A DNA stretch of 64,000 nt. Source: Minisyncoccota bacterium. GTDB lineage: Bacteria > Patescibacteriota > Minisyncoccia > Phycocordibacterales > UBA9973. The stretch lies in the NCBI GenBank assembly GCA_041666225.1, contig JBAYHJ010000004.1, positions 4,350 to 68,349 on the forward strand, read 5' to 3'. Shown here piece by piece: positions 1 to 64,000 of the stretch. Made by a program: the position numbers and the translations under genes. How positions within the stretch are numbered: the first letter of the stretch is position 1; each line of letters begins with the position of its first letter. The notes beneath the pieces were generated by a model. That model was not told the DNA's origin and searched no databases. It saw nothing but the letters and a program-made list of their open reading frames with translations.

Positions 1-687
1 AGTAAAACCAACAATAGCCTGTAATTGTTCTACCATAATTGTTATAGCTTTTTCAAGAGCTTCTCGTGGAGTTAAAGTTCCATCGGTTTCAATTGTCATG
101 CGTAAACGATTGTGGTTTGTCTTGTCTCCTACGCGCATATTTTCAACCTCATAAGACACTCTTCGAATTGGAGTAAAAATAGCATCCAACGATATAATTC
201 CTACTTCATTTTTAATTTTTTGGTGCATTTCTTTTGGAATAAAACCTAAACCTTTTTCAACCGTCATTTCAATTGAGAGAGTATTTTTCCCTGTCACTTC
301 TGCTATATAAAGGTCACTATTCAAAACTTCAACTTGTCCTGTTTTCTCTATATCTCCTGCTGTAATTTGTTTAGGTCCCTTAACTTGCAATTTAACAGTT
401 TGAGGTTCATCAGTATTTAAACGAAAACGAACTTGTTTTAAATGAAGAAGAATTGTAATAACATCTTCTTTAACTCCATCAATTACAGAAAATTCATGAT
501 CTACTCCATCAATTTTTATAGATGTAATAGCAGCTCCTGTCAAAGAAGACAAGATGATACGACGAAGTGAATTACCCAGAGTATGTCCATACCCAGGATA
601 AAGACCATCTATTTCATAAACACCTTTTGTGTCTACTTCTGAAATGATAGATAGTTTTGATGGTAGTATAATATTTAAATCAGACAT
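1..687 (-). CDS. rpoA: DNA-directed RNA polymerase alpha subunit, N-terminal part; the gene runs off the window start
   Basis: Reverse translation from 687 begins MSDLNIILPSKL.. and contains ..GHTLGNSLRRIILSSL.. (alpha N-terminal domain). It sits in the canonical S13-S11-S4-rpoA order. It is absent from the ORF track because it is truncated at the window edge. Confidence 0.8.
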   Translation of the reverse strand, partial: MSDLNIILPSKLSIISEVDTKGVYEIDGLYPGYGHTLGNSLRRIILSSLTGAAITSIKIDGVDHEFSVIDGVKEDVITILLHLKQVRFRLNTDEPQTVKLQVKGPKQITAGDIEKTGQVEVLNSDLYIAEVTGKNTLSIEMTVEKGLGFIPKEMHQKIKNEVGIISLDAIFTPIRRVSYEVENMRVGDKTNHNRLRMTIETDGTLTPREALEKAITIMVEQLQAIVGFT

Positions 688-752
688 AGTTATATGATAT
701 TGGAAAGCTATAAGCTCTCGTATTATTTATAAAAATTAACCATACTTTATTC

Positions 753-1361
753 TTAACGACTATAAAACTCTAACACAGTGTTAAGGTCAATATATCCTTC
801 AATATTTTTTGGCTTTCCTTGGATTTTTCCAGAAAGACTTTCTGCATTAAATGTTAACCAGTTTGGGCAAGTATAATCTTTCATTCTGTTAACCATATCA
901 GCAAATAAAACACTCTTTTTACTACCTTCTCGAACTGCAATTACATCTCCAACTTGTACACGTTGTGATGCCACTGTGGTCTTTTTACCATTAACAACAA
1001 TATGACCGTGGGAAACCATTTGGCGAGATAAGCGACGAGAATGAGTTAACCCTAATCGATAAACAACATTATCGAGACGATTTTCTAATAATTCAAAAAG
1101 ATATTCAGTTGCTAGTGATCCCTTATGGTCAACTACTTCTTTAATATAATTTGAAAATTGTTTTTCACTAATACCATACATAAAGCGAACTTTTTGCTTT
1201 TCAATAAATTGAGTAGCGTAACCGGATAAAGGTTTTGGACGTTTACCTTTGGTATTTTTAGCGTGACGAGCTTCAGACATAGCAAATTTAGTTGTTTGAC
1301 ATTTTTCAAACACTCCTGGTCCTAGTCTTCTACATATTTTATACATTTGAACTGTTTTCAT
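753..1361 (-). CDS. rpsD: 30S ribosomal protein S4
   Basis: 202 aa with ..YRLGLTHSRRLSRQMVSHGHIVVNGKK.. (S4 domain), located between S11 and rpoA. Confidence 0.9.
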   Translation of the reverse strand: MKTVQMYKICRRLGPGVFEKCQTTKFAMSEARHAKNTKGKRPKPLSGYATQFIEKQKVRFMYGISEKQFSNYIKEVVDHKGSLATEYLFELLENRLDNVVYRLGLTHSRRLSRQMVSHGHIVVNGKKTTVASQRVQVGDVIAVREGSKKSVLFADMVNRMKDYTCPNWLTFNAESLSGKIQGKPKNIEGYIDLNTVLEFYSR

Positions 1362-1369
1362 AATATTTT

Positions 1370-1819
1370 TTATACTCTACGAGGCTTTTTAGGTTTTGGT
1401 CCGTTGTGCGGAACTGGTGTAACATCATTGACTCCTGTTATTTCTATATCATAAGCCATGAAAGCACGAATGGTAGGTTCACGACCACTACCTACTCCCT
1501 TAACTTTGACATCTACTTCTTTTATTCCAAGAGCTTTTGCTTTTTCTCCAATAACAGATCCAGCTTTTGAAGCAGCAAATGGTGTACCCTTTTTAGCTCC
1601 TTTAAATCCTAGAGATCCAGCTGAAGTCCAAAACAAAGTATTACCTTCTTTGTCAGATAAAACTACTTTAGTATTATTAAAGGTTGCTTCTACGTGTAAA
1701 GTTCCGGCCACTATCTTTTTTTTTGGTGTTTTACCTCCTTGTTTAGGTGCAACTTCTGCTACTTTTTCAGTAGCTTCAACTTTATCTTCTTCTTTTGTTA
1801 TAATTTTTATCTTTCCCAT
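1370..1819 (-). CDS. rpsK: 30S ribosomal protein S11 with a Lys-rich N-terminal extension
   Basis: 149 aa with ..GTLHVEATFNNTKVVLSDKEGNTLFWTSAGSLGFKGAKKGTPFAA.. (S11 signature) and correct operon context. Confidence 0.9.
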   Translation of the reverse strand: MGKIKIITKEEDKVEATEKVAEVAPKQGGKTPKKKIVAGTLHVEATFNNTKVVLSDKEGNTLFWTSAGSLGFKGAKKGTPFAASKAGSVIGEKAKALGIKEVDVKVKGVGSGREPTIRAFMAYDIEITGVNDVTPVPHNGPKPKKPRRV

Positions 1820-1830
1820 ATGAATATTAA

Positions 1831-2211
1831 TTATGTTTTACTTTCTTTTCGGCGACCAGATGCCATTGTTTTTCTAACGTTACCTCTGACAGTCCTAGAA
1901 TTAGTCTTTGTTCTTTGACCATTAACTGGTAACCTACGCATATGCCTCACTCCTCGATATGCTTTAATATCTTTTAATCTTTTTATATTGGAAGCAATCT
2001 CACGTTTCAGAGTTCCCTCAATAGACATGGTCTCTATTATTTTACGGATTGCATTTTCTTCTTCAGTGGTTAAAGTATCTGCTTTAATATCAGGATTTAT
2101 ATTCACCTCTTTCAATATAGATTTTGCACGTGGGATACCAATACCATAAAGACTAGTAAGTCCTATATATAGATGCTTGTTGTTTGGAATAGTTATACCG
2201 AGAATTCTCAT
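1831..2211 (-). CDS. rpsM: 30S ribosomal protein S13
   Basis: 126 aa beginning MRILGITIPNNKHLYIGLTSLYGIG.., typical of S13. Confidence 0.9.
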   Translation of the reverse strand: MRILGITIPNNKHLYIGLTSLYGIGIPRAKSILKEVNINPDIKADTLTTEEENAIRKIIETMSIEGTLKREIASNIKRLKDIKAYRGVRHMRRLPVNGQRTKTNSRTVRGNVRKTMASGRRKESKT

Positions 2212-2217
2212 ATAAAA

Positions 2218-2328
2218 TTATTGTTTTTGTTTATGTTTAGGATTATCACAAATGACACGAAGATGACCACTTCGTTTGATTAATTTACATTTTGTACAAA
2301 TTTTTTTTACTGCAGATTTAATTTTCAT
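2218..2328 (-). CDS. rpmJ: 50S ribosomal protein L36
   Basis: Manual translation of the reverse strand gives [36 protein letters not shown]. It is below the ORF-track size cutoff. The Zn-ribbon CxxC..C..H pattern and its position after S13 support the call. Confidence 0.85.
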
Positions 2329-2432
2329 TTTTCGTTTAAATGCTAAAGAAAAATATAGGGCTTTTACCCTGTATTTTTACCATATAAGCACATACTATTC
2401 TATAATACACTACTTTAATAAAATAAGCAAGG

Positions 2433-2648
2433 CTAACCTCTTTTTATGATCCTTCCCTTGCCACCATAAGGATCAAGTAGAACCTCTACCTTATCTCCAA
2501 CTAATACTTTGATTCTATGCATTCGCATTTTACCAGCAAGATAGGAGAGGATTATTTTTCCATCCCCAACATCTACTCGAAAAAGTGTATTAGGAAGCGC
2601 TTCCGTAACAATCCCCATCACTGTATTTTTATCATCTTTTTGATTCAT
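2433..2648 (-). CDS. infA: translation initiation factor IF-1
   Basis: 71 aa S1-like fold with ..GIVTEALPNTLFRVDVGDGKIILSYLAGKMRMHRIKVLVGDKVEVLLDPY...GRI.. Confidence 0.85.
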   Translation of the reverse strand: MNQKDDKNTVMGIVTEALPNTLFRVDVGDGKIILSYLAGKMRMHRIKVLVGDKVEVLLDPYGGKGRIIKRG

Positions 2649-2692
2649 TAATGCTTTGTAAATATAACAAATAAATAATTTTTAGTCAACAT

Positions 2693-4054
2693 TTATTGTA
2701 TAACAATATTTATTTTATTTGTATTTCTGGGTAAGTGTTTTTTCCAAGGTGGAAATACGCTCACTATTGCCGATGAAATTCCTGGGTCTTGTCTAAAAAT
2801 TGATAGTACATCAGCCTTATTAATTCCTACTAATTTTGATTTAAGCATTTCTATATCTGGATTCCAGATCGCTTTTATATCTCCTGTAAGAGAAAAAGGT
2901 ATTGATTCTAATTCTTTGGTAATTAACTGCTCCTTATCTGAAAAATTAAAAATTAAATTATTTAAATCTACTATATTTACTTCTTTTAATTCACCTTTAG
3001 ATATATTTGCTAATGAATTTTTTATAATACTATCAATTAAACTTTTCTCGTTTAATAAAACTACAGACAACTCTCCATCTATTTTAACTGTAGCTTCTGG
3101 GGTTTTAGATATTGTGTTCTCATCAATCTTATAAAAATACGACATGGCTAAAGGATATAAAATATAACCAGAAGGAACTTGAGATTTAACTTTATCCAAT
3201 AATTTATTTTTAAAAGAATTTTGAGCTACATTATCAATATTTTCTTTATCTTTATCACCAACTGAATATACTAAACCTTGAGCTCCTCCTATAAGTGGAC
3301 TTTTCAATTTCCCATAAATTTTATTATATTTAGAAGTTCCCTTAAACGCATTCACATGAAAATCTGTTGGTTCTCCATTATATTCTTCTCCCGGAAGAAA
3401 AGATATTAGATTTACCTCTATTTGACCAGGAGTAATTTTCTTGTCTATAATTTTGTAACCTGGAATAATTATCGTCGAATCTGTTTTATAAACTTTTCCC
3501 TCTTCATCAGAGATAAATGAACCTATTGTTATTTTTTGAGATGTAGTACTAAATTCATTGTATAAAATAATACTTCCATGAGCTTTTATTGATACATCTT
3601 TTGGTTCAGTTAATGTTAAATTTTTCAAAAAATTATCTGAAACTATCATTATTTCAAAATCTACTCCATTATTATTTAAAACCTTAGAAGCAGTAAACAA
3701 TTTATGATCATAATTTATGTTTTGTTTTTTAGAAGTGATAGTAACTATAGCCTTGTGAAAATAATTACCACCCCAATAAATTGCTCCCACTAATAATGAA
3801 AAAATCAAAAATGATACCAATGGCCTACTAAAAAGTCTGGATTTTCTAGCCACCTGAGGAGTTCTTGGTAGTTTTGTGGTATGAGAAGTTCTGCTATTTA
3901 TATAGGTTTCAACATCAATTTCTTTTTTTTTGACCTCTTCTCTATATAAATTACTATTAACATTGGAATCAAAATAATGACTCATATTTTCTTGTGGTTT
4001 AATTATTTTTTTATCTTTATTAAGTTTTATATCCTCCAAGATAATTCTAGTCAT
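2693..4054 (-). CDS. hypothetical bitopic membrane protein with a large extracytoplasmic domain
   Basis: 453 aa. An about 80-aa cytoplasmic N-terminus is followed by a single TM helix (LVSFLIFSLLVGAIYWGG) and a long beta-rich C-terminal region. Its start overlaps the upstream actin-like ATPase gene by coupling. Confidence 0.5.
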   Translation of the reverse strand: MTRIILEDIKLNKDKKIIKPQENMSHYFDSNVNSNLYREEVKKKEIDVETYINSRTSHTTKLPRTPQVARKSRLFSRPLVSFLIFSLLVGAIYWGGNYFHKAIVTITSKKQNINYDHKLFTASKVLNNNGVDFEIMIVSDNFLKNLTLTEPKDVSIKAHGSIILYNEFSTTSQKITIGSFISDEEGKVYKTDSTIIIPGYKIIDKKITPGQIEVNLISFLPGEEYNGEPTDFHVNAFKGTSKYNKIYGKLKSPLIGGAQGLVYSVGDKDKENIDNVAQNSFKNKLLDKVKSQVPSGYILYPLAMSYFYKIDENTISKTPEATVKIDGELSVVLLNEKSLIDSIIKNSLANISKGELKEVNIVDLNNLIFNFSDKEQLITKELESIPFSLTGDIKAIWNPDIEMLKSKLVGINKADVLSIFRQDPGISSAIVSVFPPWKKHLPRNTNKINIVIQ

Positions 4055-4055
4055 G

Positions 4056-5243
4056 TTATTTATCCTTTTTTCTCATTATTGAAATAGCCTCTACCATTAA
4101 AAATGGGTCACATTCTCCATTTTTAACATCACACATATTTAAAAATTCAGGTCCATCTAATGTTACAATAATACTTTTATGCACAGAGACTGTAGGTTTT
4201 ATATAATCCTCACTTTGTAAAACATTTACAAACCAACCTTTCATATCATTGTCTGTTGTTAAAAATATTGTATTAGGAAGAATAAGTGTTCTTGGTAACG
4301 TACTTATACATTGTTTAAAAGCTTCACCCCAAGAATTTTCGATTGATTTTAAAAGTGGTTCAATTTTTTTCTTAAATGCATCGGATAAATTATTCTCACT
4401 ATAAAGTTTAAAAAGCTCTTTTGCATCACGTAACTCAATTTCTAATTTGGTACACATATAATCGAAGAAGGTTTTCTTTCCAAAAGGAAAAGAAAGAACC
4501 GACTTTAATATTCCCTTTGTTACTATTCCTACATCGGTTATTTCTCCGCTAATATCGAGCAATAAATATGAATCTTGTGTTAAATATTTATCTCTTATAG
4601 CTAGATATGTAGATAAAGTAAATGTAGAAAAACTAACTTTTGTATGATGAAAAGTTTTCGATAATGTTTCCTTAATCTTATCTAGACACAATTTAGGAGC
4701 AAGAGATATAACCATATCCATTTCCAAAGATTGACACTTTTTACCGACAGGGTCTTCTATCGCATATCCATTCAAAGATACAGACATTGTATTTTTCTCA
4801 ATAATTTCAGGAGCACCTTCTAGAGTCCCGTATTTTGTCTTATACAATTGAGTAAGATTCGTTATTTCTTTTTCAATTAATTCACTAGCTAAATGTTTTG
4901 TAAAAGTAAAAGGTTTTTCTTTGTTTAGTATGATAGATCTAGTCTCTGATAAATACCACGGTGAAGCGAGGACACAGACAATTTCATCTGGGGCTCCAAT
5001 TTTTTTATCATACAAAGAAGTCACTGTTTCTCTCAAAGCAGAAATCATATCTTTTGTAAAAAAATTAAAATCAAAATCTTTGTGAAATTTTACGTCTGTT
5101 CTTACTGATTTTAATATTACTGGTATCTCTTTATTATCCATAGGAACACGAACGATAGCTCCTCCAACACTTCCAGATCCAATATCAAAAATCGCAATAA
5201 AACTTTCTTTTTTTTGTGTAAATAAAAATCCCATAGTATTCAC
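4056..5243 (-). CDS. actin-fold (ASKHA) ATPase, PilM/FtsA-like
   Basis: 395 aa. A phosphate-1-like N-terminus (IAIFDIGSGSVGGAIV) and a phosphate-2-like motif (LLLDISGEITDVGIV) are present. A bona fide ftsA is annotated elsewhere at 26741, so this is a paralogous actin-like protein. Confidence 0.5.
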   Translation of the reverse strand: MNTMGFLFTQKKESFIAIFDIGSGSVGGAIVRVPMDNKEIPVILKSVRTDVKFHKDFDFNFFTKDMISALRETVTSLYDKKIGAPDEIVCVLASPWYLSETRSIILNKEKPFTFTKHLASELIEKEITNLTQLYKTKYGTLEGAPEIIEKNTMSVSLNGYAIEDPVGKKCQSLEMDMVISLAPKLCLDKIKETLSKTFHHTKVSFSTFTLSTYLAIRDKYLTQDSYLLLDISGEITDVGIVTKGILKSVLSFPFGKKTFFDYMCTKLEIELRDAKELFKLYSENNLSDAFKKKIEPLLKSIENSWGEAFKQCISTLPRTLILPNTIFLTTDNDMKGWFVNVLQSEDYIKPTVSVHKSIIVTLDGPEFLNMCDVKNGECDPFLMVEAISIMRKKDK

Positions 5244-5289
5244 AGTATACTACAGGATTAATAAAAATGCTCAATATGTTGTGGAAAAA

Positions 5290-7113
5290 TTATTCAAGTG
5301 TTGCTTTTATTCTACGTATTCCAGAGGCAACGGCTTCTTCTTTCTGTATTTTGAAATGACCTAATTCTCCTGTTTTAGATACATGAGGACCGCCACAGAA
5401 TTCTTTTGAAATAGCATTATCATCTTCATCTTCTATAAAATAAACTGATACAATATCTGGATACTTAGCCCCAAATTCCATTTGAGCTCCAATCTTTTCT
5501 GCAACTTCTAGTGGCATTTCTTTTCTAACTACATTTAAATTTCTTTTTATCTTATCATTTACCCAATTTTCAGTTTTTATTTTTTCCTCATCAGTAAGTT
5601 TATGATCACAAATAAAATCTATTCGTAGTCGTTCTTCGGTTATATTACTTCCCCTTTGTTTTATATCATGACCAACAACTTCTTGTAAGGCTGCTAAAAG
5701 TAAATGGTGAGCAGTATGAAGTTTAATAGTTTTTTCACTATGATTTGCCAGTCCACCTTTAAACATACCAGCCGATGAAGTTCTTGACTGATTCTGGTGT
5801 AATTTTAGTTTTTTATTAAAATCTTCTAAATCAATAATCCTACCAATTTCTTTAGCCATTTCAATAGTAAGTTCAATGGGAAAACCATAAGATGTAAATA
5901 AAATAAATGGATCTTGTTCTTTTTTGAATTCTTTCATTCCAAGCTCTAAGGTATGTCTAAATTTTATTTCTTCATTGTTTATTTCTTCAAGTATTTTATT
6001 TGAATTTAATTCAAGATCACTATAAAAAGTTTTATATTTTGAAACTACAACTTCTGCAATTAGTTTTAGGGTATTTTTCTCAAATCCTAATTTATCAGCA
6101 AATCTTACCGCACGTCTAACTAATCTACGTAAAACATATCCCCTGTCTGAATTAGAAGGAATAACTCCATCGTTAATCATAAAAACACTAGCCCTCATAT
6201 GATCAGCGACAATTCTCATTTCTTTTCTTGTTTCAACCCAACAACTTTTCCCCGCCTTTATGTATTCTCCATCCTTTTTTTCTCCATAAGAAAGACCTGA
6301 CAACTCTTCTATTTTTTTTATTATATCCTCAAACAAATCAGTATCATAAGCGGTTTGTTTTTTTTGCATGATGGCTGTCATTCTATCAACCCCTGCCCCC
6401 GTATCAACATTTCTTTGTTTTAATTTACCTATAACTATTCCATCTTTTTTTTCATATTCCATAAAAACATCATTCCAGATTTCTATCAAATCTTCAGTTC
6501 GAACTGCATTCAAAAACTCATCTTTAGATAAATCTCCAACCTTATTATCTGTCATATCATAAAACATCTCACTGCAAGGACCACAAGGACCATTCTCTCC
6601 TGGACTCCACCAATTATCATCAGCTTCTAAAAAGTAAATTCTATTTTCAGGTATTCCTAAACTTTTCCAAACTTCAAAAGATTCTATATCCTTGGGTGCA
6701 TTTTTATCACCTTCAAAACAAGTCACATAAAGTAACTTTGGATTAAGTCCCAACCCTTCTTTTTTCGAAGTCAAAAATTCATAACTCCAAGTTATTGCTT
6801 CTTTTTTAAAATAATCACCCAGTGACCAATTACCCATCATTTCAAAAAATGAAAAATGCCTATTATCTCCAATACTATCTAAATCACCAGTTCTTACGCA
6901 TTTTTGTATATTAGCAATTCTCTTTCCCATGGTGTGTTCTTGTCCCAAAAGATAAGGTACCAATGGTTGCATTCCTGCTGTATTAAAAAGCACAGAGGGA
7001 TCATTGTCTGGTAAAAGTGAGGCAGAATGGATTATTTTATGACCTCTTTTCTCAAAAAATTTTAAAAACCGATTTCTTATTTCGCTTGAGTGCATCTTTG
7101 CATAATACAACAA
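5290..7113 (-). CDS. alaS: alanyl-tRNA synthetase, short 607-aa form without an apparent C-terminal C-Ala domain
   Basis: The N-terminus ..FLKFFEKRGHKIIHSASLLPDNDPSVLFNTAGMQP.. is the AlaRS class II core. The editing-domain HxxxH (HTAHHLL) and CGGPHV motifs are present. Confidence 0.85.
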   Translation of the reverse strand: MLYYAKMHSSEIRNRFLKFFEKRGHKIIHSASLLPDNDPSVLFNTAGMQPLVPYLLGQEHTMGKRIANIQKCVRTGDLDSIGDNRHFSFFEMMGNWSLGDYFKKEAITWSYEFLTSKKEGLGLNPKLLYVTCFEGDKNAPKDIESFEVWKSLGIPENRIYFLEADDNWWSPGENGPCGPCSEMFYDMTDNKVGDLSKDEFLNAVRTEDLIEIWNDVFMEYEKKDGIVIGKLKQRNVDTGAGVDRMTAIMQKKQTAYDTDLFEDIIKKIEELSGLSYGEKKDGEYIKAGKSCWVETRKEMRIVADHMRASVFMINDGVIPSNSDRGYVLRRLVRRAVRFADKLGFEKNTLKLIAEVVVSKYKTFYSDLELNSNKILEEINNEEIKFRHTLELGMKEFKKEQDPFILFTSYGFPIELTIEMAKEIGRIIDLEDFNKKLKLHQNQSRTSSAGMFKGGLANHSEKTIKLHTAHHLLLAALQEVVGHDIKQRGSNITEERLRIDFICDHKLTDEEKIKTENWVNDKIKRNLNVVRKEMPLEVAEKIGAQMEFGAKYPDIVSVYFIEDEDDNAISKEFCGGPHVSKTGELGHFKIQKEEAVASGIRRIKATLE

Positions 7114-7127
7114 AAAACCAAATTTAT

Positions 7128-7157
7128 AAAGCCCCCCGACCTAGGTCGGGGGGCTTT
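7128..7157. terminator. perfect palindromic hairpin (aaagccccccgacc-taggtcggggggcttt) flanked by A/T tracts; likely a bidirectional intrinsic terminator
   Basis: A 14-bp GC-rich stem with flanking A and T runs. It lies downstream of the minus-strand mgtC-like gene and upstream of alaS. Confidence 0.5.
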
Positions 7158-7166
7158 ATAAATAAT

Positions 7167-7649
7167 TTAATTATTATCAATAGAAGGATTCTCTTTAAAA
7201 TATTTTGTCTTTTTAAGCTGCTCTTCAACAAACCACATTACTATAAAAATAAATAGAGTTAATATCGTAGCAATTATAGAAATATTATAAAGCCCAAAAC
7301 CAGCAGCCATTCCAATACCTGCTGAAACCCATAAACCGGTAGCTGTTGTAAGTCCCAGCATTTTTGATTCTTTTGAAAAAATAAGACCTGAACCAATAAA
7401 TCCAACACCAACAACAATTTGAGCAGTTATCATTAAAGGATTAAGCCCAGAAAATCCTGCATAGTATTTAACCATCTCATTTGAGATAATCACAAACAAA
7501 GCAGACCCCATAGAGACAAGTGCATAAGTACGCATACCCGCAGTCTTGTGTGCCCATACACGCTCAATACCTATAACCATTCCTAAAATCATCGCTACAA
7601 AAAGACGAATTATAATGTCGACTGTCACCGCATCAAAAATATTATTCAT
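7167..7649 (-). CDS. MgtC/SapB family membrane protein
   Basis: 160 aa containing ..GMVIGIERVWAHKTAGMRTYALVSMGSALF.., the MgtC signature, with four to five TM helices. Confidence 0.7.
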   Translation of the reverse strand: MNNIFDAVTVDIIIRLFVAMILGMVIGIERVWAHKTAGMRTYALVSMGSALFVIISNEMVKYYAGFSGLNPLMITAQIVVGVGFIGSGLIFSKESKMLGLTTATGLWVSAGIGMAAGFGLYNISIIATILTLFIFIVMWFVEEQLKKTKYFKENPSIDNN

Positions 7650-7784
7650 ATTACTATTGTATCAAATTATTTATAATTATTAAACTTTTTATAAAACCAG
7701 ATTTTTATTTTAAATTTAATGGTTTTCAATATAATTGGAATAAGATACTTAAATGACTCTAATTTTAATTTAAGTTTTTTCATA

Positions 7785-9566
7785 TTATATAAATTCCGCC
7801 TGATAACATTTTTCACAATAAACTATTTCTTTTCTTTCTGAATTAATTGCTGTTTCAAATTTATTTTGACATTGATCATCTCTATGAATATGTTCTACGA
7901 TATTTTGATATTCTCCATTTTGAGAACTTCTTCCACTACACATACATTTTCGATGATAAAGTTTTGGTGGATTAACCATTTTTAAACGTTGATAATATCT
8001 GCAATTAGGACACAAACGCGGTAAAGCTAATTTCATGGCACGATAAAATTTAAGCTCATCTGGCAAAATACGAAAAGCTGTAATACATTGATCATTACAC
8101 TTTCCCTCATGTTCACAAGAGATAATTTCATCTAAAATAGTTTCCGAAACTTCATTTATATGATTTGGTAAATTCAGTGATTTAATTGTTACTCCTAAAT
8201 CTCTTTCTTCTTGATCACGCCAAAAATATCCTTTTTCTAGTGCTTCTTCTTTAGTTAATGGAAAATATTTATTTGCCCAAGTCTCATTATACGCCCACAT
8301 AGAAAGTTCTGATGGGTAAAATTCTCCATATTTATAAATCCTACCCTTTTTGTCGACATATGGCATATCATTCATATGTTTTTTTATTTTAGGAATTAAT
8401 TCTTCATATTCTTCTTTTGTATATTGCTTATTTAAAATACAATATTTTTTCTGTCGTAATTTAACACAACCAAAGAGATTAGTCCCACCATAAATATTCT
8501 CTGAATACTCAACATCCACAGTATTATTACTTCCACGGGCAAAATAACTACGTTGCGCCTGAGTACTTCCACTAACTTCGTATAAAAGTTCTGATGTATC
8601 GCCACCAAATGTAACATCATAACTATCTTTTAATAATAAACCACAAGTAAATATATTTTTACAATTTTCTATTCCATTACGAGTCACAAAACAGTTCTTG
8701 CAATTTTTAGTATTTTTTAAATCATCACCAATTACATTGTTTGAATTTACAATAAGAGCAAACCGTCTTGGCATTTTGTAATATAGCCCCCAGAATAATT
8801 TTTCAGCTTGCTTTCGTATTTCATAACTACCTAAATCCCATTTTTTTATTTCTCTTTGATATTCTTCTTTGGAATATTTTTTATTAAAAATACAATATTT
8901 TTGATTTCTTAAATTAACACAGCCAAAACAATTGGAACACCCGATACAGTTAAAAAGAAAAGAGCAATCAAGACATTCGTCAGAAAAATATGCAAATTTT
9001 GTATTATAAGATCCATTTGAATTCACTGTCTCATACACATGATCTGTATTCCAAACTACATCAGAATCCATAGAATCACGAGTTAAAATAGCTGCTTGGC
9101 AATAAAAACAATTAATTGATTGAAATCCGCCAAAAACAAAAGTACAATCTTTACAACGAATATTGCCATGCGAATATTTACAATTGACGCAATTCCTAGA
9201 ATTTGTTCCTTGCGAAGGCACAATTTTTTGTAATTCATAAAGTTGCAAGAAAAATGGTTTAGAGAAATCATAATCTTTACCATAATCTATCGCATCCCAA
9301 TCATCACCCCACCAGCACGGAGAACAATAAACAATAAAAGGAGTTTCCGGAGCAAATAAACTCACTATATCTTTACCACATTTGTCACAATTATCTTTAT
9401 ATAAAGATCTTTCTTCTCTATAAGCCAGTCGCCTAATCAACCGACATTCTGGACACCAAGTTGGCGGTGGAACTTTTATTTTTTCGTAAAAAGAAAAATC
9501 ATCTGGCTCGATTATAAATTCGAGTTTGCAATTTTGGCATATTCTACTTTCAAACATATTACTCAT
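7785..9566 (-). CDS. cysteine-rich (about 60 Cys) protein with an internal duplication; multiple predicted Zn-ribbon-like CxxC pairs
   Basis: 593 aa. CxxC pairs occur throughout. Two homologous segments end in VNLRNQKYCIFNKKYSKEEYQREIKKW and VKLRQKKYCILNKQYTKEEYEELIPKIKKH. No recognisable enzymatic motif is present. Confidence 0.6.
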   Translation of the reverse strand: MSNMFESRICQNCKLEFIIEPDDFSFYEKIKVPPPTWCPECRLIRRLAYREERSLYKDNCDKCGKDIVSLFAPETPFIVYCSPCWWGDDWDAIDYGKDYDFSKPFFLQLYELQKIVPSQGTNSRNCVNCKYSHGNIRCKDCTFVFGGFQSINCFYCQAAILTRDSMDSDVVWNTDHVYETVNSNGSYNTKFAYFSDECLDCSFLFNCIGCSNCFGCVNLRNQKYCIFNKKYSKEEYQREIKKWDLGSYEIRKQAEKLFWGLYYKMPRRFALIVNSNNVIGDDLKNTKNCKNCFVTRNGIENCKNIFTCGLLLKDSYDVTFGGDTSELLYEVSGSTQAQRSYFARGSNNTVDVEYSENIYGGTNLFGCVKLRQKKYCILNKQYTKEEYEELIPKIKKHMNDMPYVDKKGRIYKYGEFYPSELSMWAYNETWANKYFPLTKEEALEKGYFWRDQEERDLGVTIKSLNLPNHINEVSETILDEIISCEHEGKCNDQCITAFRILPDELKFYRAMKLALPRLCPNCRYYQRLKMVNPPKLYHRKCMCSGRSSQNGEYQNIVEHIHRDDQCQNKFETAINSERKEIVYCEKCYQAEFI

Positions 9567-9807
9567 ATTTTTTTACAATTTCCTGCCCTGTAGGAAGAAA
9601 AATGTGCATTCGACGTTTTGATTTCCTTTGGGGTGGCAATTCCTTGTTTCTGAATTCATACATAAATTATATTCCAATTTGCCCATTTATTCAATATGTT
9701 TTAACATTATGTTTTCAAATTCTGTTTTTTTACGCATATGCATAAATTTATAGAATCTAGCTAGATTGTTATTCTTCTTCTTCAAAATATCTATTACTAG
9801 ATATTTA

Positions 9808-10893
9808 CTAATTTACAACACATCCACCTAGACAAATATCATTATCATAAATCACAATAGATTGTCCTTTATCTACAAGTATATTTTTCTCAAAAATTAC
9901 CTCTGTATAGGTCTGACTTATGCAAACTATTTTACAATCTAAATACTCTCCATGATAACGAATTTGGGCCTGATATTTCTTGTCTTTTTTAGGAATTTCA
10001 TTAATCCAGTTCGCATTACTACACATGATGGTCGTATTTAATTTACTTTCTTTTTCTAGCCCTAAGTCCGACTTAGGGCTGACTGTAATTGTATTATTCA
10101 TTGGATCTTTTGAAACAACATATAGTGGTTTATTATCATCTGTATTTTTAGTAATATTAAATCCATGTCTTTCTCCTAGTGTAAAAAATACTGCTCCATC
10201 ATGAGTACCAATAATTTCTCCATCTTCACTAAGAACATTCCCTTTTTCAGACTTTATATAATGTTTTAAAAAATCTTTCATATCAAGATGTCCCAAAAAA
10301 CAAACACCCTGACTGTCTTTCTTTGTGGCGGTTAGAAGTTTATATTTTACTGCTAGTTTTCTGACTTCTGTTTTTTTAAGATGACCAATTGGAAAAAGTA
10401 CATGAGCTAAATCATCTTGAGTTAGAGTCCATAAAAAGTAAACTTGGTCTTTGGAATTATCTTTCCCCTTTTTTAATTCGTAATTCTTAATTTTTAATTC
10501 GTAATTATTTTGAGCGTAGTGTCCCGTTGCAATAAAATCTGCTCCACGAGCTTTGGCAAAATTCCAAAATACTCCAAATTTAACTTCACGATTACACATA
10601 ACATCAGGGTTTGGAGTATTGCCCTTTTTATATTCTTCAATCATATAATCTGCCACTCCTTTTTTATATTCTTCGGTCGCGTCACATTCTAAAAATGGAA
10701 TTTCAAGATGCGCACAAACTCGCATGGCATCACGTCTTTCATCACGCCAAGTACACTCAATAAAATCTGGTGTCCATGTACGAATAAAAACTCCAACGAC
10801 ATTGTATCCTTGTTCAAGAAGTAGAGCAGTAGAAACAGACGAATCTACCCCTCCTGATACTCCAACAAATACTGTTTTTATTTCTTTTCCCAT
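9808..10893 (-). CDS. mnmA: tRNA-specific 2-thiouridylase MnmA
   Basis: PP-loop motif VGVSGGVDSSVS is present. The likely start is MGKEIKT at 10893; the ORF-track start at 10911 is upstream of that. Confidence 0.85.
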   Translation of the reverse strand: MGKEIKTVFVGVSGGVDSSVSTALLLEQGYNVVGVFIRTWTPDFIECTWRDERRDAMRVCAHLEIPFLECDATEEYKKGVADYMIEEYKKGNTPNPDVMCNREVKFGVFWNFAKARGADFIATGHYAQNNYELKIKNYELKKGKDNSKDQVYFLWTLTQDDLAHVLFPIGHLKKTEVRKLAVKYKLLTATKKDSQGVCFLGHLDMKDFLKHYIKSEKGNVLSEDGEIIGTHDGAVFFTLGERHGFNITKNTDDNKPLYVVSKDPMNNTITVSPKSDLGLEKESKLNTTIMCSNANWINEIPKKDKKYQAQIRYHGEYLDCKIVCISQTYTEVIFEKNILVDKGQSIVIYDNDICLGGCVVN

Positions 10894-11759
10894 CTTGCAA
10901 ATATTCCACAAGGAAGCAACCTATCATTGTCACCTTCTTTTATAGTTAACTCCCCGATTTCAATTTTACCCTTATATTCCTTCATTATATCTTTTAAATT
11001 ATTTTCATAAGCAATCGCAGAATATCCAGCGGTATAACCATTTGTAATTATAAATAATGGATCATCTGAAAGTATTTCACGGCAGAGTTTCATCAACAAA
11101 AGGAAATGTTCTTCTATTTTCCAAAGTTCATCTTTTGGTCCATGTCCAAATGATGGCGGATCCATAATTATAGCATCATATTTGCGACCTCTTTTTATTT
11201 CTCTTCTAAGAAATATTAAAACATCATCAACTATCCAGCGTATTGGTGCATCTTTCAATCCTGAAAGTTCAGCGTTCACACGAGCCCATTCAACAGCAGT
11301 TTTTGATCCATCAACATGACAAACTTCGGCTCCAGCTTTTGCACAGGCAAGTGTAGCTCCACCAGTATAACCAAATAAATTTAAAACACTTACTTTTTTT
11401 TCATTCGTAATTCGTAATTTGTAATTCGTAATTATCTCTTTTGTCCATTCCCAGTTCGGAAGTTGCTCAGGGAAAAGACCTGTGTGCTTAAAAGAAGTAG
11501 GCCGAATTGAAAAATGTAAACCACCAAATACTATATCCCAATTTTTTGGAGTCCCATCTTTGGCTATCCATTTTGTTTTATTTCCATTACGGACAAATTT
11601 TAGTTCTGCTTTATCCCACAAACTAAAATCTTTTGATTTTTCCCAAAGAGCTTCTGGATCTGGACGCCTCAAAATATAAGAACCATATCTTTCTAATTTT
11701 TCTCCATTACCTGAATCTATCAATTCATATTCTTTTTGTTTTATTGTTTTTAAAATCAT
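10878..11759 (-). CDS. class I SAM-dependent RNA methyltransferase, RlmI/RlmK-like
   Basis: 293 aa with ..LNLFGYTGGATLA.. (SAM-binding motif I) and ..DAIIMDPPSFG.. (motif IV, DPPxF). Confidence 0.65.
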   Translation of the reverse strand: MILKTIKQKEYELIDSGNGEKLERYGSYILRRPDPEALWEKSKDFSLWDKAELKFVRNGNKTKWIAKDGTPKNWDIVFGGLHFSIRPTSFKHTGLFPEQLPNWEWTKEIITNYKLRITNEKKVSVLNLFGYTGGATLACAKAGAEVCHVDGSKTAVEWARVNAELSGLKDAPIRWIVDDVLIFLRREIKRGRKYDAIIMDPPSFGHGPKDELWKIEEHFLLLMKLCREILSDDPLFIITNGYTAGYSAIAYENNLKDIMKEYKGKIEIGELTIKEGDNDRLLPCGIFARWEKK

Positions 11760-11820
11760 AATTGTTCCATCTTAGCTAAAAACGTAGCAAATTATTTTAT
11801 AAAAAAATGTCTGGCTCCTT

Positions 11821-11847
11821 GTCCTCCCTCATCCGAGGACTTTTTTT
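11821..11847 (+). terminator. plus-strand intrinsic terminator (gtcctc-cctcatcc-gaggac followed by T7) located between two minus-strand genes
   Basis: A 6-bp GC stem is followed immediately by TTTTTTT on the plus strand only. No annotated plus-strand gene lies upstream. Confidence 0.4.
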
Positions 11848-11876
11848 AGAATATAATTTGTGAAGTTTTTAATTAA

Positions 11877-12791
11877 TTATTTTAAATATTTACTTATATT
11901 ACTCTTATGTTCTTCAAATGTCGTAGCATAATGTACTTTACCATTTTTATCGTGAAGATAATAATAATACGCTGAATCTACTGAATTTATAGCTGCATTA
12001 ATAGACATTAACCCCGGATTATTTAATGGTTTTTGAGGTAATCCTTTATTTATATATGTATCCTTATCTATATCTACCTGAAGTGGCATTCCTGTAGAAA
12101 TTCTCTTCCACAAAATACCAGAAATAATAGCAATATCATCTTTACCACCCGCTTCTCCTTCTAAAATCGAAGCCATGATTATAACCTGAGACAAACTTCT
12201 TCCACTTTTTTTTATTGATTCATCAATTTTTTTAATTTTAACATCAAAATTATTTGATAATTTCTCAACTATTTCTGAAGTAGTATCAAGTGGATAGAAA
12301 AAATATGTATCTGGGAATAAATATCCCTGTTTGTTTTCTGTACTAATTAAAAATAAATCTTTTCGAAAGCCAGACAATTTATCAGCAAGTAGTGCAGCAA
12401 TAGCTTTATTTGTTAATCCTTCGCGAATTGTTATTTTAATCGGCTCAATATTATGATGACCCCTACCTATTTGCCAAGCAACAATCCAAACTGGTGAATT
12501 TTTATTTATTAAATAATCTCCAGATACAATACCTTTTTTTGTTCCAAATAATTTAATAAAAATTTTTAAAACGGAATTATTTCTTATTGCATTTTTATTT
12601 TCAAGGTCTAATGTCAAGGCATTGACGGATTGACCTTTCTCTATATGTATAATTAAATCTTTACTATCAAAAGGGGCTGAAAATAAATAATATCCTATCA
12701 ATAATAAAAAACCAATAACTAATAATATCCAATGTATTCTTAGTTGCTTTATCTTTTCTGGTTGCCAGTTTTTACTAATACTGTCATCCAT
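11877..12791 (-). CDS. mltG: endolytic murein transglycosylase MltG (YceG family)
   Basis: 304 aa with an N-terminal TM anchor. The C-terminus ..NPGLMSINAAINSVDSAYYYYLHDKNGKVHYATTFEEHKSNI.. matches the YceG/MltG signature. Confidence 0.75.
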   Translation of the reverse strand: MDDSISKNWQPEKIKQLRIHWILLVIGFLLLIGYYLFSAPFDSKDLIIHIEKGQSVNALTLDLENKNAIRNNSVLKIFIKLFGTKKGIVSGDYLINKNSPVWIVAWQIGRGHHNIEPIKITIREGLTNKAIAALLADKLSGFRKDLFLISTENKQGYLFPDTYFFYPLDTTSEIVEKLSNNFDVKIKKIDESIKKSGRSLSQVIIMASILEGEAGGKDDIAIISGILWKRISTGMPLQVDIDKDTYINKGLPQKPLNNPGLMSINAAINSVDSAYYYYLHDKNGKVHYATTFEEHKSNISKYLK

Positions 12792-12794
12792 ATA

Positions 12795-14126
12795 TTAAAT
12801 AGGTAAATTTGATGGTGGTTTTGCAATCTTTGATTCAATACGTTTGAAGCTTGGAGTCTCAGAAACCATACCAGGAAAATGATAAAGAGAAGCTAATTCT
12901 TCATTTGAAAGAACAAAGACATTCGGTTTACCTGAAGGAAAAAACATTGATAAAACAGCTGGATATTTAAAAGCGTACTGAATAGGTGGATGAAAGAAAG
13001 TTCTCATACGATAAAAATCAAGCATACGTTTTTTGATTGAAGTAAGAGCAAGCCCTGTCGGATCAGACCAAGGAGCATCGAACTGTGTAGCACTAACACG
13101 ATTTAATTCATTTGAATATGGCTGGGCAAATTGTCTCCATATCAAACGTGAATTACGTCTTAAATTATTAAATTGATCATCCGTACAAAGTCTTTTGTCT
13201 GATAAAGTAATAACTCTTATCCCAGCATCAAAATGAATTTGAGTAAGGGCAGTAATCATTTTTTTAACAAGATCATCAAGAAATGCAGGTGCTCTAATTT
13301 CCATAACAGAACCACCTTCACCCAAACCACCAGTTTTAGTAAATTTAGTAAAAGGTTTTAATATTTCTTTCATATGTTCTTCTGAGTGTTCTTGTATTCC
13401 CACATGTTTACCAGTATGACTATGATATTTTTTAATACTTTGTCTAATTACAATCTGAATCCATACTTGTTGACCTTTGGGTAATGAACCTAAAAATTCT
13501 ATAATAGGAGTAATGGGATCAATTTTAAATTCTTCTTTTGTTCCGGTCTTCATTTCATCAATTTGTTTATATGTTTTTATTGGCTGGGCATCATCTTTCA
13601 TTTTGGTGAATTCACAACCCCAAACATTCCAATCTCCATCTTTTTTATATTGGGGAATATTCCAAACATAATCTTCAACCTCAATAACTTTTGCTTGGGG
13701 GTATTGGGCATAAATCTGTGTCTCTACTAAATCACGTATTCTAGATGGCGTTCTAATATAAAAATGGACTCTGCCCTCAATTGATACCATCTCAAGTGAA
13801 AACCAAAGCCATGGAGCACCTATCATGAATTCTTCCCAAAAACCTTTTATACTTTTATGATACAAAGCGTTTGAAAAAATAAGTTCCATAGCAGCTGGAG
13901 TTTTTATAACATCCCTTGGAACATGAATTTCAAGTAAAACCCACTTTATACTCATAATAAAACGCTCTTGTCTATAATGGTGCCATAAATGAAAAGCAAC
14001 ATAAGCAAGTGGAATAGGCATCAAATAACCAATCGCCACAATCAGTAGTTGTATTAAATTAAAATTATGTGTTGAAAAAAAATCTTGTATCATAAAATAA
14101 TATGTTTTAACTTGTAAAATACCCAA
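12795..14126 (-). CDS. hypothetical membrane-anchored protein
   Basis: 443 aa. Two N-terminal TM segments are followed by a large soluble domain. No motif recognised. Confidence 0.5.
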   Translation of the reverse strand: MGILQVKTYYFMIQDFFSTHNFNLIQLLIVAIGYLMPIPLAYVAFHLWHHYRQERFIMSIKWVLLEIHVPRDVIKTPAAMELIFSNALYHKSIKGFWEEFMIGAPWLWFSLEMVSIEGRVHFYIRTPSRIRDLVETQIYAQYPQAKVIEVEDYVWNIPQYKKDGDWNVWGCEFTKMKDDAQPIKTYKQIDEMKTGTKEEFKIDPITPIIEFLGSLPKGQQVWIQIVIRQSIKKYHSHTGKHVGIQEHSEEHMKEILKPFTKFTKTGGLGEGGSVMEIRAPAFLDDLVKKMITALTQIHFDAGIRVITLSDKRLCTDDQFNNLRRNSRLIWRQFAQPYSNELNRVSATQFDAPWSDPTGLALTSIKKRMLDFYRMRTFFHPPIQYAFKYPAVLSMFFPSGKPNVFVLSNEELASLYHFPGMVSETPSFKRIESKIAKPPSNLPI

Positions 14127-14220
14127 TCAATATTGCGATAAAAATTACACCCGCAATTATTATTAAAGTATTAACAATAAAACCTCTTTGCATATTAATT
14201 ATTATATCATACTTAAAATA

Positions 14221-14256
14221 AAAAACCTCTCCGACCTAGGTCGGAGAGGTTTTTTA
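14221..14256. terminator. perfect palindromic hairpin (cctctccgacc-taggtcggagagg) with an A5 tract before and a T6 tract after; bidirectional intrinsic terminator
   Basis: It lies downstream of the minus-strand 14263..15294 gene. It shares the ccgacctaggtcgg core with the hairpin at 7128. Confidence 0.6.
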
Positions 14257-14262
14257 TTGACT

Positions 14263-15294
14263 TTAAGCTATAATATACTGTCCCCCTTTATTCTTTTTAA
14301 AATATTTTGAATTTTGTAGATTTACTAAAATTGTATTTTTCTTTAAATATCTCTCTTTCATTACTTGCTCTACAATTTCATCTTTGGTCATAGGACCATT
14401 TTTCTTGATAAGTTCTTTTATGACATCACGAACTACTCCAGTTTTATATCCCCATTCAGAAAGTGCATAAATACCTCTTCCTACTAATACAAACCTTGGA
14501 TCTTTGATTAATTCATTATGACAAGTTGCTATGTGACATTTTTTGTCGAAAGTACTAGCTACTGCTTTTGCTACTTCTCTAAAATGCATTGGGCTACCAT
14601 GTTTACGCATCATTAAAAAAGCAAAATCTTTCACTCCACGAGTTTTAATAGAAGAAGAAGTAGATTTACCCCATTCTCCCAATGGATTCTTACTAATCTT
14701 TTTTGACATTGAAAGCCATCGGCGAGCTATTTCTTCATTCTTGTATTGTTCAGACAAATCTTTCACCTCATCAAGAAAACGAGCTATAAGTTCCCCTTCA
14801 GAAATTAGTTCATCATCGGAAAGACTTTCGAATATATTTTTTAAAGATTTATGAATAGATTCCGCTATATCAGAATCAACACTCCAACGTGTCTTAAAAT
14901 GTTCGTCTTCTTTGTGTTTAGTAAATTCATTACCTAGAGTTAAATATAGGTGCATGTGATTCTGAGTTAATTTATCTTTAGATAAATTATTGAGTAAATC
15001 TTGTTCAGAGACGATTGCCCCTAATGTATGTACTAATTTTTTTAATTCTTCAAAAACTTCTTTTTCGTTCTTAAAAAATTCTGATTTACGAATAAGTGAT
15101 AATGCTGTATTTTCGATTTGACGAACACGCTCACGAGTAATGCCGTATTTTTGACCTATCGCCTCCAGTGTCTTACGTTGAGTATCGGAAGTCAATCCGA
15201 AACGATTAACTATCACCTCGTAAGCACGTGGTGGTAACCCTGAAAGCATTCTTTTGGTAACTTGTTTTGGTTTAAATGTAACTGTATTAGCCAT
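14263..15294 (-). CDS. sigma-70 region-4-like HTH plus C-terminal HARE-HTH domain protein
   Basis: The N-terminus ..TLEAIGQKYGITRERVRQIENTAL.. is a sigma region 4 HTH. The C-terminus ..MHFREVAKAV...DPRFVLVGRGIYALSEWGY matches the HARE-HTH (RpoE N-terminal-type) consensus. Confidence 0.55.
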   Translation of the reverse strand: MANTVTFKPKQVTKRMLSGLPPRAYEVIVNRFGLTSDTQRKTLEAIGQKYGITRERVRQIENTALSLIRKSEFFKNEKEVFEELKKLVHTLGAIVSEQDLLNNLSKDKLTQNHMHLYLTLGNEFTKHKEDEHFKTRWSVDSDIAESIHKSLKNIFESLSDDELISEGELIARFLDEVKDLSEQYKNEEIARRWLSMSKKISKNPLGEWGKSTSSSIKTRGVKDFAFLMMRKHGSPMHFREVAKAVASTFDKKCHIATCHNELIKDPRFVLVGRGIYALSEWGYKTGVVRDVIKELIKKNGPMTKDEIVEQVMKERYLKKNTILVNLQNSKYFKKNKGGQYIIA

Positions 15295-15400
15295 TTTTAA
15301 TTTGTTTTAATCTAATTAATTTCTTGTCTCTATGTATAATATCATTGTAATCATATAAAGTCAACTATTTAATTATATGTTGACAAATAAGGCCAATATA

Positions 15401-17209
15401 TTACTTTTTAGCGGCTACTTTTAATTTTGATCTGTTCATTTCTGTCAATAATTTCTTTCTGAGACGAACACTTTTGGGAGTAATTTCAAGATATTCATCT
15501 TCAGCCATGATCTCTAAACCTCTTTCAATTGATAATTTATAAGGTGGTTTTACATTGATTGCTTCATCAGTTCCACTCGAGCGCATATTTGAAAGTTGTT
15601 TACTTTTTGTTGGGTTGACGGTCATCTCGTCTCCTTTTGTAACATTTCCAATAACCATACCTTCATAAACTTCATCACCATGTTCAACATAAAGTATTCC
15701 TCTTTCTTGAAGTGTCCAAAGTGAAAATGCAATAACTTTACCTCCAACCATTGAAGTCATAGAACCAACATCACGTTTTTTAATTTCACCAGCATAATCT
15801 TTAAATCCAATAAATCGAGATGCGAGTATTCCCTCACCTTTTGTATCAACGACAAATTGTCCACGGTATCCAAGTAATCCCCTTGTGGGTATTTCAATCA
15901 ACATTCGAACTATTCCTTCTTTTTCATGCATACTTGTGATGATTCCGCGACGTCCAGTTAATTTTTCAATTACAGCACCTGAGAATTCATTTCGTACATC
16001 AATAGTAGCCTCTTCATATGGTTCTAATTTTACACCATTTTCTTCTTTTATAATTACATGAGGCTGAGAAACTTGAAGTTCATATCCTTCACGACGCATG
16101 TTTTCAAGTAGTACAGCAATATGTAATTCACCTCTTCCGTATACTAGAAATCCTTCTTGAACTTCTTCTTCATCTGGTGAATCAAAATTTATTCGAAGTC
16201 CTACGTTCATCTCGAGTTCTTTCTCTAATCTCTCTCTTATTTGACGACTTGTGACATACTTACCTTCACGTCCACAAAAAGGAGAATCATTCACAAGAAA
16301 ATTTAAAGAGATTGTTGGCTCGTCTATATCAATAGAAGGAAGAGCTTCTGTTTTTATATCATCACAAAAAGTTTCTCCAATATAAACATCTGGAATTCCT
16401 GCAATAATAGCGATATCCCCCGTATTTAGAACAGTTACTTCTTTTCTATTTATTCCTTCAAAAGTAAACATCTTGGAAATTTTTGCTGTGCGAGAATTCC
16501 CAAAAGCATCTTTCACCACCAATGGAGTATTTGTTTTAATAGAACCAGCATATGCACGAACAATAGCTAAACGCCCTAGGAAGTTATCATAACCAAGATT
16601 AAAAACTTGAGCTCTAAATGGGTCCTCTTTATTTATAGAAGCCTCTTTTACTTCAGAAAGAATAAGATCAAACAAAGGTGTTAGGTCTTTTGATTCATCT
16701 TCTAAATGAAGTTTTGCTACCCCCTGTCTACTAATAGCATAAAGGTATTTAAAATCAATTTGATCTTGAGTTGCTCCAAGTTCTAAAAATAATTCAAGAA
16801 TTTCATCATGAACACGATCAGGGTTAGCAGCTGGTTTATCTATTTTATTTATTACAACTATAGGTTTAAGACCAAGTTCAAGTGATTTTTTCAAAACGAA
16901 ACGAGTTTGAGGCATTGGACCTTCTTGTGCATCAACAAGTAAAAGTACAGAATCAATAGCACGAAGGACACGCTCTACTTCAGAGCCAAAATCCGCGTGA
17001 CCTGGTGTATCAACAATATTTATTTTAGTTCCTTTATAAATAACCGAAGTATTTTTAGAATATATAGTAATACCACGCTCAAGTTCAAGAGCGTTTGAAT
17101 CCATGGTTACTCCAACTTCTGCCATTCCACATTGCTTCATCATCTGATCTGTCAGAGTAGTTTTACCGTGGTCAACGTGGGCGATTATAGCTATATTTCT
17201 TATTTCCAT
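15401..17209 (-). CDS. typA: translational GTPase TypA/BipA
   Basis: The 602-aa protein begins ..IRNIAIIAHVDHGKTTLTDQMM... This matches the BipA N-terminus rather than LepA, whose equivalent motif is NFSIIAHIDHGKSTL. Confidence 0.8.
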   Translation of the reverse strand: MEIRNIAIIAHVDHGKTTLTDQMMKQCGMAEVGVTMDSNALELERGITIYSKNTSVIYKGTKINIVDTPGHADFGSEVERVLRAIDSVLLLVDAQEGPMPQTRFVLKKSLELGLKPIVVINKIDKPAANPDRVHDEILELFLELGATQDQIDFKYLYAISRQGVAKLHLEDESKDLTPLFDLILSEVKEASINKEDPFRAQVFNLGYDNFLGRLAIVRAYAGSIKTNTPLVVKDAFGNSRTAKISKMFTFEGINRKEVTVLNTGDIAIIAGIPDVYIGETFCDDIKTEALPSIDIDEPTISLNFLVNDSPFCGREGKYVTSRQIRERLEKELEMNVGLRINFDSPDEEEVQEGFLVYGRGELHIAVLLENMRREGYELQVSQPHVIIKEENGVKLEPYEEATIDVRNEFSGAVIEKLTGRRGIITSMHEKEGIVRMLIEIPTRGLLGYRGQFVVDTKGEGILASRFIGFKDYAGEIKKRDVGSMTSMVGGKVIAFSLWTLQERGILYVEHGDEVYEGMVIGNVTKGDEMTVNPTKSKQLSNMRSSGTDEAINVKPPYKLSIERGLEIMAEDEYLEITPKSVRLRKKLLTEMNRSKLKVAAKK

Positions 17210-17336
17210 ATATGTTGTTATGCTAAAAAATTAATTATCTTAAATAAAAACATCCGCCACAGCGGACTTGCCTAAACTGGAAATCGCTTAGATAAACGAA
17301 TGTCTAATTATAATATCATATATTTAGTAAAATGTA

Positions 17337-17364
17337 AAATACCCACAAGATTGTGGGTATTTTA
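17337..17364 (-). terminator. intrinsic terminator hairpin (aaaataccca-caagat-tgggtatttt) downstream of rseP
   Basis: Perfect inverted repeat with a T-run on the minus strand. Confidence 0.5.
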
Positions 17365-17372
17365 ACCTATAA

Positions 17373-18524
17373 CTACAAAAGTTTTACTATATCATGATAG
17401 GTTATTACTACCATTAGAAGCATTAGAAGTCCAAAACCAATCATATTAACCCAGTTTGCAATTTGAGGTTTGATGCGAGAGCCTTTTATTTTTTCTATTA
17501 ATAAGAAAAGTAATCGTCCCCCATCGAGTGCTGGAAATGGCACAAGATTTATGACTGCCAAGTTTACAGAAATTAAAGCAGTGAATGATAGTAAATACAC
17601 AAAACCAAATTTTGCCGCATCTCCCACAACTCCTACTATTCCTACGGGTCCAGTAAGATTATTCATATCTGCTTTACCTAAAAAAGCGCTGTGAATTAAA
17701 TTATAAAATCCAACAACTGTTCCAATTGTAACATCCCAGGTTAATTTCAATCCCTCCCAGACAGCACGATGTATTGATAATTTGAGAGTTCCAATAGTAT
17801 CCATTGAAATACCAATCATCACATTGTCGCCCGTTTTGTTTAATTTTGGAATTACAGTTAACTGCATTGGCTCTTTACCTCGAATAATTGATACACTTAC
17901 ATCTTCATTACCATGAGATTTTATAAAAGATTGAACACTTTCAGTTCCTAATTCTGAAGATAGTAATTTAGTCGAATCTGTTTTGGTATCAAGTGATATG
18001 ATTTTATCCCCAGTTTTAATTCCACCAATTTCTGCCGGTGAACCAGAAAGTACACTTGTAATGGTAAGTGCTTGATTTTGTACAATAACCCCCTTTGGTG
18101 CACTTCCAACTGAAGTCGGAAGCCCCGACATAAAACCTATAGATAAAAGTAACCATGCCACCAATAGATTCATTACAATTCCAGCTACAAGCACAGCCGC
18201 TTGGATATATCGAGGCTTATGCATAAAACTTCTTTCTTTGTCTAAATCAGTAACTTCCTCACCGTTTTGTCCAGGAAAATCATCGGCTCCTTGACCATAG
18301 ATTTTCACATAGCCACCAAGAGGAAGTGCATTAAAATTATAAGTTGTTTCCCCTATTTTTTTACCAAAAAGTTTTGGTGGAAACCCAAAAGAAAATTCAT
18401 CTACTCGTATCCCTGATTTTTTAGCGACAATAAAATGCCCAAATTCATGCGAGACAACAAGCACAAGTAAGATTATTATAAAAATTATTATATTCATATA
18501 GCTCATAATAACATATTGGGACAA
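17373..18524 (-). CDS. rseP: RIP site-2 zinc metalloprotease RseP
   Basis: HEFGHFIVAKKSG (HExxH), a PDZ-like middle region and multiple TM helices. Confidence 0.8.
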   Translation of the reverse strand: MSQYVIMSYMNIIIFIIILLVLVVSHEFGHFIVAKKSGIRVDEFSFGFPPKLFGKKIGETTYNFNALPLGGYVKIYGQGADDFPGQNGEEVTDLDKERSFMHKPRYIQAAVLVAGIVMNLLVAWLLLSIGFMSGLPTSVGSAPKGVIVQNQALTITSVLSGSPAEIGGIKTGDKIISLDTKTDSTKLLSSELGTESVQSFIKSHGNEDVSVSIIRGKEPMQLTVIPKLNKTGDNVMIGISMDTIGTLKLSIHRAVWEGLKLTWDVTIGTVVGFYNLIHSAFLGKADMNNLTGPVGIVGVVGDAAKFGFVYLLSFTALISVNLAVINLVPFPALDGGRLLFLLIEKIKGSRIKPQIANWVNMIGFGLLMLLMVVITYHDIVKLL

Positions 18525-18577
18525 TATATAAAAACAAAAAGACTCGTTCCGAGATTCATTCCCTTAAATACGATTAT

Positions 18578-19340
18578 GAACCAGTCCTAAGCATTGCTTA
18601 GGACCAGTCACCTTTTGATAACCATTCAAAAATTTCTTTCCTAAAAGATTCAGGATCAGGGAAATAGTTTACAAAATTTTCTAAACTTAAAATTTTATTT
18701 TCGTCTTTTTGGACCCCTTGATAATAATCAAGACTACTCCATTTATAATCATGAAGAAATTTTAATGCTTTATCTTTGTTTTTAATTCCATTTTCTTTCC
18801 AATCACTTTGTATAAGTTTTATAGGATTAAGATGAATATATGAAAAAAGATATTTAGCTTGATTCTCAGTAACAATATGAACAGATTTAAATTTATCTTC
18901 AAACAATTTACCTGTACGATTATATTTTTTATTAAAATATTTAGAATAAGAAGTACATAATTTAAGCATAAATTTTGCCACATTATTTAACTCCTCATCT
19001 GGTCCTAAGCGTGGCTTAGGACTGAGATATATATGAAAATGATTTGGCATTAATACATAAGCTCCTATATTCACAAGACTCTCTCCTCTTTCAAAATCAA
19101 AAGCGCTTATATGTTTTTTAACTATATCATTTCTAAAATTTATATTATAGATAGAATTTGAAAGATATAGAAGTTTAATAAATCTAAAATAATCCTCTTC
19201 ATCAAGAAAAATCTCCTGTTTACTATTTCCACGATTATAAATATGAAAAAATTCTCCTTCAACTAATGGCGTCATTCTTATTGACATAAATATATTATAC
19301 CAAAAGCACCAATCCTAAGCAATGCTTAGGACTGGTGCTT
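18578..19340. mobile_element. IS200/IS605-like or REP-associated (RAYT-type) element of about 760 bp with identical subterminal hairpins at both ends
   Basis: A hairpin gtcctaagc-att-gcttaggac lies at 18584-18604 and overlaps the tnpA stop codon. A near-identical hairpin (agcacca.tcctaagc-aat-gcttaggactggtgct) lies at 19305-19339. A third copy (ggtcctaagc-gtg-gcttaggact) lies inside the CDS at 19001-19024. Confidence 0.6.
18598..19287 (-). CDS. tnpA: Y1 HuH transposase (IS200-like TnpA / REP-associated tyrosine transposase)
   Basis: 229 aa. A HuH motif (..YVLMPNHFHIYLSP..) and a downstream catalytic Tyr in ..YIHLNPIK.. are present. The N-terminus FHIYNRGN..EIFLDEEDY is typical of IS200/RAYT. 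Confidence 0.6.
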   Translation of the reverse strand: MSIRMTPLVEGEFFHIYNRGNSKQEIFLDEEDYFRFIKLLYLSNSIYNINFRNDIVKKHISAFDFERGESLVNIGAYVLMPNHFHIYLSPKPRLGPDEELNNVAKFMLKLCTSYSKYFNKKYNRTGKLFEDKFKSVHIVTENQAKYLFSYIHLNPIKLIQSDWKENGIKNKDKALKFLHDYKWSSLDYYQGVQKDENKILSLENFVNYFPDPESFRKEIFEWLSKGDWS

Positions 19341-19359
19341 AAAAAAATATACTGATTAT

Positions 19360-19893
19360 TTAATTCATTATTTCAGTTTCCTTTTTATTAAAGATAGCTT
19401 CGAGATTATTATTACCCTCATCAACAACTTTTTGAATATCATCTTTACCTCTTTTTTTATCATCCTCTGATAAATCATTAAGTTTGTCTATTTCAACTTG
19501 GCGTTCTTTTCTGACACTGATACGAGCATCCTCAAGTTTTTCTTTTAAAACTTTTACAAGCTTTGTACGGTTCTCAGTTGTTAGCATTGGAAAAATAACT
19601 CGAACTCCGTCACTATCTGAAACAACTGAAAGTCCTAAATTTGAAGCTGAAATTGCACTTTCAATATCTTTAATCTGGTTTTTATCCCAAGGAGCCACAC
19701 GAAGTGTCTTTGGATCTTCAATAGTAATTCCAGCCACATTTTTGATCGGCATATAACTTCCATAGCTTTGAACCATTATACTATCCAAAACAATTGGTGT
19801 CGCTCGTCCAGTGTGAACTTGTGAATATTCCTTACTCAACCACTCTTCTATCTTTTTTAATTCTATTTTAAAATTTTGTGTATTGTATGCCAT
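19360..19893 (-). CDS. frr: ribosome recycling factor
   Basis: 177 aa with ..IPMLTTENRTKLVKVLKEKLEDARISVRKERQ.. (RRF consensus). Confidence 0.85.
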   Translation of the reverse strand: MAYNTQNFKIELKKIEEWLSKEYSQVHTGRATPIVLDSIMVQSYGSYMPIKNVAGITIEDPKTLRVAPWDKNQIKDIESAISASNLGLSVVSDSDGVRVIFPMLTTENRTKLVKVLKEKLEDARISVRKERQVEIDKLNDLSEDDKKRGKDDIQKVVDEGNNNLEAIFNKKETEIMN

Positions 19894-19983
19894 ATACCTA
19901 TTATTCTACTATATATTCATATTAAAAAAAAGAGCTCATCGTTTAGACAAGCTCATTTCATTTACAATAATTCATTATTTAAA

Positions 19984-20337
19984 TTAAATCCAACCCATAT
20001 TTGCAAAGGTTGAAACAGTTTTTTTAAATTGCTCCTCTTTTCTTTTAAGGTATTTGTAATATTCTCCCTTGTACAAAAAAAGAGTATACAACCAAGTAGA
20101 ACCATTCTCCAGCTCAGAGTAAACTCCGAGGCTTTCTAGTAAGAGAATATCTTCCTGATAGAAATCAATCCTTATCGCTTTAATAATTTTTAAGCCCTTA
20201 ACGTGAGCTCTTTTAATTAACTCCCTTAGATCAATTTCAATGTAATCTTCAGGTTCTGAGTGAAGTATTTTTTCAAAATCCTTATTTTCCCCAGATAAGA
20301 TAATTTCATATGATATTTTCTCTCTCTTTCTTTTCAT
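19984..20337 (-). CDS. hypothetical protein
   Basis: 117-aa ORF with no recognisable motif. Confidence 0.4.
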   Translation of the reverse strand: MKRKREKISYEIILSGENKDFEKILHSEPEDYIEIDLRELIKRAHVKGLKIIKAIRIDFYQEDILLLESLGVYSELENGSTWLYTLFLYKGEYYKYLKRKEEQFKKTVSTFANMGWI

Positions 20338-20496
20338 ATCATTTTGTTTTAAGTGAGTATTTTCTTCAGATTACTTCTTAATAACCCTAAAGTCAATATA
20401 AGGATGTAGCAAGGACCGTCCTTGCTACACAGTCCTTGCTACACATCGCTACACATATATTTTAAGCAAATAGCAATGTCTTATTTTATATGATAT

Positions 20497-20690
20497 ATTA
20501 TCAATAAGCGAGAGGTCATTGAGCAAAACCTCCAAGAGCTTATGCTCCTTTGGAATACAAACTGTCGGTGTACCGAAACCTTGCTTCTGGATAGGTAACG
20601 AGACCAGAAGAATGTTTGTGTGAAAAAGTCAATAACCGTCAAAGATAATCGGACGGTAGTGAGAGGGTCACGTGTTGGCCCTCTTTTTTA
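20497..20690 (+). ncRNA. candidate structured small RNA of unknown family, ending in an intrinsic terminator
   Basis: A 380-nt non-coding gap with several stem-loops (for example cttctgg..ccagaag and tagcaagga-ccg-tccttgcta). It ends in a plus-strand hairpin (agagggtc-acgtgtt-ggccctct at 20663-20684) plus TTTTTT. No plus-strand CDS lies upstream. Confidence 0.25.
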
Positions 20691-20719
20691 ATTTCATCTA
20701 CACCACCACTTAAATAACC

Positions 20720-21118
20720 TTAATTAGCAACAATAAGGATAGCTGAAGATATTATAGGTGCAATAATATGGAACCATGGATGCCATTTTTCGTAATCATT
20801 CTTTTTGTATCCATACCAGAAAAATACCAAAATTAAAGAAAGTAATATATAAAAAATAATTTGGTTATACCCTTCTATGTTTTGATAAGTATAGTAATAC
20901 ATATAAATAAAAGCACCTATTGCAAACATCCAATCAAGTTTTTTAAATAGATTAAAAGAAAAAGAAGTGGTTTTATTAATTTTATACCAATGATAGAGTG
21001 GAGAAAAAACTAAAAGTCCACTTGCTAAAAAGCAATATAGCCACTGATGATAAACACCTGCAAATATAACAGGTAGTACAAGAAATATATTCGAAATCAT
21101 CATCAATTTATTTTTCAT
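20720..21118 (-). CDS. hypothetical polytopic membrane protein
   Basis: 132 aa with four hydrophobic helices and aromatic-rich loops. Confidence 0.45.
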   Translation of the reverse strand: MKNKLMMISNIFLVLPVIFAGVYHQWLYCFLASGLLVFSPLYHWYKINKTTSFSFNLFKKLDWMFAIGAFIYMYYYTYQNIEGYNQIIFYILLSLILVFFWYGYKKNDYEKWHPWFHIIAPIISSAILIVAN

Positions 21119-21193
21119 ATTATTTATTATCTTTTTTCCTCCAAAAGATTATTCAAATTAGGTTAAAATATGCTTATTATCAACAAAAAATCC

Positions 21194-21889
21194 CTATATC
21201 ACAAGTGCTAAATGTTCTAAAATCATTTTGACTGAAGCGCCGGGGGTGCTTAGATAAATACGGCTTTTTTGAATTTCTTCTAAAATAAATTTGATTTCAT
21301 TATTATTTTTATTTTTCTTAAATTTTTCGTAAGTTATACTTTCTGTTTCATTTACAAATTGCGTTGCATAATATCTCAACTGTCCACTATTCTCTTCGTT
21401 TTTATTATCTTTAATTAGTTTGGCGATAGTATCTATTCTTTCTTTTGGAGAAGATTTGAGAAAAGAATTAACTTCTTTTTTCAATTCAACATTATCTTCT
21501 TGGTTTGTTTTGATAATGTGAACCCTTGAAGTAATTGTTGGAAGAAGAACTGATGAGTCAGGAATAATAATGAAGAAATGGGTATTTATGGCTGGCTCTT
21601 CAATTATTTTCAAAAGCGTTTGCTCAGCTTCACGATTTATGAATTTGGTAGCCAAAATACAAATCTTTTTACCTTCAGTTACACCTTTTTTACTGTGCCA
21701 ATTTTTTATTTGACTACTATCGTCCATAGTAAATGATTCGTAAACTTGGCATAACACATCGGGACTATTTTTTAAAATTTCTCCACGAATTTCCAAAAAA
21801 CTCAAAAGATCCGGAGCTATAATAACTGGATCTCCTTCTATAACATAACTATGGTATAAATTGGTAGGAAACAATTTATCTAGGTTCAT
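21194..21889 (-). CDS. holB: DNA polymerase III delta-prime subunit-like AAA+ protein
   Basis: 231 aa with ..LLKIIEEPAINTHFFII.. (sensor/box motif) and ..TITSRVHII.. (SRC-like motif). Confidence 0.6.
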   Translation of the reverse strand: MNLDKLFPTNLYHSYVIEGDPVIIAPDLLSFLEIRGEILKNSPDVLCQVYESFTMDDSSQIKNWHSKKGVTEGKKICILATKFINREAEQTLLKIIEEPAINTHFFIIIPDSSVLLPTITSRVHIIKTNQEDNVELKKEVNSFLKSSPKERIDTIAKLIKDNKNEENSGQLRYYATQFVNETESITYEKFKKNKNNNEIKFILEEIQKSRIYLSTPGASVKMILEHLALVI

Positions 21890-21924
21890 TTTTAATTCTT
21901 AATTCGTAATTATTAATTACCTTA

Positions 21925-23001
21925 TCATTGTACCTCAATTGGGAAAATATCCGAAAGTTCTCCTGAGTAATAAAACTCATAAGCAATATCGCCAAAAGTA
22001 TAATCAACACTATTTATATTGATTATTGAACCTCCAACTTCAGGGTTTTCTTTTGGTACAGAGTAATAAAAACCAAGATTGTAAAGCGTTGCCAATATTT
22101 CTGGACGACTACTTATGTCGTATCCAGCTTTTTGCCATTGAGCTATTATCTCCTTCATATATAATCCAACATACAAATATGAATAATATGGGTCTTTGGC
22201 ATTGGTAATTCTATTCATTCTTTCTATTTCAATATCAGTATTCGCATTATAATCAACAATATGTTCCAAATTTGGACCTAAATAAAAAACTGAATTTTTA
22301 TTTTTTAAATTATCTTCTATAATTCCAACCGTCTTAGGTTTAAGTCCGGCAATACCAAAAGAAGTATTGGAAAGCGATGCTAAAATTTTTAATGGTTCAA
22401 AATAAGTTTTAAATGATTCCCTTCTATTATTAAAAAATCTAAATTGTTCACCAATAATTCCCCCTAATATAAGTCGTGGTGAAATTTGGGCATCTTTTGC
22501 TGCTCTTTTTATGATATCTTGATCGCGAGTAAATACTTCTTTCATTAAATTCCATTGATCCGTATCGGCCCAATTATAAGCAGATATTGGAATATTTAAT
22601 TCCTGAGAATATAGGGTAAAATTTTTACAATTATCTATTTCTTGTTTATAGGAATAATCATTTGTAAAACGCCTAGAAGCTGTTTCAAGCATTTTATTTA
22701 AAAGCTCATCACTCGCACCTTTAGTTAGTGTCTTATAAATATTGATTGAGGTTAATGGAGCAAATTTACTCAGTACATTTATCTTACAAACAATTTCTAA
22801 ATTATTACTATTATTTCCTTTGCTTAGACTTTTTTTATCGAGATTAAAATATGAATTGCGTTCGGAAACTGAACCTTTAACATTAAACCAATTAAATTGC
22901 ATTCCGAGATAGACAATAAAAAAAACAAAACCTGCCATCGCAAATCCCAATAATAATATACGAAAAGTATTTCGTTTAATTTTTTGATAATTTATTTTCA
23001 T
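21925..23001 (-). CDS. hypothetical membrane-anchored protein
   Basis: 358 aa with an N-terminal TM segment (ILLLGFAMAGFVFFIVYLG) and an extracytoplasmic domain of unknown function. The start overlaps the mreB stop. Confidence 0.45.
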   Translation of the reverse strand: MKINYQKIKRNTFRILLLGFAMAGFVFFIVYLGMQFNWFNVKGSVSERNSYFNLDKKSLSKGNNSNNLEIVCKINVLSKFAPLTSINIYKTLTKGASDELLNKMLETASRRFTNDYSYKQEIDNCKNFTLYSQELNIPISAYNWADTDQWNLMKEVFTRDQDIIKRAAKDAQISPRLILGGIIGEQFRFFNNRRESFKTYFEPLKILASLSNTSFGIAGLKPKTVGIIEDNLKNKNSVFYLGPNLEHIVDYNANTDIEIERMNRITNAKDPYYSYLYVGLYMKEIIAQWQKAGYDISSRPEILATLYNLGFYYSVPKENPEVGGSIININSVDYTFGDIAYEFYYSGELSDIFPIEVQ

Positions 23002-24014
23002 TATTTTTTACTTAAAATACTTTTCTTGTAAGTATCGAGGTGGTTTAGCGCTTCACCCGTGCCTTTTGCAACACAAAGAAGTGGTTCATCTGCAACTCGT
23101 GCTTTTACTCCAGTTCGACGATAAATCAAATCCGCTAGATTTCGTATTTGAGAAGACCCTCCTGTCATAATAATTCCATCATCAATAATATCCGCCGCAA
23201 GTTCTGGTGGAGTAAGAGCAAGTACATCTTTAATCGCTCCAATCATAATGCGTAATTCCTTGTCTATCGCTCTAACTATTTCATTTGTTGAAATCTGAGC
23301 AGTTCGGGGAAGTCCTTGTATAAAGTCACGTCCCTTGATTGTAATCGTTAATTCTTCTTCAAGTGGAACAGCTGCACCGATTTTCATTTTAATAGCTTCA
23401 GCTGTTCGGTCTCCGATCGCTAGATTAAAAGTTTTTTTGATATAATCAGTAATAGCTTGGTCTATCTTGTCCCCGGCACATTTCACCGACGTTGAAGCCA
23501 CTATTCCTCCAAGAGCAATAACTGCTACATCTGTTGTTCCTCCTCCGATGTCCATTATCATGTAACCCTTTGATTCTTGTATTGGAATACCAGCCCCGAT
23601 TGCCGCTAAAATTGGTTCTTTCACCACATAGGCGTTCTTTGCTCCTGCCCTTATCGCTGCTTCAACCACAGCACGACGCTCTGTCGAAGTTATACCAGCT
23701 GGAACGGAGACCATAACATCTGGTTTAAATAAATTATATTTACCTAGAGTTTTAGTAATAAAATATCGAAGCATTGCTTCCGTAACTCTATAATCTGCTA
23801 TCACTCCATCTTTCATGGGACGATAAACAATAATACTCTCTGGGGTCTTACCAATCATGCTTTTTGCTTCAAGACCAATAGCAAGAATTGTATTGTCTTG
23901 CTCAGAAACCGCTACCACAGAAGGTTCATTTAGAACAATACCCTTACCAGGAAGATACACAAGTGTATTTGCGGTTCCCAAATCAATACCTAATTTTTTA
24001 GAAAATATACCCAT
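23001..24014 (-). CDS. mreB: rod shape-determining protein MreB
   Basis: 337 aa with MGIFSKKLGIDLGTANTLVY.. and DIGGGTTDVAVI actin-fold motifs. Confidence 0.9.
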   Translation of the reverse strand: MGIFSKKLGIDLGTANTLVYLPGKGIVLNEPSVVAVSEQDNTILAIGLEAKSMIGKTPESIIVYRPMKDGVIADYRVTEAMLRYFITKTLGKYNLFKPDVMVSVPAGITSTERRAVVEAAIRAGAKNAYVVKEPILAAIGAGIPIQESKGYMIMDIGGGTTDVAVIALGGIVASTSVKCAGDKIDQAITDYIKKTFNLAIGDRTAEAIKMKIGAAVPLEEELTITIKGRDFIQGLPRTAQISTNEIVRAIDKELRIMIGAIKDVLALTPPELAADIIDDGIIMTGGSSQIRNLADLIYRRTGVKARVADEPLLCVAKGTGEALNHLDTYKKSILSKK

Positions 24015-24074
24015 AATTTATATATAAACAAGGTGATTATAACATAAAAAATAAATTATGTTTATTTAAACTCT

Positions 24075-26045
24075 ATGTGCTACGATATAGATATGTATAT
24101 AGCTACGGTTATACCACTTCAAAAAAATCCTCATCAAAAAGAATATCTTTCTTATTTTTCTGCGAATGATATTCCGATTGGAAGTATCGTTGTTATTCCA
24201 ATAAGAACAAAAACTATAGATGCGATAGTTATCAATATGGAAGAAGCAAGAGATATAAAATCTGATATAAAAAATGCAGACTACCAATTAAAAAAAATAA
24301 TTAAAGTTAAAGGTGATTCACCTTACAATAAAAGTTTTTTTCTGGCCTGTCAAAAAATTAAAACTTATACAGTGAGCAACACTGGTTCAATAATAAAATC
24401 TCTCTTCCCTTCTGCTTTTATTGAAAATATTATTAATCTTAAAAAAGTAAAAATTCCAGAAGGAGGAAATATTGAAAACATAAAACATGAAAAATTAATA
24501 TTTCAAGCAATCCCAGCCGACCGATTAGCTTTTTATCGAACACTTATCCGAGAAGCTTTTGCAAAAAAAGAATCTATTTTTATATGTGTTCCTACCCGTT
24601 ATGATATAGATCATTTCAATAAAGAGCTCGCCAAGGGAATAGAAAAATACGTTTTTACTTTTCATTCAGATATGACCAAAAAAAATTTAGTGAATACTTA
24701 TAATTCGGTCATTACTGAAATTCACCCTATTCTCATAATAGGTACTGGAATTTTTATGTCTATTCCTCGTCATGACATAAAAACCGTAATTTTGGAACAT
24801 GAAAGCTCCGATACTTATAAACAAATAGGAAGACCTTATATTGATATTAGAAGTTTTGCAGAAGTTTTATCATCAATTCAAAAAACAAAATTAATCTTCG
24901 GAGACACATTATTACGACCAGAAACTCTCTACCGGCATGAACAAGGAGAATTTGGTGAGATATCTTCACCTTTATATAGACTTCCACAAACTGAAAATCA
25001 AATAGTGGTTGATATGAAAGAAGAAGTGAGTGAATTGGGTAAAAAAATTTTCACAACAATATCTTCCACTACGAGAAAGATGATTGACGAAGCCTTATCC
25101 ATCAATAAATCTATTTTACTTTTTTCTATACGCAAAGGATTAGCTCCAATAACAGTTTGTAATGATTGTGGAAATACTCTTCTTTGTCCTTCTTGCTCGA
25201 CCCCTATTGTCTTATATGGAACAAAACAATTATCTGCAAATAAAACCACCACTCCAAGAATATTTATGTGTAATAAATGCGGGCATAAAGAAAAAACAGA
25301 AATTAGTTGTCCGAAATGTTCAAGTTGGAATCTAACTCCACTTGGTATTGGAACTGACAAAGTTTACGAAGAAATAAAAAATCTATACCCAAAAACAAAA
25401 ATTATTCAAATTGATAAAGAAGCAACTCCCACAACCAAAGAAGCTCGTGAAGCAATATTGGAATTTAATAATAATCCCGGAAGTATATTGATTGGAACTG
25501 AGATGGTCTTTACTTATCTTCAAGAAGAAGTTTATTGTAGTGCAATTGTTTCACTTGATGGTCTATTTTCTATTCCTAGTTTTAATATCACTCAAAAGAT
25601 ATTACATATTATAGAAAAGTTACATAACATCACTATTAAAAATCTAGTGATCCAAACAAGGATGCCTGAAAATAAAATTTTGCAATATATATTAAGCGGA
25701 AACGTGTTACCTCTTTGTCGAGAAGATCTTGTTGAACGTAAAGATTTCGGATATCCACCATTTAAACGACTTATAAAAATAACTTTTGAGGGGTCGGCTA
25801 GTGATACTGAAAAGGCTCGTAATTATATTGAAAATATTTTAGGTAATTATGAACCACAAATATTTAGTGCGTTTATTAGTAAAATTAAAGGTCAATATAT
25901 AACAAACACTGTTATAAAAGTTGATCCTAGTATTTGGCCATTACCGACCAATGATAAATTGTTGGTGGATCGAGACCTTTACCACGACTTATCTAAATTG
26001 ACTCCAGCTTTTGGAGTCAATGTCGACCCAGAAGATTTGCTTTAA
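24075..26045 (+). CDS. priA: primosomal protein N' (PriA) homolog with an apparently degenerate ATPase core
   Basis: The N-terminal 3'BD-like region is IATVIPLQ..IVVIPIRTKTIDAIV. A Cys-rich Zn-binding region is CNDCGNTLLCPSCSTP..CNKCGH..CPKCSS. Helicase-C-like segments are present. No GxGKT Walker A is seen, and the DEEH position reads LEHE. Confidence 0.6.
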   Translation: MCYDIDMYIATVIPLQKNPHQKEYLSYFSANDIPIGSIVVIPIRTKTIDAIVINMEEARDIKSDIKNADYQLKKIIKVKGDSPYNKSFFLACQKIKTYTVSNTGSIIKSLFPSAFIENIINLKKVKIPEGGNIENIKHEKLIFQAIPADRLAFYRTLIREAFAKKESIFICVPTRYDIDHFNKELAKGIEKYVFTFHSDMTKKNLVNTYNSVITEIHPILIIGTGIFMSIPRHDIKTVILEHESSDTYKQIGRPYIDIRSFAEVLSSIQKTKLIFGDTLLRPETLYRHEQGEFGEISSPLYRLPQTENQIVVDMKEEVSELGKKIFTTISSTTRKMIDEALSINKSILLFSIRKGLAPITVCNDCGNTLLCPSCSTPIVLYGTKQLSANKTTTPRIFMCNKCGHKEKTEISCPKCSSWNLTPLGIGTDKVYEEIKNLYPKTKIIQIDKEATPTTKEAREAILEFNNNPGSILIGTEMVFTYLQEEVYCSAIVSLDGLFSIPSFNITQKILHIIEKLHNITIKNLVIQTRMPENKILQYILSGNVLPLCREDLVERKDFGYPPFKRLIKITFEGSASDTEKARNYIENILGNYEPQIFSAFISKIKGQYITNTVIKVDPSIWPLPTNDKLLVDRDLYHDLSKLTPAFGVNVDPEDLL

Positions 26046-26066
26046 ATAAAAAGGTGTGATAATATA

Positions 26067-26324
26067 TTGGTCATGATTACCGTTATAGAAGTAAAGAAAA
26101 ACGCAAACGAAAGCAATATGAATCTTGTTCGCAGATTCACTCGAAAGGTCCAAGAATCTGGAATTATTCAAAAAGTAAAAAGTAAGCGTTATAATAAGAG
26201 AACTGAATCTAAGATTAAAGTTAAAGCAGCTACATTAAAACGTCTAGCTCGTAAAAAAAACCAAGAAAAACTTTTTAAATTAGGCAAAATAACTAAATTT
26301 ACTAAAAAGAGAGGTCACAAATAA
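26067..26324 (+). CDS. rpsU: 30S ribosomal protein S21
   Basis: A small basic protein with ..LVRRFTRKV.. and ..RYNKRTESK.., aligning with the S21 pattern (LRRFKR...FYEKP..RK). The start may be MITVIEV at 26073. Confidence 0.55.
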   Translation: MVMITVIEVKKNANESNMNLVRRFTRKVQESGIIQKVKSKRYNKRTESKIKVKAATLKRLARKKNQEKLFKLGKITKFTKKRGHK

Positions 26325-26330
26325 AACTTT

Positions 26331-26717
26331 ATGATGGATGTAGGTTTCTGTACTATTACAAATAAAACAAAAGGCAAGCTTCCACGCTTGCCTTTTGTTT
26401 CTATAAAAAATAAAATTTTAGGAGAAAAATATGAATTTGGTTTAAGTTTATTAACCTCTCAAAAACAAAAACAAATAAATTTTCAATATAGAAATAAAAA
26501 TGAAACTACAAATATTCTTTCTTTTCCACTATCTGAAAACTCTGGGGAAATAACCATTGACCCAGCCAAGGTTAAAAAAGATGCACCTCTATTTAATATG
26601 AATTATACTCAATTTTTCAAATTCCTATTTATCCACGGTTGTCTACATTTGAAAGGTTTCGAACATAGTAGTACAATGGAAAGACAGGAGAAAAAATATC
26701 TCAAAATGTTTTCGTGA
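26331..26717 (+). CDS. ybeY: rRNA maturation endoribonuclease YbeY
   Basis: ..NILSFPLSENSGEITID.. and ..FIHGCLHLKGFEH.. match the YbeY HxxxH...H zinc motif. Confidence 0.7.
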   Translation: MMDVGFCTITNKTKGKLPRLPFVSIKNKILGEKYEFGLSLLTSQKQKQINFQYRNKNETTNILSFPLSENSGEITIDPAKVKKDAPLFNMNYTQFFKFLFIHGCLHLKGFEHSSTMERQEKKYLKMFS

Positions 26718-26740
26718 TTTTTGTCCTTCTTTTTTAACTT

Positions 26741-27916
26741 ATGAATAAAAATAATTATACTTGCGGCATAGATATAGGTACTCACTCTACAAAAGTTGTA
26801 GTGATGGGTTTTGATAAAAATAAAAATGAACCAATAATTCTTGCAACCGGATTATCACCTACTATTGGTATGCGTTTTGGTTATGTCACAAATATAGACA
26901 GCGTAACAGCTAGTATTAAAAAAGCAGTTAAACAAGCTGAGAATACCTTAGGGATAACTATTCGCAGGGCTTATGTTTCAATTGGAGGTATTAGTCTTTC
27001 TTCTATAGTCTCAACTGGTTCAGTTATAATTTCTAAGGCTGATCAGGAAATTACAAATCTAGATGTGACAAAAGTTATCGCCAATAGTGAAGAAAACCTT
27101 GATATTTTAAATAAAAAAATAATTCACACTATTCCTATTGGGTATAAATTGGATGGTAAAGATATTTACGCAAGACCCGAAGGTTTACACGGTATTAAAC
27201 TCGAAGTTAAAACTCTTTTCATAACTTGTTTGAAACAAAATATTGAAGACATAATCACTTGTCTTACTCTCGCAAAAATAGATATTGAAGAAATATCAGC
27301 TTCATCTCTAGTCACTGGAAATATTCTTTTGGGTAATAAACAAAAAATAGCTGGATGTGTACTTGTAGATATTGGAGCTGAAACTGTCTCTTGTATAGTA
27401 TTTGAAAATAACCTTCCTATATCAGTTACGGTCTTTCCTATTGGGAGTATGGATATCACAAAAGATATAGCACTAGGACTTAAGATTTCTCTTGAAGAAG
27501 CAGACAGCATAAAATTGGGAAGTGTAATAGGTGGAGATTATTCAAAGAAAAAAGTTGATGAAATCATTGAAGCTCGCCTTGGAGATATTTTTGAACTTGT
27601 CGGTAACCAACTCAAACGATTGAAACGCAACGAACTTCTTCCTGCTGGAATTATTATAACTGGTGGTGGTTCTCTTATAAACAATATTGATCAAATTGCA
27701 CGCACTCAATTAAAACTTCCAACAAAAATAGGACCAATAGATTCAACTCTTAATAATAAATTTAAAGTTCGTGATGCTACTTGGTATACAGCTCTCGGAC
27801 TTGCACTGTCTACAAGTGATGAATTTTCAAATAATCAATCAAATAATTCCTTGAGTGGAAATATGAAAGAAATAAAAAGTTTCTTCAAATCTATCTTGTC
27901 TCAACTTCTTCCTTAG
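26741..27916 (+). CDS. ftsA: cell division protein FtsA
   Basis: 391 aa starting CGIDIGTHSTKVVVMG.., an actin-like fold, located immediately upstream of ftsZ. Confidence 0.85.
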   Translation: MNKNNYTCGIDIGTHSTKVVVMGFDKNKNEPIILATGLSPTIGMRFGYVTNIDSVTASIKKAVKQAENTLGITIRRAYVSIGGISLSSIVSTGSVIISKADQEITNLDVTKVIANSEENLDILNKKIIHTIPIGYKLDGKDIYARPEGLHGIKLEVKTLFITCLKQNIEDIITCLTLAKIDIEEISASSLVTGNILLGNKQKIAGCVLVDIGAETVSCIVFENNLPISVTVFPIGSMDITKDIALGLKISLEEADSIKLGSVIGGDYSKKKVDEIIEARLGDIFELVGNQLKRLKRNELLPAGIIITGGGSLINNIDQIARTQLKLPTKIGPIDSTLNNKFKVRDATWYTALGLALSTSDEFSNNQSNNSLSGNMKEIKSFFKSILSQLLP

Positions 27917-27980
27917 CTACAATAAGAAAACATAAAATAATATCTGTCAAACTGTTCCCTTTTTCTTAATTTCTGGTATT

Positions 27981-29213
27981 ATGTACTTACATAAACTTAT
28001 TATTAATGAAAGACTTAAGTCTCACAAATATATGCCTAAATTAAATCCAGACATTGAATCATTCGCACGAATTAAAGTTATTGGTATTGGTGGTTCAGGA
28101 AAAAACGCCTTAAACCATATGATTAATTCAAAAGTCCGAGGAGTTGAGTTCATTGTAATGAACACAGATACCCAGGACTTACACAATTCATTAGCAGAAA
28201 AGAAGGTGCACTTGGGTAAAAATCTCACAAAAGGTTTGGGTGCTGGGATGAATCCAGAAGTTGGACGCCGTGCTGCAGAAGAAACAAAAGCTGAAATACA
28301 AGATGTCATCAAGGGTGCTGATATGATATTTATCGCTTGTGGTATGGGTGGTGGTACAGGAACAGGAGCTGCTCCTATAGTTGCTCAAGCTGCAAAAGAA
28401 CAAGGAATACTCACTGTCGCAGTTGTAACAAAACCTTTTTCTTTTGAAGGAAATCAGAGAATGAAACTTGCTGATCTAGGTTTAGCTGAACTTGAAAAAG
28501 AAGTTGATGCTATTTTAATAATACCCAACGACAGACTTATTGTTATCTCTGGAAAAGATGTTGGTTTTAGACAAGCTTTCGGAATGTGTGACGAAGTTCT
28601 TAAACAAGCCGTTGAAGGTATCTCTGAATTAATTACAACTCCAGGAATGATCAACGTGGACTTCGCTGACATCAAGGCTGTCATGTATGATGCCGGAAGT
28701 GCACTCATGGGAGTAGGAATTGCTGCTGGTGAAGGACGTGCAGAAAAAGCCGCACTTGCTGCTATTAATTCCCCTCTTCTTGATCTTTCTATTTCAGGAG
28801 CACGAGGAGTCCTCTTTGCAATATCTGGTGGAGACGACTTAACTATCCATGAAATCCAAGATGCTGCTAAAATAATAACTGAGTCAATCGATAAAGATGC
28901 AAAAGTTATTTTTGGAACAATCCGAGATGAAAAACTTAAAAAGGGTGAAATGAAAGTTACAGTTATCGCAACTGGCTTTCCTACTGATATGCCCAAACGA
29001 TCACTCTTTCAAATGGGTCAGACAAGAGCCGTAGAACAAACTGTATCAAATTCAACCAAAGAAGAAGTGGCACAAGCAGTCAAAAAAGACCTTTCTAAAA
29101 ATGAATCAACCGACTATATAAAGAAAACAGAAAAAATAGAAGATGATTTATTTATAGATGATACAGATGATTGGAGTACTGTTCCAGCATTCCTAAGGAG
29201 AAATAAGAAGTAG
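27981..29213 (+). CDS. ftsZ: cell division GTPase FtsZ
   Basis: ..IKVIGIGGSGKNALNHM.. and the GGGTGTGAAPIVAQ tubulin signature. The true start may be the internal Met at 28032. Confidence 0.9.
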   Translation: MYLHKLIINERLKSHKYMPKLNPDIESFARIKVIGIGGSGKNALNHMINSKVRGVEFIVMNTDTQDLHNSLAEKKVHLGKNLTKGLGAGMNPEVGRRAAEETKAEIQDVIKGADMIFIACGMGGGTGTGAAPIVAQAAKEQGILTVAVVTKPFSFEGNQRMKLADLGLAELEKEVDAILIIPNDRLIVISGKDVGFRQAFGMCDEVLKQAVEGISELITTPGMINVDFADIKAVMYDAGSALMGVGIAAGEGRAEKAALAAINSPLLDLSISGARGVLFAISGGDDLTIHEIQDAAKIITESIDKDAKVIFGTIRDEKLKKGEMKVTVIATGFPTDMPKRSLFQMGQTRAVEQTVSNSTKEEVAQAVKKDLSKNESTDYIKKTEKIEDDLFIDDTDDWSTVPAFLRRNKK

Positions 29214-29273
29214 GAATTAGGTTCTAGTGACTAGTTGTCAGCTTCTAGTAGAAACAACAATATGCTATACTAA

Positions 29274-29306
29274 GAAAATCATAAACATTGTTTATGATTT
29301 TCTTTT
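29274..29306 (+). terminator. intrinsic terminator after ftsZ (gaaaatcataaaca-ttg-tttatgattttc followed by TTTTAT)
   Basis: Perfect 13-bp stem plus a T-tract. Confidence 0.55.
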
Positions 29307-29339
29307 ATCAATTTTCACATACTAAAAACTAATTAATAT

Positions 29340-30266
29340 ATGTACGATTTAATAATATTAGGAGGAGGGCCAGCAGGTACTGCAGCTGCAGTATATGCAG
29401 CCCGAAAACAATTAAAAACTGCGATTATCACAAATGAGTTTGGTGGCCAATCTATAGTGTCAGAAACTATATATAACTGGATAGGCACACCAGAAATTTC
29501 AGGAGCCGAACTGGCTGAAAATCTTAAAAAACATACTCTTTACTACAAAGGACCTTTTTTGGATATAGTAGAAGGAGAAAAAATTACTGAAATAACTAAA
29601 AATAATAATTCATTTATAATAAAAACAGAGAGTGGTAAAACCTATGAAAGCAGGTCTGTTTTGATAACTACAGGGAGTAGTAGAAGAAAATTGCAAGCAA
29701 TAAATGCAGATTTATATGAACACAAAGGAATAACATATTGTGCTTCTTGTGATGGACCAATGTTTGCTGATCAAGATGTCCTTGTTATTGGCGGAGGAAA
29801 TGCTGCTTTTGAGACATCTATCCAATTACTTGCTTACTGCAAGAGTGTAACTCTGATACATCGAAGTGCTGAGTTTAGAGCTGATCAAATAACAATAAAT
29901 AAAATTTTACAAAATCCTAAATTCAAAGCTATTACAAATGCTGAAATATTAAAAGTTGATGGTGACAAATTTGTTAGTTCTCTTACATATAAAGATAAAA
30001 TTACGGGAGAAGAAAATACCCTTGAAACAACTGGCATCTTTGTAGAAATAGGACAAACTCCAAATACTTCATTTGCAAAAAATATTGTTGAAATTGATCA
30101 AATTGGCAAGATAGTAGTTGACCCAATGACTCAAATGAGTTCAACCCCTGGTATATGGGCCGCTGGTGACTGTTCTAACGGCAGATATCACCAAAATAAC
30201 ATTGCGGTCGGCGACGCTGTCAAAGCTCTCGAAGACGCATATATTTGGATACATAAAAATAAATAA
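29340..30266 (+). CDS. trxB: thioredoxin-disulfide reductase
   Basis: ..ILGGGPAGTAAAVYAAR.. (FAD motif), a CASC redox centre and a GGGNAA NADPH motif. Confidence 0.85.
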   Translation: MYDLIILGGGPAGTAAAVYAARKQLKTAIITNEFGGQSIVSETIYNWIGTPEISGAELAENLKKHTLYYKGPFLDIVEGEKITEITKNNNSFIIKTESGKTYESRSVLITTGSSRRKLQAINADLYEHKGITYCASCDGPMFADQDVLVIGGGNAAFETSIQLLAYCKSVTLIHRSAEFRADQITINKILQNPKFKAITNAEILKVDGDKFVSSLTYKDKITGEENTLETTGIFVEIGQTPNTSFAKNIVEIDQIGKIVVDPMTQMSSTPGIWAAGDCSNGRYHQNNIAVGDAVKALEDAYIWIHKNK

Positions 30267-30280
30267 AACGTAATAAAAGT

Positions 30281-30368
30281 ATTCTCGAGCGAACCCTTGC
30301 GCAGGCCGACTGGGCCGAGCAGAGCAAAATCTCAGCAGAGATTTATGCGTGGTGAGTCCGAGAATATT
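30281..30368 (+). other. GC-rich multi-hairpin element closed by a long-range stem (attctcg...cgagaat) and followed by T5; a complex terminator or 3'-UTR structured RNA
   Basis: About 55% GC in a genome of about 33% GC. Nested hairpins are present (ggcc-gactg-ggcc; aaatctc-agcag-agattt). It lies between convergent genes. Confidence 0.3.
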
Positions 30369-30392
30369 TTTATGGAGTGTTTATGAAAAAAA

Positions 30393-31154
30393 TTACAAAT
30401 TTTGATTAATCAAAATTCCTTCAAGAATTTCTAATTCCGCTTTTGAATTTGGTTGGAAAATTTCCATCATATTTTTAAGAGGAATACCTTCAACCTTCTT
30501 TCCCTCTTTAAATGCAAGTTTTATTAAATCCGGTAAATAATACTCTCCGGCAGCATTATCATTTTTAATTTTATTTAAATTCTCCCATAACCAAACAGAA
30601 TCAAAAGCATAAATAGCGGGATTAATTTCTTTTATTTCTCTTTGCTCATCTGTCGCATCTTTATATTCTATAACTTCAGAAACCTCACCTTTTTCATTTC
30701 GCATAATTCTCCCTAGGAAAAATGCTCCTTGTCTCCATTCTTTAAAATCTGGTAAGACAACAGTTCCCATTGTTATCATAGCTCCGCTTTTTTTATGAGC
30801 CTCTACAATACTTTCAATCGTATCCCTTGAAATGAGAGGTTGGTCATTTGATAAAACTAAAACAGTATCATGATCTGGATGAACATTACTTTTTGCAGAT
30901 AGCACCGCATGCCCAGTTCCTAATTGTTCTTTCTGATGAGCATAATTTCTATTTTCACCAAAAACCTCAAAAATCCTTTCTTTCTTATGACCGACGACGA
31001 TTACTGGTTCAATTGGTAAATTCAAATGTGAAACTGTATCTAAAATATGTTGCAAAAATGGCTTCCCACGTAGCATTGCAAGAGCTTTGGGATCATCCGA
31101 TTCCATTCTCTTTCCTTTCCCTGCTGCCAAAATAATTATTTGTGTATTTTTCAT
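30393..31154 (-). CDS. sugar-1-phosphate nucleotidyltransferase; a GlmU-like N-terminal uridylyltransferase domain without the acetyltransferase LbH domain
   Basis: ..[11 protein letters not shown].. and ..QLGTGHAV.. motifs. Only 253 aa. Confidence 0.65.
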
Positions 31155-31155
31155 G

Positions 31156-31228
31156 TGCGCGATACAGGAGTCGAACCTGTGACATCGTCAACGTCAATGA
31201 CGCGCTCTACCAACTGAGCTAACCGCGC
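31156..31228 (-). tRNA. tRNA-Val (anticodon GAC); CCA not encoded
   Basis: Manual fold of GCGCGGT-TA-GCTC-AGTTGGTA-GAGC-G-CGTCA-TTGACGT-TGACG-ATGTC-ACAGG-TTCGACT-CCTGT-ATCGCGC-A as a canonical cloverleaf. Confidence 0.8.
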
Positions 31229-31280
31229 AAAACTTTTCATATTTAAAAAATAAATTCCACCTTTTTTATCCCGTTCAAGG

Positions 31281-31367
31281 CGGAAGCGGTGAGATTCGAA
31301 CTCACGATACGGTTTCCCGCATGTCACTTTTCGAAAGTGATGCCTTCAACCTCTCAGCCACGCTTCC
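31281..31367 (-). tRNA. tRNA-Ser (anticodon CGA), type II with a long variable arm; CC encoded but not the full CCA
   Basis: The sequence GGAAGCGTGGCTGAGAGGTTGAAGGCATCACTTTCGAAAAGTGACATGCGGGAAACCGTATCGTGAGTTCGAATCTCACCGCTTCCG aligns closely to canonical bacterial tRNA-Ser. Confidence 0.8.
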
Positions 31368-31412
31368 CTATAAACACCACAACAGTATACAAAAATAAGG
31401 CTTAAAAATCAA

Positions 31413-32042
31413 TTATACCTTTAAAACCTCCTTATTTAACATATGCCCATTATTATCTAAATCATAAAATATTACATCTCCAAAATCCATCTCTAAACCA
31501 GAAACACCTTCATCGGAAATATTTTCTATATATTTAATAATTGATCGCAAAGAATTGCCGTGTGCTACTATTAAAACATCTTTCTCTTCTTTTAAAATTG
31601 GCAAAATTTTATTTAAGAAAAATGGAACAGACCTCTCATATACCATCTTCAAACTTTCTCCATTTGTAATTGGTGTATCCCACCCACGTCTCAATTTAAC
31701 AAATTCATCATGGCCCAATTCTTTTTCTATCTCCCATTTATTTTTACCAGTATAGTCTCCATAATCGCGTTCATTTATTTCTTTTGCAACTTCAATAGGT
31801 ATATTATTATTTACATTTCTAACAGAAAGTATTTGTTCCAATGTTTCTCGTGTCCTTTTTAGAGTTGAAATAAAAACATAATCAAAATGAAAATCTTTTA
31901 TTTTTTCTCCTATCTCTTTAGCCTTTTTAAAACCATCTGCCGACAAACTAATATCAGTAAAACCTGTCCATTTACCTAGTTTATTCCATTCTGATTCCTG
32001 ATGCCTAATTAATACAAGTTTACCCATTTTTTGTGTTTCCAT
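31413..32042 (-). CDS. gpmA: 2,3-bisphosphoglycerate-dependent phosphoglycerate mutase
   Basis: ..LVLIRHQESEWN.. (RHGE-type catalytic His motif) and a histidine phosphatase fold. Confidence 0.75.
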   Translation of the reverse strand: METQKMGKLVLIRHQESEWNKLGKWTGFTDISLSADGFKKAKEIGEKIKDFHFDYVFISTLKRTRETLEQILSVRNVNNNIPIEVAKEINERDYGDYTGKNKWEIEKELGHDEFVKLRRGWDTPITNGESLKMVYERSVPFFLNKILPILKEEKDVLIVAHGNSLRSIIKYIENISDEGVSGLEMDFGDVIFYDLDNNGHMLNKEVLKV

Positions 32043-32130
32043 CTATTAATTATATCAAAAATCTAATTTAATTGAAATTATATTATAAGATTATAAAGAG
32101 TTTTTCGCTGAATTATGATAAAATAGCTAT

Positions 32131-32967
32131 ATGAAAATAAATTATGGTGTAAAAATTTCTCCTCCAACTATAGAAATAGCCAGAGCTTTTGGCTCAAATG
32201 AAGAACCAGTTCCACTCAAAGGTGGTCAAAATACTTCATATGTCGCTGGGAACATTGTTTTGAAACCAGCTGGAGGAAAAAGTGGCACCGAGTGGAGAGC
32301 CCAAGTTTTTAGTAGTTTACCAGAAAGTAGAGAAGTGCGTTTTCATAGACCCATAAAATCAATTCATGGCGATTGGGCATATGAGGGCTATGTAGCTTGG
32401 GCTTTTTTGAAAGGAGAACATGTGAAAGGACAATACGATAAAAAATTAAAAGCTAGTCGTGCATTTCATGAGCTATTAAAGGGAGTTCCCCAACCTGAAG
32501 GTTTAAAAACCCCAAAAGGTCCATGGTCTACTGGTAATTGGGTTGCACTCGGTCAAAAAGAATTTAATTACGATAAGGAATTTATGGATTTATATAACCA
32601 AATTAAACCGCATTTAAAACCTTTGCCAGAAGATAGACAACTAGTTCATGGTGATATGTTTCAAAATTTTATTTTAGACGAAATTTTACCCCCAGCTCTG
32701 ATAGATTTTTCTGGTGTTTGGGCACCGAATGGTTTTGCCGAAGGTATTATGCTTGCTGATGCCATAAATTGGGGAAACGCTACTCCAGAAGAATTAGAAG
32801 TATTTAAACAAGTTCCCAACATTGAACAAATGGCATGGAGGGGTGCCCTAACTAGAATTAGTGAGCAAGCGGAACATATTAAATTCTTTGGGAAAGAAAA
32901 AGCTGATGCTGTACAAGAGGCTAGAAATTTACAAAAGGTATTTGACTATTTGAATCAAAATTTTTAA
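32131..32967 (+). CDS. phosphotransferase (APH/ChoK-like kinase fold) family protein
   Basis: ..LVHGDMFQNFIL.. (HGDxxxxN catalytic loop) and ..IDFSG.. (DFG-like motif). Confidence 0.4.
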   Translation: MKINYGVKISPPTIEIARAFGSNEEPVPLKGGQNTSYVAGNIVLKPAGGKSGTEWRAQVFSSLPESREVRFHRPIKSIHGDWAYEGYVAWAFLKGEHVKGQYDKKLKASRAFHELLKGVPQPEGLKTPKGPWSTGNWVALGQKEFNYDKEFMDLYNQIKPHLKPLPEDRQLVHGDMFQNFILDEILPPALIDFSGVWAPNGFAEGIMLADAINWGNATPEELEVFKQVPNIEQMAWRGALTRISEQAEHIKFFGKEKADAVQEARNLQKVFDYLNQNF

Positions 32968-32987
32968 AGATTTAATTCACTAAAATC

Positions 32988-33072
32988 TGTGACCCTTTGT
33001 AGTTCAAATTGGAATCAGACTGTTGAAAATATAAGGGGATTTAGTAAATTAACAATGGAAACTAATTAATAT
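32988..33072. repeat. about 85-nt repeat A (tgtgaccctttgtagttcaaattggaatcagac...ataagggg...aactaattaata) with a degenerate tRNA-Glu 3'-end-like 5' part
   Basis: Near-identical to repeat C at 34234 and partially to repeat B at 33775. It begins with the same tgtgaccct as the tRNA-Glu 3' end (35555). Confidence 0.6.
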
Positions 33073-33073
33073 A

Positions 33074-33628
33074 TTATTTATCTTTCTGAAAATTAATCAT
33101 ATCTGTGTTAGAAAATATTCTAGACACTGAAGATTCTTTTATCATTCCAAGAGAAGGATTCATTCCAAATCCTATGTATTCAATTTTTTTATTTTTATAT
33201 TTAATAACATATTTAATTGCTGGAATAAGATCAGTATCTGAACTAATTACGATTGCTGTATCATATAAATTATCTACAGCCCCTATTACTAAATCTACTG
33301 ATAATTTTACATCTACCCCCTTCTCTCTTATTTTACCATCATCATACATGATCTTACCTGGTTTTACACCAAAACCTTCTGCTCTTAAACTTTCCAAAAA
33401 CTTCTGTTGACTTTTCACCATTTTTTCACCTTTTTCTGTATTATCTACATCTCTGACTATTCCAACATAATATCTTTTTGAGAATAACTTTCTATCTCCA
33501 ACTAAATGATCAATAAAATTAGAGTAATTTACTCTTTTTGATTGTTGCGGTATTCCTATGCTTTTTAAGCTTCTATATAGATTGCCTCCATCTATGTATA
33601 TTGCAACTGTTTCTATTTTATTATTCAT
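33074..33628 (-). CDS. NYN-domain (LabA-like, PIN-like) protein
   Basis: ..VAIYIDGGNLYRS.. and ..IVISSDTDLIPAI.., the hallmark NYN/LabA motifs. Confidence 0.65.
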   Translation of the reverse strand: MNNKIETVAIYIDGGNLYRSLKSIGIPQQSKRVNYSNFIDHLVGDRKLFSKRYYVGIVRDVDNTEKGEKMVKSQQKFLESLRAEGFGVKPGKIMYDDGKIREKGVDVKLSVDLVIGAVDNLYDTAIVISSDTDLIPAIKYVIKYKNKKIEYIGFGMNPSLGMIKESSVSRIFSNTDMINFQKDK

Positions 33629-33671
33629 ACAATTATAATTTTAACATATTTTAAACATAACAAAAACCACC

Positions 33672-33704
33672 TCTGCCCGTGAGGACAGAGGTGGTGCTGT
33701 TAGT
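33672..33704 (-). terminator. hairpin ccacctctg..cagaggtgg followed by T5 on the minus strand
   Basis: 9-bp perfect stem plus TTTTTGTT on the reverse strand. Confidence 0.4.
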
Positions 33705-33774
33705 ACTCGCATTATATACTAATATAGTAAATTGATCAATATGACTGTGGATAACTATAATTTAATCCATATTG

Positions 33775-33818
33775 AATAAAATTGGAATCAAATTATAGAA
33801 AATATAAGGGTATTTACT
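33775..33818. repeat. partial repeat B (attggaatcaaattatagaaaatataagggtattta), related to the 3' half of repeats A and C
   Basis: Sequence similarity to 33011-33050 and 34254-34290. Confidence 0.5.
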
Positions 33819-33896
33819 TCCCTATCTTGCCAAAATGAATGATTTATTGTATTATAAATAAAATTGAAAATGTTATGAACCTTAAACTTTACTGTC

Positions 33897-34121
33897 ATGA
33901 AAACAAAAAAGATTTTTGAGATAAGCTTTACTATTGCAATTATTTTCTTTATAGGAATCATCGCAAGTAGCTTTCTCTCTAAACACAATGTAAGCACCGG
34001 GATTATCAACATCAAAACTGTTTGGTCAATTTGCATTTATGCATGGGGGTCATCTTTTGCTGTTGCAATAATTTTTGGCATTAAAACCTTTTTGGACAAA
34101 AAGTTTCCCCGGGTGAGTTAG
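33897..34121 (+). CDS. small two-TM membrane protein (hypothetical)
   Basis: 74 aa with two hydrophobic helices. A plus-strand hairpin plus T-tract follows at about 34150-34175. It overlaps the antisense ORF 33788..34036, so only one of the two is likely real. Confidence 0.3.
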   Translation: MKTKKIFEISFTIAIIFFIGIIASSFLSKHNVSTGIINIKTVWSICIYAWGSSFAVAIIFGIKTFLDKKFPRVS

Positions 34122-34233
34122 CCAATAATGATACTCACAAAAAATAAACCCTGCGAAAGCGGGGTTTAAATTTGCTCTAAATTATATTTTAGAATCAAAA
34201 CAAACCTTATTATATAAGGATATAAATTACGCT

Positions 34234-34302
34234 GTGACCCTTTGTAGTTCAAATTGGAATCAGATTATAGATAATATAAGGGTATTTAAGGAACTAATTA
34301 AT
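34234..34302. repeat. repeat C, a copy of repeat A
   Basis: tgtgaccctttgtagttcaaattggaatcagattatagataatataagggtatttaaggaactaattaata. It lies at the 3' end of gene 34298..34666. Confidence 0.6.
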
Positions 34303-34666
34303 ATTTAACATTAAGATACTCTTGCATTTTACTGGCTTTAAATTTAATAAAAGCAACATTTTCACTAATTTTATCTGCTACACCAGATACAAATTGTCCA
34401 AAATTTCTCCTTTCTTCTTCGTTCTTTATTTTTGATGTTAAATTACGAAGAGAGGTTTCTATTTGACTCAATTTTGAAGCATCTTGTAGTAATACTTCTA
34501 AATCATCTCCTAATCCATTTTTTGTAAAATTTTCAACTGAATTTACTATTTTAGATAATTTTGATTTTAAATCATCCATATCTGAATAATCATTTAAATC
34601 ATTAGCAATTATTCCAAAACTAAAAGAATCTTGATTTTTTGCCATTCCTCGTAATACAAAAGACAA
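34298..34666 (-). CDS. hypothetical protein; possibly the C-terminal part of a frameshifted coiled-coil gene
   Basis: 122-aa ORF starting 5 nt after the stop of the upstream ORF 34672..35259. A T6 homopolymer sits at the junction. Confidence 0.35.
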   Translation of the reverse strand: MSFVLRGMAKNQDSFSFGIIANDLNDYSDMDDLKSKLSKIVNSVENFTKNGLGDDLEVLLQDASKLSQIETSLRNLTSKIKNEEERRNFGQFVSGVADKISENVAFIKFKASKMQEYLNVKY

Positions 34667-34671
34667 TCCTT

Positions 34672-35259
34672 CTAATTCATCTTTAATAAATTTTTGCTCA
34701 AGAATATTTTTTCAGTATTCTCACTTTTATTAACTTCTTGTTTTTTAATTTCGAAATTTAATTTATTTTCTAAATCTTTTTGTATTAACAAAAGATTACC
34801 TAAATTTTCTTTTTTATCAAGAAGAGATGGAATATCTTCTGAAGATGGCATTCCTAGTTTTAAACGCAATTCATTTAGCTTGTTGGTAGTACTTACAATA
34901 TCATTTTTTGTTTTTTCTATCTCGCCATCAATTTTTTCTTTTTCTGTTTTCATTTTCTCAAAGTCAGAAATATCACCGATTTTAGGAGAAGTAAGATTTT
35001 CTTTTGAGGTTGCAAACTTTTTATATTCATCAATTGTTTCTATTTTATCGTCCACTTTTTTACTTTCTAGAAGATTTGCACTAAAATTATCAGCAAAGCG
35101 ATATCCATATTTATCTGTATCACCTCTATCTTTATATTCTTTATCTTGATCAGGAATAGTATCATATTCTTTCTGAAGTTCATCTTGGCGTTTGATGGCC
35201 TCTTGTCTTTCAAGAGAAAGGTTTCTTTCTTGATTTGGTTGGGAAAATGTTTCATTCAT
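34672..35259 (-). CDS. hypothetical coiled-coil protein; possibly the N-terminal part of a split gene
   Basis: 195 aa, highly charged with a K/E-rich heptad-like sequence. Confidence 0.4.
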   Translation of the reverse strand: MNETFSQPNQERNLSLERQEAIKRQDELQKEYDTIPDQDKEYKDRGDTDKYGYRFADNFSANLLESKKVDDKIETIDEYKKFATSKENLTSPKIGDISDFEKMKTEKEKIDGEIEKTKNDIVSTTNKLNELRLKLGMPSSEDIPSLLDKKENLGNLLLIQKDLENKLNFEIKKQEVNKSENTEKIFLSKNLLKMN

Positions 35260-35347
35260 ATGATATTTATTATATCAGATTCCAAATCATAAAAATATCC
35301 TATTGGGTCTTTAGAAATAACCTATACGAAATAAGTGTTTTAAATGA

Positions 35348-35377
35348 TGTGACCCTACCGGGAACGTGATTACACTT
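35348..35377. repeat. direct duplicate of the tRNA-Glu 3'-terminal 17 nt (tgtgaccctaccgggaa) plus a diverged extension; att-like scar
   Basis: An exact 17-nt match to 35555-35571 lies 207 bp away in the same orientation. An inverted copy (tagggtcaca) is at 35504-35513. Confidence 0.6.
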
Positions 35378-35505
35378 ATCTCCCTCGACTAAAACTTTTT
35401 CGTCAAAAAGTTTTGTCTGGGCACCAGTTCATCCATTTTTCTTGCTAGAAAAATATGATTCCGCTGTTCGATTCCCGGACGCAAATAAAGCAGTTTATTT
35501 GCTTA

Positions 35506-35563
35506 GGGTCACAAATGCTAAAAAAGCCTTATTTTATAAGGCTTTTTTAGCATTTGTGACCCT
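35506..35563. repeat. 58-nt perfect palindrome whose right arm is the tRNA-Glu 3' end; it doubles as the tRNA terminator hairpin
   Basis: gggtcacaaatgctaaaaaagcctta-tttta-taaggcttttttagcatttgtgaccc. Confidence 0.6.
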
Positions 35564-35628
35564 ACCGGGAATCGAACCCGGATTACCGGCTTGAAAAGCC
35601 GATGTCCTAACCGTTAGACGATAAGGCC
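35557..35628 (-). tRNA. tRNA-Glu (anticodon TTC); CCA not encoded
   Basis: The sequence GGCCTTA-TC-GTC..TTAGGAC-A-TCGGC-TTTTCAA-GCCGG-TAAT-CCGGG-TTCGATT-CCCGG-TAGGGTC-A aligns to canonical tRNA-Glu. The acceptor stem has two G-U pairs. Confidence 0.75.
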
Positions 35629-35823
35629 GATGTAATTACTAATGAATAATTACTAATTAATAATTGTAATCCGAAGATAACCAATGTTTATGAGTTCTAA
35701 ATAATTAGTAATCAGTAACTGGTAATCATTAATTACTTGTGAGTATAGCATTTTTGTTGGAAAAATCAAATATTTTATTCAATAAAGAGCTTAAAACATA
35801 AGCATATTTTGTTAAATTCTAAC

Positions 35824-35852
35824 TTGACAAATGACCCTTATGGTGATATAAT
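35824..35852 (+). promoter_or_regulatory. consensus sigma-70-type promoter (TTGACA-17 nt-TATAAT) followed by an about 150-nt structured leader
   Basis: ttgaca aatgacccttatggtga tataat. An inverted repeat downstream (gatttgattatttt ... aaaataatcaaatc) brackets a GC-rich loop before the 35998 start. Confidence 0.5.
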
Positions 35853-35997
35853 ACTATTAAATAGGTAGATTTTTGACAAAATGTTGTTACTTACATTGAT
35901 TTGATTATTTTGCGCGTTAAACCTTCTTCTCCCTCCAAGCCCTTAGCGACTAAAATAATCAAATCAAATAAATTAAACAACTAAAAAATCAAACAAA

Positions 35998-37086
35998 ATG
36001 AAAACACTATTAATTTTGAGTCTTAGTACTGGAATGGTATGGGGATTAACAATTGGAATAATTATTTCAATCCTGGTATTGTTTTTGTTGTTAATATATT
36101 ATGTATTAGCACCAAACAATATTTTCTTTACTTTTGGTAGAGAAAATCGTGTTATGTATACAATGCGAGGAAAGGAATTCTCTGGAAAGGTAATACTTCC
36201 GTCAAAAACTCTTTATGTTAATACGGAGGATAATTACGCAATCAAAAAAATTGCAGACCTCACAAATCCAAAAGAATCCGATAAGTATAAACCTTTTGGT
36301 ATACTTGGAATGCATTGGGTTGGAATTTATCCATTCTATAAGATTTATGAACGTCGCCAGCAATGGCTTGAATGGAAATCACTAGAAGGAGGAAAGAGAA
36401 AGATAATACTTCGAGATGAAATGTCTCCATTTTTAATCGCTAAACCATTCGAATACGCAATGATGACGGATGAAGCTGAAGATGAACATGGGATGCCATT
36501 AAATGTATTTTTCACTGTAACTCTTGTGCCAACAAATGCCCTATCTCCTATGTTTGGAAATGATAATGCTTACGGACAAGTGCAAACAAAATGCATATCC
36601 CAGGTTTTGCTTTTCACAAAGAAAAAAACCTTTTCAACCTTAGGGGGAGATAACAAAACTTCCAACGTTACAAATGATGAGTTTTCGGTACTGTTGCGTA
36701 GTCTTAATGAAACAATTCCTGGTAATAATATTGGGGATGGAATTAAGAAAATTCTCGGTTATGAAATTATAGATGCTATGTTAAATAATGTCGTAATCGG
36801 TGGTGAAAATGCAAAAGAACTTCTTGATGCTTCAACTTTGGAATATATTGCTATTGAAAAAAAGAAAGCAAAAATAGCTGATGCCGAGGGTGATTTACAG
36901 GCAACATTATTAAATGTTCAAGGACAAGAAGCTAAGTTTAAAATTCAAACGGATTTTTATAAAAACTTATCTAATGTTCCAGGAGCTATGGATGTTGAAA
37001 AAAGGAAAGCTACGCCAGGCCTTACTACTTTAGTAGAAGGTGATGGGGATAAAAAAACAAGCTTAATTATAGGAGGAAACAAATAG
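35998..37086 (+). CDS. SPFH/Band-7 (stomatin/flotillin-like) domain membrane protein
   Basis: 362 aa with an N-terminal TM helix. The C-terminal segment ..AIEKKKAKIADAEGDLQATLLNVQGQEAKFKIQ.. resembles the SPFH coiled-coil. Confidence 0.45.
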   Translation: MKTLLILSLSTGMVWGLTIGIIISILVLFLLLIYYVLAPNNIFFTFGRENRVMYTMRGKEFSGKVILPSKTLYVNTEDNYAIKKIADLTNPKESDKYKPFGILGMHWVGIYPFYKIYERRQQWLEWKSLEGGKRKIILRDEMSPFLIAKPFEYAMMTDEAEDEHGMPLNVFFTVTLVPTNALSPMFGNDNAYGQVQTKCISQVLLFTKKKTFSTLGGDNKTSNVTNDEFSVLLRSLNETIPGNNIGDGIKKILGYEIIDAMLNNVVIGGENAKELLDASTLEYIAIEKKKAKIADAEGDLQATLLNVQGQEAKFKIQTDFYKNLSNVPGAMDVEKRKATPGLTTLVEGDGDKKTSLIIGGNK

Positions 37087-37724
37087 TGGGGAATTTTTTA
37101 ATTGGATTATCGATACCAATAGGTATTTTAATTCTGTTGATTCTGGTGATATTTTTGATAATCAAATTTTCCCAAAGAAAATCAACTTCTAAACTTCAAA
37201 AAGATCAAGGATCATCTACTCAAAGTGAACCAGCCAGTGGGAACACAAATCCCCCGTCAGCTGATCATGGTCATGATACTCCTAAAAAGAAGTCAAAATT
37301 TTGGAGTAGCCTAGGTGCAATTGCTGGTGTTATAGCTCTCATTGTTTTTGTACTTTGGGCTGTCAGTTTTGGGATAAAGACAGTAAAATACCTTAGTGAC
37401 TTTTTTACCCTTGAAGAAAATAAAGTTCATCCAAAAAGCCTTCCTGAAAAATCACTTCCTGATTCAATAATAACACTCAAAGATACAATCATTGAGTATT
37501 ATCATTTGAGTAAAGGTTCACAAAAAGTGATTTATACTCGACCGGGTTACAATTATATCCGGCACAGTGGGGGCTGGAAATATTATTGTAAGACACAAAA
37601 TGAACCTTATTTCACCATCCACGGAGGCAATCCACCCATAGCTGATGATGTTGGAATAAAATATTTTTATGTTAAATTCTACGAAGTAGAATGTGACATA
37701 AAAATAATATTTGTAAAAATATAA
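37086..37724 (+). CDS. membrane protein with a beta-rich C-terminal domain; candidate NfeD-like partner of the SPFH protein
   Basis: 212 aa with two TM helices and a C-terminal beta-rich region. It is translationally coupled to the upstream gene (ATG overlaps the stop). Confidence 0.35.
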   Translation: MGNFLIGLSIPIGILILLILVIFLIIKFSQRKSTSKLQKDQGSSTQSEPASGNTNPPSADHGHDTPKKKSKFWSSLGAIAGVIALIVFVLWAVSFGIKTVKYLSDFFTLEENKVHPKSLPEKSLPDSIITLKDTIIEYYHLSKGSQKVIYTRPGYNYIRHSGGWKYYCKTQNEPYFTIHGGNPPIADDVGIKYFYVKFYEVECDIKIIFVKI

Positions 37725-37749
37725 TTTGTACATTTTAAAAAACAAAAAA

Positions 37750-37777
37750 ACGTCCTCAAAAAGGACGTTTTTCTTTT
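37750..37777. terminator. bidirectional terminator hairpin (acgtcct-caaaaa-ggacgt with flanking A7/T-runs) between convergent genes
   Basis: Perfect 7-bp stem with flanking A and T tracts. Confidence 0.55.
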
Positions 37778-37795
37778 TCATAATTTTATTTCAAA

Positions 37796-38122
37796 TTATT
37801 GTGTCATATTTCCAACATTGTAGTTCCCTGTATCGTTTACATTAATTTTTTCTTCTCCAACGGTATTCAGGATCAAACTCATGATGCCAAAGACTGAAAT
37901 CATTATAAACATTCCTATTACTCCCCAAAGCATATGGTCCTTACTGGTCTTTCGTATCTCTTCATTATCAGGTGATAATAAATACTTTAGAAGTCCATAG
38001 AGAAAATAAACCACCGCAAGCGCAAACAATAATACAATGAGAGGGTTTATAATAACCCTATCTATACTTTTCATTAAAGTAGTGATACTTGCTTCAGCTA
38101 TTGGTATAATCTGGAACATCAT
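37796..38122 (-). CDS. VirB2/TrbC-like pilin-fold small membrane protein, paralog 1
   Basis: The pattern is TM helix, then YF/W-G..KY..SPDNEEIRKTSKD, then a second TM helix ending ..FG. This pattern is shared with four neighbouring genes. Confidence 0.4.
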   Translation of the reverse strand: MMFQIIPIAEASITTLMKSIDRVIINPLIVLLFALAVVYFLYGLLKYLLSPDNEEIRKTSKDHMLWGVIGMFIMISVFGIMSLILNTVGEEKINVNDTGNYNVGNMTQ

Positions 38123-38131
38123 AAATAATTA

Positions 38132-38533
38132 TTAACAAGTAATACCTGCATTTGGGTTAGGAATACAAGGAATATCCCTTGGATCTAATTGTTCAGGTCC
38201 AACTCCAAATGTACTTGTAATAAGTGATAAAATACCCCAGAAAGCAACTATGATAAACAAGCCGATAAGACCTTGGATGATTTTACCACGAGCACCCTTC
38301 TTTGCTTCTTCATCTGTTGAAACAGTATATTGAATAACTCCCCAAATAAAGTAAACAACAGCAAGAGTTATAAGTACTGGAATAACATAAGCCAATAATT
38401 GAGCAATATCTCTAAAAATAGTAAAAGCATTTACATCATCTGCTGCTAAAACCAACATAGGAGAAACAACTCCCAAAACTGCCCCAACCGAAATAATTTT
38501 TTTCATATAATTTATTTTTAATAATAAAAACAA
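38132..38533 (-). CDS. VirB2/TrbC-like pilin-fold protein with signal peptide, paralog 2
   Basis: A signal peptide (MKKIISVGAVLGVVSPMLVLA|ADD) is followed by ..AVVYFIWGVIQYTVSTDEEAKKGARGKIIQGLIGLFIIVAFWGILSLITSTFG. The start is likely the MKKI Met at about 38506. Confidence 0.45.
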   Translation of the reverse strand: MFLLLKINYMKKIISVGAVLGVVSPMLVLAADDVNAFTIFRDIAQLLAYVIPVLITLAVVYFIWGVIQYTVSTDEEAKKGARGKIIQGLIGLFIIVAFWGILSLITSTFGVGPEQLDPRDIPCIPNPNAGITC

Positions 38534-38614
38534 TTCTTATAATATCGTCTTTTTTACCGACCAAAGTGAAAAAGACACTTACCTTTACAAACCTTATTAT
38601 ATCATACAATAATC

Positions 38615-39046
38615 TTATTGTGGAAGCTGTGGAATTGTATTTGTAAGGCCAAATGTTCCAGTAAGAATAGCTACCAATCCCCACATTGAAAGCATTACAA
38701 ATAAAGCGATCAATCCACCAATAATAAAACTCTTGCCCTTCTTTCTTTTCTCTTCATTGTCAGGATTCAAATAAAACTGAATAACTCCCCAGATAAATGC
38801 AGCAGTCGCAAGTGCAAATAAAAATGGCACTACTGTTTTAAGTAAAAAACAACTCGCCCAGTTCACAACACCTGTGATATCTTTCAAACTATTACCAGCA
38901 CAAACACTTTGTGTGGTAGTTGTAGTTGGAGCTGCATTTGCAACACTTGGCACTATCCCCATGGAAGTTATCATCAGCACTCCTACGATAATAAAACTAC
39001 TAAATAAAACTAATTTTTTCATACGTTTTTTCTTAATATTAAACAT
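38615..39046 (-). CDS. VirB2/TrbC-like pilin-fold protein with signal peptide, paralog 3
   Basis: A signal peptide is followed by a Thr-rich linker and ..AAFIWGVIQFYLNPDNEEKRKKGKSFIIGGLIALFVMLSMWGLVAILTGTFG. Confidence 0.45.
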   Translation of the reverse strand: MFNIKKKRMKKLVLFSSFIIVGVLMITSMGIVPSVANAAPTTTTTQSVCAGNSLKDITGVVNWASCFLLKTVVPFLFALATAAFIWGVIQFYLNPDNEEKRKKGKSFIIGGLIALFVMLSMWGLVAILTGTFGLTNTIPQLPQ

Positions 39047-39052
39047 AATATT

Positions 39053-39514
39053 TTATGTTGTACTTGTAATATCGACCACTGTCTTCTGAATCGCTTCAGC
39101 AATAACAAACGCTCCCAATAACAACGCTGCCCCTATCAAGGTATACACAAGGGCCTTTTTTGCCTTCGTCAGCTTTTCGGAATTGCCTGAAGCCGAAACA
39201 AAAAGGAAACCAGTGTAAATGATAGCGAGAGCAACAATAGGAATACCAACAACAAGAACGATATTTATGAGAGCTTTTATAAAAGAAGGAATATCTTGAA
39301 TATTATCACCTAGGGGGTTGTGAATAGCAGTGTTGATGTTTGTGCCAGGAGTAGAACCAGTATCACCAGCATCAACACAAGGTTGTTCACCGGCTCCACC
39401 ACAAGCATTCACAAATAAAACCGGAGTAACCAACATAAAGGCAAATACAATCACAAAACTATATTTTAAAATACTCGAGAGTAAACTATATTTTTTCTTT
39501 TTTAGAATTTTCAT
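39053..39514 (-). CDS. pilin-fold paralog 4 (more divergent)
   Basis: It shares the N-terminus MK.LK.KKYS.LS..LKYSFV with the 456-aa neighbour. The C-terminus has a hydrophobic helix, then SGNSEKLTKAKKAL, then a second hydrophobic helix. Confidence 0.35.
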   Translation of the reverse strand: MKILKKKKYSLLSSILKYSFVIVFAFMLVTPVLFVNACGGAGEQPCVDAGDTGSTPGTNINTAIHNPLGDNIQDIPSFIKALINIVLVVGIPIVALAIIYTGFLFVSASGNSEKLTKAKKALVYTLIGAALLLGAFVIAEAIQKTVVDITSTT

Positions 39515-39535
39515 ATTTTATAAAATTAATAATAA

Positions 39536-40906
39536 TTAAAGTATCAAAAAAGCATCTTTTGGATCAAAACCAAGTGTTGCCAATAATGTCTTTACAATGA
39601 GCCATGCAGCCAAAGCAATCAAGTATCCAATGATAACATTTTTGAAAATCTTTTTTGCTTTGTTAATATTTTCTGAGCTCCCCATATCACTTAAATATAA
39701 CCATCCGACATATACAAGGATGAGGGCAAAAAGAGGTGTAGCCATAGTAATAAGTAAAAAGTTTATAACTCTATTAACTCCGGCCAATAATACATTGAAG
39801 TTACAAGGATTTTTAAATCCTCCACTTGTAGTATCCACTTCCGTATTACATATTGGAACTAAGCCTTTAAATTTTATATCACCAGTTGTTGGTGTTATAA
39901 TATTTCCTCCTCCTGATGTAGGTGTACAAGTAGGATAATCAGTCGCTCCATTTAAACAAGTACCCGAAATTGTAGTAACAGTAAATATGCTTGGGTTTAG
40001 ATTACTCGTATCTCCAGAATATGTATTTGCGGATGTTTTTATGGTGATTTTTCCACTTGTCGCTCCCTCTGGAACTTTGACGGTAATCTTATTGGCAGTA
40101 TTGGTAGTCGTAACAGTATTTGTCGTATTAAAAAGTACACTGCTTACATTGTTGAAATTGCTACCATCAATTGTGATAACATCACCTACTTTTCCAGAAG
40201 TTGGAGTGAAACTTGTTATCTTTGGACTCATGATAGGCATACTATTTTCAATAAGAACCGAAATAGTATAATTTTTTGTCGAGCCATTTCCAGCTGTAAC
40301 GACGTAGGTAACATTGTTGGTGAAGTTTTTTGCAACACCAGAGGCTGGATTTACTGTGGCTTCACTAGATACGCTAATCGTAGGAACTAAGGCTGTGATG
40401 TTGGTTCCATAAGGTACAGTTAAGATAACTGAATTTGCCCCGATAAAACCAGTTACAACAGGATTAAAATTTAAAAAATCAAAAGAAATAATATCTTTGG
40501 CAGATGAAGTTGAAGCAGGGGTTAAAAAAGTCGTAGTCCCTACAGAGCCACTTGTTCCTGTATACATAACTCCCGCTCTATATTCACCTGATGGGCTTAA
40601 TCCAGTAAAAGTAGAACTGGCTGTGCCGAGGTTACTACTCAATACAGAAAAAGATTGATCATAATTGGGAGTATTACCTACCTCAATTACTCGAATGATC
40701 ACAGTAGCATCAGGAGTAAGACCTTCTGCTGATATGTGTGCTGTCGTTGGAGTAATATTTGAACTCGTCATCGTTACTGCGGCTAAGGATAGTTTAGGAT
40801 ATACAAAAAAACTTGAAAAAATCATAACTCCAGTAAGAACACCAACAAAACTATATTTCAAAAAATTTGATAAGATACTATATTTTTTTGTTTTTAAAAA
40901 TTTCAT
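39536..40906 (-). CDS. large Ser/Thr-rich surface protein with an IPT/TIG-like domain fused to a C-terminal VirB2/TrbC-like pilin module; candidate pilus adhesin
   Basis: 456 aa. A signal/TM N-terminus is followed by Ig-like repeats (..SPKITSFTPTSGKVGDVITIDGSNF..). The C-terminus ..YVGWLYLSDMGSSENINKAKKIFKNVIIGYLIALAAWLIVKTLLATLG matches the paralog motif. Confidence 0.4.
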   Translation of the reverse strand: MKFLKTKKYSILSNFLKYSFVGVLTGVMIFSSFFVYPKLSLAAVTMTSSNITPTTAHISAEGLTPDATVIIRVIEVGNTPNYDQSFSVLSSNLGTASSTFTGLSPSGEYRAGVMYTGTSGSVGTTTFLTPASTSSAKDIISFDFLNFNPVVTGFIGANSVILTVPYGTNITALVPTISVSSEATVNPASGVAKNFTNNVTYVVTAGNGSTKNYTISVLIENSMPIMSPKITSFTPTSGKVGDVITIDGSNFNNVSSVLFNTTNTVTTTNTANKITVKVPEGATSGKITIKTSANTYSGDTSNLNPSIFTVTTISGTCLNGATDYPTCTPTSGGGNIITPTTGDIKFKGLVPICNTEVDTTSGGFKNPCNFNVLLAGVNRVINFLLITMATPLFALILVYVGWLYLSDMGSSENINKAKKIFKNVIIGYLIALAAWLIVKTLLATLGFDPKDAFLIL

Positions 40907-40912
40907 ATTTGT

Positions 40913-42217
40913 CTATTTTTTAATTAAAACCTCAAGTTGACTTTGGGCCTTATTGACAGCTTCATATACTGATAACCTATTTGATAATATATTTTCGACT
41001 AATTCACTAAAAATAGTATCCGTCTTTATTTTGTCTGGATCAGGCCAAGATCTTGAAATAAGAGCTGAATTAAAAAATGTAAATAAGTAAGGATCATTGG
41101 GTTTATCGGCAAGTAGTGCACGTGAAGCAGGAGGCAGTGAAACTGATGTTGCGAAATTTTTAGCATTGTCTCCTAGGCTTAAATTACTTGCAATATTTAA
41201 AGCGGTAGAAATATTGGCGGATTTTTTATTGATAGCAATAGCATATATCTCTCCATATGTACGCTTGATAGTAGTATTTTTTATTTGTGGAATTTGAGTC
41301 ACATCAAAACTTAAATTAGGATTTAAAGATTCTATATTAAATAATTCACTTGCTCTACCTATATAAAAAGCAAGTTTTCCACCAGTAAACATATCCAAAG
41401 AACTAGGAAGAGATCTGTTCCAAGAATAAGCAGTATTTGAAGGATTAGAAAATTCCATAAAGAATTTAAAAACAGTAGCCACCGGAGAAACAGTCAATCC
41501 CAATGGATTAGAATTTAATACTGATAAATAAACTAAATCTGTCCCCTTTTTTACTATAGGATTGTTGTTCTGAATAAGTAATGTCGCAAGTATATCTTTG
41601 GCATTATTTAGATTTTCATATTGACCGAGAGCAATCATACTCTGAGTGATAGTGCCATTATTTTCTTTCTTGGTTAAAGTTGAATTGAGAGTAAATAATT
41701 CATCCCAACTGGCAGGTGGAGAAACAATCGCTTCATTTGATAAAATATCTTTATTATAATACAAAACCATAGGGTCTACGACAAGAGGAAAACCTAAAAC
41801 CCCTTCACTGTCAGTATAAATATCGGCTCCATCTACAAACGAATCTATAAAAGTTTTTTGTTTGTAATCTGTATAAGGAATTTTATATAAAAAATTTATA
41901 TCTTTTTGAATCTGATCTGAAGTTATGATGAATAAATCAGGGCCCACTCCATTTGCAAAAGCCTCGATAAGATTTTGTTGATAAGTAGCAGGATCTTTAC
42001 TTACATAACTTAAACTCAAATCTCTATTGGCTGATCTAATATTATCAAGAATTTTTGACATCGAAGAACTAGGAAAAGTTCCCCAAATTACAACCTTACC
42101 TTGAAGGCCATTGTCTACTGTCGATCCTGGAATTTTAATTAGTCCAGAAAATATCAAAACACCAAAAACAAAGAAAGAGAGAAAGATTGCAATTAAAATT
42201 GTCTGAAAATTACTCAT
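40913..42217 (-). CDS. membrane-anchored extracellular solute-binding protein (SBP family 1-like); no permease or ATPase partner in the window
   Basis: 434 aa with an N-terminal TM anchor, then a domain with ..GFPLVVDPMVLYYNKDI.. and ..WDELFTL.. typical of MalE-like SBPs. Confidence 0.45.
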   Translation of the reverse strand: MSNFQTILIAIFLSFFVFGVLIFSGLIKIPGSTVDNGLQGKVVIWGTFPSSSMSKILDNIRSANRDLSLSYVSKDPATYQQNLIEAFANGVGPDLFIITSDQIQKDINFLYKIPYTDYKQKTFIDSFVDGADIYTDSEGVLGFPLVVDPMVLYYNKDILSNEAIVSPPASWDELFTLNSTLTKKENNGTITQSMIALGQYENLNNAKDILATLLIQNNNPIVKKGTDLVYLSVLNSNPLGLTVSPVATVFKFFMEFSNPSNTAYSWNRSLPSSLDMFTGGKLAFYIGRASELFNIESLNPNLSFDVTQIPQIKNTTIKRTYGEIYAIAINKKSANISTALNIASNLSLGDNAKNFATSVSLPPASRALLADKPNDPYLFTFFNSALISRSWPDPDKIKTDTIFSELVENILSNRLSVYEAVNKAQSQLEVLIKK

Positions 42218-42737
42218 GTTTAAAAATTATACCATAATGGTGTGGACTTGTGGAGATATCTTCCATAAATTCAAAGCCTCTTTTTTCAAATAAAACTCTA
42301 GCCATACTTTCAGTGACGACATTTTCTGTGGTTGGACCCATACTACCAAATGATTCAGCCCAGTCTATCAATAAAACCCTCCCACCTTTTCGAAGAACGC
42401 GACTTGCTTCATCTATCAATCCAAGTTTATCTTCGGCTTGAAACAAAACATTGGAAATAATTACCGCATCCATACTATGGTCAGATATTTTTGTCCCACC
42501 ACGTTTTTCTATGTCACCCCAAATACAATCTACATTTGTAATTCCCCAAGATTTTAATTCACTTTCAAGTTTGGTTAGCAATCCTTTTTGAACTTCAATA
42601 GCATATACTTTTCCAGAATATCCAACGCGAGAACTCGCCGCCTTAGAATAAAAACCTGTGCCTGCACCAAAGTCTGCTACACGCATTCCTTCTTTTAATC
42701 CTAATTGTAAAATATTTTGTTCTGGATTAGTAAACAT
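42210..42737 (-). CDS. class I SAM-dependent methyltransferase (small, UbiE/SmtA-like)
   Basis: ..VADFGAGTGFYS.. (motif I) and ..GGRVLLIDW.. (motif III). Confidence 0.6.
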   Translation of the reverse strand: MFTNPEQNILQLGLKEGMRVADFGAGTGFYSKAASSRVGYSGKVYAIEVQKGLLTKLESELKSWGITNVDCIWGDIEKRGGTKISDHSMDAVIISNVLFQAEDKLGLIDEASRVLRKGGRVLLIDWAESFGSMGPTTENVVTESMARVLFEKRGFEFMEDISTSPHHYGIIFKHE

Positions 42738-42779
42738 GTATTTATATTATATCACATCTAAAAATTAAAAACTTTATTT

Positions 42780-45251
42780 TTACAAAAATGTAATTGAGGC
42801 AATATTGTCCCCAGCACGAAGCTTCATAACTGTCACCCCTTGTGTCTGACGTCCTGAAGTAGGAATAGAATCCAAAGAAACTCTTATAACTTGACCTTTC
42901 TGTGATACTGCTATTATTTCACTTTCGTCTTTAACTATCTTAGCTACTATCAATTTTCCTGTTTTAGGTGTGACTTTAGCTGTTTTTATTCCTGAACCTC
43001 CACGTTTTTGAACTTTATATTCTTTTATATTTGTTTTTTTACCAAGACCATTTGAAGAGAGAGTAAGAATAGAAGATGAGTTTTCTCCCTTTGGAATTTT
43101 ATCAACTCCAATTACAAAATCATTCTTGGCTAATTTGATGGCTCGAACTCCTCCCGCACTTCGGCCCATCTCGCGAACATCTGTTTCTTTAAATCGGATT
43201 GATTGACCCAGAGTTGTTGCAAGCATCACATCATCACCTTTCGAAATTGCTAGAACTGCCTGAAGCTCGTCGTCGCTATCTAATTTGATAGCAATCAAAC
43301 CACTTCTTCTGACATCTTTAAAGATCTCGGCGGCAACTTTTTTAGTTATACCCATTTTCGTTACCATCATCAAATTTTCAACTGTCTTTTTTGTTTCTTT
43401 ATCAATTGGCAATATAGAAGTAACTTTTTCTTCCGCCCCCAAAGATATGAAATTCATGATGGATTTACCTTTTGTCGCACGCTTACCTTCTGGAATATCA
43501 TACATTTTTATTTGATAGGCTTTTCCAAGATTAGTAAAGAACAATAAATCACTGTGCGTATTTGCCGAAACAAGCATCGTCACAAAATCTTCATCTTTTG
43601 GTTCAATATCTATGACACCTACACCTCCACGTTTTTGGGCTCGATATTCGCTTGGGTCTGTACGCTTCACATAACCCCCTTTGGTAAAGACAAGGACAGA
43701 TTCTTTTTCTGGAATAAGATCTTCTTCGTTGATAGCTTTTACTCCTCCTTTAATTATACGAGTTCTTCGTATGTCACTGTATTTTTCTTTTATATCAATA
43801 AGTTCATCACCGATGACTTTCAACATTTTCTTTGGACTTGCAAGTAAAGCTTCAAGTTCTTTGATCAATTCTTGTTTTTCTTTTAATTCAAGTTCAACAT
43901 TTTTACGTTCAAGTCCAGCCAATTTCTGAAGTTTCATCTCCAAAATAGCTGTCGCTTGAATATCTGAAAACTTAAACTCTTTCATTAAATTTAATTTTGC
44001 AACGGCTGTATCTTTTGATGCACGAATCACAGAAATAACTCTATCAATATGATCAAGCGCTTTTTTCAAACCAAGAAGTATATGCTCTCGATCTTTTGCT
44101 TTTCGTAAATCAAATTCAGTACGACGTCGTACAACAATGACACGATGAGAAATAAATTCTGAAAGTAAACTCTTGAGTGACAATGTCTGAGGCACACCGT
44201 CCACAAGAGCCACAATATTGAAATTAAATGATTGCTCAAGTTGAGTGTGTTTGTAAATATAATTTAAAACTTTTTGTGGAATAATTCCACTTTTTAAATC
44301 TATGACGATGCGAATATCTTTCGTAGATTCATCTCGAAGCCCTTTTATCCCTTCAAGTTTCTTTTCTTGAATAAGTGAGGCAATCGCTTCAATAAGAGTT
44401 GACTTATTTACACGATAAGGAATAGAGGTAATTATTATTTGAAATGTTTCACTTTTTTGCTCTACAATTTCTGCCTCTCCTCGAGTAACTACTCCACCAC
44501 GGCCGGTTGAATAAGCATGAATCAAATCAGCTTGGCCATAGACAATACCTCCAATAGGAAAATCTGGCCCTTTAATAAATTGCATTAGATCTTCTGTAGT
44601 AGCATCTTTATTATCTATAAGATGAATTGTCGCGTCGATAACCTCTGATAAGTTATGTGGCGGAATATTTGTCGCCATCCCAACAGCGATACCAAGCGTG
44701 CCATTTAAAAGTAAACTAGGAACTGCGGTAGGAAGAACAATAGGTTCTTTGTGTGTTTGATCATAGTTGGGACGAAAATCTACGGTTTCTTTTTCAAGGT
44801 CTAGTAATAATAGTGATGAAACTTTGGACATTCTTGCTTCTGTATAACGCAACGCAGCAGCACCATCTCCATCAATAGAACCAAAGTTTCCTTGACCATG
44901 AACGAGTGGATATCTATAAGAAAAATCTTGCGCCATACCTACCATCGTATCGTAAACTGCTACATCTCCATGGGGATGATATTTTCCGAGCACATCTCCA
45001 ACAATAGCTGCAGACTTTCGAAAACGAGCAGAGCTTGTAAGACCCATTTCACTCATTCCAAATAAAATTCTTCGATGAACTGGTTTTAATCCATCACGAA
45101 CATCAGGAAGAGCGCGATCGGTAATAACCGACATAGCGTAATCTATAAATGATTCTTTCATCTCTGTACTAATATCTACAGAGACAACATTGATGTGTTC
45201 ATTTTTTATTTCCCCTGCAGAAGCAGGCTTGTCTTCTTTTTCTTTTGCCAT
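42780..45251 (-). CDS. gyrA: DNA gyrase subunit A
   Basis: 823 aa with ..[21 protein letters not shown].. and an active-site Tyr region (..[11 protein letters not shown]..). C-terminal beta-pinwheel repeats are present. Confidence 0.9.
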
Positions 45252-45254
45252 ATG

Positions 45255-45584
45255 TTATTGATATTCAACTGGAATTAAATCTACTTGTTTTTCTGTTTCA
45301 ACTTTTGTTTTCATTTTTACTTCTTCTTGTTGCTTTGATGGTGATGATATCTTACCAACACTGGCTGTCACATTGTTATATGTATTTGAAAGTGTTTGAC
45401 CAAAAAGTGCAAATGGTTTTATATCTTCTTTTGTTTTTACGATAGTTTTATTATTGAATTTATGCCCCAAACTACTTATCCAAATAAGACAAACAAAAGA
45501 CATACAAATAATCAATGATCCAAAAAATATTTGCTTGCGTGTAGACTCCGGCTTAGATTGTAATTTTTTTATATATGTTCTCAT
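45255..45584 (-). CDS. hypothetical membrane-anchored protein
   Basis: The ORF is trimmed to the MRTYIKK Met so that it does not overlap the upstream gene. One TM helix. Confidence 0.35.
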   Translation of the reverse strand: MRTYIKKLQSKPESTRKQIFFGSLIICMSFVCLIWISSLGHKFNNKTIVKTKEDIKPFALFGQTLSNTYNNVTASVGKISSPSKQQEEVKMKTKVETEKQVDLIPVEYQ

Positions 45585-45600
45585 ACAATTAAATAAAAAA

Positions 45601-46227
45601 TTAATTTGATAATACGATAATTTCACCTTCACGACCAACTAACTCTTTTGCTTTTATTGTTAACTTTTCAATAGGAGTTACTTTTTCTTGTCCACCCTCT
45701 TTTAAGAATGCTTTTAATGTTTTCTCATCATAATCCATTGGAATAATTATTTTTGGTTCAAGAGATACAGCCAACTTGTAAGCTTCAGATGGATCCAATA
45801 AATCGTGATTACCGATAGGTACAAATAAAATATCAGGGCTTCCTATATCTCCACGAACTTCTGCTCCTACTTTATTATTAGACATACAACCCAAGAAACA
45901 AATTGAAATATTTTCAATGGAAAGAGAATATATCGTATTAATATATTTTTTTCCACCAATTAGAGTATTGGTCATTATTCCTTTTATAAAAATATCTTTA
46001 ATCTCATAATCCCCAGGACTATTGATTTCAAAAGGAACAGTTTCCCCATGTGAGACCATATCGAAACCATTATAGTCTGGATGATTAGTTGTAGAAAGTG
46101 CCATGTCTGAACCAAACCGAGAAACCTTAGCTCCAAATTTAGAATCTTTACTAATAGGATTAAAGGCTACAGTCAAACTGCCTTGTTGAATCTTGAAAAA
46201 CTGCTTACCTAAATATGTGATAATCAT
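45601..46227 (-). CDS. metallo-beta-lactamase-fold hydrolase-like protein
   Basis: 208 aa beginning ITYLGKQFFKI.. (resembling the ITYLGHSxF start of MBL-fold families). His/Asp residues are spread as in the UPF0173/MBL fold. Weak call. Confidence 0.35.
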   Translation of the reverse strand: MIITYLGKQFFKIQQGSLTVAFNPISKDSKFGAKVSRFGSDMALSTTNHPDYNGFDMVSHGETVPFEINSPGDYEIKDIFIKGIMTNTLIGGKKYINTIYSLSIENISICFLGCMSNNKVGAEVRGDIGSPDILFVPIGNHDLLDPSEAYKLAVSLEPKIIIPMDYDEKTLKAFLKEGGQEKVTPIEKLTIKAKELVGREGEIIVLSN

Positions 46228-46323
46228 AAGTATATTATATCAAATTTATATAAAAAAACAAAGTAAAAATATTAATTAAATACAAAAAAGTGGGTAATTT
46301 TACCCACTTTTTATAACTATTAA

Positions 46324-46842
46324 CTACTTACCTTCATTCTTGCCAAATTTGTCTCCCGCTTTTATTAAATCACTCCATTTTTTCTTATCATCAATCAATT
46401 GATTACGACTTGCTTTTAAGCTATCAAACAACTGGCTCATTTGTTTTGGAGAACCAGAAAGAACAACACCCGCAGCACCAAGTGATCCAAACAATATTTG
46501 TCCACCAGCTTGGATAATTCTAGCTGCCTTATATAATGCTTCTTTGCTAGGTTTTTCTTCATCTGCGAGTTTCTCTAATTCTTCTAATGATTTTAGAGCT
46601 TCTTCATAATCTTCTTTATGCACTTCCCTTCCTTTCCTATTTTCTTCATAACGAATTTCTCCTCTTTCAGTTCTATATGGTTCTCCTTCTTTGGACTCTA
46701 TTCTACTAGTACTAGAAGGTGAAACTCCTATCTTTGCTCTCATCATATTAGCTAAATCATGAGCTTCTTCTAAAGAAAGCTGGCTTTCTACTGCAGGTTC
46801 ATCTTTTTTGATTTCAGCACTTTGTATTTTATATTTTTCCAT
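46324..46842 (-). CDS. hypothetical charged protein
   Basis: 172 aa, E/K-rich, with no motif recognised. Confidence 0.35.
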   Translation of the reverse strand: MEKYKIQSAEIKKDEPAVESQLSLEEAHDLANMMRAKIGVSPSSTSRIESKEGEPYRTERGEIRYEENRKGREVHKEDYEEALKSLEELEKLADEEKPSKEALYKAARIIQAGGQILFGSLGAAGVVLSGSPKQMSQLFDSLKASRNQLIDDKKKWSDLIKAGDKFGKNEGK

Positions 46843-47030
46843 AGTTATTTTTTAATTGTTAATGTGTTAATTATACTTCAGTAGAACTGAATCGTCAATT
46901 TCGACATAAATTATTATAGTTCAATTTGTTGCAAAATATATCAATATATAGTATATTAATCGTATTATAAGCTCGGTTTGAAGGTTACCCCTTTTTGTGT
47001 TTAGTTTTGTAAACAAAGAGATCTTCAACT

Positions 47031-47055
47031 GTGCCGCGAGACGCGGTTTTTTTAG
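47031..47055 (+). promoter_or_regulatory. terminator-like hairpin (gtgccgcg-aga-cgcggttttttt) 15 nt upstream of the rpsA start; candidate leader/attenuator
   Basis: GC stem plus T7 on the plus strand immediately before the S1 gene. Confidence 0.3.
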
Positions 47056-47070
47056 TACTAAATTATAAAT

Positions 47071-48204
47071 ATGAAAAAAGAAAATGAAGATGTTATAGAA
47101 AGTATTGCAGAACATGCAAAGATAGAACTTTCAAGTATTGGTAAAATGTTGGATAAAGTAGAACTTCCACCACAAGTTGATGTTCTTATTGAAGGCCCAG
47201 TGATTTCAATTCAGAAATCATCCGTTTATATAGACCTTACTCCATTTGGAACAGGTATTATTTATGGACGTGAATTTATTAATGCTAAAGATATTATCAA
47301 AAAAATAAACATTGGTGATGTTGTTAAAGCAAAAGTAGTCGGAACTGACAATGAAGAAGGTTACATTGAATTATCTTTGAAAGAAGCAAAACAAGCTCTT
47401 ATTTGGAGTGAGGCTGAGAAAGCTATCAAATCAAAAATGACTCTTGAGCTTACAATCAAGGAAGCAAACAAAGGTGGACTTATTCTTGAATGGCAAGGAA
47501 TCGCTGGTTTCTTACCCGCAAGTCAGCTTAAGAGTGAGCACTACCCACGAGTTGAAGATTCTGATAAGGATAAAATATTAAAAGCATTAAAAATGCTCAT
47601 CGGCAAACGAATAAATGTTGTTATGATCTCAGCTCTTCCAAAAGAAGGAAAACTAATCTTCTCTGAAAAAGATAATAATCCAGAAGAAAGGCAAGAAATC
47701 GTTGGTAAATACACAGTTGGTGATGAACTCGAATGCACTGTGGCAGGAATTGTTGACTTCGGTATTTTCCTAAAAGTTGAAGAAGGTCTTGAAGGTCTTG
47801 TCCACATCTCTGAAATTGATTGGGGTCTAGTTGAAGATCCTAGAACAATGTTTAAAGTTGGCGATAAAGTTAAAGCAAAAATAATTGAAATCAAAGACGG
47901 TAAAATTTCTCTCTCAGTTAAAGCTTTGAAAGAAAATCCATGGAAAGAATTTGAAAATACTCTAAAGAAGGGTGATATAGTCTCAGGAGTTGTTATTAAA
48001 TTCAACAAGCACGGTGCTCTTATCTCAATCAAACAAGGTGTTGCTGGTCTTGCCCACAATTCAGGATTTGGTTCTGAAGAAAAACTAAAGAAAGCTCTTG
48101 AACTTGGTAAAACTTATAATTTCCAAGTAACATTATTTGAACCAAAAGATCAAAGAATGACTTTAGTTTACTTAGAAGATACTAAAACAAGTTCTAGTAA
48201 TTAG
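47071..48204 (+). CDS. rpsA: 30S ribosomal protein S1 (short form with four S1 domains)
   Basis: Repeated S1-domain motifs (..GDVVKAKVVGTDNEEGYIELSLKEA.., ..GDKVKAKIIEIKDGKISLSVK..). Confidence 0.8.
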   Translation: MKKENEDVIESIAEHAKIELSSIGKMLDKVELPPQVDVLIEGPVISIQKSSVYIDLTPFGTGIIYGREFINAKDIIKKINIGDVVKAKVVGTDNEEGYIELSLKEAKQALIWSEAEKAIKSKMTLELTIKEANKGGLILEWQGIAGFLPASQLKSEHYPRVEDSDKDKILKALKMLIGKRINVVMISALPKEGKLIFSEKDNNPEERQEIVGKYTVGDELECTVAGIVDFGIFLKVEEGLEGLVHISEIDWGLVEDPRTMFKVGDKVKAKIIEIKDGKISLSVKALKENPWKEFENTLKKGDIVSGVVIKFNKHGALISIKQGVAGLAHNSGFGSEEKLKKALELGKTYNFQVTLFEPKDQRMTLVYLEDTKTSSSN

Positions 48205-48227
48205 TTTATAGGTTCTAGAAAAAATAC

Positions 48228-48260
48228 AAAAGGCCAGTCGACTTCGTCGACTGGCCTTTT
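48228..48260. terminator. bidirectional terminator (aaaggccagtcgac-ttc-gtcgactggccttt) between rpsA and pth
   Basis: Perfect 14-bp stem flanked by A and T runs. It is itself flanked by a taggttctag / ctagaacct inverted repeat. Confidence 0.6.
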
Positions 48261-48290
48261 GACTAACCACTAGAAACTAATTACTAGAAC

Positions 48291-48881
48291 CTAATTAAAC
48301 ACACTCATTGCTTTTTCTTTTCCTTCTGCTGATATCATCTCAATAATTTCTGTAACTTTTTTTGAAATCTTTTTTATTTCTTTCAATTCATCTTCTTTAA
48401 ATTTTCCTAACAAGAATTTTAGAATTGCCTCTTCCCCTTTTGGTTTCCGAATTTTACCTGATGGTGTCGTCGGTGATATTCCTATGCGAATTCTCATAAA
48501 CTCACGAGATTTAACTTTCTTAATTATTGATTCAAGTCCATTGTGCCCACCTGATGAACGATTAAAAGAAATTTTTAAACTGCCAAGTGGTAAATCAATG
48601 TCATCGTAAATGACAACTAAATTTTTTAATTTTTTAGGATTATCAATAATTCCAAAAACAGCTGTACCTGAATTATTCATAAAAGTTTGAGGTAACATGA
48701 AGTCAAATTTTTCACTTCCAATTTCACCCTTGGTACAAAGTGATTTTAATTTCATATTATTTTTCCATTCAGAAAAATTATTACTATCTGCAATATTTTC
48801 TAAAATAATTCTTCCTGTATTATGTCTTGAAATTTTATATTCTTCTCCTGGATTACCCAATCCAACTATTAATATCATTAA
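48291..48881 (-). CDS. pth: peptidyl-tRNA hydrolase
   Basis: ..MILIVGLGNPGEEYKISRHNTG.. Start trimmed to the MILIVGLGNPG Met. Confidence 0.85.
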   Translation of the reverse strand, partial: LMILIVGLGNPGEEYKISRHNTGRIILENIADSNNFSEWKNNMKLKSLCTKGEIGSEKFDFMLPQTFMNNSGTAVFGIIDNPKKLKNLVVIYDDIDLPLGSLKISFNRSSGGHNGLESIIKKVKSREFMRIRIGISPTTPSGKIRKPKGEEAILKFLLGKFKEDELKEIKKISKKVTEIIEMISAEGKEKAMSVFN

Positions 48882-48978
48882 AACATAATAACAAAAATTA
48901 CAAATAATTGAAATACATAAATAAAACACATTATCCCCTATTATGTCAATACTATTTGTGTGATAAAATAATGTCTAT

Positions 48979-49593
48979 ATGGAAAACAATAATAATCAAA
49001 TTATCAATGAAGTTAATAAATCAAAATTTAAAAAGGGGCTCGAAAGTTTTTGGGATCTTATAAAGTTTGCGGCGATAGCACTTGTTATCGTTATCCCAAT
49101 CCGAATGTTTATTGCTCAACCATTTATTGTAAGCGGAGAATCAATGTTCCCTACTTTTCATGACGGTGAATATTTGATAGTAGATGAATTATCCTACATA
49201 ATAGGAAATCCTAATCGAGGTGATGTTATAATTTTCCGTTATCCAGGTGATACTAAAAGATTTTTTATTAAAAGAATTATTGGTATGCCAAACGAAGAAA
49301 TACTAATCAATAATGGTGAAGTAACCATAAAAAACAAAGAAAACCCAGAGGGTTTTACTCTCGATGAACCATATATCGATGAAAAATTTAATTCAAATTA
49401 TTCTTATAAAACAATAGATAGTGAATACTTTGTAATGGGAGACAATCGAAATAGAAGTTCTGATTCTCGTACTTGGGCAGAATCATCACCAATTAAATTA
49501 ACTAATAAATTAATAATCGGTAGAGCCTATCTTCGTCTTTTACCCTTTAAAGAAATTTCATATTTACCAGGTTATTTTAAAGAATCAAAATAA
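48979..49593 (+). CDS. lepB: signal peptidase I
   Basis: ..VSGESMFPTF.. (catalytic Ser), ..GDVIIFRYPGD.., ..KRIIGMPNEEI.. and ..MGDNRNRSSDSR.. (catalytic Lys region/box E). Confidence 0.85.
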   Translation: MENNNNQIINEVNKSKFKKGLESFWDLIKFAAIALVIVIPIRMFIAQPFIVSGESMFPTFHDGEYLIVDELSYIIGNPNRGDVIIFRYPGDTKRFFIKRIIGMPNEEILINNGEVTIKNKENPEGFTLDEPYIDEKFNSNYSYKTIDSEYFVMGDNRNRSSDSRTWAESSPIKLTNKLIIGRAYLRLLPFKEISYLPGYFKESK

Positions 49594-49598
49594 TTTTT

Positions 49599-50891
49599 AT
49601 GGAAAAGAAAAAAACAAATAAAGGACCCATGTCATCAGTTAAAGGAATGAGAGATATCATTGATGGTCAATATTATCAATTTCAAGGGTTTTTTGAAAAA
49701 GCTCAAGAAATTGCAGTCTATTATGGATTCAAACCAATAGAGACACCTATGGTGGAAAGTGAGGAAGTATTCACTTCCTCTATTGGAATAGGTACTGATA
49801 TTGTTGATAAAGAAATGTATACTCTAAAAACAAAAGGCGGAGATCATCTTGCTCTTCGTCCTGAACATACAGCGGGAATAATGCGAAGTTATATAGAACA
49901 TGGAATGCAAGCTCTTCCACAACCAGTTATGCTTTATAGTTATGGTCCAGTCTTTCGTCATGACAATCCTCAAAAAGGTAGATATCGTCAATTCTGGCAA
50001 TTTGATATGGATGTTATAGGTAGTGAAAAAAGTATTCTTGATGCTCTTGTTATTAAAACTGCATGGACTATATTATCTGAAGCTGGTGCCACAAATCTTT
50101 CTGTTGATATAAATTCTATTGGGGATAAAGAGTGTCGTTCATCATACATAAAAGAATTAGTTTCTTATTATAAAAAGAATATTAATATCCTTCCTGCGAT
50201 TGATCGTGAAAGATTAAAAACAAATCCCCTTCGTATTCTTGACTCAAAAGAAGAAAAAACAATTGAATTAAATCAAAACGCCCCTGAAACTCTTTCTCAT
50301 CTTTGCCCTCTATGTAAAAAACATTTTAAAGAAGTACTAGAATATTTAGAGCAAATGGAAATACCATATTCTATAAACAAATGTTTAGTACGAGGACTTT
50401 CATATTACACAAGAACTGTTATTGAGATAATGCAAGAAGATCCAGAAACAGGTAAAAAAGTTACTATAACTGGAGGGGGAAGATATGATTACTTAGGCAA
50501 ACAACTTGGAAGTAAAAAAGATATTCCAGCTGTCGGTATTTCAATTGGAGTAGATAGAATTGTGGAATCACCTTGGTTTGCTAAACTTTCTCCAAGGATA
50601 ATTAAAAAGCCAAAAATATATTTTATCCAGCTTGGTTTTGATGCCAAATTAAAATCATTAAATGTTATAGAAATACTTCGAAAGGGTAAAATTTCTATTG
50701 CTCAATCTATTTCAAAAGATAACTTAGGTGCTCAATTGGCAATTGCTGAAAAACTTGGTATGGAATATGCAATAATTTTTGGCCAAAAAGAAGCATTGGA
50801 AAATTCTGTAATATTCCGTGATATGAGCAACAGATCTCAAGAAACAGTAAAATTGCCAAAATTGTTAGAATATATAAAAAATATAAAATAA
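49599..50891 (+). CDS. hisS: histidyl-tRNA synthetase
   Basis: ..LALRPEHTAGIMRSYIEHG.. and ..YGPVFRHDNPQKGRYRQFWQFDMDVIG.. (class II motifs 1 and 2, HisRS-specific). Confidence 0.85.
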   Translation: MEKKKTNKGPMSSVKGMRDIIDGQYYQFQGFFEKAQEIAVYYGFKPIETPMVESEEVFTSSIGIGTDIVDKEMYTLKTKGGDHLALRPEHTAGIMRSYIEHGMQALPQPVMLYSYGPVFRHDNPQKGRYRQFWQFDMDVIGSEKSILDALVIKTAWTILSEAGATNLSVDINSIGDKECRSSYIKELVSYYKKNINILPAIDRERLKTNPLRILDSKEEKTIELNQNAPETLSHLCPLCKKHFKEVLEYLEQMEIPYSINKCLVRGLSYYTRTVIEIMQEDPETGKKVTITGGGRYDYLGKQLGSKKDIPAVGISIGVDRIVESPWFAKLSPRIIKKPKIYFIQLGFDAKLKSLNVIEILRKGKISIAQSISKDNLGAQLAIAEKLGMEYAIIFGQKEALENSVIFRDMSNRSQETVKLPKLLEYIKNIK

Positions 50892-50897
50892 AATTTT

Positions 50898-51434
50898 ATG
50901 GTTATAATTGTTCAAAATGGTGATAAAGTTTTACGCAAAAAAGCAGTAGAAGTTCCTATTGATGATATAAAAAAACCTAAAATAAAAAAACTTTTATCCC
51001 AAATGTCAGAGGCTCTTCATTCTCAAGATGATGGAGTGGCAATTGCTGCACCTCAAATAGGTGCCTCTCTTCGTATTTTTATTGTTTCTGGAAGAATTTT
51101 TGATGAAGATTTTATTAGAGGTAAGGGTTCAATGGATGGAGATTTATATAAAAAAATTCGCCAACCTGATTTAGTTTTTATTAATCCAATATTAAAAAAA
51201 ATTTCTAAAGATAAAAAATTAATGTCAGAAGGTTGCCTTTCAGTTCGACCGATTTATGGCAAAGTTCGTCGTGCAACCAAAGCAACAGTTGAAGCATACA
51301 ATGAAAAAGGTGAAAAGTTTACAAAAAGTGGTAACGGGCTACTTGCTCATATTTTTCAACACGAAACAGATCACCTAGAAGGAATACTTTTTATAGATAA
51401 AGCAAAAGATTTGAAAGAATTTTTTACGGAATAA
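50898..51434 (+). CDS. def: peptide deformylase
   Basis: ..EGCLSV.. and ..HIFQHETDHLEG.. (the conserved EGCLS and HExxH Def motifs; the N-terminal Gly motif is not discernible). Located upstream of fmt. Confidence 0.85.
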   Translation: MVIIVQNGDKVLRKKAVEVPIDDIKKPKIKKLLSQMSEALHSQDDGVAIAAPQIGASLRIFIVSGRIFDEDFIRGKGSMDGDLYKKIRQPDLVFINPILKKISKDKKLMSEGCLSVRPIYGKVRRATKATVEAYNEKGEKFTKSGNGLLAHIFQHETDHLEGILFIDKAKDLKEFFTE

Positions 51435-51435
51435 T

Positions 51436-52284
51436 ATGGAAAAATTTAATTTTGCATTTTGGGGTACCCCATTAATATCAAGTAAAACATTGGAGATATT
51501 GAAGGAAAATGGGTATATACCATCTATAATTATCACTTCTCCTGACAAAAAGAGAGGACGTGGCTTAAGTATGCATGAATCCCCTGTCAGTCTCTGGGCA
51601 AAAGAACACAATATAAAATGTTTAAAACCTGAAAAAGTAAATCAAGATTTTATTGATATGTTTGATAAATTAAATATTAATTTATCAATCGTTGTTGCTT
51701 ATGGAAAAATATTACCCGAAAAAATTATTAAAATTCCAACACTCGGGACTATCAATATCCACTATTCATTACTGCCTAAATACCGAGGTGCTTCTCCTTT
51801 GGAGGCATCACTTTTAAATGGGGATATTATCACCGGCGTGAGCATCCAACAGATGGAATTCAAATTAGATAGTGGCCCAATCTTAATAGAAAAAGAAATC
51901 AACATTGATATAGATGAGAATAAAGATGAACTAAAAGACAAACTAATTATTTTGGGTGGTGATTTATTGTGTGAGATTATTCCTAAAATTATAAACAATG
52001 AATTAACTTCAAAACTACAAAATGAATCCCACGCAACATATTGTTCAAAAATTAGAAAAGAAGATGGAGAAATTAATATAAATGGTGATCAAAAAGAAAA
52101 TTACAATAAATACCGTGCTTTTTATGGCTGGCCTGGTACATATTTTTTTATAATAAAAAAAGACAAAAAAATACGCATCAAAATAAATAAAGCTGTTTAT
52201 GAAAACAATTTATTTATAATAAAAAGAGTAACTCCTGAAGGTAAAAAGGAGATTAATTACACAGATTTTTTGAGACAAAATTAA
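51436..52284 (+). CDS. fmt: methionyl-tRNA formyltransferase
   Basis: ..FWGTPLISSKTLEIL.. and ..NIHYSLLPKYRGASP.. (formyltransferase SLLP motif). Confidence 0.8.
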   Translation: MEKFNFAFWGTPLISSKTLEILKENGYIPSIIITSPDKKRGRGLSMHESPVSLWAKEHNIKCLKPEKVNQDFIDMFDKLNINLSIVVAYGKILPEKIIKIPTLGTINIHYSLLPKYRGASPLEASLLNGDIITGVSIQQMEFKLDSGPILIEKEINIDIDENKDELKDKLIILGGDLLCEIIPKIINNELTSKLQNESHATYCSKIRKEDGEININGDQKENYNKYRAFYGWPGTYFFIIKKDKKIRIKINKAVYENNLFIIKRVTPEGKKEINYTDFLRQN

Positions 52285-52664
52285 TATTTTGAAGTAAAAG
52301 GATTTCTTTTTGAAATACCCTTTAACATTTTTTTAATACTAATTGCTCCTCTTTTAAAAAGTGTTTTTTTGCGATCTTTATTATTTATTATTTGTCGAAC
52401 TATTTCTTCTTTTGCATCATCTATCGCACTGTATAGATCATTCTTTTCAGAAAAAGTATAAAATTTGGTACCAGTAATCTCTATATTAAATTCCGCACGA
52501 AAAACATCACCTTGTTTATGATGGTTAGTTGTTTTACCTACTTCTACAAAGGAAATCATTTCTCCATCTTTAACAAACTTTTTAATCCCAGATAAACGCT
52601 TATTCACATAATCGCTAATAGCTTCAGTTAACTCCATATTGGTTGCTTTTATATTTATGTTCAT
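52281..52664 (-). CDS. hpf: ribosome hibernation promoting factor (RaiA/YfiA family)
   Basis: 127 aa beginning MNINIKATNMELTEAISDYVNKRL.. with the sigma-54 modulation protein fold signature. Confidence 0.75.
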   Translation of the reverse strand: MNINIKATNMELTEAISDYVNKRLSGIKKFVKDGEMISFVEVGKTTNHHKQGDVFRAEFNIEITGTKFYTFSEKNDLYSAIDDAKEEIVRQIINNKDRKKTLFKRGAISIKKMLKGISKRNPFTSKY

Positions 52665-52696
52665 AATTTATTTAGGCTTAATTGATAATATATTTA

Positions 52697-52933
52697 TTAT
52701 ACCAAATTTTTAGGTAAATTAATTGATAATATTTTACTTGGGCTCTGATGCCCACTTATTATACGAGTATTTTTTACTGATATTTTAAATAAAGATGATA
52801 TTAACTCACATACCTTTTTATTGGCTAGATTTCTTTCTGCTGGTTCACGAACCGAAACAAGGTAAGTGTCTTCATTTTTCTGTTTTACAGACTCTTTCTT
52901 TGCTCCAGCTATTACTCTAACCTTAATATACAT
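52697..52933 (-). CDS. YggU/DUF167 family protein
   Basis: 78 aa with ..KVRVIAGAKKESV..YLVSVREPAERNLANKKVCELIS.., the UPF0235 pattern. Confidence 0.5.
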   Translation of the reverse strand: MYIKVRVIAGAKKESVKQKNEDTYLVSVREPAERNLANKKVCELISSLFKISVKNTRIISGHQSPSKILSINLPKNLV

Positions 52934-53018
52934 ATATTGATTATACCAAAATTAATGATATCTTGGTAATGGGACTAATACCCTGTTTACCTTCAGATAA
53001 ATAAGTTACAATATAAAT

Positions 53019-53888
53019 ATGAGTAAAATTTTAAAAATACTTAAAGTTGCGTTTATTATTATATATATAATTTCAATTTTTATACTTATCACGATTAATA
53101 ATAAGATCACTGTATCTTATAACATCCCCACTTGGATTATTCCAACTATTTTCTTTGTTAGTATTTTATATATTTGCCTTAGATATATATATTTCATCAT
53201 AAAAGAAAATAATTTCGAGGAAGAAATAATTTTAATATTCAATCATGCTTTTCGTACTCCTCTCACAAATATCATATGGCATAGTAAGGAACTAGAAAAA
53301 AATATTCCTCAAAATGAAAAACATTTATATTTACAAAATATAAACAACAGCGCAAACAAAATATTGAGTATCGTCGATATTTTAATCGGTATTAAGGATG
53401 TTAAAAATACCTCTGGGTATTTTTTTGAAGCTATCTCCATAAGAGAAATTTTAGAAAAATCAATAAAAAAATATCGAGATAAAATTAATAAGAAAAATAT
53501 AAATTTTCAATTTTCAGAACTTAAGGACATCCCACTTTTAACAATTGATTTAAATAAAATTTCGTTCGTTATTGATACTGTTTTAGAAAACGCTGTTAAT
53601 TACACAAAACAAAATGGAAGAATCATAATTGACTGTATATCTGATTCAAATAAACTCATATTATATATAAGTGATGATGGAATCGGGCTTAGTTATTATG
53701 ATAAATTTATGATTTTTTCAAAATTTTATAGAAATAAGATAGCCAAACTCATGAATACAGATGGAATTGGTTTAAGATTGTATTTATCTAGACAAATAAT
53801 AAAAAGACACAATGGAAAAATTTACGCTAAATCAAATGGATTAAATGAAGGTGTAACTTTTTTTATAGAAATACCTTTCAATAAATAA
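53019..53888 (+). CDS. sensor histidine kinase (two TM helices, HisKA plus HATPase_c); no response regulator adjacent
   Basis: H-box ..NHAFRTPLTNI.., N-box ..VLENAVNYT.. and G-box ..DDGIGL.. are present. Confidence 0.65.
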   Translation: MSKILKILKVAFIIIYIISIFILITINNKITVSYNIPTWIIPTIFFVSILYICLRYIYFIIKENNFEEEIILIFNHAFRTPLTNIIWHSKELEKNIPQNEKHLYLQNINNSANKILSIVDILIGIKDVKNTSGYFFEAISIREILEKSIKKYRDKINKKNINFQFSELKDIPLLTIDLNKISFVIDTVLENAVNYTKQNGRIIIDCISDSNKLILYISDDGIGLSYYDKFMIFSKFYRNKIAKLMNTDGIGLRLYLSRQIIKRHNGKIYAKSNGLNEGVTFFIEIPFNK

Positions 53889-53891
53889 AAA

Positions 53892-54272
53892 TTATTTATT
53901 TTTATTTAAAATATCTTTAATATCCTTAATATCTTTTTGAATCTTAATTAACACATGACTTTCTTCGTTAATTTCTTTTTCAGTTTTTTCGTCAATCCTT
54001 TTTTCCTTATTGAGCCCAGAGATAATAATATTTTCTCCAATAAAAAAAGAAACAAACAGTCCAGTTAAAATAGTAATAAATAAACCAAAAATTAAAGAAG
54101 TTAAACCAGATATCCCCCAATCATCAGAAATATGCCAGATACCCCGCCATATTGAAACTATCCCAACACTTCCAATAAATGCATAAATTATTGGGTGATG
54201 AACTAATTCTATTCTGGCTTTATCTTCTATCTCATCAAAAACTTTATGAATTGCATTAAGTATTTTTCTCAT
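53892..54272 (-). CDS. hypothetical membrane protein
   Basis: 126 aa with two to three TM helices and a charged C-terminal tail. Confidence 0.4.
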   Translation of the reverse strand: MRKILNAIHKVFDEIEDKARIELVHHPIIYAFIGSVGIVSIWRGIWHISDDWGISGLTSLIFGLFITILTGLFVSFFIGENIIISGLNKEKRIDEKTEKEINEESHVLIKIQKDIKDIKDILNKNK

Positions 54273-54287
54273 ATAATTATGATTATA

Positions 54288-55784
54288 TCATCCTAAAACT
54301 ATAATTCCTATAATTCCAATAATCGACAAATAAATTAAACATGGAACAATAACGCCTTTTAATACTTTAACTTCTGAATTTTTCATCCCGGTTACAGCCT
54401 CTGCAGTTAAAATATCTGCAAGAGCTATCATGTTTCCAGCAGCTGCCCCAACAACTCCAAGGGATAAAATTATACTAGGATTCATAAAAAGATTTGTCGC
54501 AGCATTACTAAATAAATGACCAAACATAATATTGGAAACAGTGACACTGCCTGTCATAAATGCTCCAAAAGCACCAATAAATGGAGTGAAAAATGGAAGT
54601 AGTGACGTTTCAAAACCTTCTGTCATTAAAGTAATTGCCGAAAGTAATCCTGAATAATTATTCCCGGAATTTATCATAATTTGAACCATCGCTAACATTG
54701 AAAAAACAACTATAAATGGATGTATAGCTCCTTTAAAAGCTTTTTTAACTGAGCTCAAAAAAACTCTTTCTTTTTCTTGCCAAATCAAGATAACTAAAAG
54801 ACCTGAAGCTATAAAAATAAATCCTGGATTAAATAAATTAAAAATATGTTTAAATCCTAAAGATAAAGTTATTCCCATTTTACTTAAAAATATTTTCCCT
54901 AGAATTAACAAAGAAATTAAAATAATATAGGGCAGAAAAGCTTTAATAGATGACATTGATGATTTTTCTCCTTTTATAGTGGAAAGATCCAAGTTTTCTT
55001 TCGGAACTAAAAATTTCATTTTAATTGAAAAAATAATTACTATCATTCCAAAAAGTGAACCTAGTATAGATGGAAATTCTTGACCTAATAAAAGAAAAAC
55101 AAGAGAAGGTACAACAAATATTAATCCTGAAAATATTGCAAAAGGTAAAGCATCAAAAAATTCTTTTTTTCTATTTGGTCTACCTTGGGTAATAATCCAA
55201 AGCATAAAAATAGGAACAATAAAACCAACACAGTTTAGTAAGGCCGCATATAGAGGCACTAACGTCGTATTAAGACCCACAAATCCCATTTTAATAGGAG
55301 TTCCTGCAGCACCGAAAACCCCAGGAGTACTATTACCTAAAAGACCCACAACAAGTGCTTTTATGGGAGTTAACCCTAATCCAATCAATATAGGAACAGC
55401 TATTGCAGCTGGAGTTCCAAACCCTGCTGTCCCTTCGATAAAACATTCTAAGAACCAAGCAATAAGAATTATCTGAATTCTGTAATCCTTTGATAAGCTC
55501 CCTAAATAATAAGATATATTATTAATTATTTTTAAATCTTTCAATATCTCCAGAAAAAATATCGCTCCAAAAATTATTATAAATATATCAAATGCAACAA
55601 AAAATCCTTTCCCATATGATGCATATAAAAAAGATGGAAATATTTGCCAATAAAAAATTGCCAAAATTGTATATAAAGCAAGAGTAATAATAGAGGTTAA
55701 AAGTAATGGAGTTTTCTTTACTAACAATAAAAATAGAAAAACAATGAAAGGAAAAACAGCTAGTAAAATTGGCATATTATTCAT
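54288..55784 (-). CDS. L-lactate permease family (LctP) transporter
   Basis: 498 aa, polytopic. ..TAGFGTPAAIAVPILIGLG.. and ..FGAAGTPI.. match LctP conserved segments. Confidence 0.6.
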   Translation of the reverse strand: MNNMPILLAVFPFIVFLFLLLVKKTPLLLTSIITLALYTILAIFYWQIFPSFLYASYGKGFFVAFDIFIIIFGAIFFLEILKDLKIINNISYYLGSLSKDYRIQIILIAWFLECFIEGTAGFGTPAAIAVPILIGLGLTPIKALVVGLLGNSTPGVFGAAGTPIKMGFVGLNTTLVPLYAALLNCVGFIVPIFMLWIITQGRPNRKKEFFDALPFAIFSGLIFVVPSLVFLLLGQEFPSILGSLFGMIVIIFSIKMKFLVPKENLDLSTIKGEKSSMSSIKAFLPYIILISLLILGKIFLSKMGITLSLGFKHIFNLFNPGFIFIASGLLVILIWQEKERVFLSSVKKAFKGAIHPFIVVFSMLAMVQIMINSGNNYSGLLSAITLMTEGFETSLLPFFTPFIGAFGAFMTGSVTVSNIMFGHLFSNAATNLFMNPSIILSLGVVGAAAGNMIALADILTAEAVTGMKNSEVKVLKGVIVPCLIYLSIIGIIGIIVLG

Positions 55785-55861
55785 GATACTTAGTATAATA
55801 TCATAATATTATGAACTTTAAAATAGTATCTAAAATAAAATTATGATAATATTAGTATTAT

Positions 55862-56932
55862 ATGAGAATAGATGAAGATGTAAAATTAGATTATGCAGAC
55901 GTACTGCTTCGACCTAAACGAAGTACTTTAACATCAAGAAAAGATGTTATATTGGAACGTAAATTTAGTTTTTATCATACCCAAAAAACTTGGCAAGGTA
56001 TACCGATCATGACTGCCAATATGGCCACCTGTGGAACTTTTGAAATGGCGAAGGTTTTATCAAAACAAAAAATGATAACTACTTTCCATAAATACTATTC
56101 GATAGATGATTACAGAGAATTTTTTAAAGATTTTAATAATCCAGATTATATAGTCTATACACTAGGGATAAGAGATGAAGATATTTCCAAACTTAAAGAG
56201 ATGATTAATTTGAATTTATTAGATAATTTTTCTTTTATCTGTATTGATGTTCCAAATGGATATTTGGAAAGATTTTTAGAAACAATTAAATTAGTCCGCA
56301 GTCTTTGTCCGAAACATATAATTATAGCTGGAAACGTGGTTACCAATGAAATGACCGAGGAGATTATTCTCTCTGGTGCAGATATTGTAAAAGTTGGTAT
56401 TGGCCCAGGCTCTGCTTGCACCACAAGAAGGATGACCGGAGTTGGGTATCCTCAACTTTCGGCTGTTATAGAGTGTGCTGACGCTGCTCATGGAATTTCA
56501 AATGGTAAAGGTGGTTTTGGTTTAGTTATTGCTGATGGTGGCCAACAATACCCTTCTTGTATAGCAAAAGCTTTTTGTGCCGGCGCAGATTTTAATATGT
56601 TCGGATCAATGTTTTCAGGATTTGATGAAAGTGAAGGAAAACTTGTTGAAAAAGATGGTAAACAATATAAAGAATATTTTGGATCTTCTTCCAATAAAGC
56701 TCTACTTGATTATTATGGGAAGAAATCAGATTATCGAGCTTCTGAAGGCCGGTATGTCCTTATGCCATACAAAGGACCGATTGAAAATTTTATCCAAGAT
56801 TTATTTGGCTCGCTCCGTAGCACAGGTACTTATATTGGAGCAAGAAGATTAAAAGAATTTCCAAGAAGAGCTACTTTTATAAAAGTAAATAGACAACTCA
56901 CAACTTACTTAGAAAAATACGATCAAGAATGA
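55862..56932 (+). CDS. guaC: GMP reductase
   Basis: Near-colinear with E. coli GuaC. The N-terminus is MRIDEDVKLDYADVLLRPKRSTL.. The catalytic segment ..ADIVKVGIGPGSACTTRRMTGVGYPQLSAVIECADAAHG.. is present. Confidence 0.9.
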   Translation: MRIDEDVKLDYADVLLRPKRSTLTSRKDVILERKFSFYHTQKTWQGIPIMTANMATCGTFEMAKVLSKQKMITTFHKYYSIDDYREFFKDFNNPDYIVYTLGIRDEDISKLKEMINLNLLDNFSFICIDVPNGYLERFLETIKLVRSLCPKHIIIAGNVVTNEMTEEIILSGADIVKVGIGPGSACTTRRMTGVGYPQLSAVIECADAAHGISNGKGGFGLVIADGGQQYPSCIAKAFCAGADFNMFGSMFSGFDESEGKLVEKDGKQYKEYFGSSSNKALLDYYGKKSDYRASEGRYVLMPYKGPIENFIQDLFGSLRSTGTYIGARRLKEFPRRATFIKVNRQLTTYLEKYDQE

Positions 56933-57493
56933 TTAATGATTTTTTAACCAAGTAATCATCTTTTTATATGTATTAGGACCAGTTTCTCCATCTGCCGTTA
57001 AGCCTTGAGCCTTCTGAAAATTCTTCACTGCCGTTACAGTACTTGCCCCGTAATCATTATCAACTTTGTTTGAAGTTTTGTTATATACATTTAAGAATTT
57101 TTGGATAGTACCAACAGCTGGACCTTGGGATTTTAATTTTAAATAAATATTCCCATCTACAAGCTTCTGTAATTCATTTATTAAGGTTTGATTTTTTGAA
57201 ACAACTACTTTAGGTGTAGTAGGGAGAGCCGTAGTTGGTTCTGGAGTTTTAACTTCAATAATATCTTTTTCTTTTTGTGCTTGAAATTCTTTCTCTCCTT
57301 GTAAAAGACTTATATCTTTCTTAAGTTGAATTATTTCTTTACTAAGCTCATCATTTTTATTTTCCAATTCTTTTTGTTTTTGATTATTGACATGAGTACT
57401 TCCTGATTCTATTGTAGAAAAAGCCCAATAACCAGACGCACCAAGTAAACCAATAATAACGATTGAAGATAATATAAATTTAATATTTTCCAT
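56933..57493 (-). CDS. membrane-anchored coiled-coil protein with a C-terminal peptidoglycan-binding (PG_binding_1-like) domain
   Basis: An N-terminal TM segment and a coiled coil are followed by ..VGTIQKFLN....DYGASTVTAVKNFQKAQGLTADGETGPNTYKKM.. Confidence 0.55.
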   Translation of the reverse strand: MENIKFILSSIVIIGLLGASGYWAFSTIESGSTHVNNQKQKELENKNDELSKEIIQLKKDISLLQGEKEFQAQKEKDIIEVKTPEPTTALPTTPKVVVSKNQTLINELQKLVDGNIYLKLKSQGPAVGTIQKFLNVYNKTSNKVDNDYGASTVTAVKNFQKAQGLTADGETGPNTYKKMITWLKNH

Positions 57494-57514
57494 AACCTTA
57501 ATTATAACAAAATA

Positions 57515-58774
57515 TTATACAAAAGTTAAAGCAATTCCTACTTGGTTGCCACGACCAGTTCTACCAATGCGGTGAACGTAGTCTTCATAAGTAGCAGGGA
57601 CTTCAAAGTTTATCACATGAGTCACATTTGGAATATCAAGACCTCGAGCGGCAACATCTGTCGCTACGAGTATTTGACTATGATTATCACGAAATGCTTT
57701 CAGTGCACTTTGACGACGAGATTGATTTTTATCTCCATGTATAGATTCAGCTTTAAAACCATTCTTAACTAAAGTCTGACAAAGTTTTTCAACTCCATGC
57801 TTTGTTCTTCCAAAAATTAAAACTTTTGAAAATTCTTTTTTTGATAACAAATTATGTAAGTGTTCAATCTTGTCTCCTCCATGAGGAACGCGGACAATAT
57901 CTTGATCAACATTGCGAGCCGTATCCCCTGTTTTGACTGAAATCATTTCTGGGTTATTTAAAAATTCTTTTATCAATTTATCAATTTCACTTGTGATAGT
58001 TGCCGAGAAAAATAATGTCTGCCTGTTTGGAGCCATATTATTCATTAAAAATCTCATATCATTCACAAATCCCATATCAAGCATTCTGTCTGCCTCATCT
58101 AAAACAATGGTTTTAAATTCAGGTAAATGAATCGCTTTACGATCAACTAAATCACGTAGTCGTCCAGGTGTTCCAATTATGAAATTGTTTTGACGACGAA
58201 GACTTGAAATTTGGCCATAAATTCCTACTCCTCCAACGCAACAAACAGAAAAAATTCTAAGTTCATTACGAAATTCTATTAATTCTTGATTTATTTGCAA
58301 TGCTAATTCTCGAGTTGGAACTATAACTAAAACTTTTTCATGAGGATTATTTATAATTTTATCAAGAAGTGGAATTAAAAATGCCGCGGTTTTACCAGTA
58401 CCTGTATTTGCAATACCAACAACATCACGTCCTTTTAAGACAAAAGGAATAGCACTATCCTGAATAGGAGTAGGATTCACATAACCCTTTTTTATAATGT
58501 TATCTTTTAAAATAGTATTAATTTTAAAATCTGCAAATTTATTTACTGGAATATACGGAGCTGACTCAATTATTGGATCTGCTTTACAAATAAATCTTGA
58601 ATGACTTATTGTACTTCCACCACCAAAACGCCCACGTGATTTGCCCCGACTGTTTTGAAACTGAGGTCTTGCCCCTCGAAATCTATTACCACCACCTAAT
58701 GATGGTTTACCCTTACCTGCGAAACGCGAAGCGGGTCTGCCGGAGCTTGCGCTTCGGCTATTTTGTTTATACAT
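57515..58774 (-). CDS. DEAD-box ATP-dependent RNA helicase with an N-terminal RG-rich tail
   Basis: Q-motif, ..NTGTGKTAAF.., ..DEAD.., ..SAT.. and ..HRIGRTGR.. are all present. Confidence 0.85.
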   Translation of the reverse strand: MYKQNSRSASSGRPASRFAGKGKPSLGGGNRFRGARPQFQNSRGKSRGRFGGGSTISHSRFICKADPIIESAPYIPVNKFADFKINTILKDNIIKKGYVNPTPIQDSAIPFVLKGRDVVGIANTGTGKTAAFLIPLLDKIINNPHEKVLVIVPTRELALQINQELIEFRNELRIFSVCCVGGVGIYGQISSLRRQNNFIIGTPGRLRDLVDRKAIHLPEFKTIVLDEADRMLDMGFVNDMRFLMNNMAPNRQTLFFSATITSEIDKLIKEFLNNPEMISVKTGDTARNVDQDIVRVPHGGDKIEHLHNLLSKKEFSKVLIFGRTKHGVEKLCQTLVKNGFKAESIHGDKNQSRRQSALKAFRDNHSQILVATDVAARGLDIPNVTHVINFEVPATYEDYVHRIGRTGRGNQVGIALTFV

Positions 58775-58988
58775 ATTTTTTTCCTAGTCTATAAAAATTA
58801 AAGTAAGACGACTAGAGCCCTCCCCTGATTTCCATAAAGACTTTCCAAGAGGATAGGCTATATATAAAGGCACAATCTATGTTGCGCAAGAAAACCAATG
58901 AGAATACAACTTACTATATAAGTATATAACTAATAACAATATCTGTCAAGAACCATGATAAAACCCCATTTCTGGGGTTTTATATAGA

Positions 58989-59129
58989 CTATTTTGCTCT
59001 TTTTGCGACTGACTTTTTCTTATCTGTCTTATTCTTCAGCATAACCTGCTTGACGGAAAGTCTTTTTGCTGTTTTGGGAGAATGACGTGATTTTTTATGA
59101 GGATGTAATGATGTTGCTCTTTTTGCCAT
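58989..59129 (-). CDS. small, very basic 46-aa protein (ribosomal-protein-like), not in the ORF track
   Basis: Manual translation gives MAKRATSLHPHKKSRHSPKTAKRLSVKQVMLKNKTDKKKSVAKRAK*. It is followed on the minus strand by a terminator hairpin (aaaaccccagaaatggggtttt at 58959-58982). Confidence 0.4.
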   Translation of the reverse strand: MAKRATSLHPHKKSRHSPKTAKRLSVKQVMLKNKTDKKKSVAKRAK

Positions 59130-59245
59130 ATATATTTCTTTGGCTCGCCATAGCTAAGTGCGAAGGCGGCTTATTATTAATAAATTACTTTGTATAGTAT
59201 ACATTAAATTAATAATTAAATCCAATCTTCAAAAAAACAAAACAC

Positions 59246-59277
59246 CCTCGTTACTAATGGCAACGAGGGTGTTTTGT
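59246..59277 (-). terminator. intrinsic terminator after csp (accctcgtt..aacgagggt followed by a T-run on the minus strand)
   Basis: 9-bp perfect stem plus TTTTGTTTTTTT on the reverse strand. Confidence 0.55.
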
Positions 59278-59291
59278 GAGTAAGTACGCAA

Positions 59292-59492
59292 TTATGCGCG
59301 TGATACTTTTGTAGCAGCTGGACCTTTTTCACTTTGTACAACTTCAAAAGAAACTGTATCTCCTGTCTGAAGTTCGTCAAATGTAACACCAACTAGTTCT
59401 TTAGAATGGAAGAATAAATCCTTTGCTTCACCTTCGCGAGCAATAAATCCAAATCCTTTATCTGTAAGAGTTTTGATTGTTCCTGTCATCAT
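59292..59492 (-). CDS. cold-shock protein (CspA family)
   Basis: ..MMTGTIKTLTDKGFGFIAREGEAKDLFFH.. (RNP1-like KGFGFI). Start trimmed to the internal Met; a long 5' leader sits upstream. Confidence 0.75.
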   Translation of the reverse strand: MMTGTIKTLTDKGFGFIAREGEAKDLFFHSKELVGVTFDELQTGDTVSFEVVQSEKGPAATKVSRA

Positions 59493-59673
59493 ATGATTTT
59501 TCCCGCCTGCTCCCGAGTACACGAGGGCAGGCAGATTGATTATTTTTTTACTTGAAACTTCGACGTGGTTCATGTGTCTTTACACAATCTCAGTATAGCA
59601 CACTATTTTAAATATACTTAGAAAACTATTTCTCGACCGATCTTGCTCAAAATTGGGACTAATATTCAAATAG

Positions 59674-60483
59674 TTATTTTATCAAGAAATATAGAATTAT
59701 TATTATCCCAAGTATTATTCGATAATAACCAAAAATCTTAAAATTATGTTTCTGAACAAAATTAATTAAGAATTTTACTATAATGAGCGCTACAAAAAAA
59801 GAGACAATAAAACCAATCATTAAAACAACTAACTGTTCGAAATTAAGTACTCCTTTGTATTTTAATAGACTATATGCCGAAGCAGCAAACATTGTTGGAA
59901 TAGCTAAAAAGAAAGAAAACTCCGTGGCAACTGCTCTGGAAGCTCCTAAAATCATACCTCCCATTATTGTTCCAGCTGATCTTGAAACTCCAGGGATCAT
60001 AGATAGACATTGAATTAATCCAACAAAAAATGCGGTTTTATAACTCAAGTCACCGATCGAAATAATTTTAGCTATTTTATTTTTATTTTCAATTAAAATA
60101 ATAATCAAACCACCAACAAGTAGAGATATTGCTACTACCCACGGATTAAATAATTTTTCTTCAATAAAACTAGCAAATATGGCCCCAAGTAATATTGCCG
60201 GTATCACCCCAACTATAGTCTTGTACCAAATATTTAAAGTTTCTTTATTTTTTATTTTATCTTTTGTAAAAGGCCATAGTTTTTTGATAAAATAAACTAA
60301 AACAGCCAAGATGGCTCCGAGTTGAATAACTATATCAAACAACACTGTAAAATCTTCACTAAAAGATAAAAATTGATTCACAAGGATAAGATGCCCAGTA
60401 GAGGAAATTGGTAAAAATTCTGTAAATCCTTCCACTACCCCTAAGATTATCGCTTTAATTATTTCCCAGATATGTAATTCCAT
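59674..60483 (-). CDS. uppP: undecaprenyl-diphosphatase
   Basis: ..GVVEGFTEFLPISSTGHLIL.., the BacA signature. Confidence 0.85.
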   Translation of the reverse strand: MELHIWEIIKAIILGVVEGFTEFLPISSTGHLILVNQFLSFSEDFTVLFDIVIQLGAILAVLVYFIKKLWPFTKDKIKNKETLNIWYKTIVGVIPAILLGAIFASFIEEKLFNPWVVAISLLVGGLIIILIENKNKIAKIISIGDLSYKTAFFVGLIQCLSMIPGVSRSAGTIMGGMILGASRAVATEFSFFLAIPTMFAASAYSLLKYKGVLNFEQLVVLMIGFIVSFFVALIIVKFLINFVQKHNFKIFGYYRIILGIIIILYFLIK

Positions 60484-60579
60484 AAATTTATTTTATCATA
60501 GGTTCGAACTTATACTAAACATATTTACACAAAGGGAAGAAAAGCTCGTTTTAGTGAATGAACTAAATCGAAAAAAGAA

Positions 60580-60795
60580 TTAAGATCTATCGTTTAAATA
60601 TTTACTAGCGATACTCAAAGCAAATGAAGGCAATATAATAAAAACCGTTGCAAACAAGAGTTTCATCAATATCTGTGTTGTTTTTGAGTCTGGCATATCT
60701 GGCCCAGAGGCTGTAATAACAATCAAAATACCAATAATTCCAAAAACAATTGACGAGTAAATAAAAACTTTTGTGGCTATTTTTTGCATAATCAT
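60580..60795 (-). CDS. small two-TM membrane protein (hypothetical)
   Basis: 71 aa. It is bracketed by the two halves of the repeat family seen at 61905 and 62688. Confidence 0.35.
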   Translation of the reverse strand: MIMQKIATKVFIYSSIVFGIIGILIVITASGPDMPDSKTTQILMKLLFATVFIILPSFALSIASKYLNDRS

Positions 60796-60933
60796 ATTAT
60801 ATCACAGTTCGTAACCTCTATATAAAGCTCACAAAATACATATGAGTTTGACAGTCTCCAAACTTGGGACGATGTTCAAATGGAAATATTAAAAGATATA
60901 AAAAAATATATCGTAAGTGTTGTAATATTGTCG

Positions 60934-61806
60934 CTAAACTCCTATCTTCCAAATTCCTTTTTCAAAAAATGCTTCAATGGTTTGACGAGTTGCCTTGTTG
61001 ATAAGATTTGAATGTGATATTTTATTCTTTTTTGCATATTCAACTAACGGAATAATCTTTTTACCATCTAGATATGCTAAACGTTTGTGATAACTATTTG
61101 TAAGTGATCTAGCAACAATTTCTTCCATTATTTTAGTCTTACCCTTCTCATCAAATTCCTTAAATGCATCATAGTATTTTTTGCGATCAATAAATTTAAT
61201 GTTAATTGGTACAAATCCTTCTCTAATAAGAAGATAATTATTTAATACTCTTCCAATACGTCCATTCCCATCACAAAATGGGTGTGTGTATTCAAAAACC
61301 AAATGAAGTTTCGCTATACGTTGTATAATATTTTCATGACCACTTGCATTATATTCATTTATCATTTTCTCGAGTCGATCAATTACTTCTTCTGGCTTAG
61401 GGGCAATGTGACTTCCAACTCTGACATATTCACCTGTTTTTCTAAATCTTCCAGCAATATCATCTCGAATATTTGAAATAAGCATTTTATGAAGAGATAA
61501 AATTACACCAAGGTTTAATTCTTGTTCCTTAGCTCTTTTATCAAGATAAGATACAACTCTCGCAAGATTTTTTGCTTCAAAAATTTCACGCTCACTAATA
61601 AATCTATCAAGATCAATCTGTAAAAGTATTTTTTCTGTTTCTTCTAAAGTAAGTGTGCTGTTTTCAATTGCATTCGAATTATAAACTTGCTCAGCAACTT
61701 CTGCTTCACTAATAAGTTTTATAAGTGAATCCTTACCCATAGAAGCTTTATAATAACGCTCTCTCAATAAATTTATTTTATTATATACACTTAATACTTT
61801 TACCAT
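60934..61806 (-). CDS. Fic family protein (AMPylase-type fold)
   Basis: ..HPFCDGNGRIGR.., the canonical Fic HPFx[DE]GNGR motif. Confidence 0.75.
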   Translation of the reverse strand: MVKVLSVYNKINLLRERYYKASMGKDSLIKLISEAEVAEQVYNSNAIENSTLTLEETEKILLQIDLDRFISEREIFEAKNLARVVSYLDKRAKEQELNLGVILSLHKMLISNIRDDIAGRFRKTGEYVRVGSHIAPKPEEVIDRLEKMINEYNASGHENIIQRIAKLHLVFEYTHPFCDGNGRIGRVLNNYLLIREGFVPINIKFIDRKKYYDAFKEFDEKGKTKIMEEIVARSLTNSYHKRLAYLDGKKIIPLVEYAKKNKISHSNLINKATRQTIEAFFEKGIWKIGV

Positions 61807-61904
61807 ATGTTAATATTATAGTCTTTTTCACGATTTTAGCAAGAAAACCGTGAAAATAGTTAATTTTTTAATGTTTTTCACGTTTTTGACTATAATTATC
61901 ATTT

Positions 61905-62095
61905 TAGGTTCGAACTTCTACTAGCCTCCGAAAAACAACCATTGTAAAATATGGTTTAAAATTTTGCTCCGAACTTGGGATGATGCTCCCGTTTTATTAG
62001 ATTGTAACCAATCTGTTTAAAACGCAGGTCCATCGATAATGATGGACACCTGTAGACGGTCCTTTAGGGTTCGAATGAGTATATTAGGTAATTAA
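61905..62095. repeat. about 190-nt intergenic repeat element, copy 1
   Basis: Shared blocks with 62688..62860: taggttcgaact..tacta; ccgaaaaa.aaccatt.taaaatatggttt; gaacttgggatgatg; ttcgaatgagtat.tt.tagg. Confidence 0.55.
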
Positions 62096-62118
62096 CATCA
62101 TGTGATATAATAAAAATT

Positions 62119-62598
62119 ATGAAAACCAATGTCTATATAGATGGAAATAATTTATATCGTTCCGCCCAAGAACTAGGTTTTAATATTGATTATAAAAAGT
62201 TTAGAGGTTGGCTCAGACAAAAATATAACGCAAATAATATCTATTTATTTATTGGACTTGTACCTGATAGGGTAAAGTTCTATGAATATCTACAAAGTTG
62301 TGGTTATATTTTAGTTTTTAAACAAACCGTTTCTGTTGGAGAAAAAATTAAAGGCAATTGTGACGCAGAACTTGTTTTAAAAACTGTTTCAGATTTTTAT
62401 ACTAAATCATTTGATAAATGTATCCTAGTTACAGGAGATGGAGACTTCGGGTGCCTTGTAGAATTTCTAAAAGAAAATAATTCCATAAACAAAGTTTTAT
62501 CTCCAGATGTAAATAAATGTTCATTTTTATTGAGAAATAAAAATGTAGAAATTACATTCTTAAACAATCTTTATCATAAATTCTCAAACAAGATATAA
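62119..62598 (+). CDS. NYN-domain (LabA-like) protein, second paralog
   Basis: ..NVYIDGNNLYRSA.. and ..ILVTGDGDFGCLV.. are NYN/LabA motifs. Confidence 0.65.
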   Translation: MKTNVYIDGNNLYRSAQELGFNIDYKKFRGWLRQKYNANNIYLFIGLVPDRVKFYEYLQSCGYILVFKQTVSVGEKIKGNCDAELVLKTVSDFYTKSFDKCILVTGDGDFGCLVEFLKENNSINKVLSPDVNKCSFLLRNKNVEITFLNNLYHKFSNKI

Positions 62599-62687
62599 AG
62601 AAAAAGCCCCCGATGTAGACGAATCTACATAGGGGTCTCTTTCATAATGATATCAGTATTATATCGCAAACGATATCATAAAGTCAA

Positions 62688-62860
62688 TAGGTTCGAACTA
62701 ATACTAACCCCTGCCAGCCCTCCTATAGTCGGGAGCAGGCTGGTCCGAAAAATAACCATTATAAAATATGGTTTTAAAAAGTGCTCCCTGCCCGAAATGC
62801 TACGTATATCGTTGCAGGCGGGCGAACTTGGGATGATGTTCGAATGAGTATTATAGGAAA
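62688..62860. repeat. about 170-nt intergenic repeat element, copy 2
   Basis: The same conserved blocks as copy 1 appear in the same order and orientation. Confidence 0.55.
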
Positions 62861-62969
62861 ATAATAAAGACCCACAAACACTTTCATATAATGTGGGTCT
62901 TTTACTCCTGCTAAACGAGCCTGTTTTTTGTTACCAAAAATTGAGTTGTTTATTGAAATTACATTAAAC

Positions 62970-63728
62970 TCATACTGAAAATAATTTCAGAGATTTTTGA
63001 ACGTAATCTATGGCTATTTGCACATCCAGTTCGTCTTCTATTGTACGAAGTCTTCCCTCTGCATCGATACAAAGTTCGGGGAAATCTTTTACCAATGGTT
63101 CAACCAAATTCAGTGTTGTCGGACTCAATCCCCCTGCTACACCCAGACCGAAGTTATTTCTTTTAGCACCTAATGCTTCCAAATAATTCTTCGCAATTAT
63201 AGGGTCAAATGGTTTTCCTGTACCATCGCTTGGGTCAAGTAAGACATAATCAATGAGGTCGGCATATTCACGATGTACCTTATCAGCCAGTTTTTGAGGC
63301 GAATGAGACACTTCATTAAAAGCGTCACCGCCAATTTGAAGTACAATACATTTTTTTTCGTAAAATTTTTTGTATGCTTCCAGTACCCTTACTGAAGGCC
63401 AGGCAATATTAAGCTGGAATCCATTAAAGTTTTCTCCTGAGTAGTCAGTTACTTCTAGCAACTGTGACAAAAGATTTTCAGGCTCTTTGGTGTTAAAGTG
63501 AACCAAATTCAGACAATTTTCATTGTCGAGAAAAATATTCTCCATTTCACTTATCGATGGATAACGACCAGGCCACTTGTTCGTAATTCCCTTCAAGCTT
63601 TTTGAGCTTGCCAAAACGCCAACCATCAACAATCGATTTGCCTTTTGAAAATTAATGCCCTTCAGAGTATCTGATACTTCTTCGGGAGACATAAACCCTG
63701 TAATACCAATGTATGGTTTCTTTTTCAT
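62970..63728 (-). CDS. phosphoribosylanthranilate isomerase-like (TrpF-family TIM barrel) protein
   Basis: ..DYVLLDPSDGTGKPFD.. and ..GLGVAGGLSP.. resemble TrpF D(x)LLD..GGTG..FDW and LAGGL.P.N blocks. No other trp genes are nearby. Confidence 0.4.
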   Translation of the reverse strand: MKKKPYIGITGFMSPEEVSDTLKGINFQKANRLLMVGVLASSKSLKGITNKWPGRYPSISEMENIFLDNENCLNLVHFNTKEPENLLSQLLEVTDYSGENFNGFQLNIAWPSVRVLEAYKKFYEKKCIVLQIGGDAFNEVSHSPQKLADKVHREYADLIDYVLLDPSDGTGKPFDPIIAKNYLEALGAKRNNFGLGVAGGLSPTTLNLVEPLVKDFPELCIDAEGRLRTIEDELDVQIAIDYVQKSLKLFSV

Positions 63729-63837
63729 GGTGCTATTTTTTTAGTAATGAATGTTTTTTCTTTAGATTAATCTTAAATGGATACATTGTCAAACAAAAAC
63801 AAAAAAGACCTAAACATTTTGAATAGGTCTTAGTCTT

Positions 63838-64000
63838 CTGGAAACGAATCAACTTCTTTAATGATGACATCTTCCAATAATTCTTTTTGGTAAGGACCAT
63901 ACTTTGCTTTTCCAACAACTTTTTTACCGTTCAAAATTAGTAGAAAATATTCTTTATCAGCAGGCATCATCTTATCATAAGGTAGATTATCTTTATCAAA
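63838..64000 (-). CDS. C-terminal fragment of a gene running off the window end (hypothetical)
   Basis: The reverse translation ..FDKDNLPYDKMMPADKEYFLLILNGKKVVGKAKYGPYQKELLEDVIIKEVDSFPED* ends at a stop at 63838. Confidence 0.3.

Follow-up and report, generated by a model that had tools for sequence, protein, structure and literature searches.

Positions 32,988 to 35,628 of the DNA analysed here (a stretch of 64,000 nucleotides, called the window below, from a tiny uncultured bacterium of the Paceibacterota, CPR) are probably the tRNA-proximal part of a cassette array that is anchored on the tRNA-Glu(UUC) gene and was built by site-specific recombination, with the recombinase acting in trans. 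CPR bacteria (Patescibacteria) have very small genomes, and their gain and exchange of accessory genes is poorly understood. A tRNA-anchored array whose crossover core (10 nt) and conserved site (58 bp) are defined would offer a concrete, testable mechanism of gene flux. The features of the region are listed in Table 1.

Table 1. Features of the array in the window (positions in the window; strand left empty where none is assigned)
Feature	Positions	Strand	Remarks
Kinase-like gene	32131..32967	+	outermost cassette of the window; without R1 on its left side here
R1 copy A	32987..33044	+	core TGTGACCCT 32988-32996, then R1 body; nhmmer E 2e-15; left edge of NYN cassette
NYN-domain gene	33074..33628	-	cargo of cassette 1; Pfam PF01936, E 1e-16
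Intrinsic-terminator-like GC-rich hairpin and T run	33666..33695	-	directly upstream of NYN start
Core-less R1 copy	33765..33816	+	degenerate junction; upstream of 74-aa ORF; nhmmer E 2e-9, model positions 7-58
74-aa ORF	33897..34121	+	cargo of cassette 2; two hydrophobic segments
Terminator-like hairpin	34145..34168		right end of cassette 2; computed on plus strand; minus-strand terminator reading by eye
R1 copy C	34232..34288	+	core 34233-34241; left edge of coiled-coil cassette
Coiled-coil gene	34298..35259	-	two ORFs, 195 and 122 aa; homopolymer-run frameshift between them
L1	35291..35347	-	conserved region upstream of minus-oriented cassette genes; abuts next core
Element B	35348..35513		166 nt; structured, inverted, tRNA-Glu-derived unit; 5' end is the 35348 core copy
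Parts of B			core 35348-35357; P1 35358-35363 with 35473-35478; mini-hairpin 35366-35375; T-loop copy 35466-35473
Parts of B, 3' side			hp3 35481-35502 (GCAG loop); inverted 3'-end copy 35505-35513
Perfect palindrome, 29 nt	35504..35564		inverted core, bidirectional terminator, core and tRNA 3' end
tRNA-Glu(UUC)	35556-35628	-	array anchor; core is its last 8 nt and 2 trailer nt

The tRNA-Glu 3' end and the R1 repeats

The sequence TGTGACCCT is the 3' end of tRNA-Glu, reverse-complemented. It occurs five times in the window (32988+, 34233+, 35348+, 35505- and 35555+) within a span of 2.6 kb, where 0.26 copies would be expected by chance in 64 kb. None of 100 shuffled sequences reached five, and there are zero copies in the rest of the 64 kb outside 32988-35563. 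The full 10-nt core, TGTGACCCTA, is likewise the reverse complement of the tRNA end with its trailer. As the initial annotation of this DNA had stated, the tRNA 3' end is repeated exactly over 17 nt: TGTGACCCTACCGGGAA is found at both 35348 and 35555, and spans 2 trailer nt, the discriminator, the 3' acceptor strand, the 3' T-stem strand and 2 T-loop nt. That annotation had missed an inverted copy of the tRNA 3' end at 35467-35513, the perfect palindrome, and a third repeat of the A/C type, the core-less R1 copy at 33765.

The repeats, here called R1, are about 58 bp long and consist of the 10-nt core, a variable stretch of about 12 nt and a nearly invariant 35-nt block, ATTGGAAYCAGATTGTAGAGAATATAAGGGGATTT. 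Copies A and C, already recognised as repeats at 32988 and 34234, are real, with 32 nt exactly in common and 86% identity over 66 nt, and they do lie at the 3' ends of minus-strand genes, 10-30 nt beyond the stops (33074 and 34298). Their 'ggaatcagac', which had been read as a further resemblance to tRNA, is a less clear case: the family consensus matches the T arm with p about 0.03, but the window copy compared with its own UUC tRNA is not significant, and the likeness of the R1 body to tRNA beyond the core is marginal.

R1 was found in 21 related contigs, in arrays of up to 8 copies that all point the same way and are spaced by a median of 705 bp. A pattern search of metagenomes with 24 specified bases matched 18 contigs, all true members, and a profile search gave 3-8 same-strand copies per array in L011, L012, L013, L019, L021-L024 and the window. 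The array contigs come from independent assemblies (NCBI, ENA, JGI and Logan), so the arrays are not an assembly artefact. Among 50 distinct copies from many metagenomes, conservation begins exactly at (T)GTGACCC. The left side of the core shows no conservation, which would be atypical of a simple double-stranded site of a tyrosine recombinase. Since the 35-nt 3' block is nearly invariant across these copies, R1 is maintained and not decaying.

Several known kinds of repeat were considered and rejected. An attC-like hairpin was dropped because RNAalifold on 45 copies found no structure common to them on either strand, and the MFE of the consensus was weak with both RNA and DNA parameters. A MITE or IS-derived repeat does not fit because R1 has no inverted repeats, its sole target-site duplication being the core, and because it is confined to the array and not dispersed; about 250 kb of the window and fetched loci hold no R1 outside arrays. 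A Xer dif module (pdif) or IMEX, which has 28-bp XerC-6-XerD sites, appears not to fit because R1 keeps the same orientation throughout the array instead of alternating, and has no 11-6-11 dyad (by eye). In viral contigs the R1 and B patterns gave nothing, or five chance matches without extended similarity, and these scans therefore give no sign of a phage or plasmid carrier.

Cassettes, cargo and element B

The array in the window comprises five units: the kinase-like gene, the NYN gene, the 74-aa membrane ORF, the coiled-coil gene and B. The initial annotation had described the NYN, membrane and coiled-coil modules correctly; adding one T in a T5 or T6 run (34691 or 34707) joins the two coiled-coil ORFs into a single ORF of 320 aa. 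Neither the 74-aa ORF nor the kinase-like gene has a Pfam match, and exact-protein look-ups with the kinase-like gene and the S4 gene returned no recorded match. The kinase-like gene had been taken for the host flank of an empty site. It is itself a cassette: its orthologues in L001 and L002 (94% and 88% aa identity) both have an R1 copy upstream, and in L001 it belongs to a tRNA-Glu(CUC) array. In L001 tRNA-Glu directly follows the kinase-like gene, but this arrangement was rejected as an empty site for the same reason, and because the tRNA there is the CUC isoacceptor and the locus is another one; it represents a hybrid junction of the kind described below.

Across the loci, 34 cassettes measure 178-2112 bp with a median of 705. 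Cassette genes point in the same direction in 19 cases and in the opposite one in 13. For plus-oriented cassettes R1 ends 35-90 nt ahead of the start codon, and for minus-oriented ones it lies just past the stop codon. The minus-oriented genes have their own upstream regions of the TGnTATAAT type, and terminators stand at cassette ends. L1 is 80% identical to 9838-9929 of L002, where its neighbour is an R1 copy and not B, and its motif is also found left of cores in L011, L013, L016, L019, L022 and L010.

Cassettes are discrete units of homology that are common to UUC and CUC arrays, and their content differs among close relatives. As an example, positions 3437-4147 of L013 match 4006-4704 of L010 (74%), and 9957-10736 of L011, a UUC array, match 4035-4816 of L023, a CUC array (69%); the neighbours of these two are unrelated. 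Between R1 copy A and B, the window carries the NYN, membrane and coiled-coil genes, and L002 an ASCH gene and a P-loop kinase. The initial annotation had offered two observations that would speak against it, the same genes in relatives without the repeats, or a dispersed repeat family; in relatives, R1 instead accompanies other genes, and the family keeps to tRNA-Glu. Cassette ORFs number 77, of which 54 are singletons, and among their products are kinases, HAD and histidine phosphatases, Maf, a methyltransferase, NYN, ASCH and pilin-like proteins. Such cargo points to a tuning of metabolism and cell surface more than to the classical functions of mobile elements.

The copy of the tRNA end at 35348 is not simply a displaced att fragment, as had been supposed, since it forms the 5' end of the conserved structured element B. 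Copies of B are found in L002, L011/L012, L013, L020, L010, L021 and L033; L019, L023 and L001 are among the arrays that have none. The fold of B is a four-way junction, closed by the pairing CCGGGA/UCCCGG, and includes an additional hairpin of 9 bp with an invariant GCAG loop. In the covariation analysis 96.7% of cells are paired, 9 pairs show compensatory changes and 0 of 500 shuffles were as good. All copies retain the T loop, the 3' T-stem strand and the 3' acceptor strand. In L020, L002 and L011 the 5' part of B aligns in sense to tRNA-Glu (p 0.0007-0.018), with colinear segments from the 5' acceptor strand, the D-arm region and the CUUUUC anticodon segment; the 5' part of the window copy has no such sense alignment. 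Rfam 15 gave no match at the gathering threshold for the window, L002, L011 and L013 copies, and E-value cut-offs of 5 (window) and 1 (loci) returned only chance miRNA-like matches on the palindrome. As to the strand, folding is better on the minus (tRNA-sense) strand in 5 of 7 copies, G-U pairs are more numerous there (14 vs 5), the order of tRNA-like segments is on the plus strand, B of L011 is flanked by terminators on both sides, and the three scored helices hold zero G-U pairs. An equivalent long palindrome of other sequence is present in L002, L011, L013, L010 and L021. B is a non-coding copy of tRNA-Glu, inverted, expanded and diverged, and runs towards the real tRNA, the two sharing the bidirectional terminator between them. 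It may act as RNA, or as folded DNA that aids recombination or termination.

The hairpins of B bear on one further origin for the array, in which R1 units would be non-autonomous transposable elements (MITE-like, or of the HUH/IS200 type) homing to the tRNA-Glu 3' end with an enzyme supplied by the IS200-like Y1 transposase gene of the window (18598-19287). HUH enzymes do insert beside a short specific sequence and recognise hairpins, and the Y1_Tnp gene of the window is a conserved single-copy gene that is found in synteny in L033 and L035. We consider this origin very unlikely, given that R1 lacks terminal inverted repeats, a hairpin and any target-site duplication except the core, that L035 has the Y1 gene but no tRNA-Glu or array at the locus, and that several arrays do without B.

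Recombination at the core

In all ten loci with a visible tRNA-Glu (the window, L001, L002, L011, L012, L013, L019, L023, L031 and L033), R1 lies on the 3' side of the tRNA in one relative orientation, for UUC and CUC alike. Three independent genome pairs show hybrid junctions, in which a common left flank and core are followed by the tRNA body in one case and by R1 in the other. L011/L012 carry 107 nt of B, a terminator and the core, then the tRNA body, and L020/L022 have the same flank followed by R1 and at least 4 cassettes, homology stopping exactly after the core. The same switch is seen between L023 and L017 over 42 nt. On the 3' side of the kinase cassette, the flank runs on into tRNA-Glu(CUC) in L001, and into R1 in L002 and the window; homology stops at 32996. 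Because the same flank and core are joined to either the tRNA body or R1, recombination is placed in the core.

These junctions also weigh on the idea that R1 serves mainly in regulation or as a boundary (a promoter, operator or insulator), with homologous exchange between the 58-bp repeats after DNA uptake in place of a dedicated site-specific recombinase, and an incidental or ancestral likeness of core and tRNA. The 3' block TTGGAAYCAGATTGTAGAGAATAT is by eye like the TTGGAAYCTGRTATAAT region that closely precedes minus-oriented cassette genes in the window, L002 and L013, R1 forms no secondary structure, and its place 35-90 nt before the start codons of plus-oriented cassettes would suit a promoter. 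Array-adjacent pilin genes match Pfam T4SS_pilin in relatives, a competence-family gene (PF03772, Competence) lies about 10 kb off in L031, and the invariant stretches of R1 could permit RecA-dependent exchange. Such a module is an unlikely explanation of the whole, however: the orientation of genes has no strong bias and R1 lies past the stop codon of minus-oriented ones, the three hybrid junctions switch right after a core of 10 nt, too short for homologous recombination, and a promoter module would not need to be limited to the tRNA-Glu 3' side. R1 may still have a regulatory role too or instead, since its 3' block resembles by eye the extended -10 of some cassette promoters, and its 58-bp repeats could support homologous exchange as an alternative.

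The recombinase was searched for in and around the arrays. Neither tblastn with the L001 integrase nor reading all ORF translations found an integrase in the window, and there is none in the 10 kb past its right end (about 74 kb examined around the array in total), in agreement with the initial annotation. The array flanks of L011, L023, L002 and L033 hold housekeeping genes and no recombinase, tblastn with a tyrosine integrase found nothing in array loci, and Pfam and BLAST found zero recombinase-like proteins among the 77 cassette ORFs. As no integrase lies near the array, the recombinase would act in trans. The only integrase found beside a tRNA-Glu, that of L001 at tRNA-Glu(CUC), flanks a conventional 7.3-kb island with 68-nt tRNA repeats. 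It was rejected as the specific array recombinase, its family being huge (1708 homologues at 60-75% identity, in Parcubacteria and Bacteroidota) and three relatives (66-72%) not lying beside tRNA-Glu or R1, although it could act on the array in trans.

Integrase-bearing islands or prophages that integrated serially at the tRNA-Glu 3' end and then eroded, their att scars decaying, would also leave the tRNA 3'-end core directly repeated. True integrase-bearing islands do lie at tRNA-Glu(CUC) in L001 and at tRNA-Ser in L031, and tandem accretion at tRNA genes is known, e.g. from tycheposon islands (10.1101/2020.12.28.424599). This history nevertheless seems improbable. The R1 block shows no decay, each unit is one gene of about 0.7 kb, and the 77 cassette ORFs contain no fragment of integrase, replication or phage genes. 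Moreover, the same R1 arm stands at every junction, which independent islands would not give, and the window has no gradient of decay with distance from the tRNA, as the farthest copy, A, has an intact core and the middle copy is core-less. What the initial annotation proposed, successive integrations at the tRNA 3' end, holds in that there is a recombination hotspot whose repeats bound modules, but older att scars are not more decayed. Of its two suggestions for the missing integrase, mobilisation in trans is retained and old eroded islets are given up in favour of single-gene cassettes.

In the trans-acting cassette model that we prefer, each unit starts with R1, usually holds a single gene, which can face either way and has its own promoter and terminator, and extends to the next core. 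Conservative site-specific recombination inside the core would account for the gain, loss and exchange of cassettes, the partners being a cassette R1 and the core at the tRNA 3' end, or two cores inside arrays; the tRNA would be the simple, primary site, and R1 the complex one. The gene for the enzyme would lie elsewhere in the genome or be brought by a visiting element. Each new cassette would be added beside the tRNA, pushing older units outward. The site family, its arrays and their link to tRNA-Glu, the hybrid junctions, the modular homology and the structure of B are shown directly by the sequences. We infer circular intermediates, the type of recombinase and tRNA-proximal insertion as a rule; no excised circles or empty sites were observed among the loci.

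Comparison with known systems

We found no description of a tRNA-Glu-anchored cassette array in the literature, and the system is best placed by its likenesses. Structured elements derived from tRNA include the tRNA-like domain of tmRNA, the tRNA-like modules of Y RNAs and tRNA-derived SINEs. B, for which only Rfam membership was compared, resembles them in retaining tRNA-Glu segments (colinear in the L020, L002 and L011 copies), and differs in being refolded into a four-way junction, inverted against its parent tRNA and without an Rfam match. It is an unannotated tRNA-derived structured element with strong covariation support. As in Islander-type islands, an intact tRNA is accompanied by displaced 3' fragments as direct repeats (a 10-nt core per junction and 17 nt at 35348). 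An integrase of that kind is found in none of the 34 R1-bounded units and is present only in the separate L001 island, and the tRNA segment that Islander-type islands have in common is usually much longer than here.

Tycheposons of Prochlorococcus (10.1101/2020.12.28.424599) and the ssrA islands of Dehalococcoides (PMC3146451) likewise integrate at tRNA or tmRNA 3' ends with partial tRNAs as direct repeats; incoming units displace older ones outward, and flexible genes are concentrated beside the tRNA. Those islands span several kb and carry an integrase and, in most cases, genes for replication; their partial tRNAs are simply duplicated target sequence. The units here, in contrast, are single genes without a mobility gene, have only 10 nt of tRNA in common and carry, at every junction, a conserved non-tRNA arm of 48 nt after the core. 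The hallmark modules of tycheposons (tyrosine or large serine recombinase, primase/helicase) were not found in the Pfam scan of cassette ORFs. CIMEs and integrase-less IMEs (PMC5704250) are also att-bounded units without recombination genes that depend on an external enzyme and build up in tandem at one att site. CIMEs, however, are decayed ICEs of several kb beside a related ICE; here no parent element is seen, and arrays can hold 8 or more gene-sized units.

A further parallel is with chromosomal integrons and CALINs (PMC4889954), which also have gene-sized, mostly single-gene cassettes (roughly 0.5-1 kb) separated by one family of conserved, species-specific sites of about 60 bp in one orientation, with diverse, mostly unannotated cargo and a primary site at one array end. 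CALINs, clusters of attC without an integron integrase, share the lack of an adjacent integrase (PMC4889954). Given that R1 has no hairpin and that about 74 kb hold no integrase, the array is not an integron. R1 is unfolded and conserved in sequence, whereas attC sites are imperfect palindromes (R''-L''/L'-R') conserved in structure; there is no intI or attI, the primary site is a tRNA 3' end and the host belongs to the CPR. Integron cassettes are mostly promoterless, co-oriented and expressed from Pc, in contrast to cassettes that face both ways with their own promoters and terminators. We tentatively suggest that this could be an undescribed gene-capture system of the Paceibacterota (CPR), analogous to integrons but built differently, in which both tRNA-Glu 3' ends are primary sites, the 58-bp R1 is an unstructured double-stranded site, single-gene cassettes express themselves, the recombinase is unlinked, B is an accessory RNA or folded-DNA module, and the whole is a main route of gene flux in these reduced genomes. 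The R1 motif is a simple handle by which cassettes can be pulled from metagenomes with PCR or by mining reads, and the array would be a second, independently built answer to the gene-stockpiling problem that integrons solve.

The R1 repeat family and its cassettes

The repeats around tRNA-Glu(UUC) in the window probably belong to a cassette array that is anchored on this tRNA gene and arose through site-specific recombination within a core of 10 nt, and the array is accompanied by an unannotated, tRNA-derived structured element (B). The window has a GC content of 31.7% and is part of an 83,963-bp contig in a metagenome-assembled 'Candidatus Paceibacterota bacterium' genome. An exact 17-nt sequence, TGTGACCCTACCGGGAA, occurs at both the tRNA 3' end and the start of B. 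The 9-mer TGTGACCCT is found five times in 64 kb (chance expectation 0.26), four times direct and once inverted, and every copy lies within 32988-35563. The initial annotation was thus right that the tRNA 3' end is repeated here, and its gene content for the region is correct.

Two of the repeats, A and C, have 32 nt exactly in common and are 86% identical across 66 nt. They belong to a family of ca. 58 bp that we call R1, consisting of the core (the reverse complement of the last 8 nt of tRNA-Glu plus two trailer nucleotides), about 12 variable nucleotides and a 35-nt block. A third copy lies without a core between them. Related loci L001 and L002 were retrieved via the kinase-like protein (94% and 88% amino acid identity, respectively), and R1 copies are present in both. 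A search with a degenerate R1 pattern, in which 24 bases were specified, matched 18 metagenome contigs, all 18 being true members, and a profile built from the matched copies was used to map arrays in the loci and the window. Within arrays the copies are on the same strand: there are eight on L011 (seven of these also on L012, which is the same array), five each on L023 and L024, four each on L013, L021 and L022, and three each in L019 and the window. The 50 distinct copies align without gaps. Conservation has a sharp onset at (T)GTGACCC; some 12 poorly conserved nucleotides follow, and after them ATTGGAAYCAGATTGTAGAGAATATAAGGGGATTT hardly varies. Because this block is near-invariant in 50 distinct copies, they are maintained, and the earlier view of A and C as decaying attachment scars is not borne out. 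Conserved secondary structure was looked for on both strands of R1 and none was found.

The 34 distinct R1-to-R1 units are 178-2112 bp long (median 705). They contain 32 ORFs of ≥60 aa, 19 in one direction and 13 in the other, with more than one in two units and none in four. For 54 of 77 cassette ORFs there is no relative within the set. Annotated cargo includes a Ser/Thr kinase, Maf, HAD hydrolases, a histidine phosphatase, P-loop kinases, a SAM methyltransferase, ASCH and NYN domains and a pilin-like protein, and no mobility genes were found among it. As an example, the interval from copy A to B holds an NYN gene, a membrane ORF and a coiled-coil gene in the window, and an ASCH gene and a P-loop kinase in L002. 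Since an R1 copy precedes the kinase-like gene in L001 and L002, this gene is itself a cassette. Two cassettes are found again in other arrays beside unrelated neighbours, with R1 as the limits of homology (L013 with L010, and the UUC array L011 with the CUC array L023). The coiled-coil gene is split in the window; one additional T in a T5 or T6 run fuses both ORFs into one of 320 aa, and the split may be due to pseudogenisation, misassembly or phase variation.

Hybrid junctions and anchoring on tRNA-Glu

In three independent genome pairs, a shared left flank and the core continue into the tRNA body in one genome and into R1 in the other. Between L011/L012 and L020/L022, the common flank is 107 nt of B with its terminator, and homology stops exactly after TGTGACCCTA, a junction that at least four cassettes follow in L022. 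L023 and L017 show the same switch after the core, over 42 nt. The 3' flank of the kinase-like gene runs into tRNA-Glu(CUC) in L001, but in the window and L002 it runs into R1; homology of L001 to the window stops here at 32996. As 10 nt is too short for homologous recombination, site-specific exchange within the core is the simplest reading. Of the integration hotspot that had been proposed, recombination at the tRNA-Glu 3' end stands, but the decay of its scars does not. In L020/L022 cassettes are placed between B and the position held by the tRNA in L011, which suggests that new cassettes would enter adjoining the tRNA.

R1 lies on the 3' side of tRNA-Glu, in the same relative orientation, in all ten loci with a visible tRNA-Glu. 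The link holds for the UUC and CUC isoacceptors, which have the 3' end in common. A dispersed family unrelated to tRNA-Glu would be a different explanation of the repeats; it does not fit these ten loci, and the profile search found no R1 copies away from the array, either in the rest of the window or in the locus flanks.

Positions of features in the window and in related loci
Feature	Locus	Position	Strand
Y1 transposase-family gene	window	18598-19287	-
His_Phos_1 (dPGM-like) gene	window	31413-32042	-
Array and tRNA-Glu block	window	32100-35630	
R1 copy A	window	32987	
R1 copy without core	window	33765-33816	
R1 copy C	window	34232	
Coiled-coil frameshift region	window	34691-34712	
17-mer TGTGACCCTACCGGGAA	window	35348 and 35555	
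Element B	window	35348-35513	
tRNA-Glu(UUC)	window	35556-35628	-
AT-rich repeats	window	35631-35737	
Promoter	window	35824-35852	+
Small membrane-protein gene run	window	37796-40906	-
Fic-domain gene	window	60934-61806	-
Second NYN-domain gene	window	62119-62598	+
tRNA-Glu 5'-end duplication	L001	18290-18375	
Island with tyrosine integrase	L001	10859-18300	
Inverted array and tRNA-Glu block	L002	9800-12100	
tRNA-Glu 5'-end duplication	L002	~12000-12060	
Tyrosine integrase	L031	4095-5291	

Several other features were seen around the array. With respect to its two conserved flanks (tRNA-Ser/Val on one side, pilin on the other), the entire array and tRNA-Glu block of L002 has the opposite orientation to that in the window, L011 and L033. 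L002 and L001 each have a short direct duplication of the tRNA-Glu 5' end immediately upstream of the gene, with 16 nt flanking a 34-bp insert in L002 and 9 nt flanking ~75 bp in L001; these may be footprints of events on the tRNA 5' side. Upstream of tRNA-Glu the window has AT-rich repeats of the TAATTACTAAT type, and similar ones precede the tRNA in L002 and L011. Next to tRNA-Ser the window has a dPGM-like gene of 209 aa, whereas relatives (L011, L002, L024, L033) have a 502-aa cofactor-independent phosphoglycerate mutase (iPGM) in the same place, which looks like non-orthologous replacement. The gene for a 362-aa membrane protein is preceded by a perfect promoter, TTGACA-17-TATAAT extended by TG; this protein belongs to no Pfam family, and a search at E ≤ 1e-20 gave only 38 homologues. 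The run of small membrane-protein genes adjoins the array; in L031, L033 and L035 the corresponding genes are assigned by Pfam to T4SS_pilin. Well away from the array, a second NYN-domain gene neighbours one with a Fic domain.

The structured element B

B opens with the core and CCGGGA. A mini-hairpin of 3 bp and two larger hairpins come next, and then the T loop and 3' T-stem strand of the tRNA are repeated (TTCGATTCCCGG). These are followed by a hairpin of 9 bp whose GCAG loop is invariant, by the tRNA 3' end copied in inverted orientation, and by a bidirectional terminator common to B and the real tRNA. The last three parts, terminator included, form a 29-nt perfect palindrome. The 17-mer at the start of B is made up of the core of a cassette junction and, after it, the 5' strand of the stem that closes B. 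B adjoins the tRNA in L002, L011/L012, L013 and L033, and lies within arrays in L020/L022, L010 and L021. Over three helices in seven copies, 96.7% of cells are paired (73% in shuffles). Nine pairs have compensatory double changes, the covariation score being reached by none of 500 shuffles and dropping to one quarter in slid controls. A fourth hairpin, with a TAC triloop, covaries by eye (GAACCT/AGGTTC, GACGAT/ATCGTC, GCCTAT/ATAGGC, TCCAT/ATGGA). The two cores do not form a conserved outer pairing, since the left core is absent in L011, L020 and L021b. Wherever a pair changes in the three scored helices, both bases change and Watson-Crick pairing is kept, with no G-U pair in 123 cells (alignment A2); this is unusual for RNA and would also be compatible with structure at the DNA level or with constraint acting on either strand.

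An Rfam search with B matched no family. In L020, L002 and L011 its 5' part has a colinear sense alignment to nt 2-50 of tRNA-Glu (p 0.0007-0.018), and the antisense comparison of the same three gave no signal; the copy in the window is too diverged to display this colinearity. The alignment shows B to be an inverted, diverged and expanded copy of tRNA-Glu.

Candidate recombinases and known systems

No recombinase was found in the window, in the 10 kb beyond it, or beside the arrays in relatives, which agrees with the initial annotation that no integrase remains; the enzyme acting on R1 would presumably be supplied in trans. In L001, two tRNA-Glu(CUC) copies sharing nt 1-68 enclose a conventional island of 7.3 kb that encodes a tyrosine integrase. 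This integrase is a member of a very large family, and of three relatives examined none adjoins tRNA-Glu or R1. The island, also present in L026-L030, further carries a Schlafen/AlbA_2 protein and HTH proteins; nt 1-68 of its tRNA copies are identical but for one mismatch, and the copy adjoining the integrase has two acceptor-stem mismatches. In L031 a tyrosine integrase gene lies directly downstream of tRNA-Ser(CGA), with the neighbouring tRNA-Val absent, and marks a distinct island, located at the neighbourhood's other tRNA. The window has just one gene of the IS200-like Y1 transposase family (Pfam E 8e-5), which looks domesticated rather than mobile because syntenic copies occur near gyrA in L033 and L035.

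A literature search found no description of such cassette arrays in CPR bacteria, a weak indication of novelty. The overall architecture is shared with chromosomal integrons and CALINs, but the tRNA-Glu array is without the attC fold, an adjacent intI/attI and co-oriented cassettes. Like tRNA-targeting and tycheposon islands, it targets a tRNA gene and follows a logic in which older units are pushed outward; it differs from them in being without mobility genes and in having a conserved non-tRNA arm after the core at every junction.

Follow-up and report, generated by a model that had tools for sequence, protein, structure and literature searches.

A Conserved Five-Gene Array of VirB2-Like Pilin-Module Proteins with a Variable Outer Domain in a Paceibacteria Genome

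Introduction

Patescibacteria account for a large share of uncultured bacteria, and the means by which they recognise and hold their hosts are largely obscure. A type IV secretion system (T4SS) and a pilin array are essential in the sole system tested, yet a T4SS-linked adhesin is unreported in published work. The 64-kb stretch of DNA analysed here (the window) belongs to the genome of an ultrasmall bacterium of the Paceibacteria and carries five consecutive genes (p1 to p5) whose products share a two-helix module recalling VirB2 pilins, the first of them with a large outer region. What are these proteins, which machine handles them, and what is the outer region for? An earlier note, made from the sequence alone, called the locus an orphan array and suggested that it could be an uncharacterised apparatus. 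That description is not supported: papers of 2023-2025 report arrays of VirB2-like pilin genes in Patescibacteria (PMC10633639, PMC12102498, PMC12857230), and relatives with the same array encode VirB4 elsewhere.

Results

The Five-Gene Array and Its Module

The minus strand at nt 37796-40906 consists of five consecutive ORFs, p1 to p5, and alignment agrees with the earlier description of a C-terminal module common to all: a helix, an aromatic-Gly pair, a charged loop with one invariant Glu, and a second helix. Pairwise identity between the paralogs is 21-34%, and two subfamilies are seen within the array, (p1, p2) and (p3, p4, p5). Two hydrophobic segments are predicted in each protein, the loops of p3-p5 contain 4-5 Lys/Arg and 3-4 Asp/Glu, and Cys pairs lie N-terminally in p1-p3 and in the tail after the module in p4. 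A signal peptide had been credited to two of the paralogs, but an N-terminal hydrophobic leader is present in four (p1-p4), leaving p5 as the only one without. The genes stand in tandem with gaps of 6-108 nt, which fits the published definition of a Patescibacteria 'VirB2 array' (2-11 pilin genes, in tandem or with one non-pilin gene between; PMC12102498). An HMM of the module, built with p1-p5 themselves included, matched no further ORF of the window at a threshold as loose as E<=10. Among the neighbouring features (Table 1), the tRNA was confirmed as tRNA-Glu, while the SPFH label given earlier to nt 35998-37086 found no Pfam or NCBIfam support.

Table 1. Coordinates of the array, its parts and nearby features in the window.
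Feature	Position	Strand	Details
p1	39536-40906	minus	456 aa; PF18895 28.9 bits
p1 leader	aa 1-~42	minus	N-terminal hydrophobic
p1 FN3-like sandwich	aa 45-128; nt 40523-40774	minus	AF2 model, Foldseek FN3 matches
p1 DUF5018-like low-confidence region	aa 130-223; nt 40238-40519	minus	DUF5018 38.0 bits (cut-off 38.2)
p1 IPT/TIG domain	aa 229-291; nt 40034-40222	minus	AF2 model, Foldseek, CoaZ_rpt_PGGG
p1 Cys-bearing neck	aa ~345-369	minus	
p1 two-helix PF18895 module	aa 370-444; nt 39575-39799	minus	
p2	39053-39514	minus	153 aa; PF18895 27.1 bits
p3	38615-39046	minus	143 aa; PF18895 29.9 bits
Promoter-like site, p3-p4 gap	38596-38624	minus	consensus scan
Conserved hairpin before p4	38547-38576	minus	alignment and folding of related loci
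p4	38132-38506	minus	124 aa counted from MKKI; PF18895 37.3 bits
p5	37796-38122	minus	108 aa; PF18895 29.3 bits
Intrinsic-terminator-like hairpin	37744-37774	minus	14 pairs, then T run
Membrane-anchored solute-binding protein, carbohydrate type	40913-42217	minus	434 aa; SBP_bac_8, SBP_bac_1
tRNA-Glu	35556-35628		
Signal peptidase I gene	48979-49593		

All five proteins pass the curated gathering cut-off of Pfam PF18895 (T4SS_pilin; 26.6 bits, whole-protein score), p4 with the highest score of the array (37.3 bits) and p2 narrowly (27.1 bits). The module was also compared by hhalign with the 'TrbC/VirB2 family' of Firmicutes conjugative plasmids, whose genes sit within T4SS clusters, and gave 80% probability (E 1.4e-5, 43 columns). 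These two results uphold, at the level of profiles, the earlier proposal of a VirB2/TrbC pilin module; a direct match to Pfam TrbC/VirB2 (PF04956) is not supported, since all five lie below the 27.9-bit gathering cut-off and the sole match is p2 (18.0 bits, E 0.0035). A relative at another locus (L038) reaches 20.5 bits with the same family, likewise below the cut-off. Scores of the five proteins against NCBIfam NF045849 (Mbov_0395 family pilin-like conjugal transfer protein) were 36.7, 34.3, 24.0, 28.2 and 9.4 bits, all under the cut-off of 40, with significant though sub-cut-off E-values for four of the five (2e-5 to 2.5e-9), and tblastn with the module returned weak matches (E 0.02-7) to genes annotated as TrbC/VirB2 family, pilin or hypothetical protein. 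Sequence searches of solved pilins matched nothing real. Foldseek with the hairpin was non-specific, the archaeal conjugation pilus 8dfu coming sixth (E 1.5) amid complex I and chemoreceptor helices, and the hairpin model is similar to ATP synthase subunit c and ND4L as well. Taken together, the profile comparisons support a VirB2-type pilin module.

The four smaller proteins differ mainly in what precedes or follows the module. The p2 leader (~38 aa) is of the MK(I/F)(L/F)K.KKYS.LS..LKYSFV type, as in p1, and leads into a short outer segment containing a Cys pair, after which comes the module; p2 also scores 23.8 bits with DUF6112. In p3, a signal peptide ending in ANA comes first, then a Cys pair, then the module, whose loop reads NPDNEEKRKKGK. 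A classical signal peptide (VLA|ADD) begins p4, which continues with the module and a C-terminal tail where the Cys pair is conserved. The last protein, p5, has no signal peptide and consists of a conserved N-tail (IIPxAEASxxTLMK) and the module; its AF2 monomer is a plain hairpin (H8-49 and H54-89).

The Outer Region of p1

AF2 modelling and Foldseek confirm that the large member of the array fuses Ig-like domains to the module. The FN3-like sandwich was modelled with a mean pLDDT of about 90 over most of its length, whereas the segment after it was modelled poorly and its DUF5018 score falls just under the cut-off (Table 1). The outer part of p1 contains an IPT/TIG domain: this was modelled with pLDDT >90, its Foldseek match is the IPT/TIG domain of EBF1 (3mqi_C, TM 0.74), NCBIfam CoaZ_rpt_PGGG covers aa 227-309 at 33.3 bits (cut-off 30), and homologs carry PF01833. 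Pfam TIG_SUH matched weakly (14.4 bits). The exact protein is already in NCBI as WCT42_01960, under the name 'hypothetical protein'.

A pilin bearing its own adhesin had been thought unusual, but such fusions are common in the PF18895 family. Of 25 syntenic species, 10 have the p1 outer domain and 15 do not, and where outer content occurs in p1 relatives it varies between TIG, FN3, LysM or DUF5018. About 70 relatives combine TIG, FN3 or LysM with PF18895. In relatives the outer domains are fused N-terminally, C-terminally or on both sides, and proteins that reach 2,821 aa and contain Ig-like domains have the module at either terminus or in the centre. Of the 150 best family representatives, some 42 join a single module to a long extension, while chains of 2-16 modules make up about 90, such as P0148 with 6 hairpins within 555 aa. 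Fusions of this size and chains of this kind count against a simple helical pilus.

Synteny and Putative Regulatory Elements

The gene order in related genomes was checked, and the succession GyrA, methyltransferase, binding protein, p1, p2, p3, p4, p5 is kept in 25 of the 30 species-level genomes found. The recurrence of all five genes in this order in 25 other genomes excludes chance. Compared position by position, orthologs score 94-198 bits and paralogs 0-82 bits; the values for p3 are 100-116 against 0-70 bits, and p5 is the most conserved of the five, with orthologs at 133-158 bits. By sequence comparison, p1-p5 are ancient paralogs, every position of the array being occupied by its own ortholog in the other genomes, and the gap between ortholog and paralog scores suggests that they have distinct roles.

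In each of the 25 syntenic loci the binding-protein gene immediately precedes p1, and intact copies lie 1-20 nt from it. In the window 6 nt separate the end of the binding-protein gene from p1, and its first 8 nt lie within the end of the methyltransferase gene upstream. Its product is distantly MalE-like (SBP_bac_8 66.5 bits, SBP_bac_1 59.3 bits), matches MalE and sugar-binding proteins in PDB and NCBIfam, and has one N-terminal hydrophobic segment. The five array genes are probably co-transcribed behind gyrA, the methyltransferase gene and this membrane-anchored binding protein, which is a probable operon partner of p1-p5.

Between p3 and p4 a putative promoter was found, consisting of TCCACA, a 17-nt spacer and TATAAT, with TG upstream (TGATATAAT, 38604-38596). 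The TGnTAnAnT motif occurs at the same place in 27 of 28 sequences (the window and 27 related loci). A hairpin about 40 nt after the -10 motif has an invariant GTCG in its apical loop (GGTCG, 38558-38562), and its stems vary between lineages yet remain complementary. The z-score of its minimum free energy is < -2 in 16 of 23 sequences; a search of Rfam gave no match, and RNAalifold on a crude alignment of the hairpin region found nothing. The operon is closed by a terminator-like hairpin that is common to a convergent plus-strand gene.

Location of the Secretion Machine

As the earlier note had reported for the window, there are no genes for VirB4, VirB6, VirD4 or a pilus ATPase in it, nor in the 10 kb that follow its high-coordinate end, and VirB4, VirB6 and VirD4 were likewise not found within 10 kb of the array in 30 related loci. 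Relatives with the same array are nevertheless listed with VirB4, namely RAAC4_OD1_1 and Nomurabacteria GW2011_GWE2_34_25. In RAAC4_OD1_1 the p1 slot is gene 287 (ETB63836.1), and VirB6, VirB3, TrsD and VirB4, with one more PF18895 gene, occupy genes 531-537, so that this cluster is ~245 genes from the array. Judging from these relatives, VirB4, VirB6 and VirD4 are presumably encoded in the host genome of the array as well. Of 3,035 Patescibacteria assemblies, 2,417 encode VirB4. Both VirB4 and VirB2-like pilins are found in 1,948 assemblies, and in only 1,135 of these does a pilin gene lie near virB4.

In the published survey, orthologs of array members match profiles of conjugation systems (PMC12102498 Table S3). 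CONJScan labels the p2 ortholog KKP61341.1 as T_virB2, and as FATA_PrgF the p3 ortholog KKP61342.1, the p4 ortholog KKP61343.1 (92.75% coverage) and the p1-slot protein ETB63836.1, the match criteria for FATA_prgF being i-E <0.001 and coverage >50%. The same table shows PF18895 genes adjoining virB4 in many other Patescibacteria. The survey flagged 1-3 of the five array genes in the relatives checked and detected no adhesins (PMC12102498); in RAAC4_OD1_1 one of the five was flagged, and published surveys thus under-count such arrays.

Discussion

The explanation that we favour, and hold to be somewhat probable, is that the array encodes VirB2/PrgF-like subunits of pilin type and is a satellite operon of the chromosomal T4SS of Patescibacteria, with p1 as a swappable adhesin. 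Sec or YidC would insert p1-p5 in the membrane, and signal peptidase I would cut the leaders of p1-p4. Both termini would face outward and the loop the cytoplasm, an orientation suggested by the Cys pairs, which lie N-terminally in p1-p3 and C-terminally in p4, and by the outer domains at either end in relatives. A VirB4/VirB6/VirB3/TrsD machine, encoded elsewhere, would handle the membrane pool of subunits and build a short fibre or stalk crossing the wall, into which p1-p5 presumably assemble. The structural subunits would be p3-p5, of which p4 and p5 are possibly expressed from their own promoter, and p1 would be a minor or tip subunit whose N-terminal FN3, DUF5018-like and IPT/TIG domains face outward and bind the host-cell surface. 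The outer domain appears to be swapped, gained or lost among species, and this exchange means that it may set partner specificity. A conserved pilin operon with Ig-like domains gained and lost in its first gene offers a tangible candidate for what governs host specificity. To date no patescibacterium has been observed with a T4SS pilus, and reviews still treat one as a possibility.

A different role for the hairpin, possible but on the whole doubtful, is that it stays in the cytoplasmic membrane, perhaps as a hetero-oligomeric ring or raft, and displays adhesins or enzymes with no fibre and no need of a T4SS. The variable position of the module in very long Ig-like proteins and the frequency of long single-module and multi-module chains would suit such an anchor; chains like P0148 recall fused ring subunits more than pilins, the hairpin model is like ATP synthase subunit c and ND4L, and in the 30 loci the array is never <10 kb from virB4. 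The idea assumes a cell that appears to be without another anchoring route. It sits poorly with the tails of p3, p4 and p5, which at 10-35 residues offer almost nothing to display although these proteins are the most conserved, and the profile links point instead to T4SS pilin and PrgF families. PF18895 genes, moreover, adjoin virB4 in many Patescibacteria and are essential within the T4SS cluster of Southlakia, where the pilin array is needed for epibiotic growth (PMC10633639).

The constant company of the TM-anchored binding protein invites the thought that p1-p5 are the membrane component of a device for capturing or taking up nutrients, which would work together with that protein. Where the 84-kb contig is annotated, no ABC permease or ATPase gene was found, and reviews speculate that the patescibacterial T4SS may import host molecules. 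We regard this as improbable: SBP_bac_1 and SBP_bac_8 proteins normally work with ABC importers, which may be encoded elsewhere, no known transporter is made of VirB2-like hairpins, and adjacency alone is no proof of interaction. Least credible of all is that the proteins are holin-like, bacteriocin-immunity or type IV pilus proteins, the first two of which had been named as what might overturn the pilin assignment. The holin matches of p4 (Phage_holin_4_1, E 0.025; TIGR01593, E 0.036) are far under their cut-offs while PF18895 passes for all five, and the array is outside phage or bacteriocin loci, in a core-genome position beside gyrA kept in 25 species. The prepilin motif of type IV pilus pilins, G|F(T/S)LxE, which marks a class III signal peptide cut by a prepilin peptidase, is absent from all five N-termini.

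A wider version of the favoured T4SS explanation is offered tentatively and is rather unlikely as a whole. The PF18895 hairpin would be a general Patescibacteria carrier for outer domains on a T4SS-derived surface organelle, which in this Paceibacteria lineage would have five fixed subunits, slot 1 as a swappable host-recognition cassette and the sugar-binding protein at the base. If so, the outer domains would include adhesins and possibly wall-degrading enzymes, the locus would encode both the partner specificity and the nutrient capture of an epibiont, and the balance of structural to adhesin subunits would be controlled by the conserved promoter and the RNA hairpin with its GTCG loop.

Comparison with Known Systems

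The five-gene conserved version with a swappable outer domain has no earlier description in the literature searched. New here are the order conserved in 25 of 30 genomes, the ancient paralogs, the gain and loss of the p1 domain, the outer domains at either module end in other lineages, and the promoter-like motif and hairpin before p4.

In classical Gram-negative T4SSs, adhesion is the job of separate proteins such as VirB5. The pilins of these systems (VirB2/TrbC/TraA) resemble the present proteins in the build predicted for the latter, with a leader peptide (p5 apart), two hydrophobic helices, a short basic loop and both termini outside, and the TrbC matches of p2 and the L038 relative, both sub-threshold, point the same way. 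They differ in that the curated cut-off is not reached, no solved relatives are found by sequence, and, unlike p1, they are without a large outer domain. The closest link outside Patescibacteria is to the Firmicutes 'TrbC/VirB2 family' (pHT-beta, pLS20-like plasmids) and MPF-FATA PrgF, whose hosts are also monoderm; the chromosomal T4SS of Patescibacteria derives from monoderm conjugation systems. The Firmicutes gene, however, is single-copy inside a T4SS operon beside VirB11-like and VirD4-like genes, and the plasmid adhesin is a separate isopeptide-forming fimbrial protein, whereas p1 is a fusion.

Pilin genes are also amplified in the presumed adhesion T4SS of Bartonella, Trw, which has multiple copies of TrwL (VirB2) and TrwJ (VirB5) and is thought to serve host-cell adhesion and not transfer. 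The Trw copies are sequence-variable duplicates with a proposed part in antigenic or host-range variation, while p1-p5 are old and individually conserved, and the variation lies in the fused outer domain.

The nearest counterparts are the known Patescibacteria arrays, which include Southlakia epibionticum SEML1_0006-0019, the 'Sec-secreted array' of TM7x and the 441 arrays surveyed (PMC12102498). These share with the present array tandem, divergent PF18895 paralogs (the survey mean identity of 25% compares with 21-34% here; PMC12102498), a monoderm host, the lack of a relaxase and a presumed role in host contact. The present array differs from them as a satellite far from virB4 (by the distance given for RAAC4_OD1_1), in its tie to gyrA, a methyltransferase and a binding protein, in its five fixed orthologous slots conserved across species, and in the variable outer domain of slot 1.

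The array and its module

The window is AT-rich (~32% GC) and of housekeeping gene content. The earlier note described in it a minus-strand array of five genes with a common module, and this description is correct and the arrangement non-random; the five open reading frames are numbered here p1 to p5 in transcription order. The last 70–90 residues of the five proteins can be aligned and run from a hydrophobic helix through an aromatic-Gly and a charged loop to a further hydrophobic helix, with 21–34% identity between paralogs. The p1 gene is on record at NCBI as WCT42_01960, a 'hypothetical protein' of a Candidatus Paceibacterota MAG. A reading of p2 as a lipoprotein (VNAC) was rejected, since the orthologs of p2 do not conserve the Cys.

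Checked against the Pfam families of T4SS pilins, all five proteins passed the curated cut-off of PF18895 (T4SS_pilin; 27.1–37.3 bits versus 26.6). Four of the five also gave significant, yet sub-threshold, matches to the NCBIfam model NF045849 (Mycoplasma ICE 'pilin-like conjugal transfer protein'), and none reached the cut-off of the classical TrbC/VirB2 model PF04956, for which p2 scored highest (18 bits). A tblastn search of plasmids with p2 returned weak matches only. Those to the module correspond to genes for a 'TrbC/VirB2 family protein', with a few pilin or hypothetical entries, on Firmicutes conjugative plasmids and one Haloarcula plasmid; matches on Gram-negative plasmids were spurious, all lying on merA and arising via the leader region. 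The Firmicutes TrbC/VirB2-family genes are located inside T4SS clusters, with VirB11-like, VirD4-like and pLS20_p028-family neighbours, and a profile built from five of the Firmicutes proteins aligned to one from 20 Paceibacteria modules with 80% probability (E 1.4e-5, 43 columns).

When solved structures were searched by sequence with a five-paralog profile, no pilin was recovered; the sole returns, designed helical proteins and rhodopsins, were rejected as composition matches. AF2 models p5 as a hairpin of two helices, for which Foldseek found nothing below E 0.5, an archaeal conjugation pilus being sixth (E 1.5). The fold is too simple for Foldseek to separate p5 from other hairpins; it is thus the sequence profiles, and not the fold, that carry the pilin assignment. 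At the level of the PF18895 and PrgF-type profiles, a pilin-like nature of p1–p5 is supported. The VirB2/TrbC pilin architecture proposed earlier is retained to that extent.

Features of the array and of the p1 model (nt, window positions; aa, p1 residues)
Feature	Position	Strand	Remark
p1	39536-40906	-	456 aa
p2	39053-39514	-	153 aa
p3	38615-39046	-	143 aa
p4	38132-38506	-	124 aa
p5	37796-38122	-	108 aa
p3-p4 gap elements	38547-38624	-	also in L009, L010, L013-L037
Strong hairpin + T run, end of p1-p5 row	37744-37774	as array	sequence scan
p1 leader helix	N-terminal	-	AF2 model
p1 beta-sandwich, confident	aa 45-128	-	AF2 model
p1 poorly modelled stretch	aa 130-223	-	DUF5018 match just under cut-off
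p1 IPT/TIG sandwich, confident	aa 229-291	-	AF2 model
p1 Cys-bearing neck	between IPT/TIG sandwich and hairpin	-	AF2 model
p1 hairpin	H370-406 + H411-444	-	AF2 model

Gene order and the p3-p4 gap

Three long contigs share the order HisRS, signal peptidase I, Pth, S1, MBL-fold protein, small ORF, GyrA, methyltransferase, binding protein and p1–p5. When the p1 module was scanned against one genome per species, 30 loci were found, 25 of which have exactly this order through GyrA, the methyltransferase, the binding protein and p1–p5. All-against-all comparison gave 94–198 bits for orthologs versus 0–82 for paralogs, so that orthology is position-specific, and it divided the genes into two subfamilies, (p1, p2) and (p3, p4, p5). 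This means that each copy is old and conserved in its own right. The comparison argues for roles that would be distinct for each gene rather than for variable spare copies.

The binding protein has a membrane anchor and a distant resemblance to MalE. Its gene stops 6 nt short of p1 and shares 8 nt at its start with the end of the methyltransferase gene. At each of the 25 syntenic loci this gene is the immediate upstream neighbour of p1, 1–20 nt away where intact; its position is matched in L008–L010 and L013–L037. The window corresponds to a contig of 83,963 bp (ENA ERZ27249449 k141_537215), in whose annotated portions there is no ABC permease or ATPase gene.

The sole long gap within the window array lies between p3 and p4, and most relatives have a gap of similar length (about 90–200 nt) there. 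An extended −10-like motif (TGnTAnAnT) is found in 27 of 28 sequences (the window and 27 related loci), followed after ~40 nt by a hairpin whose loop has an invariant GTCG. The stems of the hairpin differ among lineages yet remain complementary, and in per-sequence folds the MFE z-score is below −2 for 16 of 23. There was no match in Rfam, and RNAalifold returned no structure on a crude intergenic alignment; the hairpin rests on the per-sequence folds. Together, these elements may serve p4–p5 as internal promoter and 5' leader.

The DNA 3' of p5 is variable among species and often carries serine recombinases, helicase or methylase genes (L008, L009, L014 and others). This downstream region resembles an integration hot spot, and the window has a tRNA-Glu (35556–35628) 2.2 kb downstream of the array. 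Homologs of one or both of the plus-strand window genes at 35998–37086 and 37086–37724 recur convergent to the array in L013, L016, L023, L026 and L031; the pair had been called an SPFH operon, an identification without Pfam or NCBIfam support. Paceibacteria-type synteny is also present in many TPA_asm MAGs with the record title 'uncultured Candidatus Saccharibacteria bacterium' (L013–L017, L025, L027, L028, L030, L031, L036); their modules have up to 80% identity to those of the window, and their titles probably reflect default or mistaken taxonomy.

Proposed location of the secretion machine

Neither the window genes, whose products are ribosomal, tRNA-synthetase, cell-division and similar proteins, nor the 10 kb past its high-coordinate end include VirB4, VirD4, VirB6, PilB or PilT; the absence of secretion and pilus ATPases noted earlier for the window holds. 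The same was true of the relatives, a T4SS or pilus ATPase being found within 10 kb of the array at 0 of 30 loci. The ~900-aa Walker-A ORFs that adjoin p1-like genes in L038 and L039, considered as VirB4 candidates, are ClpB. A Pfam search of the 34 remaining ORFs of at least 400 aa in the flanks of L013–L042 returned 61 families, the 25 most frequent of which include no T4SS or pilus family. For four large minus-strand ORFs of the window (2693–4054, 4056–5243, 7785–9566 and 12795–14126; 453, 395, 593 and 443 aa), Pfam returned nothing at E ≤ 0.01; the sole match of the last is a weak precomputed one to DUF8128.

RAAC4_OD1_1, a single scaffold of 693,530 bp, carries VirB6, VirB3, TrsD, VirB4 and another PF18895 gene as genes 531–537. 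Its array p1 (ETB63836.1, gene 287) is listed in a published table as 'FATA_PrgF' and not near VirB4; that table lacks the remaining four genes of the array. In a Nomurabacteria pair, the p2, p3 and p4 orthologs (KKP61341.1–KKP61343.1) are tabled as T_virB2, FATA_PrgF and FATA_PrgF, and VirB4 lies ~240 genes from the array. For the genome of the window we infer from these relatives, as the best available answer, that the machine for the array would be a T4SS core encoded elsewhere.

An essential pilin series has been described within the T4SS cluster of Southlakia (Wang et al. 2023, PMC10633639). Quinonero-Coronel et al. (2025, PMC12102498) applied PF18895 and PF04956 to 3,035 genomes. VirB4 was present in 2,417 assemblies, 1,948 of which also had VirB2-like genes; a pilin gene lay near virB4 in only 1,135 of the latter. 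They reported 441 arrays of 2–11 genes each and stated that no adhesins were detected. A 2025 review treats a patescibacterial pilus as a possibility. The present array is one of the patescibacterial VirB2-like arrays, a class already published, and the earlier suggestion of an orphan, uncharacterised apparatus is not supported. In the searchable literature we found no description of this satellite operon with its five fixed slots, of its link to the binding protein, of the swappable outer domain or of the intergenic RNA hairpin.

Outer domains, topology and comparison with known systems

The AF2 model of p1 (46 homologs as input, mean pLDDT 69.9) matched FN3 and IPT/TIG domains in Foldseek, which bears out the suggested fusion of the module to an Ig/IPT-like outer region. 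Homologs that combine PF18895 with TIG, FN3 or LysM form ~70 clusters, with Paceibacteria-type MAGs among the sources. Across the 25 syntenic loci, the p1 slot is short (ORFs of 124–173 aa) in 15 species, among them the three closest relatives, and long (260–445 aa) in 10, and its domain content varies among species. In two species p5 has a 500-aa C-terminal triple repeat (L028, 12023–13846; L030, 11752–13587); these proteins, of 607 and 611 aa, consist of the module and three ~130-aa Cys-containing repeats, and their conserved C-terminal domain has no Pfam match.

The module is N-terminal in two adjacent giant surface proteins of an Uhrbacteria locus (L041, 6535–8610 and 8642–17104; 691 aa and at least 2,821 aa), where Big_5, TIG and Big_7 domains follow it. 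In two further proteins it is central (L038, 9509–10948, 479 aa; L039, 5057–6718, 553 aa); these have an Ig-like N-terminal part and a separate C-terminal part. By eye, the latter is lytic transglycosylase-like (GLYQIN) in L038 and Cys-His amidase-like in L039, without Pfam confirmation.

Cys pairs are located N-terminal of the module in p1–p3 and C-terminal in p4. Together with the outer domains found on both sides of the module, they fit a topology of p1–p5 in which both termini would be outside, the same as in VirB2-type pilins. We lean towards a reading in which p1–p5 are built into a T4SS fibre or stalk. The alternative is that the subunits remain as membrane anchors, with the hairpins staying in the membrane and displaying the outer domains, and this we regard as rather unlikely.

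At E ≤ 0.001 the module family has 20,666 representatives. Among the best 150 of these, ~90 have 2–16 modules per chain and ~42 combine one module with a long extension. Single chains with 2 to 16 tandem hairpin modules include P0121, P0127, P0148 (six modules, 555 aa), P0149, P0151 and P0154 (sixteen modules, 1,775 aa). A Peribacteria locus (L040, 6645–8812) has five tandem module-bearing ORFs; a PilX_N-domain protein and a large protein with thrombospondin repeats are encoded nearby, a setting that possibly links VirB2-like arrays to type IV pilus components. Judging from their sequences, the multi-module chains appear to be true fusions and not products of read-through, and such tandem-module PF18895 chains recall the fused ring subunits of rotary ATPases.

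Follow-up and report, generated by a model that had tools for sequence, protein, structure and literature searches.

Arrays of co-oriented cassettes that accumulate at one fixed anchor, with a recombination site after each cassette, are known from integrons, in which attC sites are acted on by the tyrosine recombinase IntI; such arrays are rich in toxin-antitoxin genes and small accessory enzymes, and recombinase-less arrays (CALIN) exist. Large serine integrases, such as those of phiC31, Bxb1, A118/LI and TP901-1, have a Resolvase, Recombinase and zinc-ribbon architecture and are encoded at the end of the element, directly beside an att site in which a short common core is flanked by otherwise dissimilar arms; such sites measure roughly 40-50 bp and show imperfect dyad symmetry about a central crossover dinucleotide. 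They recombine attP with attB only, and attB is destroyed on integration. Tyrosine integrases usually insert at tRNA gene 3′ ends, a target that is unusual for serine integrases. At tRNA-linked islands and CIMEs (ICESt1/ICESt3), insertions at such a 3′ end are separated by direct repeats related to the tRNA end, and att-flanked integrase-less units lie beside integrase-bearing elements. CPR bacteria have tiny genomes, and their gene acquisition is little understood. In the full-text literature on integrons and serine recombinases in Patescibacteria we found no description of the element reported here.

As the first-pass annotation had reported, two repeat copies made of the same ordered blocks, written there on the plus strand, flank an NYN gene in the window (the whole stretch of DNA analysed, 64 kb); the second copy, previously ended at 62860, extends to 62862 (Table 1). 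All copies were read on the minus strand, which is the sense of the tRNA-Asn gene beyond the window end. In this sense the core element is ∼100 nt long and consists of an hp1 site, an A-rich linker, an intrinsic terminator hairpin and an end box. The hp1 is a ∼35-bp invariant site (a tail, then TTCGAAC-ATCnTCCCAr-GTTCGGAGC) that occupies the position of the tRNA-Asn 3′ end, to which it is similar (TTCGA..CCCA..CGGAGC). The end box reads GTAGAAGTTCGAACC or CTACCTTnGTAGAAGTTCGAACC, and the promoter of the next cassette, nearly always an extended -10 with a start codon, lies 2-15 nt further on. Copy 1 (74.6 bits with covariance model R1, E=3e-12, at 61907-62006) is 80-88% identical to copies in loci L004, L005 and L009, in which minimal ∼100-nt copies are found, and copy 2 scored 36 bits (E=4e-4). 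Both are enlarged by G+C-rich hairpins, and since the insertion points are not the same (one insertion in copy 1, two in copy 2), the two lengths are unequal. Only one of the inserted hairpins recurs elsewhere (in L001), so that a repeat family of its own was rejected. Since the insertions interrupt the copies, in one case inside the core, copies 1 and 2 may be inert relics.

The third instance had been described as an element split into two ends that enclose a 71-aa membrane-protein gene as cargo. Its pieces are real, but they are better read as two separate things: a degenerate full-length copy (3a), wholly between the Fic gene and the 71-aa ORF, and an isolated end box (3b); a gene enclosed between two element ends is the less likely reading. 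The hp1 of copy 3a is UUUGAAC-AUCGUCCCAA-GUUUGGA (60880-60857); it is followed by a weak terminator and an end box GGTTACGAAC at 60816-60807, immediately ahead of the extended -10 (60806-60796) and ATG (60795) of the 71-aa ORF. Copy 3b is preceded by the terminator hairpin of this ORF and followed by the extended -10 (TGATAAAAT) and leaderless ATG (60483) of BacA. Of the single blocks, TAGGTTCGAACTnnTACTA is present three times in the 64 kb (expectation, 0.11), AACTTGGGAYGATG has three exact matches in the window, all within the array region, and the only three exact occurrences of AGTTCGAACC are also in the array. Copies 1 and 2 further share the hairpin AACCATTrTAAAATATGGTT and GTTCGAATGAGTAT. 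Neither the repeat search nor R1 detected a copy in the window away from the array. The supposed likeness of the 3′ block to repeats A and C, which flank the other NYN gene, amounts to ∼12 of 14 bases, and A and C belong to a different family of ∼60 nt; R1 gave only 20 bits (E ∼1) at that paralog (33074-33628). That one repeat family bounds both NYN genes is not supported.

Table 1. Features of the array region and its flanks (window coordinates; window-equivalent positions lie beyond the window end).
Feature	Position	Strand	Basis
Copy 1, putative attR-type boundary repeat	61905..62095	-	shared blocks, model R1
Copy 1, tail and hp1 5′ arm	62095-62069	-	sequence
Copy 1, insertion of 83 nt with two hairpins	62068-61986	-	sequence
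Copy 1, hp1 loop, 3′ arm and GGAGC core	61985-61966	-	sequence
Copy 1, terminator hairpin	61956-61937	-	sequence
Copy 1, end box CTAGTAGAAGTTCGAACC	61924-61907	-	sequence
Copy 2, putative attR-type boundary repeat	62688..62862	-	repeat families D1-D3 and D7, R1
Copy 2, tail and hp1 arm/loop	62862-62823	-	sequence
Copy 2, G+C-rich insertion splitting GTTCG and GGAGC	62822-62788	-	sequence
Copy 2, GGAGC core	62787-62783	-	sequence
Copy 2, terminator hairpin, then U-run	62773-62754	-	sequence
Copy 2, second G+C-rich insertion	62743-62708	-	sequence
Copy 2, end box TTAGTATTAGTTCGAACC	62707-62690	-	sequence
Copy 3a, degenerate full-length copy	60806..60898	-	R1, 46.5 bits, E=2.4e-6
Copy 3b, isolated end box TTAGTATAAGTTCGAACCTAT, without hp1	60498..60518	-	sequence, repeat search
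Fourth copy, fused to tRNA-Asn 3′ end	window-equivalent 64400-64464		nhmmer and R1, source contig (L041) 9224-9329
NYN module	62119..62687	+	homology, Pfam, promoter scan
NYN gene	62119-62598	+	Pfam NYN, 4.6e-17
NYN module, conserved bidirectional hairpin	62606-62637
NYN module, conserved minus-strand promoter	-10 62663-62658, -35 62687-62682	-	promoter scan, 11/12 matches
Fic/DOC-family gene, cargo	60934..61806	-	Pfam Fic, 6e-21
71-aa predicted membrane protein, cargo, own extended -10 and terminator	60580..60795	-	ORF list
Cargo nearest the tRNA: 252-aa ORF (62970-63728) and NUDIX gene (63830 onward)	62970..64000	-
tRNA-Asn(GTT), beyond window	window-equivalent 64458-64531	-	source contig (L041)
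BacA (undecaprenyl-diphosphatase), distal array flank	59674..60483	-	Pfam BacA, 1.4e-83

The repeat family is widespread, and the hp1 pattern was matched in >120 metagenome stretches. Model R1 gave 171 matches at E<=1e-4 in 100 sources, with up to 5-6 per locus, and within loci the matches were co-oriented with one weak exception. The element is conserved across many genera, and whole elements from different metagenomes have 80-95% identity. A phage origin was rejected, as the hp1 pattern had no match in viral contigs. Exact-protein look-ups with the 252-aa ORF and BacA gave this arrangement alone; alleles of one strain with the site empty in some and occupied in others were not found.

The family is tied to tRNA-Asn. 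Of 17 tRNAs near hp1 (in loci selected by hp1), 14 were tRNA-Asn, which always lay upstream of the copies and in the same orientation; the copies follow the orientation of the tRNA whatever that of the cargo gene. In the source contig, as in L120, L121, L139 and L117, the linker, terminator and box of the element come directly after tRNA-Asn. On their left, L123 and L132 (GDH, a 219-aa gene and tRNA-Asn) match the source contig at 76-79% identity, and the right side is unrelated. The tRNA-Asn 3′ end would be an insertion hotspot common to many Paceibacteria (CPR).

A non-autonomous transposable element of the MITE, REP or BIME type, inserted between genes, would likewise be short, repeated, intergenic and hairpin-containing, and the 7-nt ends TTCGAAC...GTTCGAA are inverted repeats with a predicted closing stem. 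REP and BIME sequences also resemble the element in lying at gene ends and being terminator-like. However, the copies are local and not dispersed (every copy in 84 kb sits <=4 kb from tRNA-Asn), all are co-oriented, and conservation runs beyond the putative 7-nt terminal repeat into the tail. The family is kept across many genera, unlike species-specific REPs, and no recurrent transposase or RAYT-like gene was found. Target-site duplications, a check proposed in the first-pass annotation, were not seen, and neither was a long terminal inverted repeat. We regard a transposable element as very unlikely.

NYN, Fic and the other array genes are best read as cargo. In many genomes the element separates single- or few-gene cassettes in co-oriented arrays, whose cargo includes toxin-antitoxin, glyoxalase, acetyltransferase and NUDIX genes, mostly one per cassette. 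The same cargo (the NYN module, RelB/YafQ) is found beside different neighbours, and homology breaks at the element core: that of the NYN unit stops there between L004 and L005, L010 and L070 break there too, and L123 and L004 have the element and RelB/YafQ in common. In the L005/L096 pair, cargo homology starts just past the end box, which hints at a second junction. Fic homologues are recurrent cargo (7 loci), with the L005 gene in the opposite orientation. The 71-aa ORF is annotated as a gene in the source records and had no Pfam match, and the NUDIX gene extends beyond the window end on the source contig. NYN was the most recurrent protein family in the fetched loci, and no other gene recurred beside it. 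A link between the repeat and NYN was not supported: NYN is present in only 2-3 of 120 hp1-selected loci, and the partner that does recur is tRNA-Asn; NYN was rejected as the enzyme or partner of the element, being missing from 117-118 of these loci.

A shared regulatory RNA had been offered as an alternative to a mobile cassette, with covariance analysis as the check. The terminator hairpin does covary, with compensatory changes in 6/6 pairs (169 cells; 0 of 500 shuffles reached that value). A simple terminator scan was only ∼2-fold over shuffled AT-rich sequence, and the terminator assignment therefore rests on this covariation. The hp1 does not covary: 0/7 pairs of its helix had a compensatory change among 146 distinct sequences, and A.C and G.A mismatches were about as common as wobble variants. 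An element encoding a structured small RNA or cis-regulatory RNA, in one version with hp1 as a mimic of the tRNA-Asn acceptor stem that has its own -10 and terminator and acts on NYN, Fic or tRNA metabolism, could account for the folding of both window copies, which is better than that of shuffled sequence (z -2.7 and -3.1), for the TATAAT-like motif at a fixed spacing of 5-8 nt ahead of hp1, for the terminator downstream of it, and for the UCCG...CGGA-G-C that hp1 shares with the tRNA-Asn acceptor end. The hp1 stem also tolerates Y/Y changes opposite G, which make wobble pairs on the minus strand only; this strand argument was weakened by the unbiased set, in which mismatch variants were similar in frequency and compensatory change was absent. 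Against an RNA, Rfam gave only tRNAs at the gathering threshold in the window and nothing relevant at E<=10 over 60300-63000, RNAalifold found no consensus fold, and the '-10' is conserved most strongly at a base outside the usual key positions. Furthermore, hp1 falls inside the integrase coding sequence in L088, and in the window copies it is split by large insertions. A functional RNA is thus improbable. A tRNA fragment or mini-tRNA gene was rejected, as hp1 could not be threaded onto a T-arm and the '-10' spacing of real tRNA-Asn genes differs from that of hp1.

After NYN, the second most recurrent family was a large serine recombinase (Resolvase, Recombinase and Zn_ribbon domains; 13 of the fetched loci). 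Its 3′ end abuts tRNA-Asn in L010, L123, L036 and L052, and hp1 in L088, L142 and L080, and in three divergent integrase subfamilies the gene stops precisely at the GGAGC core. In L142, L080 and L036, the integrase-side sequence is common up to GGAGC and different to the left of it. The junctions are tRNA|flank (L041, L120, L121 and L139), tRNA|integrase (L010, L123, L036 and L052), hp1|integrase (L088, L142 and L080) and hp1|flank (the window copies, and L123 at 11860-11961). The arms on either side are homologous and the switch point is within GGAGC; as judged by sequence comparison, the four combinations present correspond to those of attB, attL, attP and attR. L123 carries a complete integrated element of 9.7 kb, in the order tRNA-Asn | integrase ... 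hp1 | flank. The co-oriented arrays, the cargo with changing neighbours and the serine recombinases that abut the site agree with the mobile or recombinogenic cassette family suggested in the first-pass annotation.

We conclude that the window repeats are probably att-type boundary elements of a cassette array at the tRNA-Asn 3′ end, and that they are most likely the attachment-site footprints of serine-integrase-driven insertion and not a folded regulatory RNA. The hp1 would be the P arm of attP, and attB would consist of the tRNA end and the terminator flank. The window copies would then be attR-type (hp1|flank) junctions left as NUDIX/252-aa, NYN, Fic and the 71-aa gene were inserted one after another, and may since have partly decayed through hairpin insertions; the terminator would restore or insulate transcription after every insertion. 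A crossover at the TTCGAAC common to hp1 and end box was rejected, as none of 705 TTCGAAC sites was the hybrid GAAG-TTCGAAC-ATCnTCCC.

With known serine-integrase systems the loci share the domain architecture, the integrase gene beside the site, a short common core (here GGAGC) and the four junction combinations. By inspection, an imperfect dyad symmetry around the core is visible in the hp1|integrase sites (L088 and L142; the L088 arms are TCCCAAGT..ACTATGGGA), whereas the tRNA arm and the downstream flank lack it, and the downstream arm B′ is not symmetrical to B. In hp1, the TTCGA motif is 5 nt more distant from the core than it is in the tRNA, an offset that may parallel the one between attP and attB half-sites. 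The target here, a tRNA 3′ end, is unusual for a serine integrase, and the site is embedded in a conserved unit of ∼100 bp with a terminator and a distal box. Between the core and the conserved end box there are 55-60 bp, which places the box beyond a normal serine-integrase site and speaks against an att site of the usual kind. Tandem arrays of tiny integrase-less cassettes are also not a product of standard attP x attB logic: because only attP and attB recombine and attB is lost, accumulation in tandem is not explained as it stands. No recombinase gene is present in the 84 kb known around the window array, nor in most small-cassette arrays. Serial addition of integrase-less cassettes might depend on a trans-acting integrase whose sites regenerate attB, or on homologous exchange via the ∼100-bp repeats. 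Compared with tRNA-linked islands and CIMEs, with which the locus shares the tRNA 3′ end, the intervening direct repeats and the mixture of integrase-less and integrase-bearing units, the units here are single genes and not multi-kb islands, and the repeat is a distinct conserved site with a terminator, kept over many genera, and not a copy of the tRNA end.

The array does form a co-oriented set of cassettes at a fixed insertion point, as integrons do. The cassettes hold 1-2 genes (0.4-2.5 kb each), a 60-140-bp site, homogeneous within a family, follows each of them, and the sites have ends of the type ...AAC and GTT.... However, no tyrosine recombinase was found in the inspected gene tables or among the 20 annotated recurrent families (20 of the top ∼26, from ∼157 loci, which does not exhaustively exclude rare single occurrences). 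The TTCGAAC/GTTCGAA ends misfit the attC core motifs RYYYAAC/GTTRRRY, and the interior is not one imperfect hairpin: folds are multi-branched, with no consensus long hairpin and a terminal helix without covariation. The cassettes bring their own promoters and terminators and occur in both orientations, tRNA-Asn and not attI/intI anchors the array, and a serine recombinase is the candidate enzyme. A classical integron or CALIN is therefore hardly credible. We tentatively consider it possible that Paceibacteria (CPR) carry an integron-like gene-capture system made of different parts, with a serine recombinase in trans. The tRNA-Asn 3′ end and terminator would be the fixed insertion site, the ∼100-bp site of a cassette (hp1, terminator and end box) would re-create the tRNA end, the terminator and a fresh insertion site, and a trans-acting large serine recombinase would serially add or remove single-gene cassettes with their own promoters.

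Alternatively, the elements could be intergenic punctuation, in which a terminator and a promoter-proximal box insulate independently transcribed accessory genes with no dedicated recombinase; they would spread and be shuffled through duplication and, once DNA has been taken up, through homologous recombination between the ∼100-bp repeats, and the neighbouring integrases would merely exploit the same tRNA hotspot. The genuine covariation of the terminator, the near-constant promoter and start codon after the end box, the frequent terminators of their own at the ends of upstream genes and the integrase-less contig of the window all fit this explanation, and the identity of elements between metagenomes suffices for homologous exchange. 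It leaves unexplained why hp1 is nearly invariant over >200 copies without covarying, why hp1 and the tRNA-Asn 3′ end are interchangeable, why integrases of three divergent subfamilies all stop precisely at GGAGC, and why co-orientation with the tRNA is strict and independent of the cargo. We find it unlikely, although less so than an RNA.

If the preferred reading as att-type boundaries is correct, the tRNA-Asn cassette array would be a defined and widespread hotspot of accessory-gene flux, with toxin-antitoxin pairs, Fic, NYN, NUDIX and small kinases as cargo, and the hp1 motif would be an easily searched marker for charting the uncultured Paceibacteria mobilome. As a tRNA-targeting serine integrase family with compact, well-defined sites, the integrases would be potential genome-engineering tools. 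Should the integron-like proposal hold, serial cassette capture would have been invented independently, with a serine instead of a tyrosine recombinase.

On the distal side the array is flanked by BacA and then by csp and a DEAD-box helicase; these appear to be housekeeping genes. Within the array, homology to the NYN module in ∼39 loci covers 62100-62687 and halts at the -35 box of its conserved minus-strand promoter, which is predicted to serve an antisense RNA of ∼60 nt.

The first-pass annotation had placed two direct repeats on either side of the NYN gene, and both were real (copies 1 and 2; see table below); a sequence comparison found its ordered blocks to be common to the two. The 64-kb window contains TAGGTTCGAACTnnTACTA three times, where 0.11 occurrences would be expected, and all three exact matches of AACTTGGGAYGATG lay within the array region. 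The copies are of unequal length because G+C-rich hairpins were inserted at different points. A search with R1, a covariance model of the element, recovered three copies. In view of one of these matches, a proposed "split copy" is better described as a degenerate full copy (3a) and an isolated end box. The "A/C repeats" beside the other NYN paralog, previously likened to the element, are a separate family. Insertions break up copies 1 and 2, in one case within the core, and copy 3a has degenerated; the window's array is probably old and fixed.

Coordinates of the boundary element and associated features (window positions unless a database locus, L, is named)
Feature	Position	Remarks
Copy 1	61905-62095	R1 match 61907-62006, 74.6 bits
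Copy 2	62688-62862	R1 match 62742-62862, 36 bits, lowered by insertions
Copy 3a	60806-60898	R1 46.5 bits; degenerate but full-length
Lone end box	60498-60518	
Element part 1 (window minus strand)		tail + TTCGAAC-ATCnTCCCAr-GTTCGGAGC = hp1, ~35 bp, almost invariant
Element part 2		A-rich linker
Element part 3		hairpin, then T-run
Element part 4		box CTACCTTnGTAGAAGTTCGAACC
Minimal element	L005 4663-4766	~100 nt, insertion-free
Inserted hairpins, copy 1	61986-62068	G+C-rich
Inserted hairpins, copy 2	62708-62743, 62788-62822	G+C-rich
NYN gene	62119-62598	159 aa; Pfam NYN 4.6e-17
Hairpin after NYN	62606-62637	
Minus-strand promoter	62687-62682, 62663-62658	-35 TTGACT, -10 TATAAT
Other NYN-like gene	33074-33628	23% identical
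~60-nt repeat	32985-33045, 33770-33815, 34230-34290	CTGTGACCCTTTGTAGTTCAAATTGGAATCAGA...AATATAAGGG
tRNA-Asn(GTT) with its flank	64400-64531 (window-equivalent)	linker, terminator, box
L123 insertion	tRNA-Asn 2083-2157; integrase 2143-3612 (minus strand); hp1 + terminator + box 11860-11961	~9.7 kb element
Variant repeat TAGCTTTCTAGATGGTCGAATATCTAGTAG	L001 2862-2890, 3736-3765, 4720-4745, 5420-5445	with terminator

One inserted hairpin is 94% identical to L001 4743-4778 and 5443-5478, and a second shows 85% complementarity to a hairpin (59502-59534) that lies upstream of the cold-shock gene; these G+C-rich hairpins, set in an AT-rich genome, may form a small mobile family. The ~60-nt repeat, whose copies border the other NYN-like gene as well as a small membrane-protein ORF, was not picked up by the boundary-element model.

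Loci were collected around NYN homologues and then searched for the element. Many copies are present in several loci, such as L004, L005, L009, L014 and L017, all on the NYN-sense strand, and every nhmmer match was co-oriented once L041 and L042, which duplicate the window's own contig in reverse orientation, were left out. Across sources, R1 detected 171 copies (E≤1e-4) in 100 sources, in arrays of up to 5-6 per locus spaced 0.4-2.5 kb, co-oriented with one weak exception. The length of 33 aligned full copies was near constant (101-105 nt). The box is followed, within 2-15 nt, by an extended -10 (TGnTATAAT) and by the next minus-strand gene's start codon. Extended -10 boxes of this kind sit 6-8 nt before the starts of BacA (60483), the 71-aa ORF (60795), NYN (62119) and most cassette genes, which implies leaderless mRNAs. 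The variant repeat of L001 brackets NYN, HEPN/nucleotidyltransferase and DUF4258/DUF2283 cassettes, and may be a sister family.

The cargo, in either orientation, is varied: Fic, NUDIX, YafQ/RelB, HEPN/nucleotidyltransferase, glyoxalase, RibD_C, acetyltransferase, small kinases, LD-carboxypeptidase, peptide deformylase, OmdA, TspO and others. An hp1 pattern scan matched at least 120 stretches in metagenomes and none in viral contigs; among the matches listed, NYN was present in only 2-3 of 120 loci, and tRNA-Asn accounted for 14 of the 17 tRNA genes. In every checked case the hp1 copies lay downstream of the tRNA and in the same orientation. The window's source contig (ENA ERZ27249449 k141_537215, 84 kb) extends past the window end, and there the 3′ end of tRNA-Asn(GTT) leads directly into linker, terminator and box. 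The tRNA occupies the position that hp1 has in other copies, and CGGAGC is the final sequence of both. We conclude that the element is tied to tRNA-Asn, a hotspot, and not to NYN.

Several observations concern tRNA-Asn itself. A group I intron (Rfam RF00028, 50-63 bits) splits the anticodon loop of the integrase-adjoining gene in L036 (13545-13918) and L052 (1390-1830), both missed by ARAGORN. A motif, GCTCCGTG-[hairpin]-GTGGTAGGGAGCGAAAAGC-[hairpin], recurs after tRNA-Asn or hp1 terminators (L006, downstream of tRNA-Asn; L045, L056, L158, L145, L151, L128) and resembles the 3′ end of tRNA-Asn in inverted form, with a hairpin inserted. L050 (1-112) carries a tandem duplication of the 5′ portion of tRNA-Asn together with ~40 nt upstream (CCGCCAGCTGGCGGAGGAAAAGC...TCCCTGGTAGCTT, twice). 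Immediately upstream of tRNA-Asn, a small gene for a GIY-YIG nuclease recurs in L123 (1853-2092), L017 (9561-9806), L016 (9502-9876), L007 and L115.

The repeats had also been read as a possible regulatory RNA. No Rfam family was found at the copies, and RNAalifold gave no consensus fold. Covariation was counted in an alignment of 146 distinct sequences to the model. The terminator hairpin is real, with compensatory changes at 6 of 6 pairs (169 cells), a value reached in 0 of 500 shuffles; in the hp1 inverted repeat no pair changed on both sides in the 146 sequences. The unbiased nhmmer set agreed: Y/Y changes opposite G were present, and mismatching A·C and G·A were about equally frequent. 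In L088, hp1 lies within the integrase coding sequence. Given the absence of hp1 covariation and of a consensus fold, together with this location, the conserved part behaves like a protein-recognised DNA site, nucleic-acid-structure behaviour being confined to the terminator.

When all ORFs of ~157 loci were clustered, the most recurrent family after NYN was a large serine recombinase (Resolvase, Recombinase and zinc-ribbon domains; 13 loci). The 3′ end of its gene runs into, and overlaps, a GGAGC core, which is that of tRNA-Asn in L010, L123, L036 and L052 and that of hp1 in L088, L142 and L080. As far as GGAGC, the integrase-side sequence is common to L142 and L080 (hp1) and to L036 (tRNA); left of the core these loci differ. 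The tRNA|flank and hp1|flank junctions, in turn, have the terminator and box side in common. With arms shared on one side and swapped on the other, all four attB/attL/attP/attR combinations therefore exist, the switch point being inside GGAGC. L123 holds a whole event. Its left flank, made up of glutamate dehydrogenase, a 219-aa gene and tRNA-Asn, matches the window's contig and L132 at 76-79% identity, and right of tRNA-Asn all sequence differs among the three. Between genomes, cargo homology breaks at the core (the NYN unit in L004/L005; also L010/L070), and L123 and L004 have the element plus a RelB/YafQ cassette in common.

We infer that hp1 would be the P arm of attP and the tRNA-Asn end with its flank attB. 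The window copies would be junctions of attR type that remained as the NUDIX/252-aa, NYN, Fic and 71-aa units were inserted one after another, and the terminator may serve both the tRNA and the preceding cassette. In standard serine-integrase logic attB is not regenerated, so tandem cassettes without an integrase are not explained by it; across the 84 kb that surround the window's array, no integrase gene was found. A normal serine-integrase site would not reach as far as the end box, and in the L005/L096 pair cargo homology begins just past it. Crossover at the shared TTCGAAC was rejected, as no hybrid sites were found.

In mechanism the nearest likeness is to large-serine-integrase att sites; of the features of such sites that sequence data can address, an adjoining recombinase gene (in related loci) and the four junction types were found. 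In function it is jointly to integron cassette arrays and to tRNA-gene sites where cis-mobilisable elements build up by tandem accretion. Integron membership was rejected, with no IntI among the 20 recurrent gene families annotated and attC features absent. The system may be integron-like, with a serine recombinase inserting cassettes one after another at a tRNA end, which would be the more notable if true. A full-text literature search found no description of the element.

Across more than 100 database clusters the NYN protein (L003, L019, L024, L031 and L037 among its loci) keeps 80-97% identity; the clusters come from MAGs of different CPR classes and even include one MAG each of Cytophagales and Nitrosarchaeum. 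Its neighbourhood contains no other recurrent gene. The module also lies directly 3′ of tRNA-Asp, tRNA-Glu and tRNA-Trp genes, which suggests that it is itself mobile cargo. Every NYN homologue (L001-L040) is followed by a conserved covarying hairpin and, beyond it, a conserved minus-strand promoter, from which an antisense RNA of ~60 nt overlapping the NYN 3′ end is predicted. Homology between loci ends exactly at the -35 box; the module looks self-contained and is possibly toxin/antisense-RNA-like.
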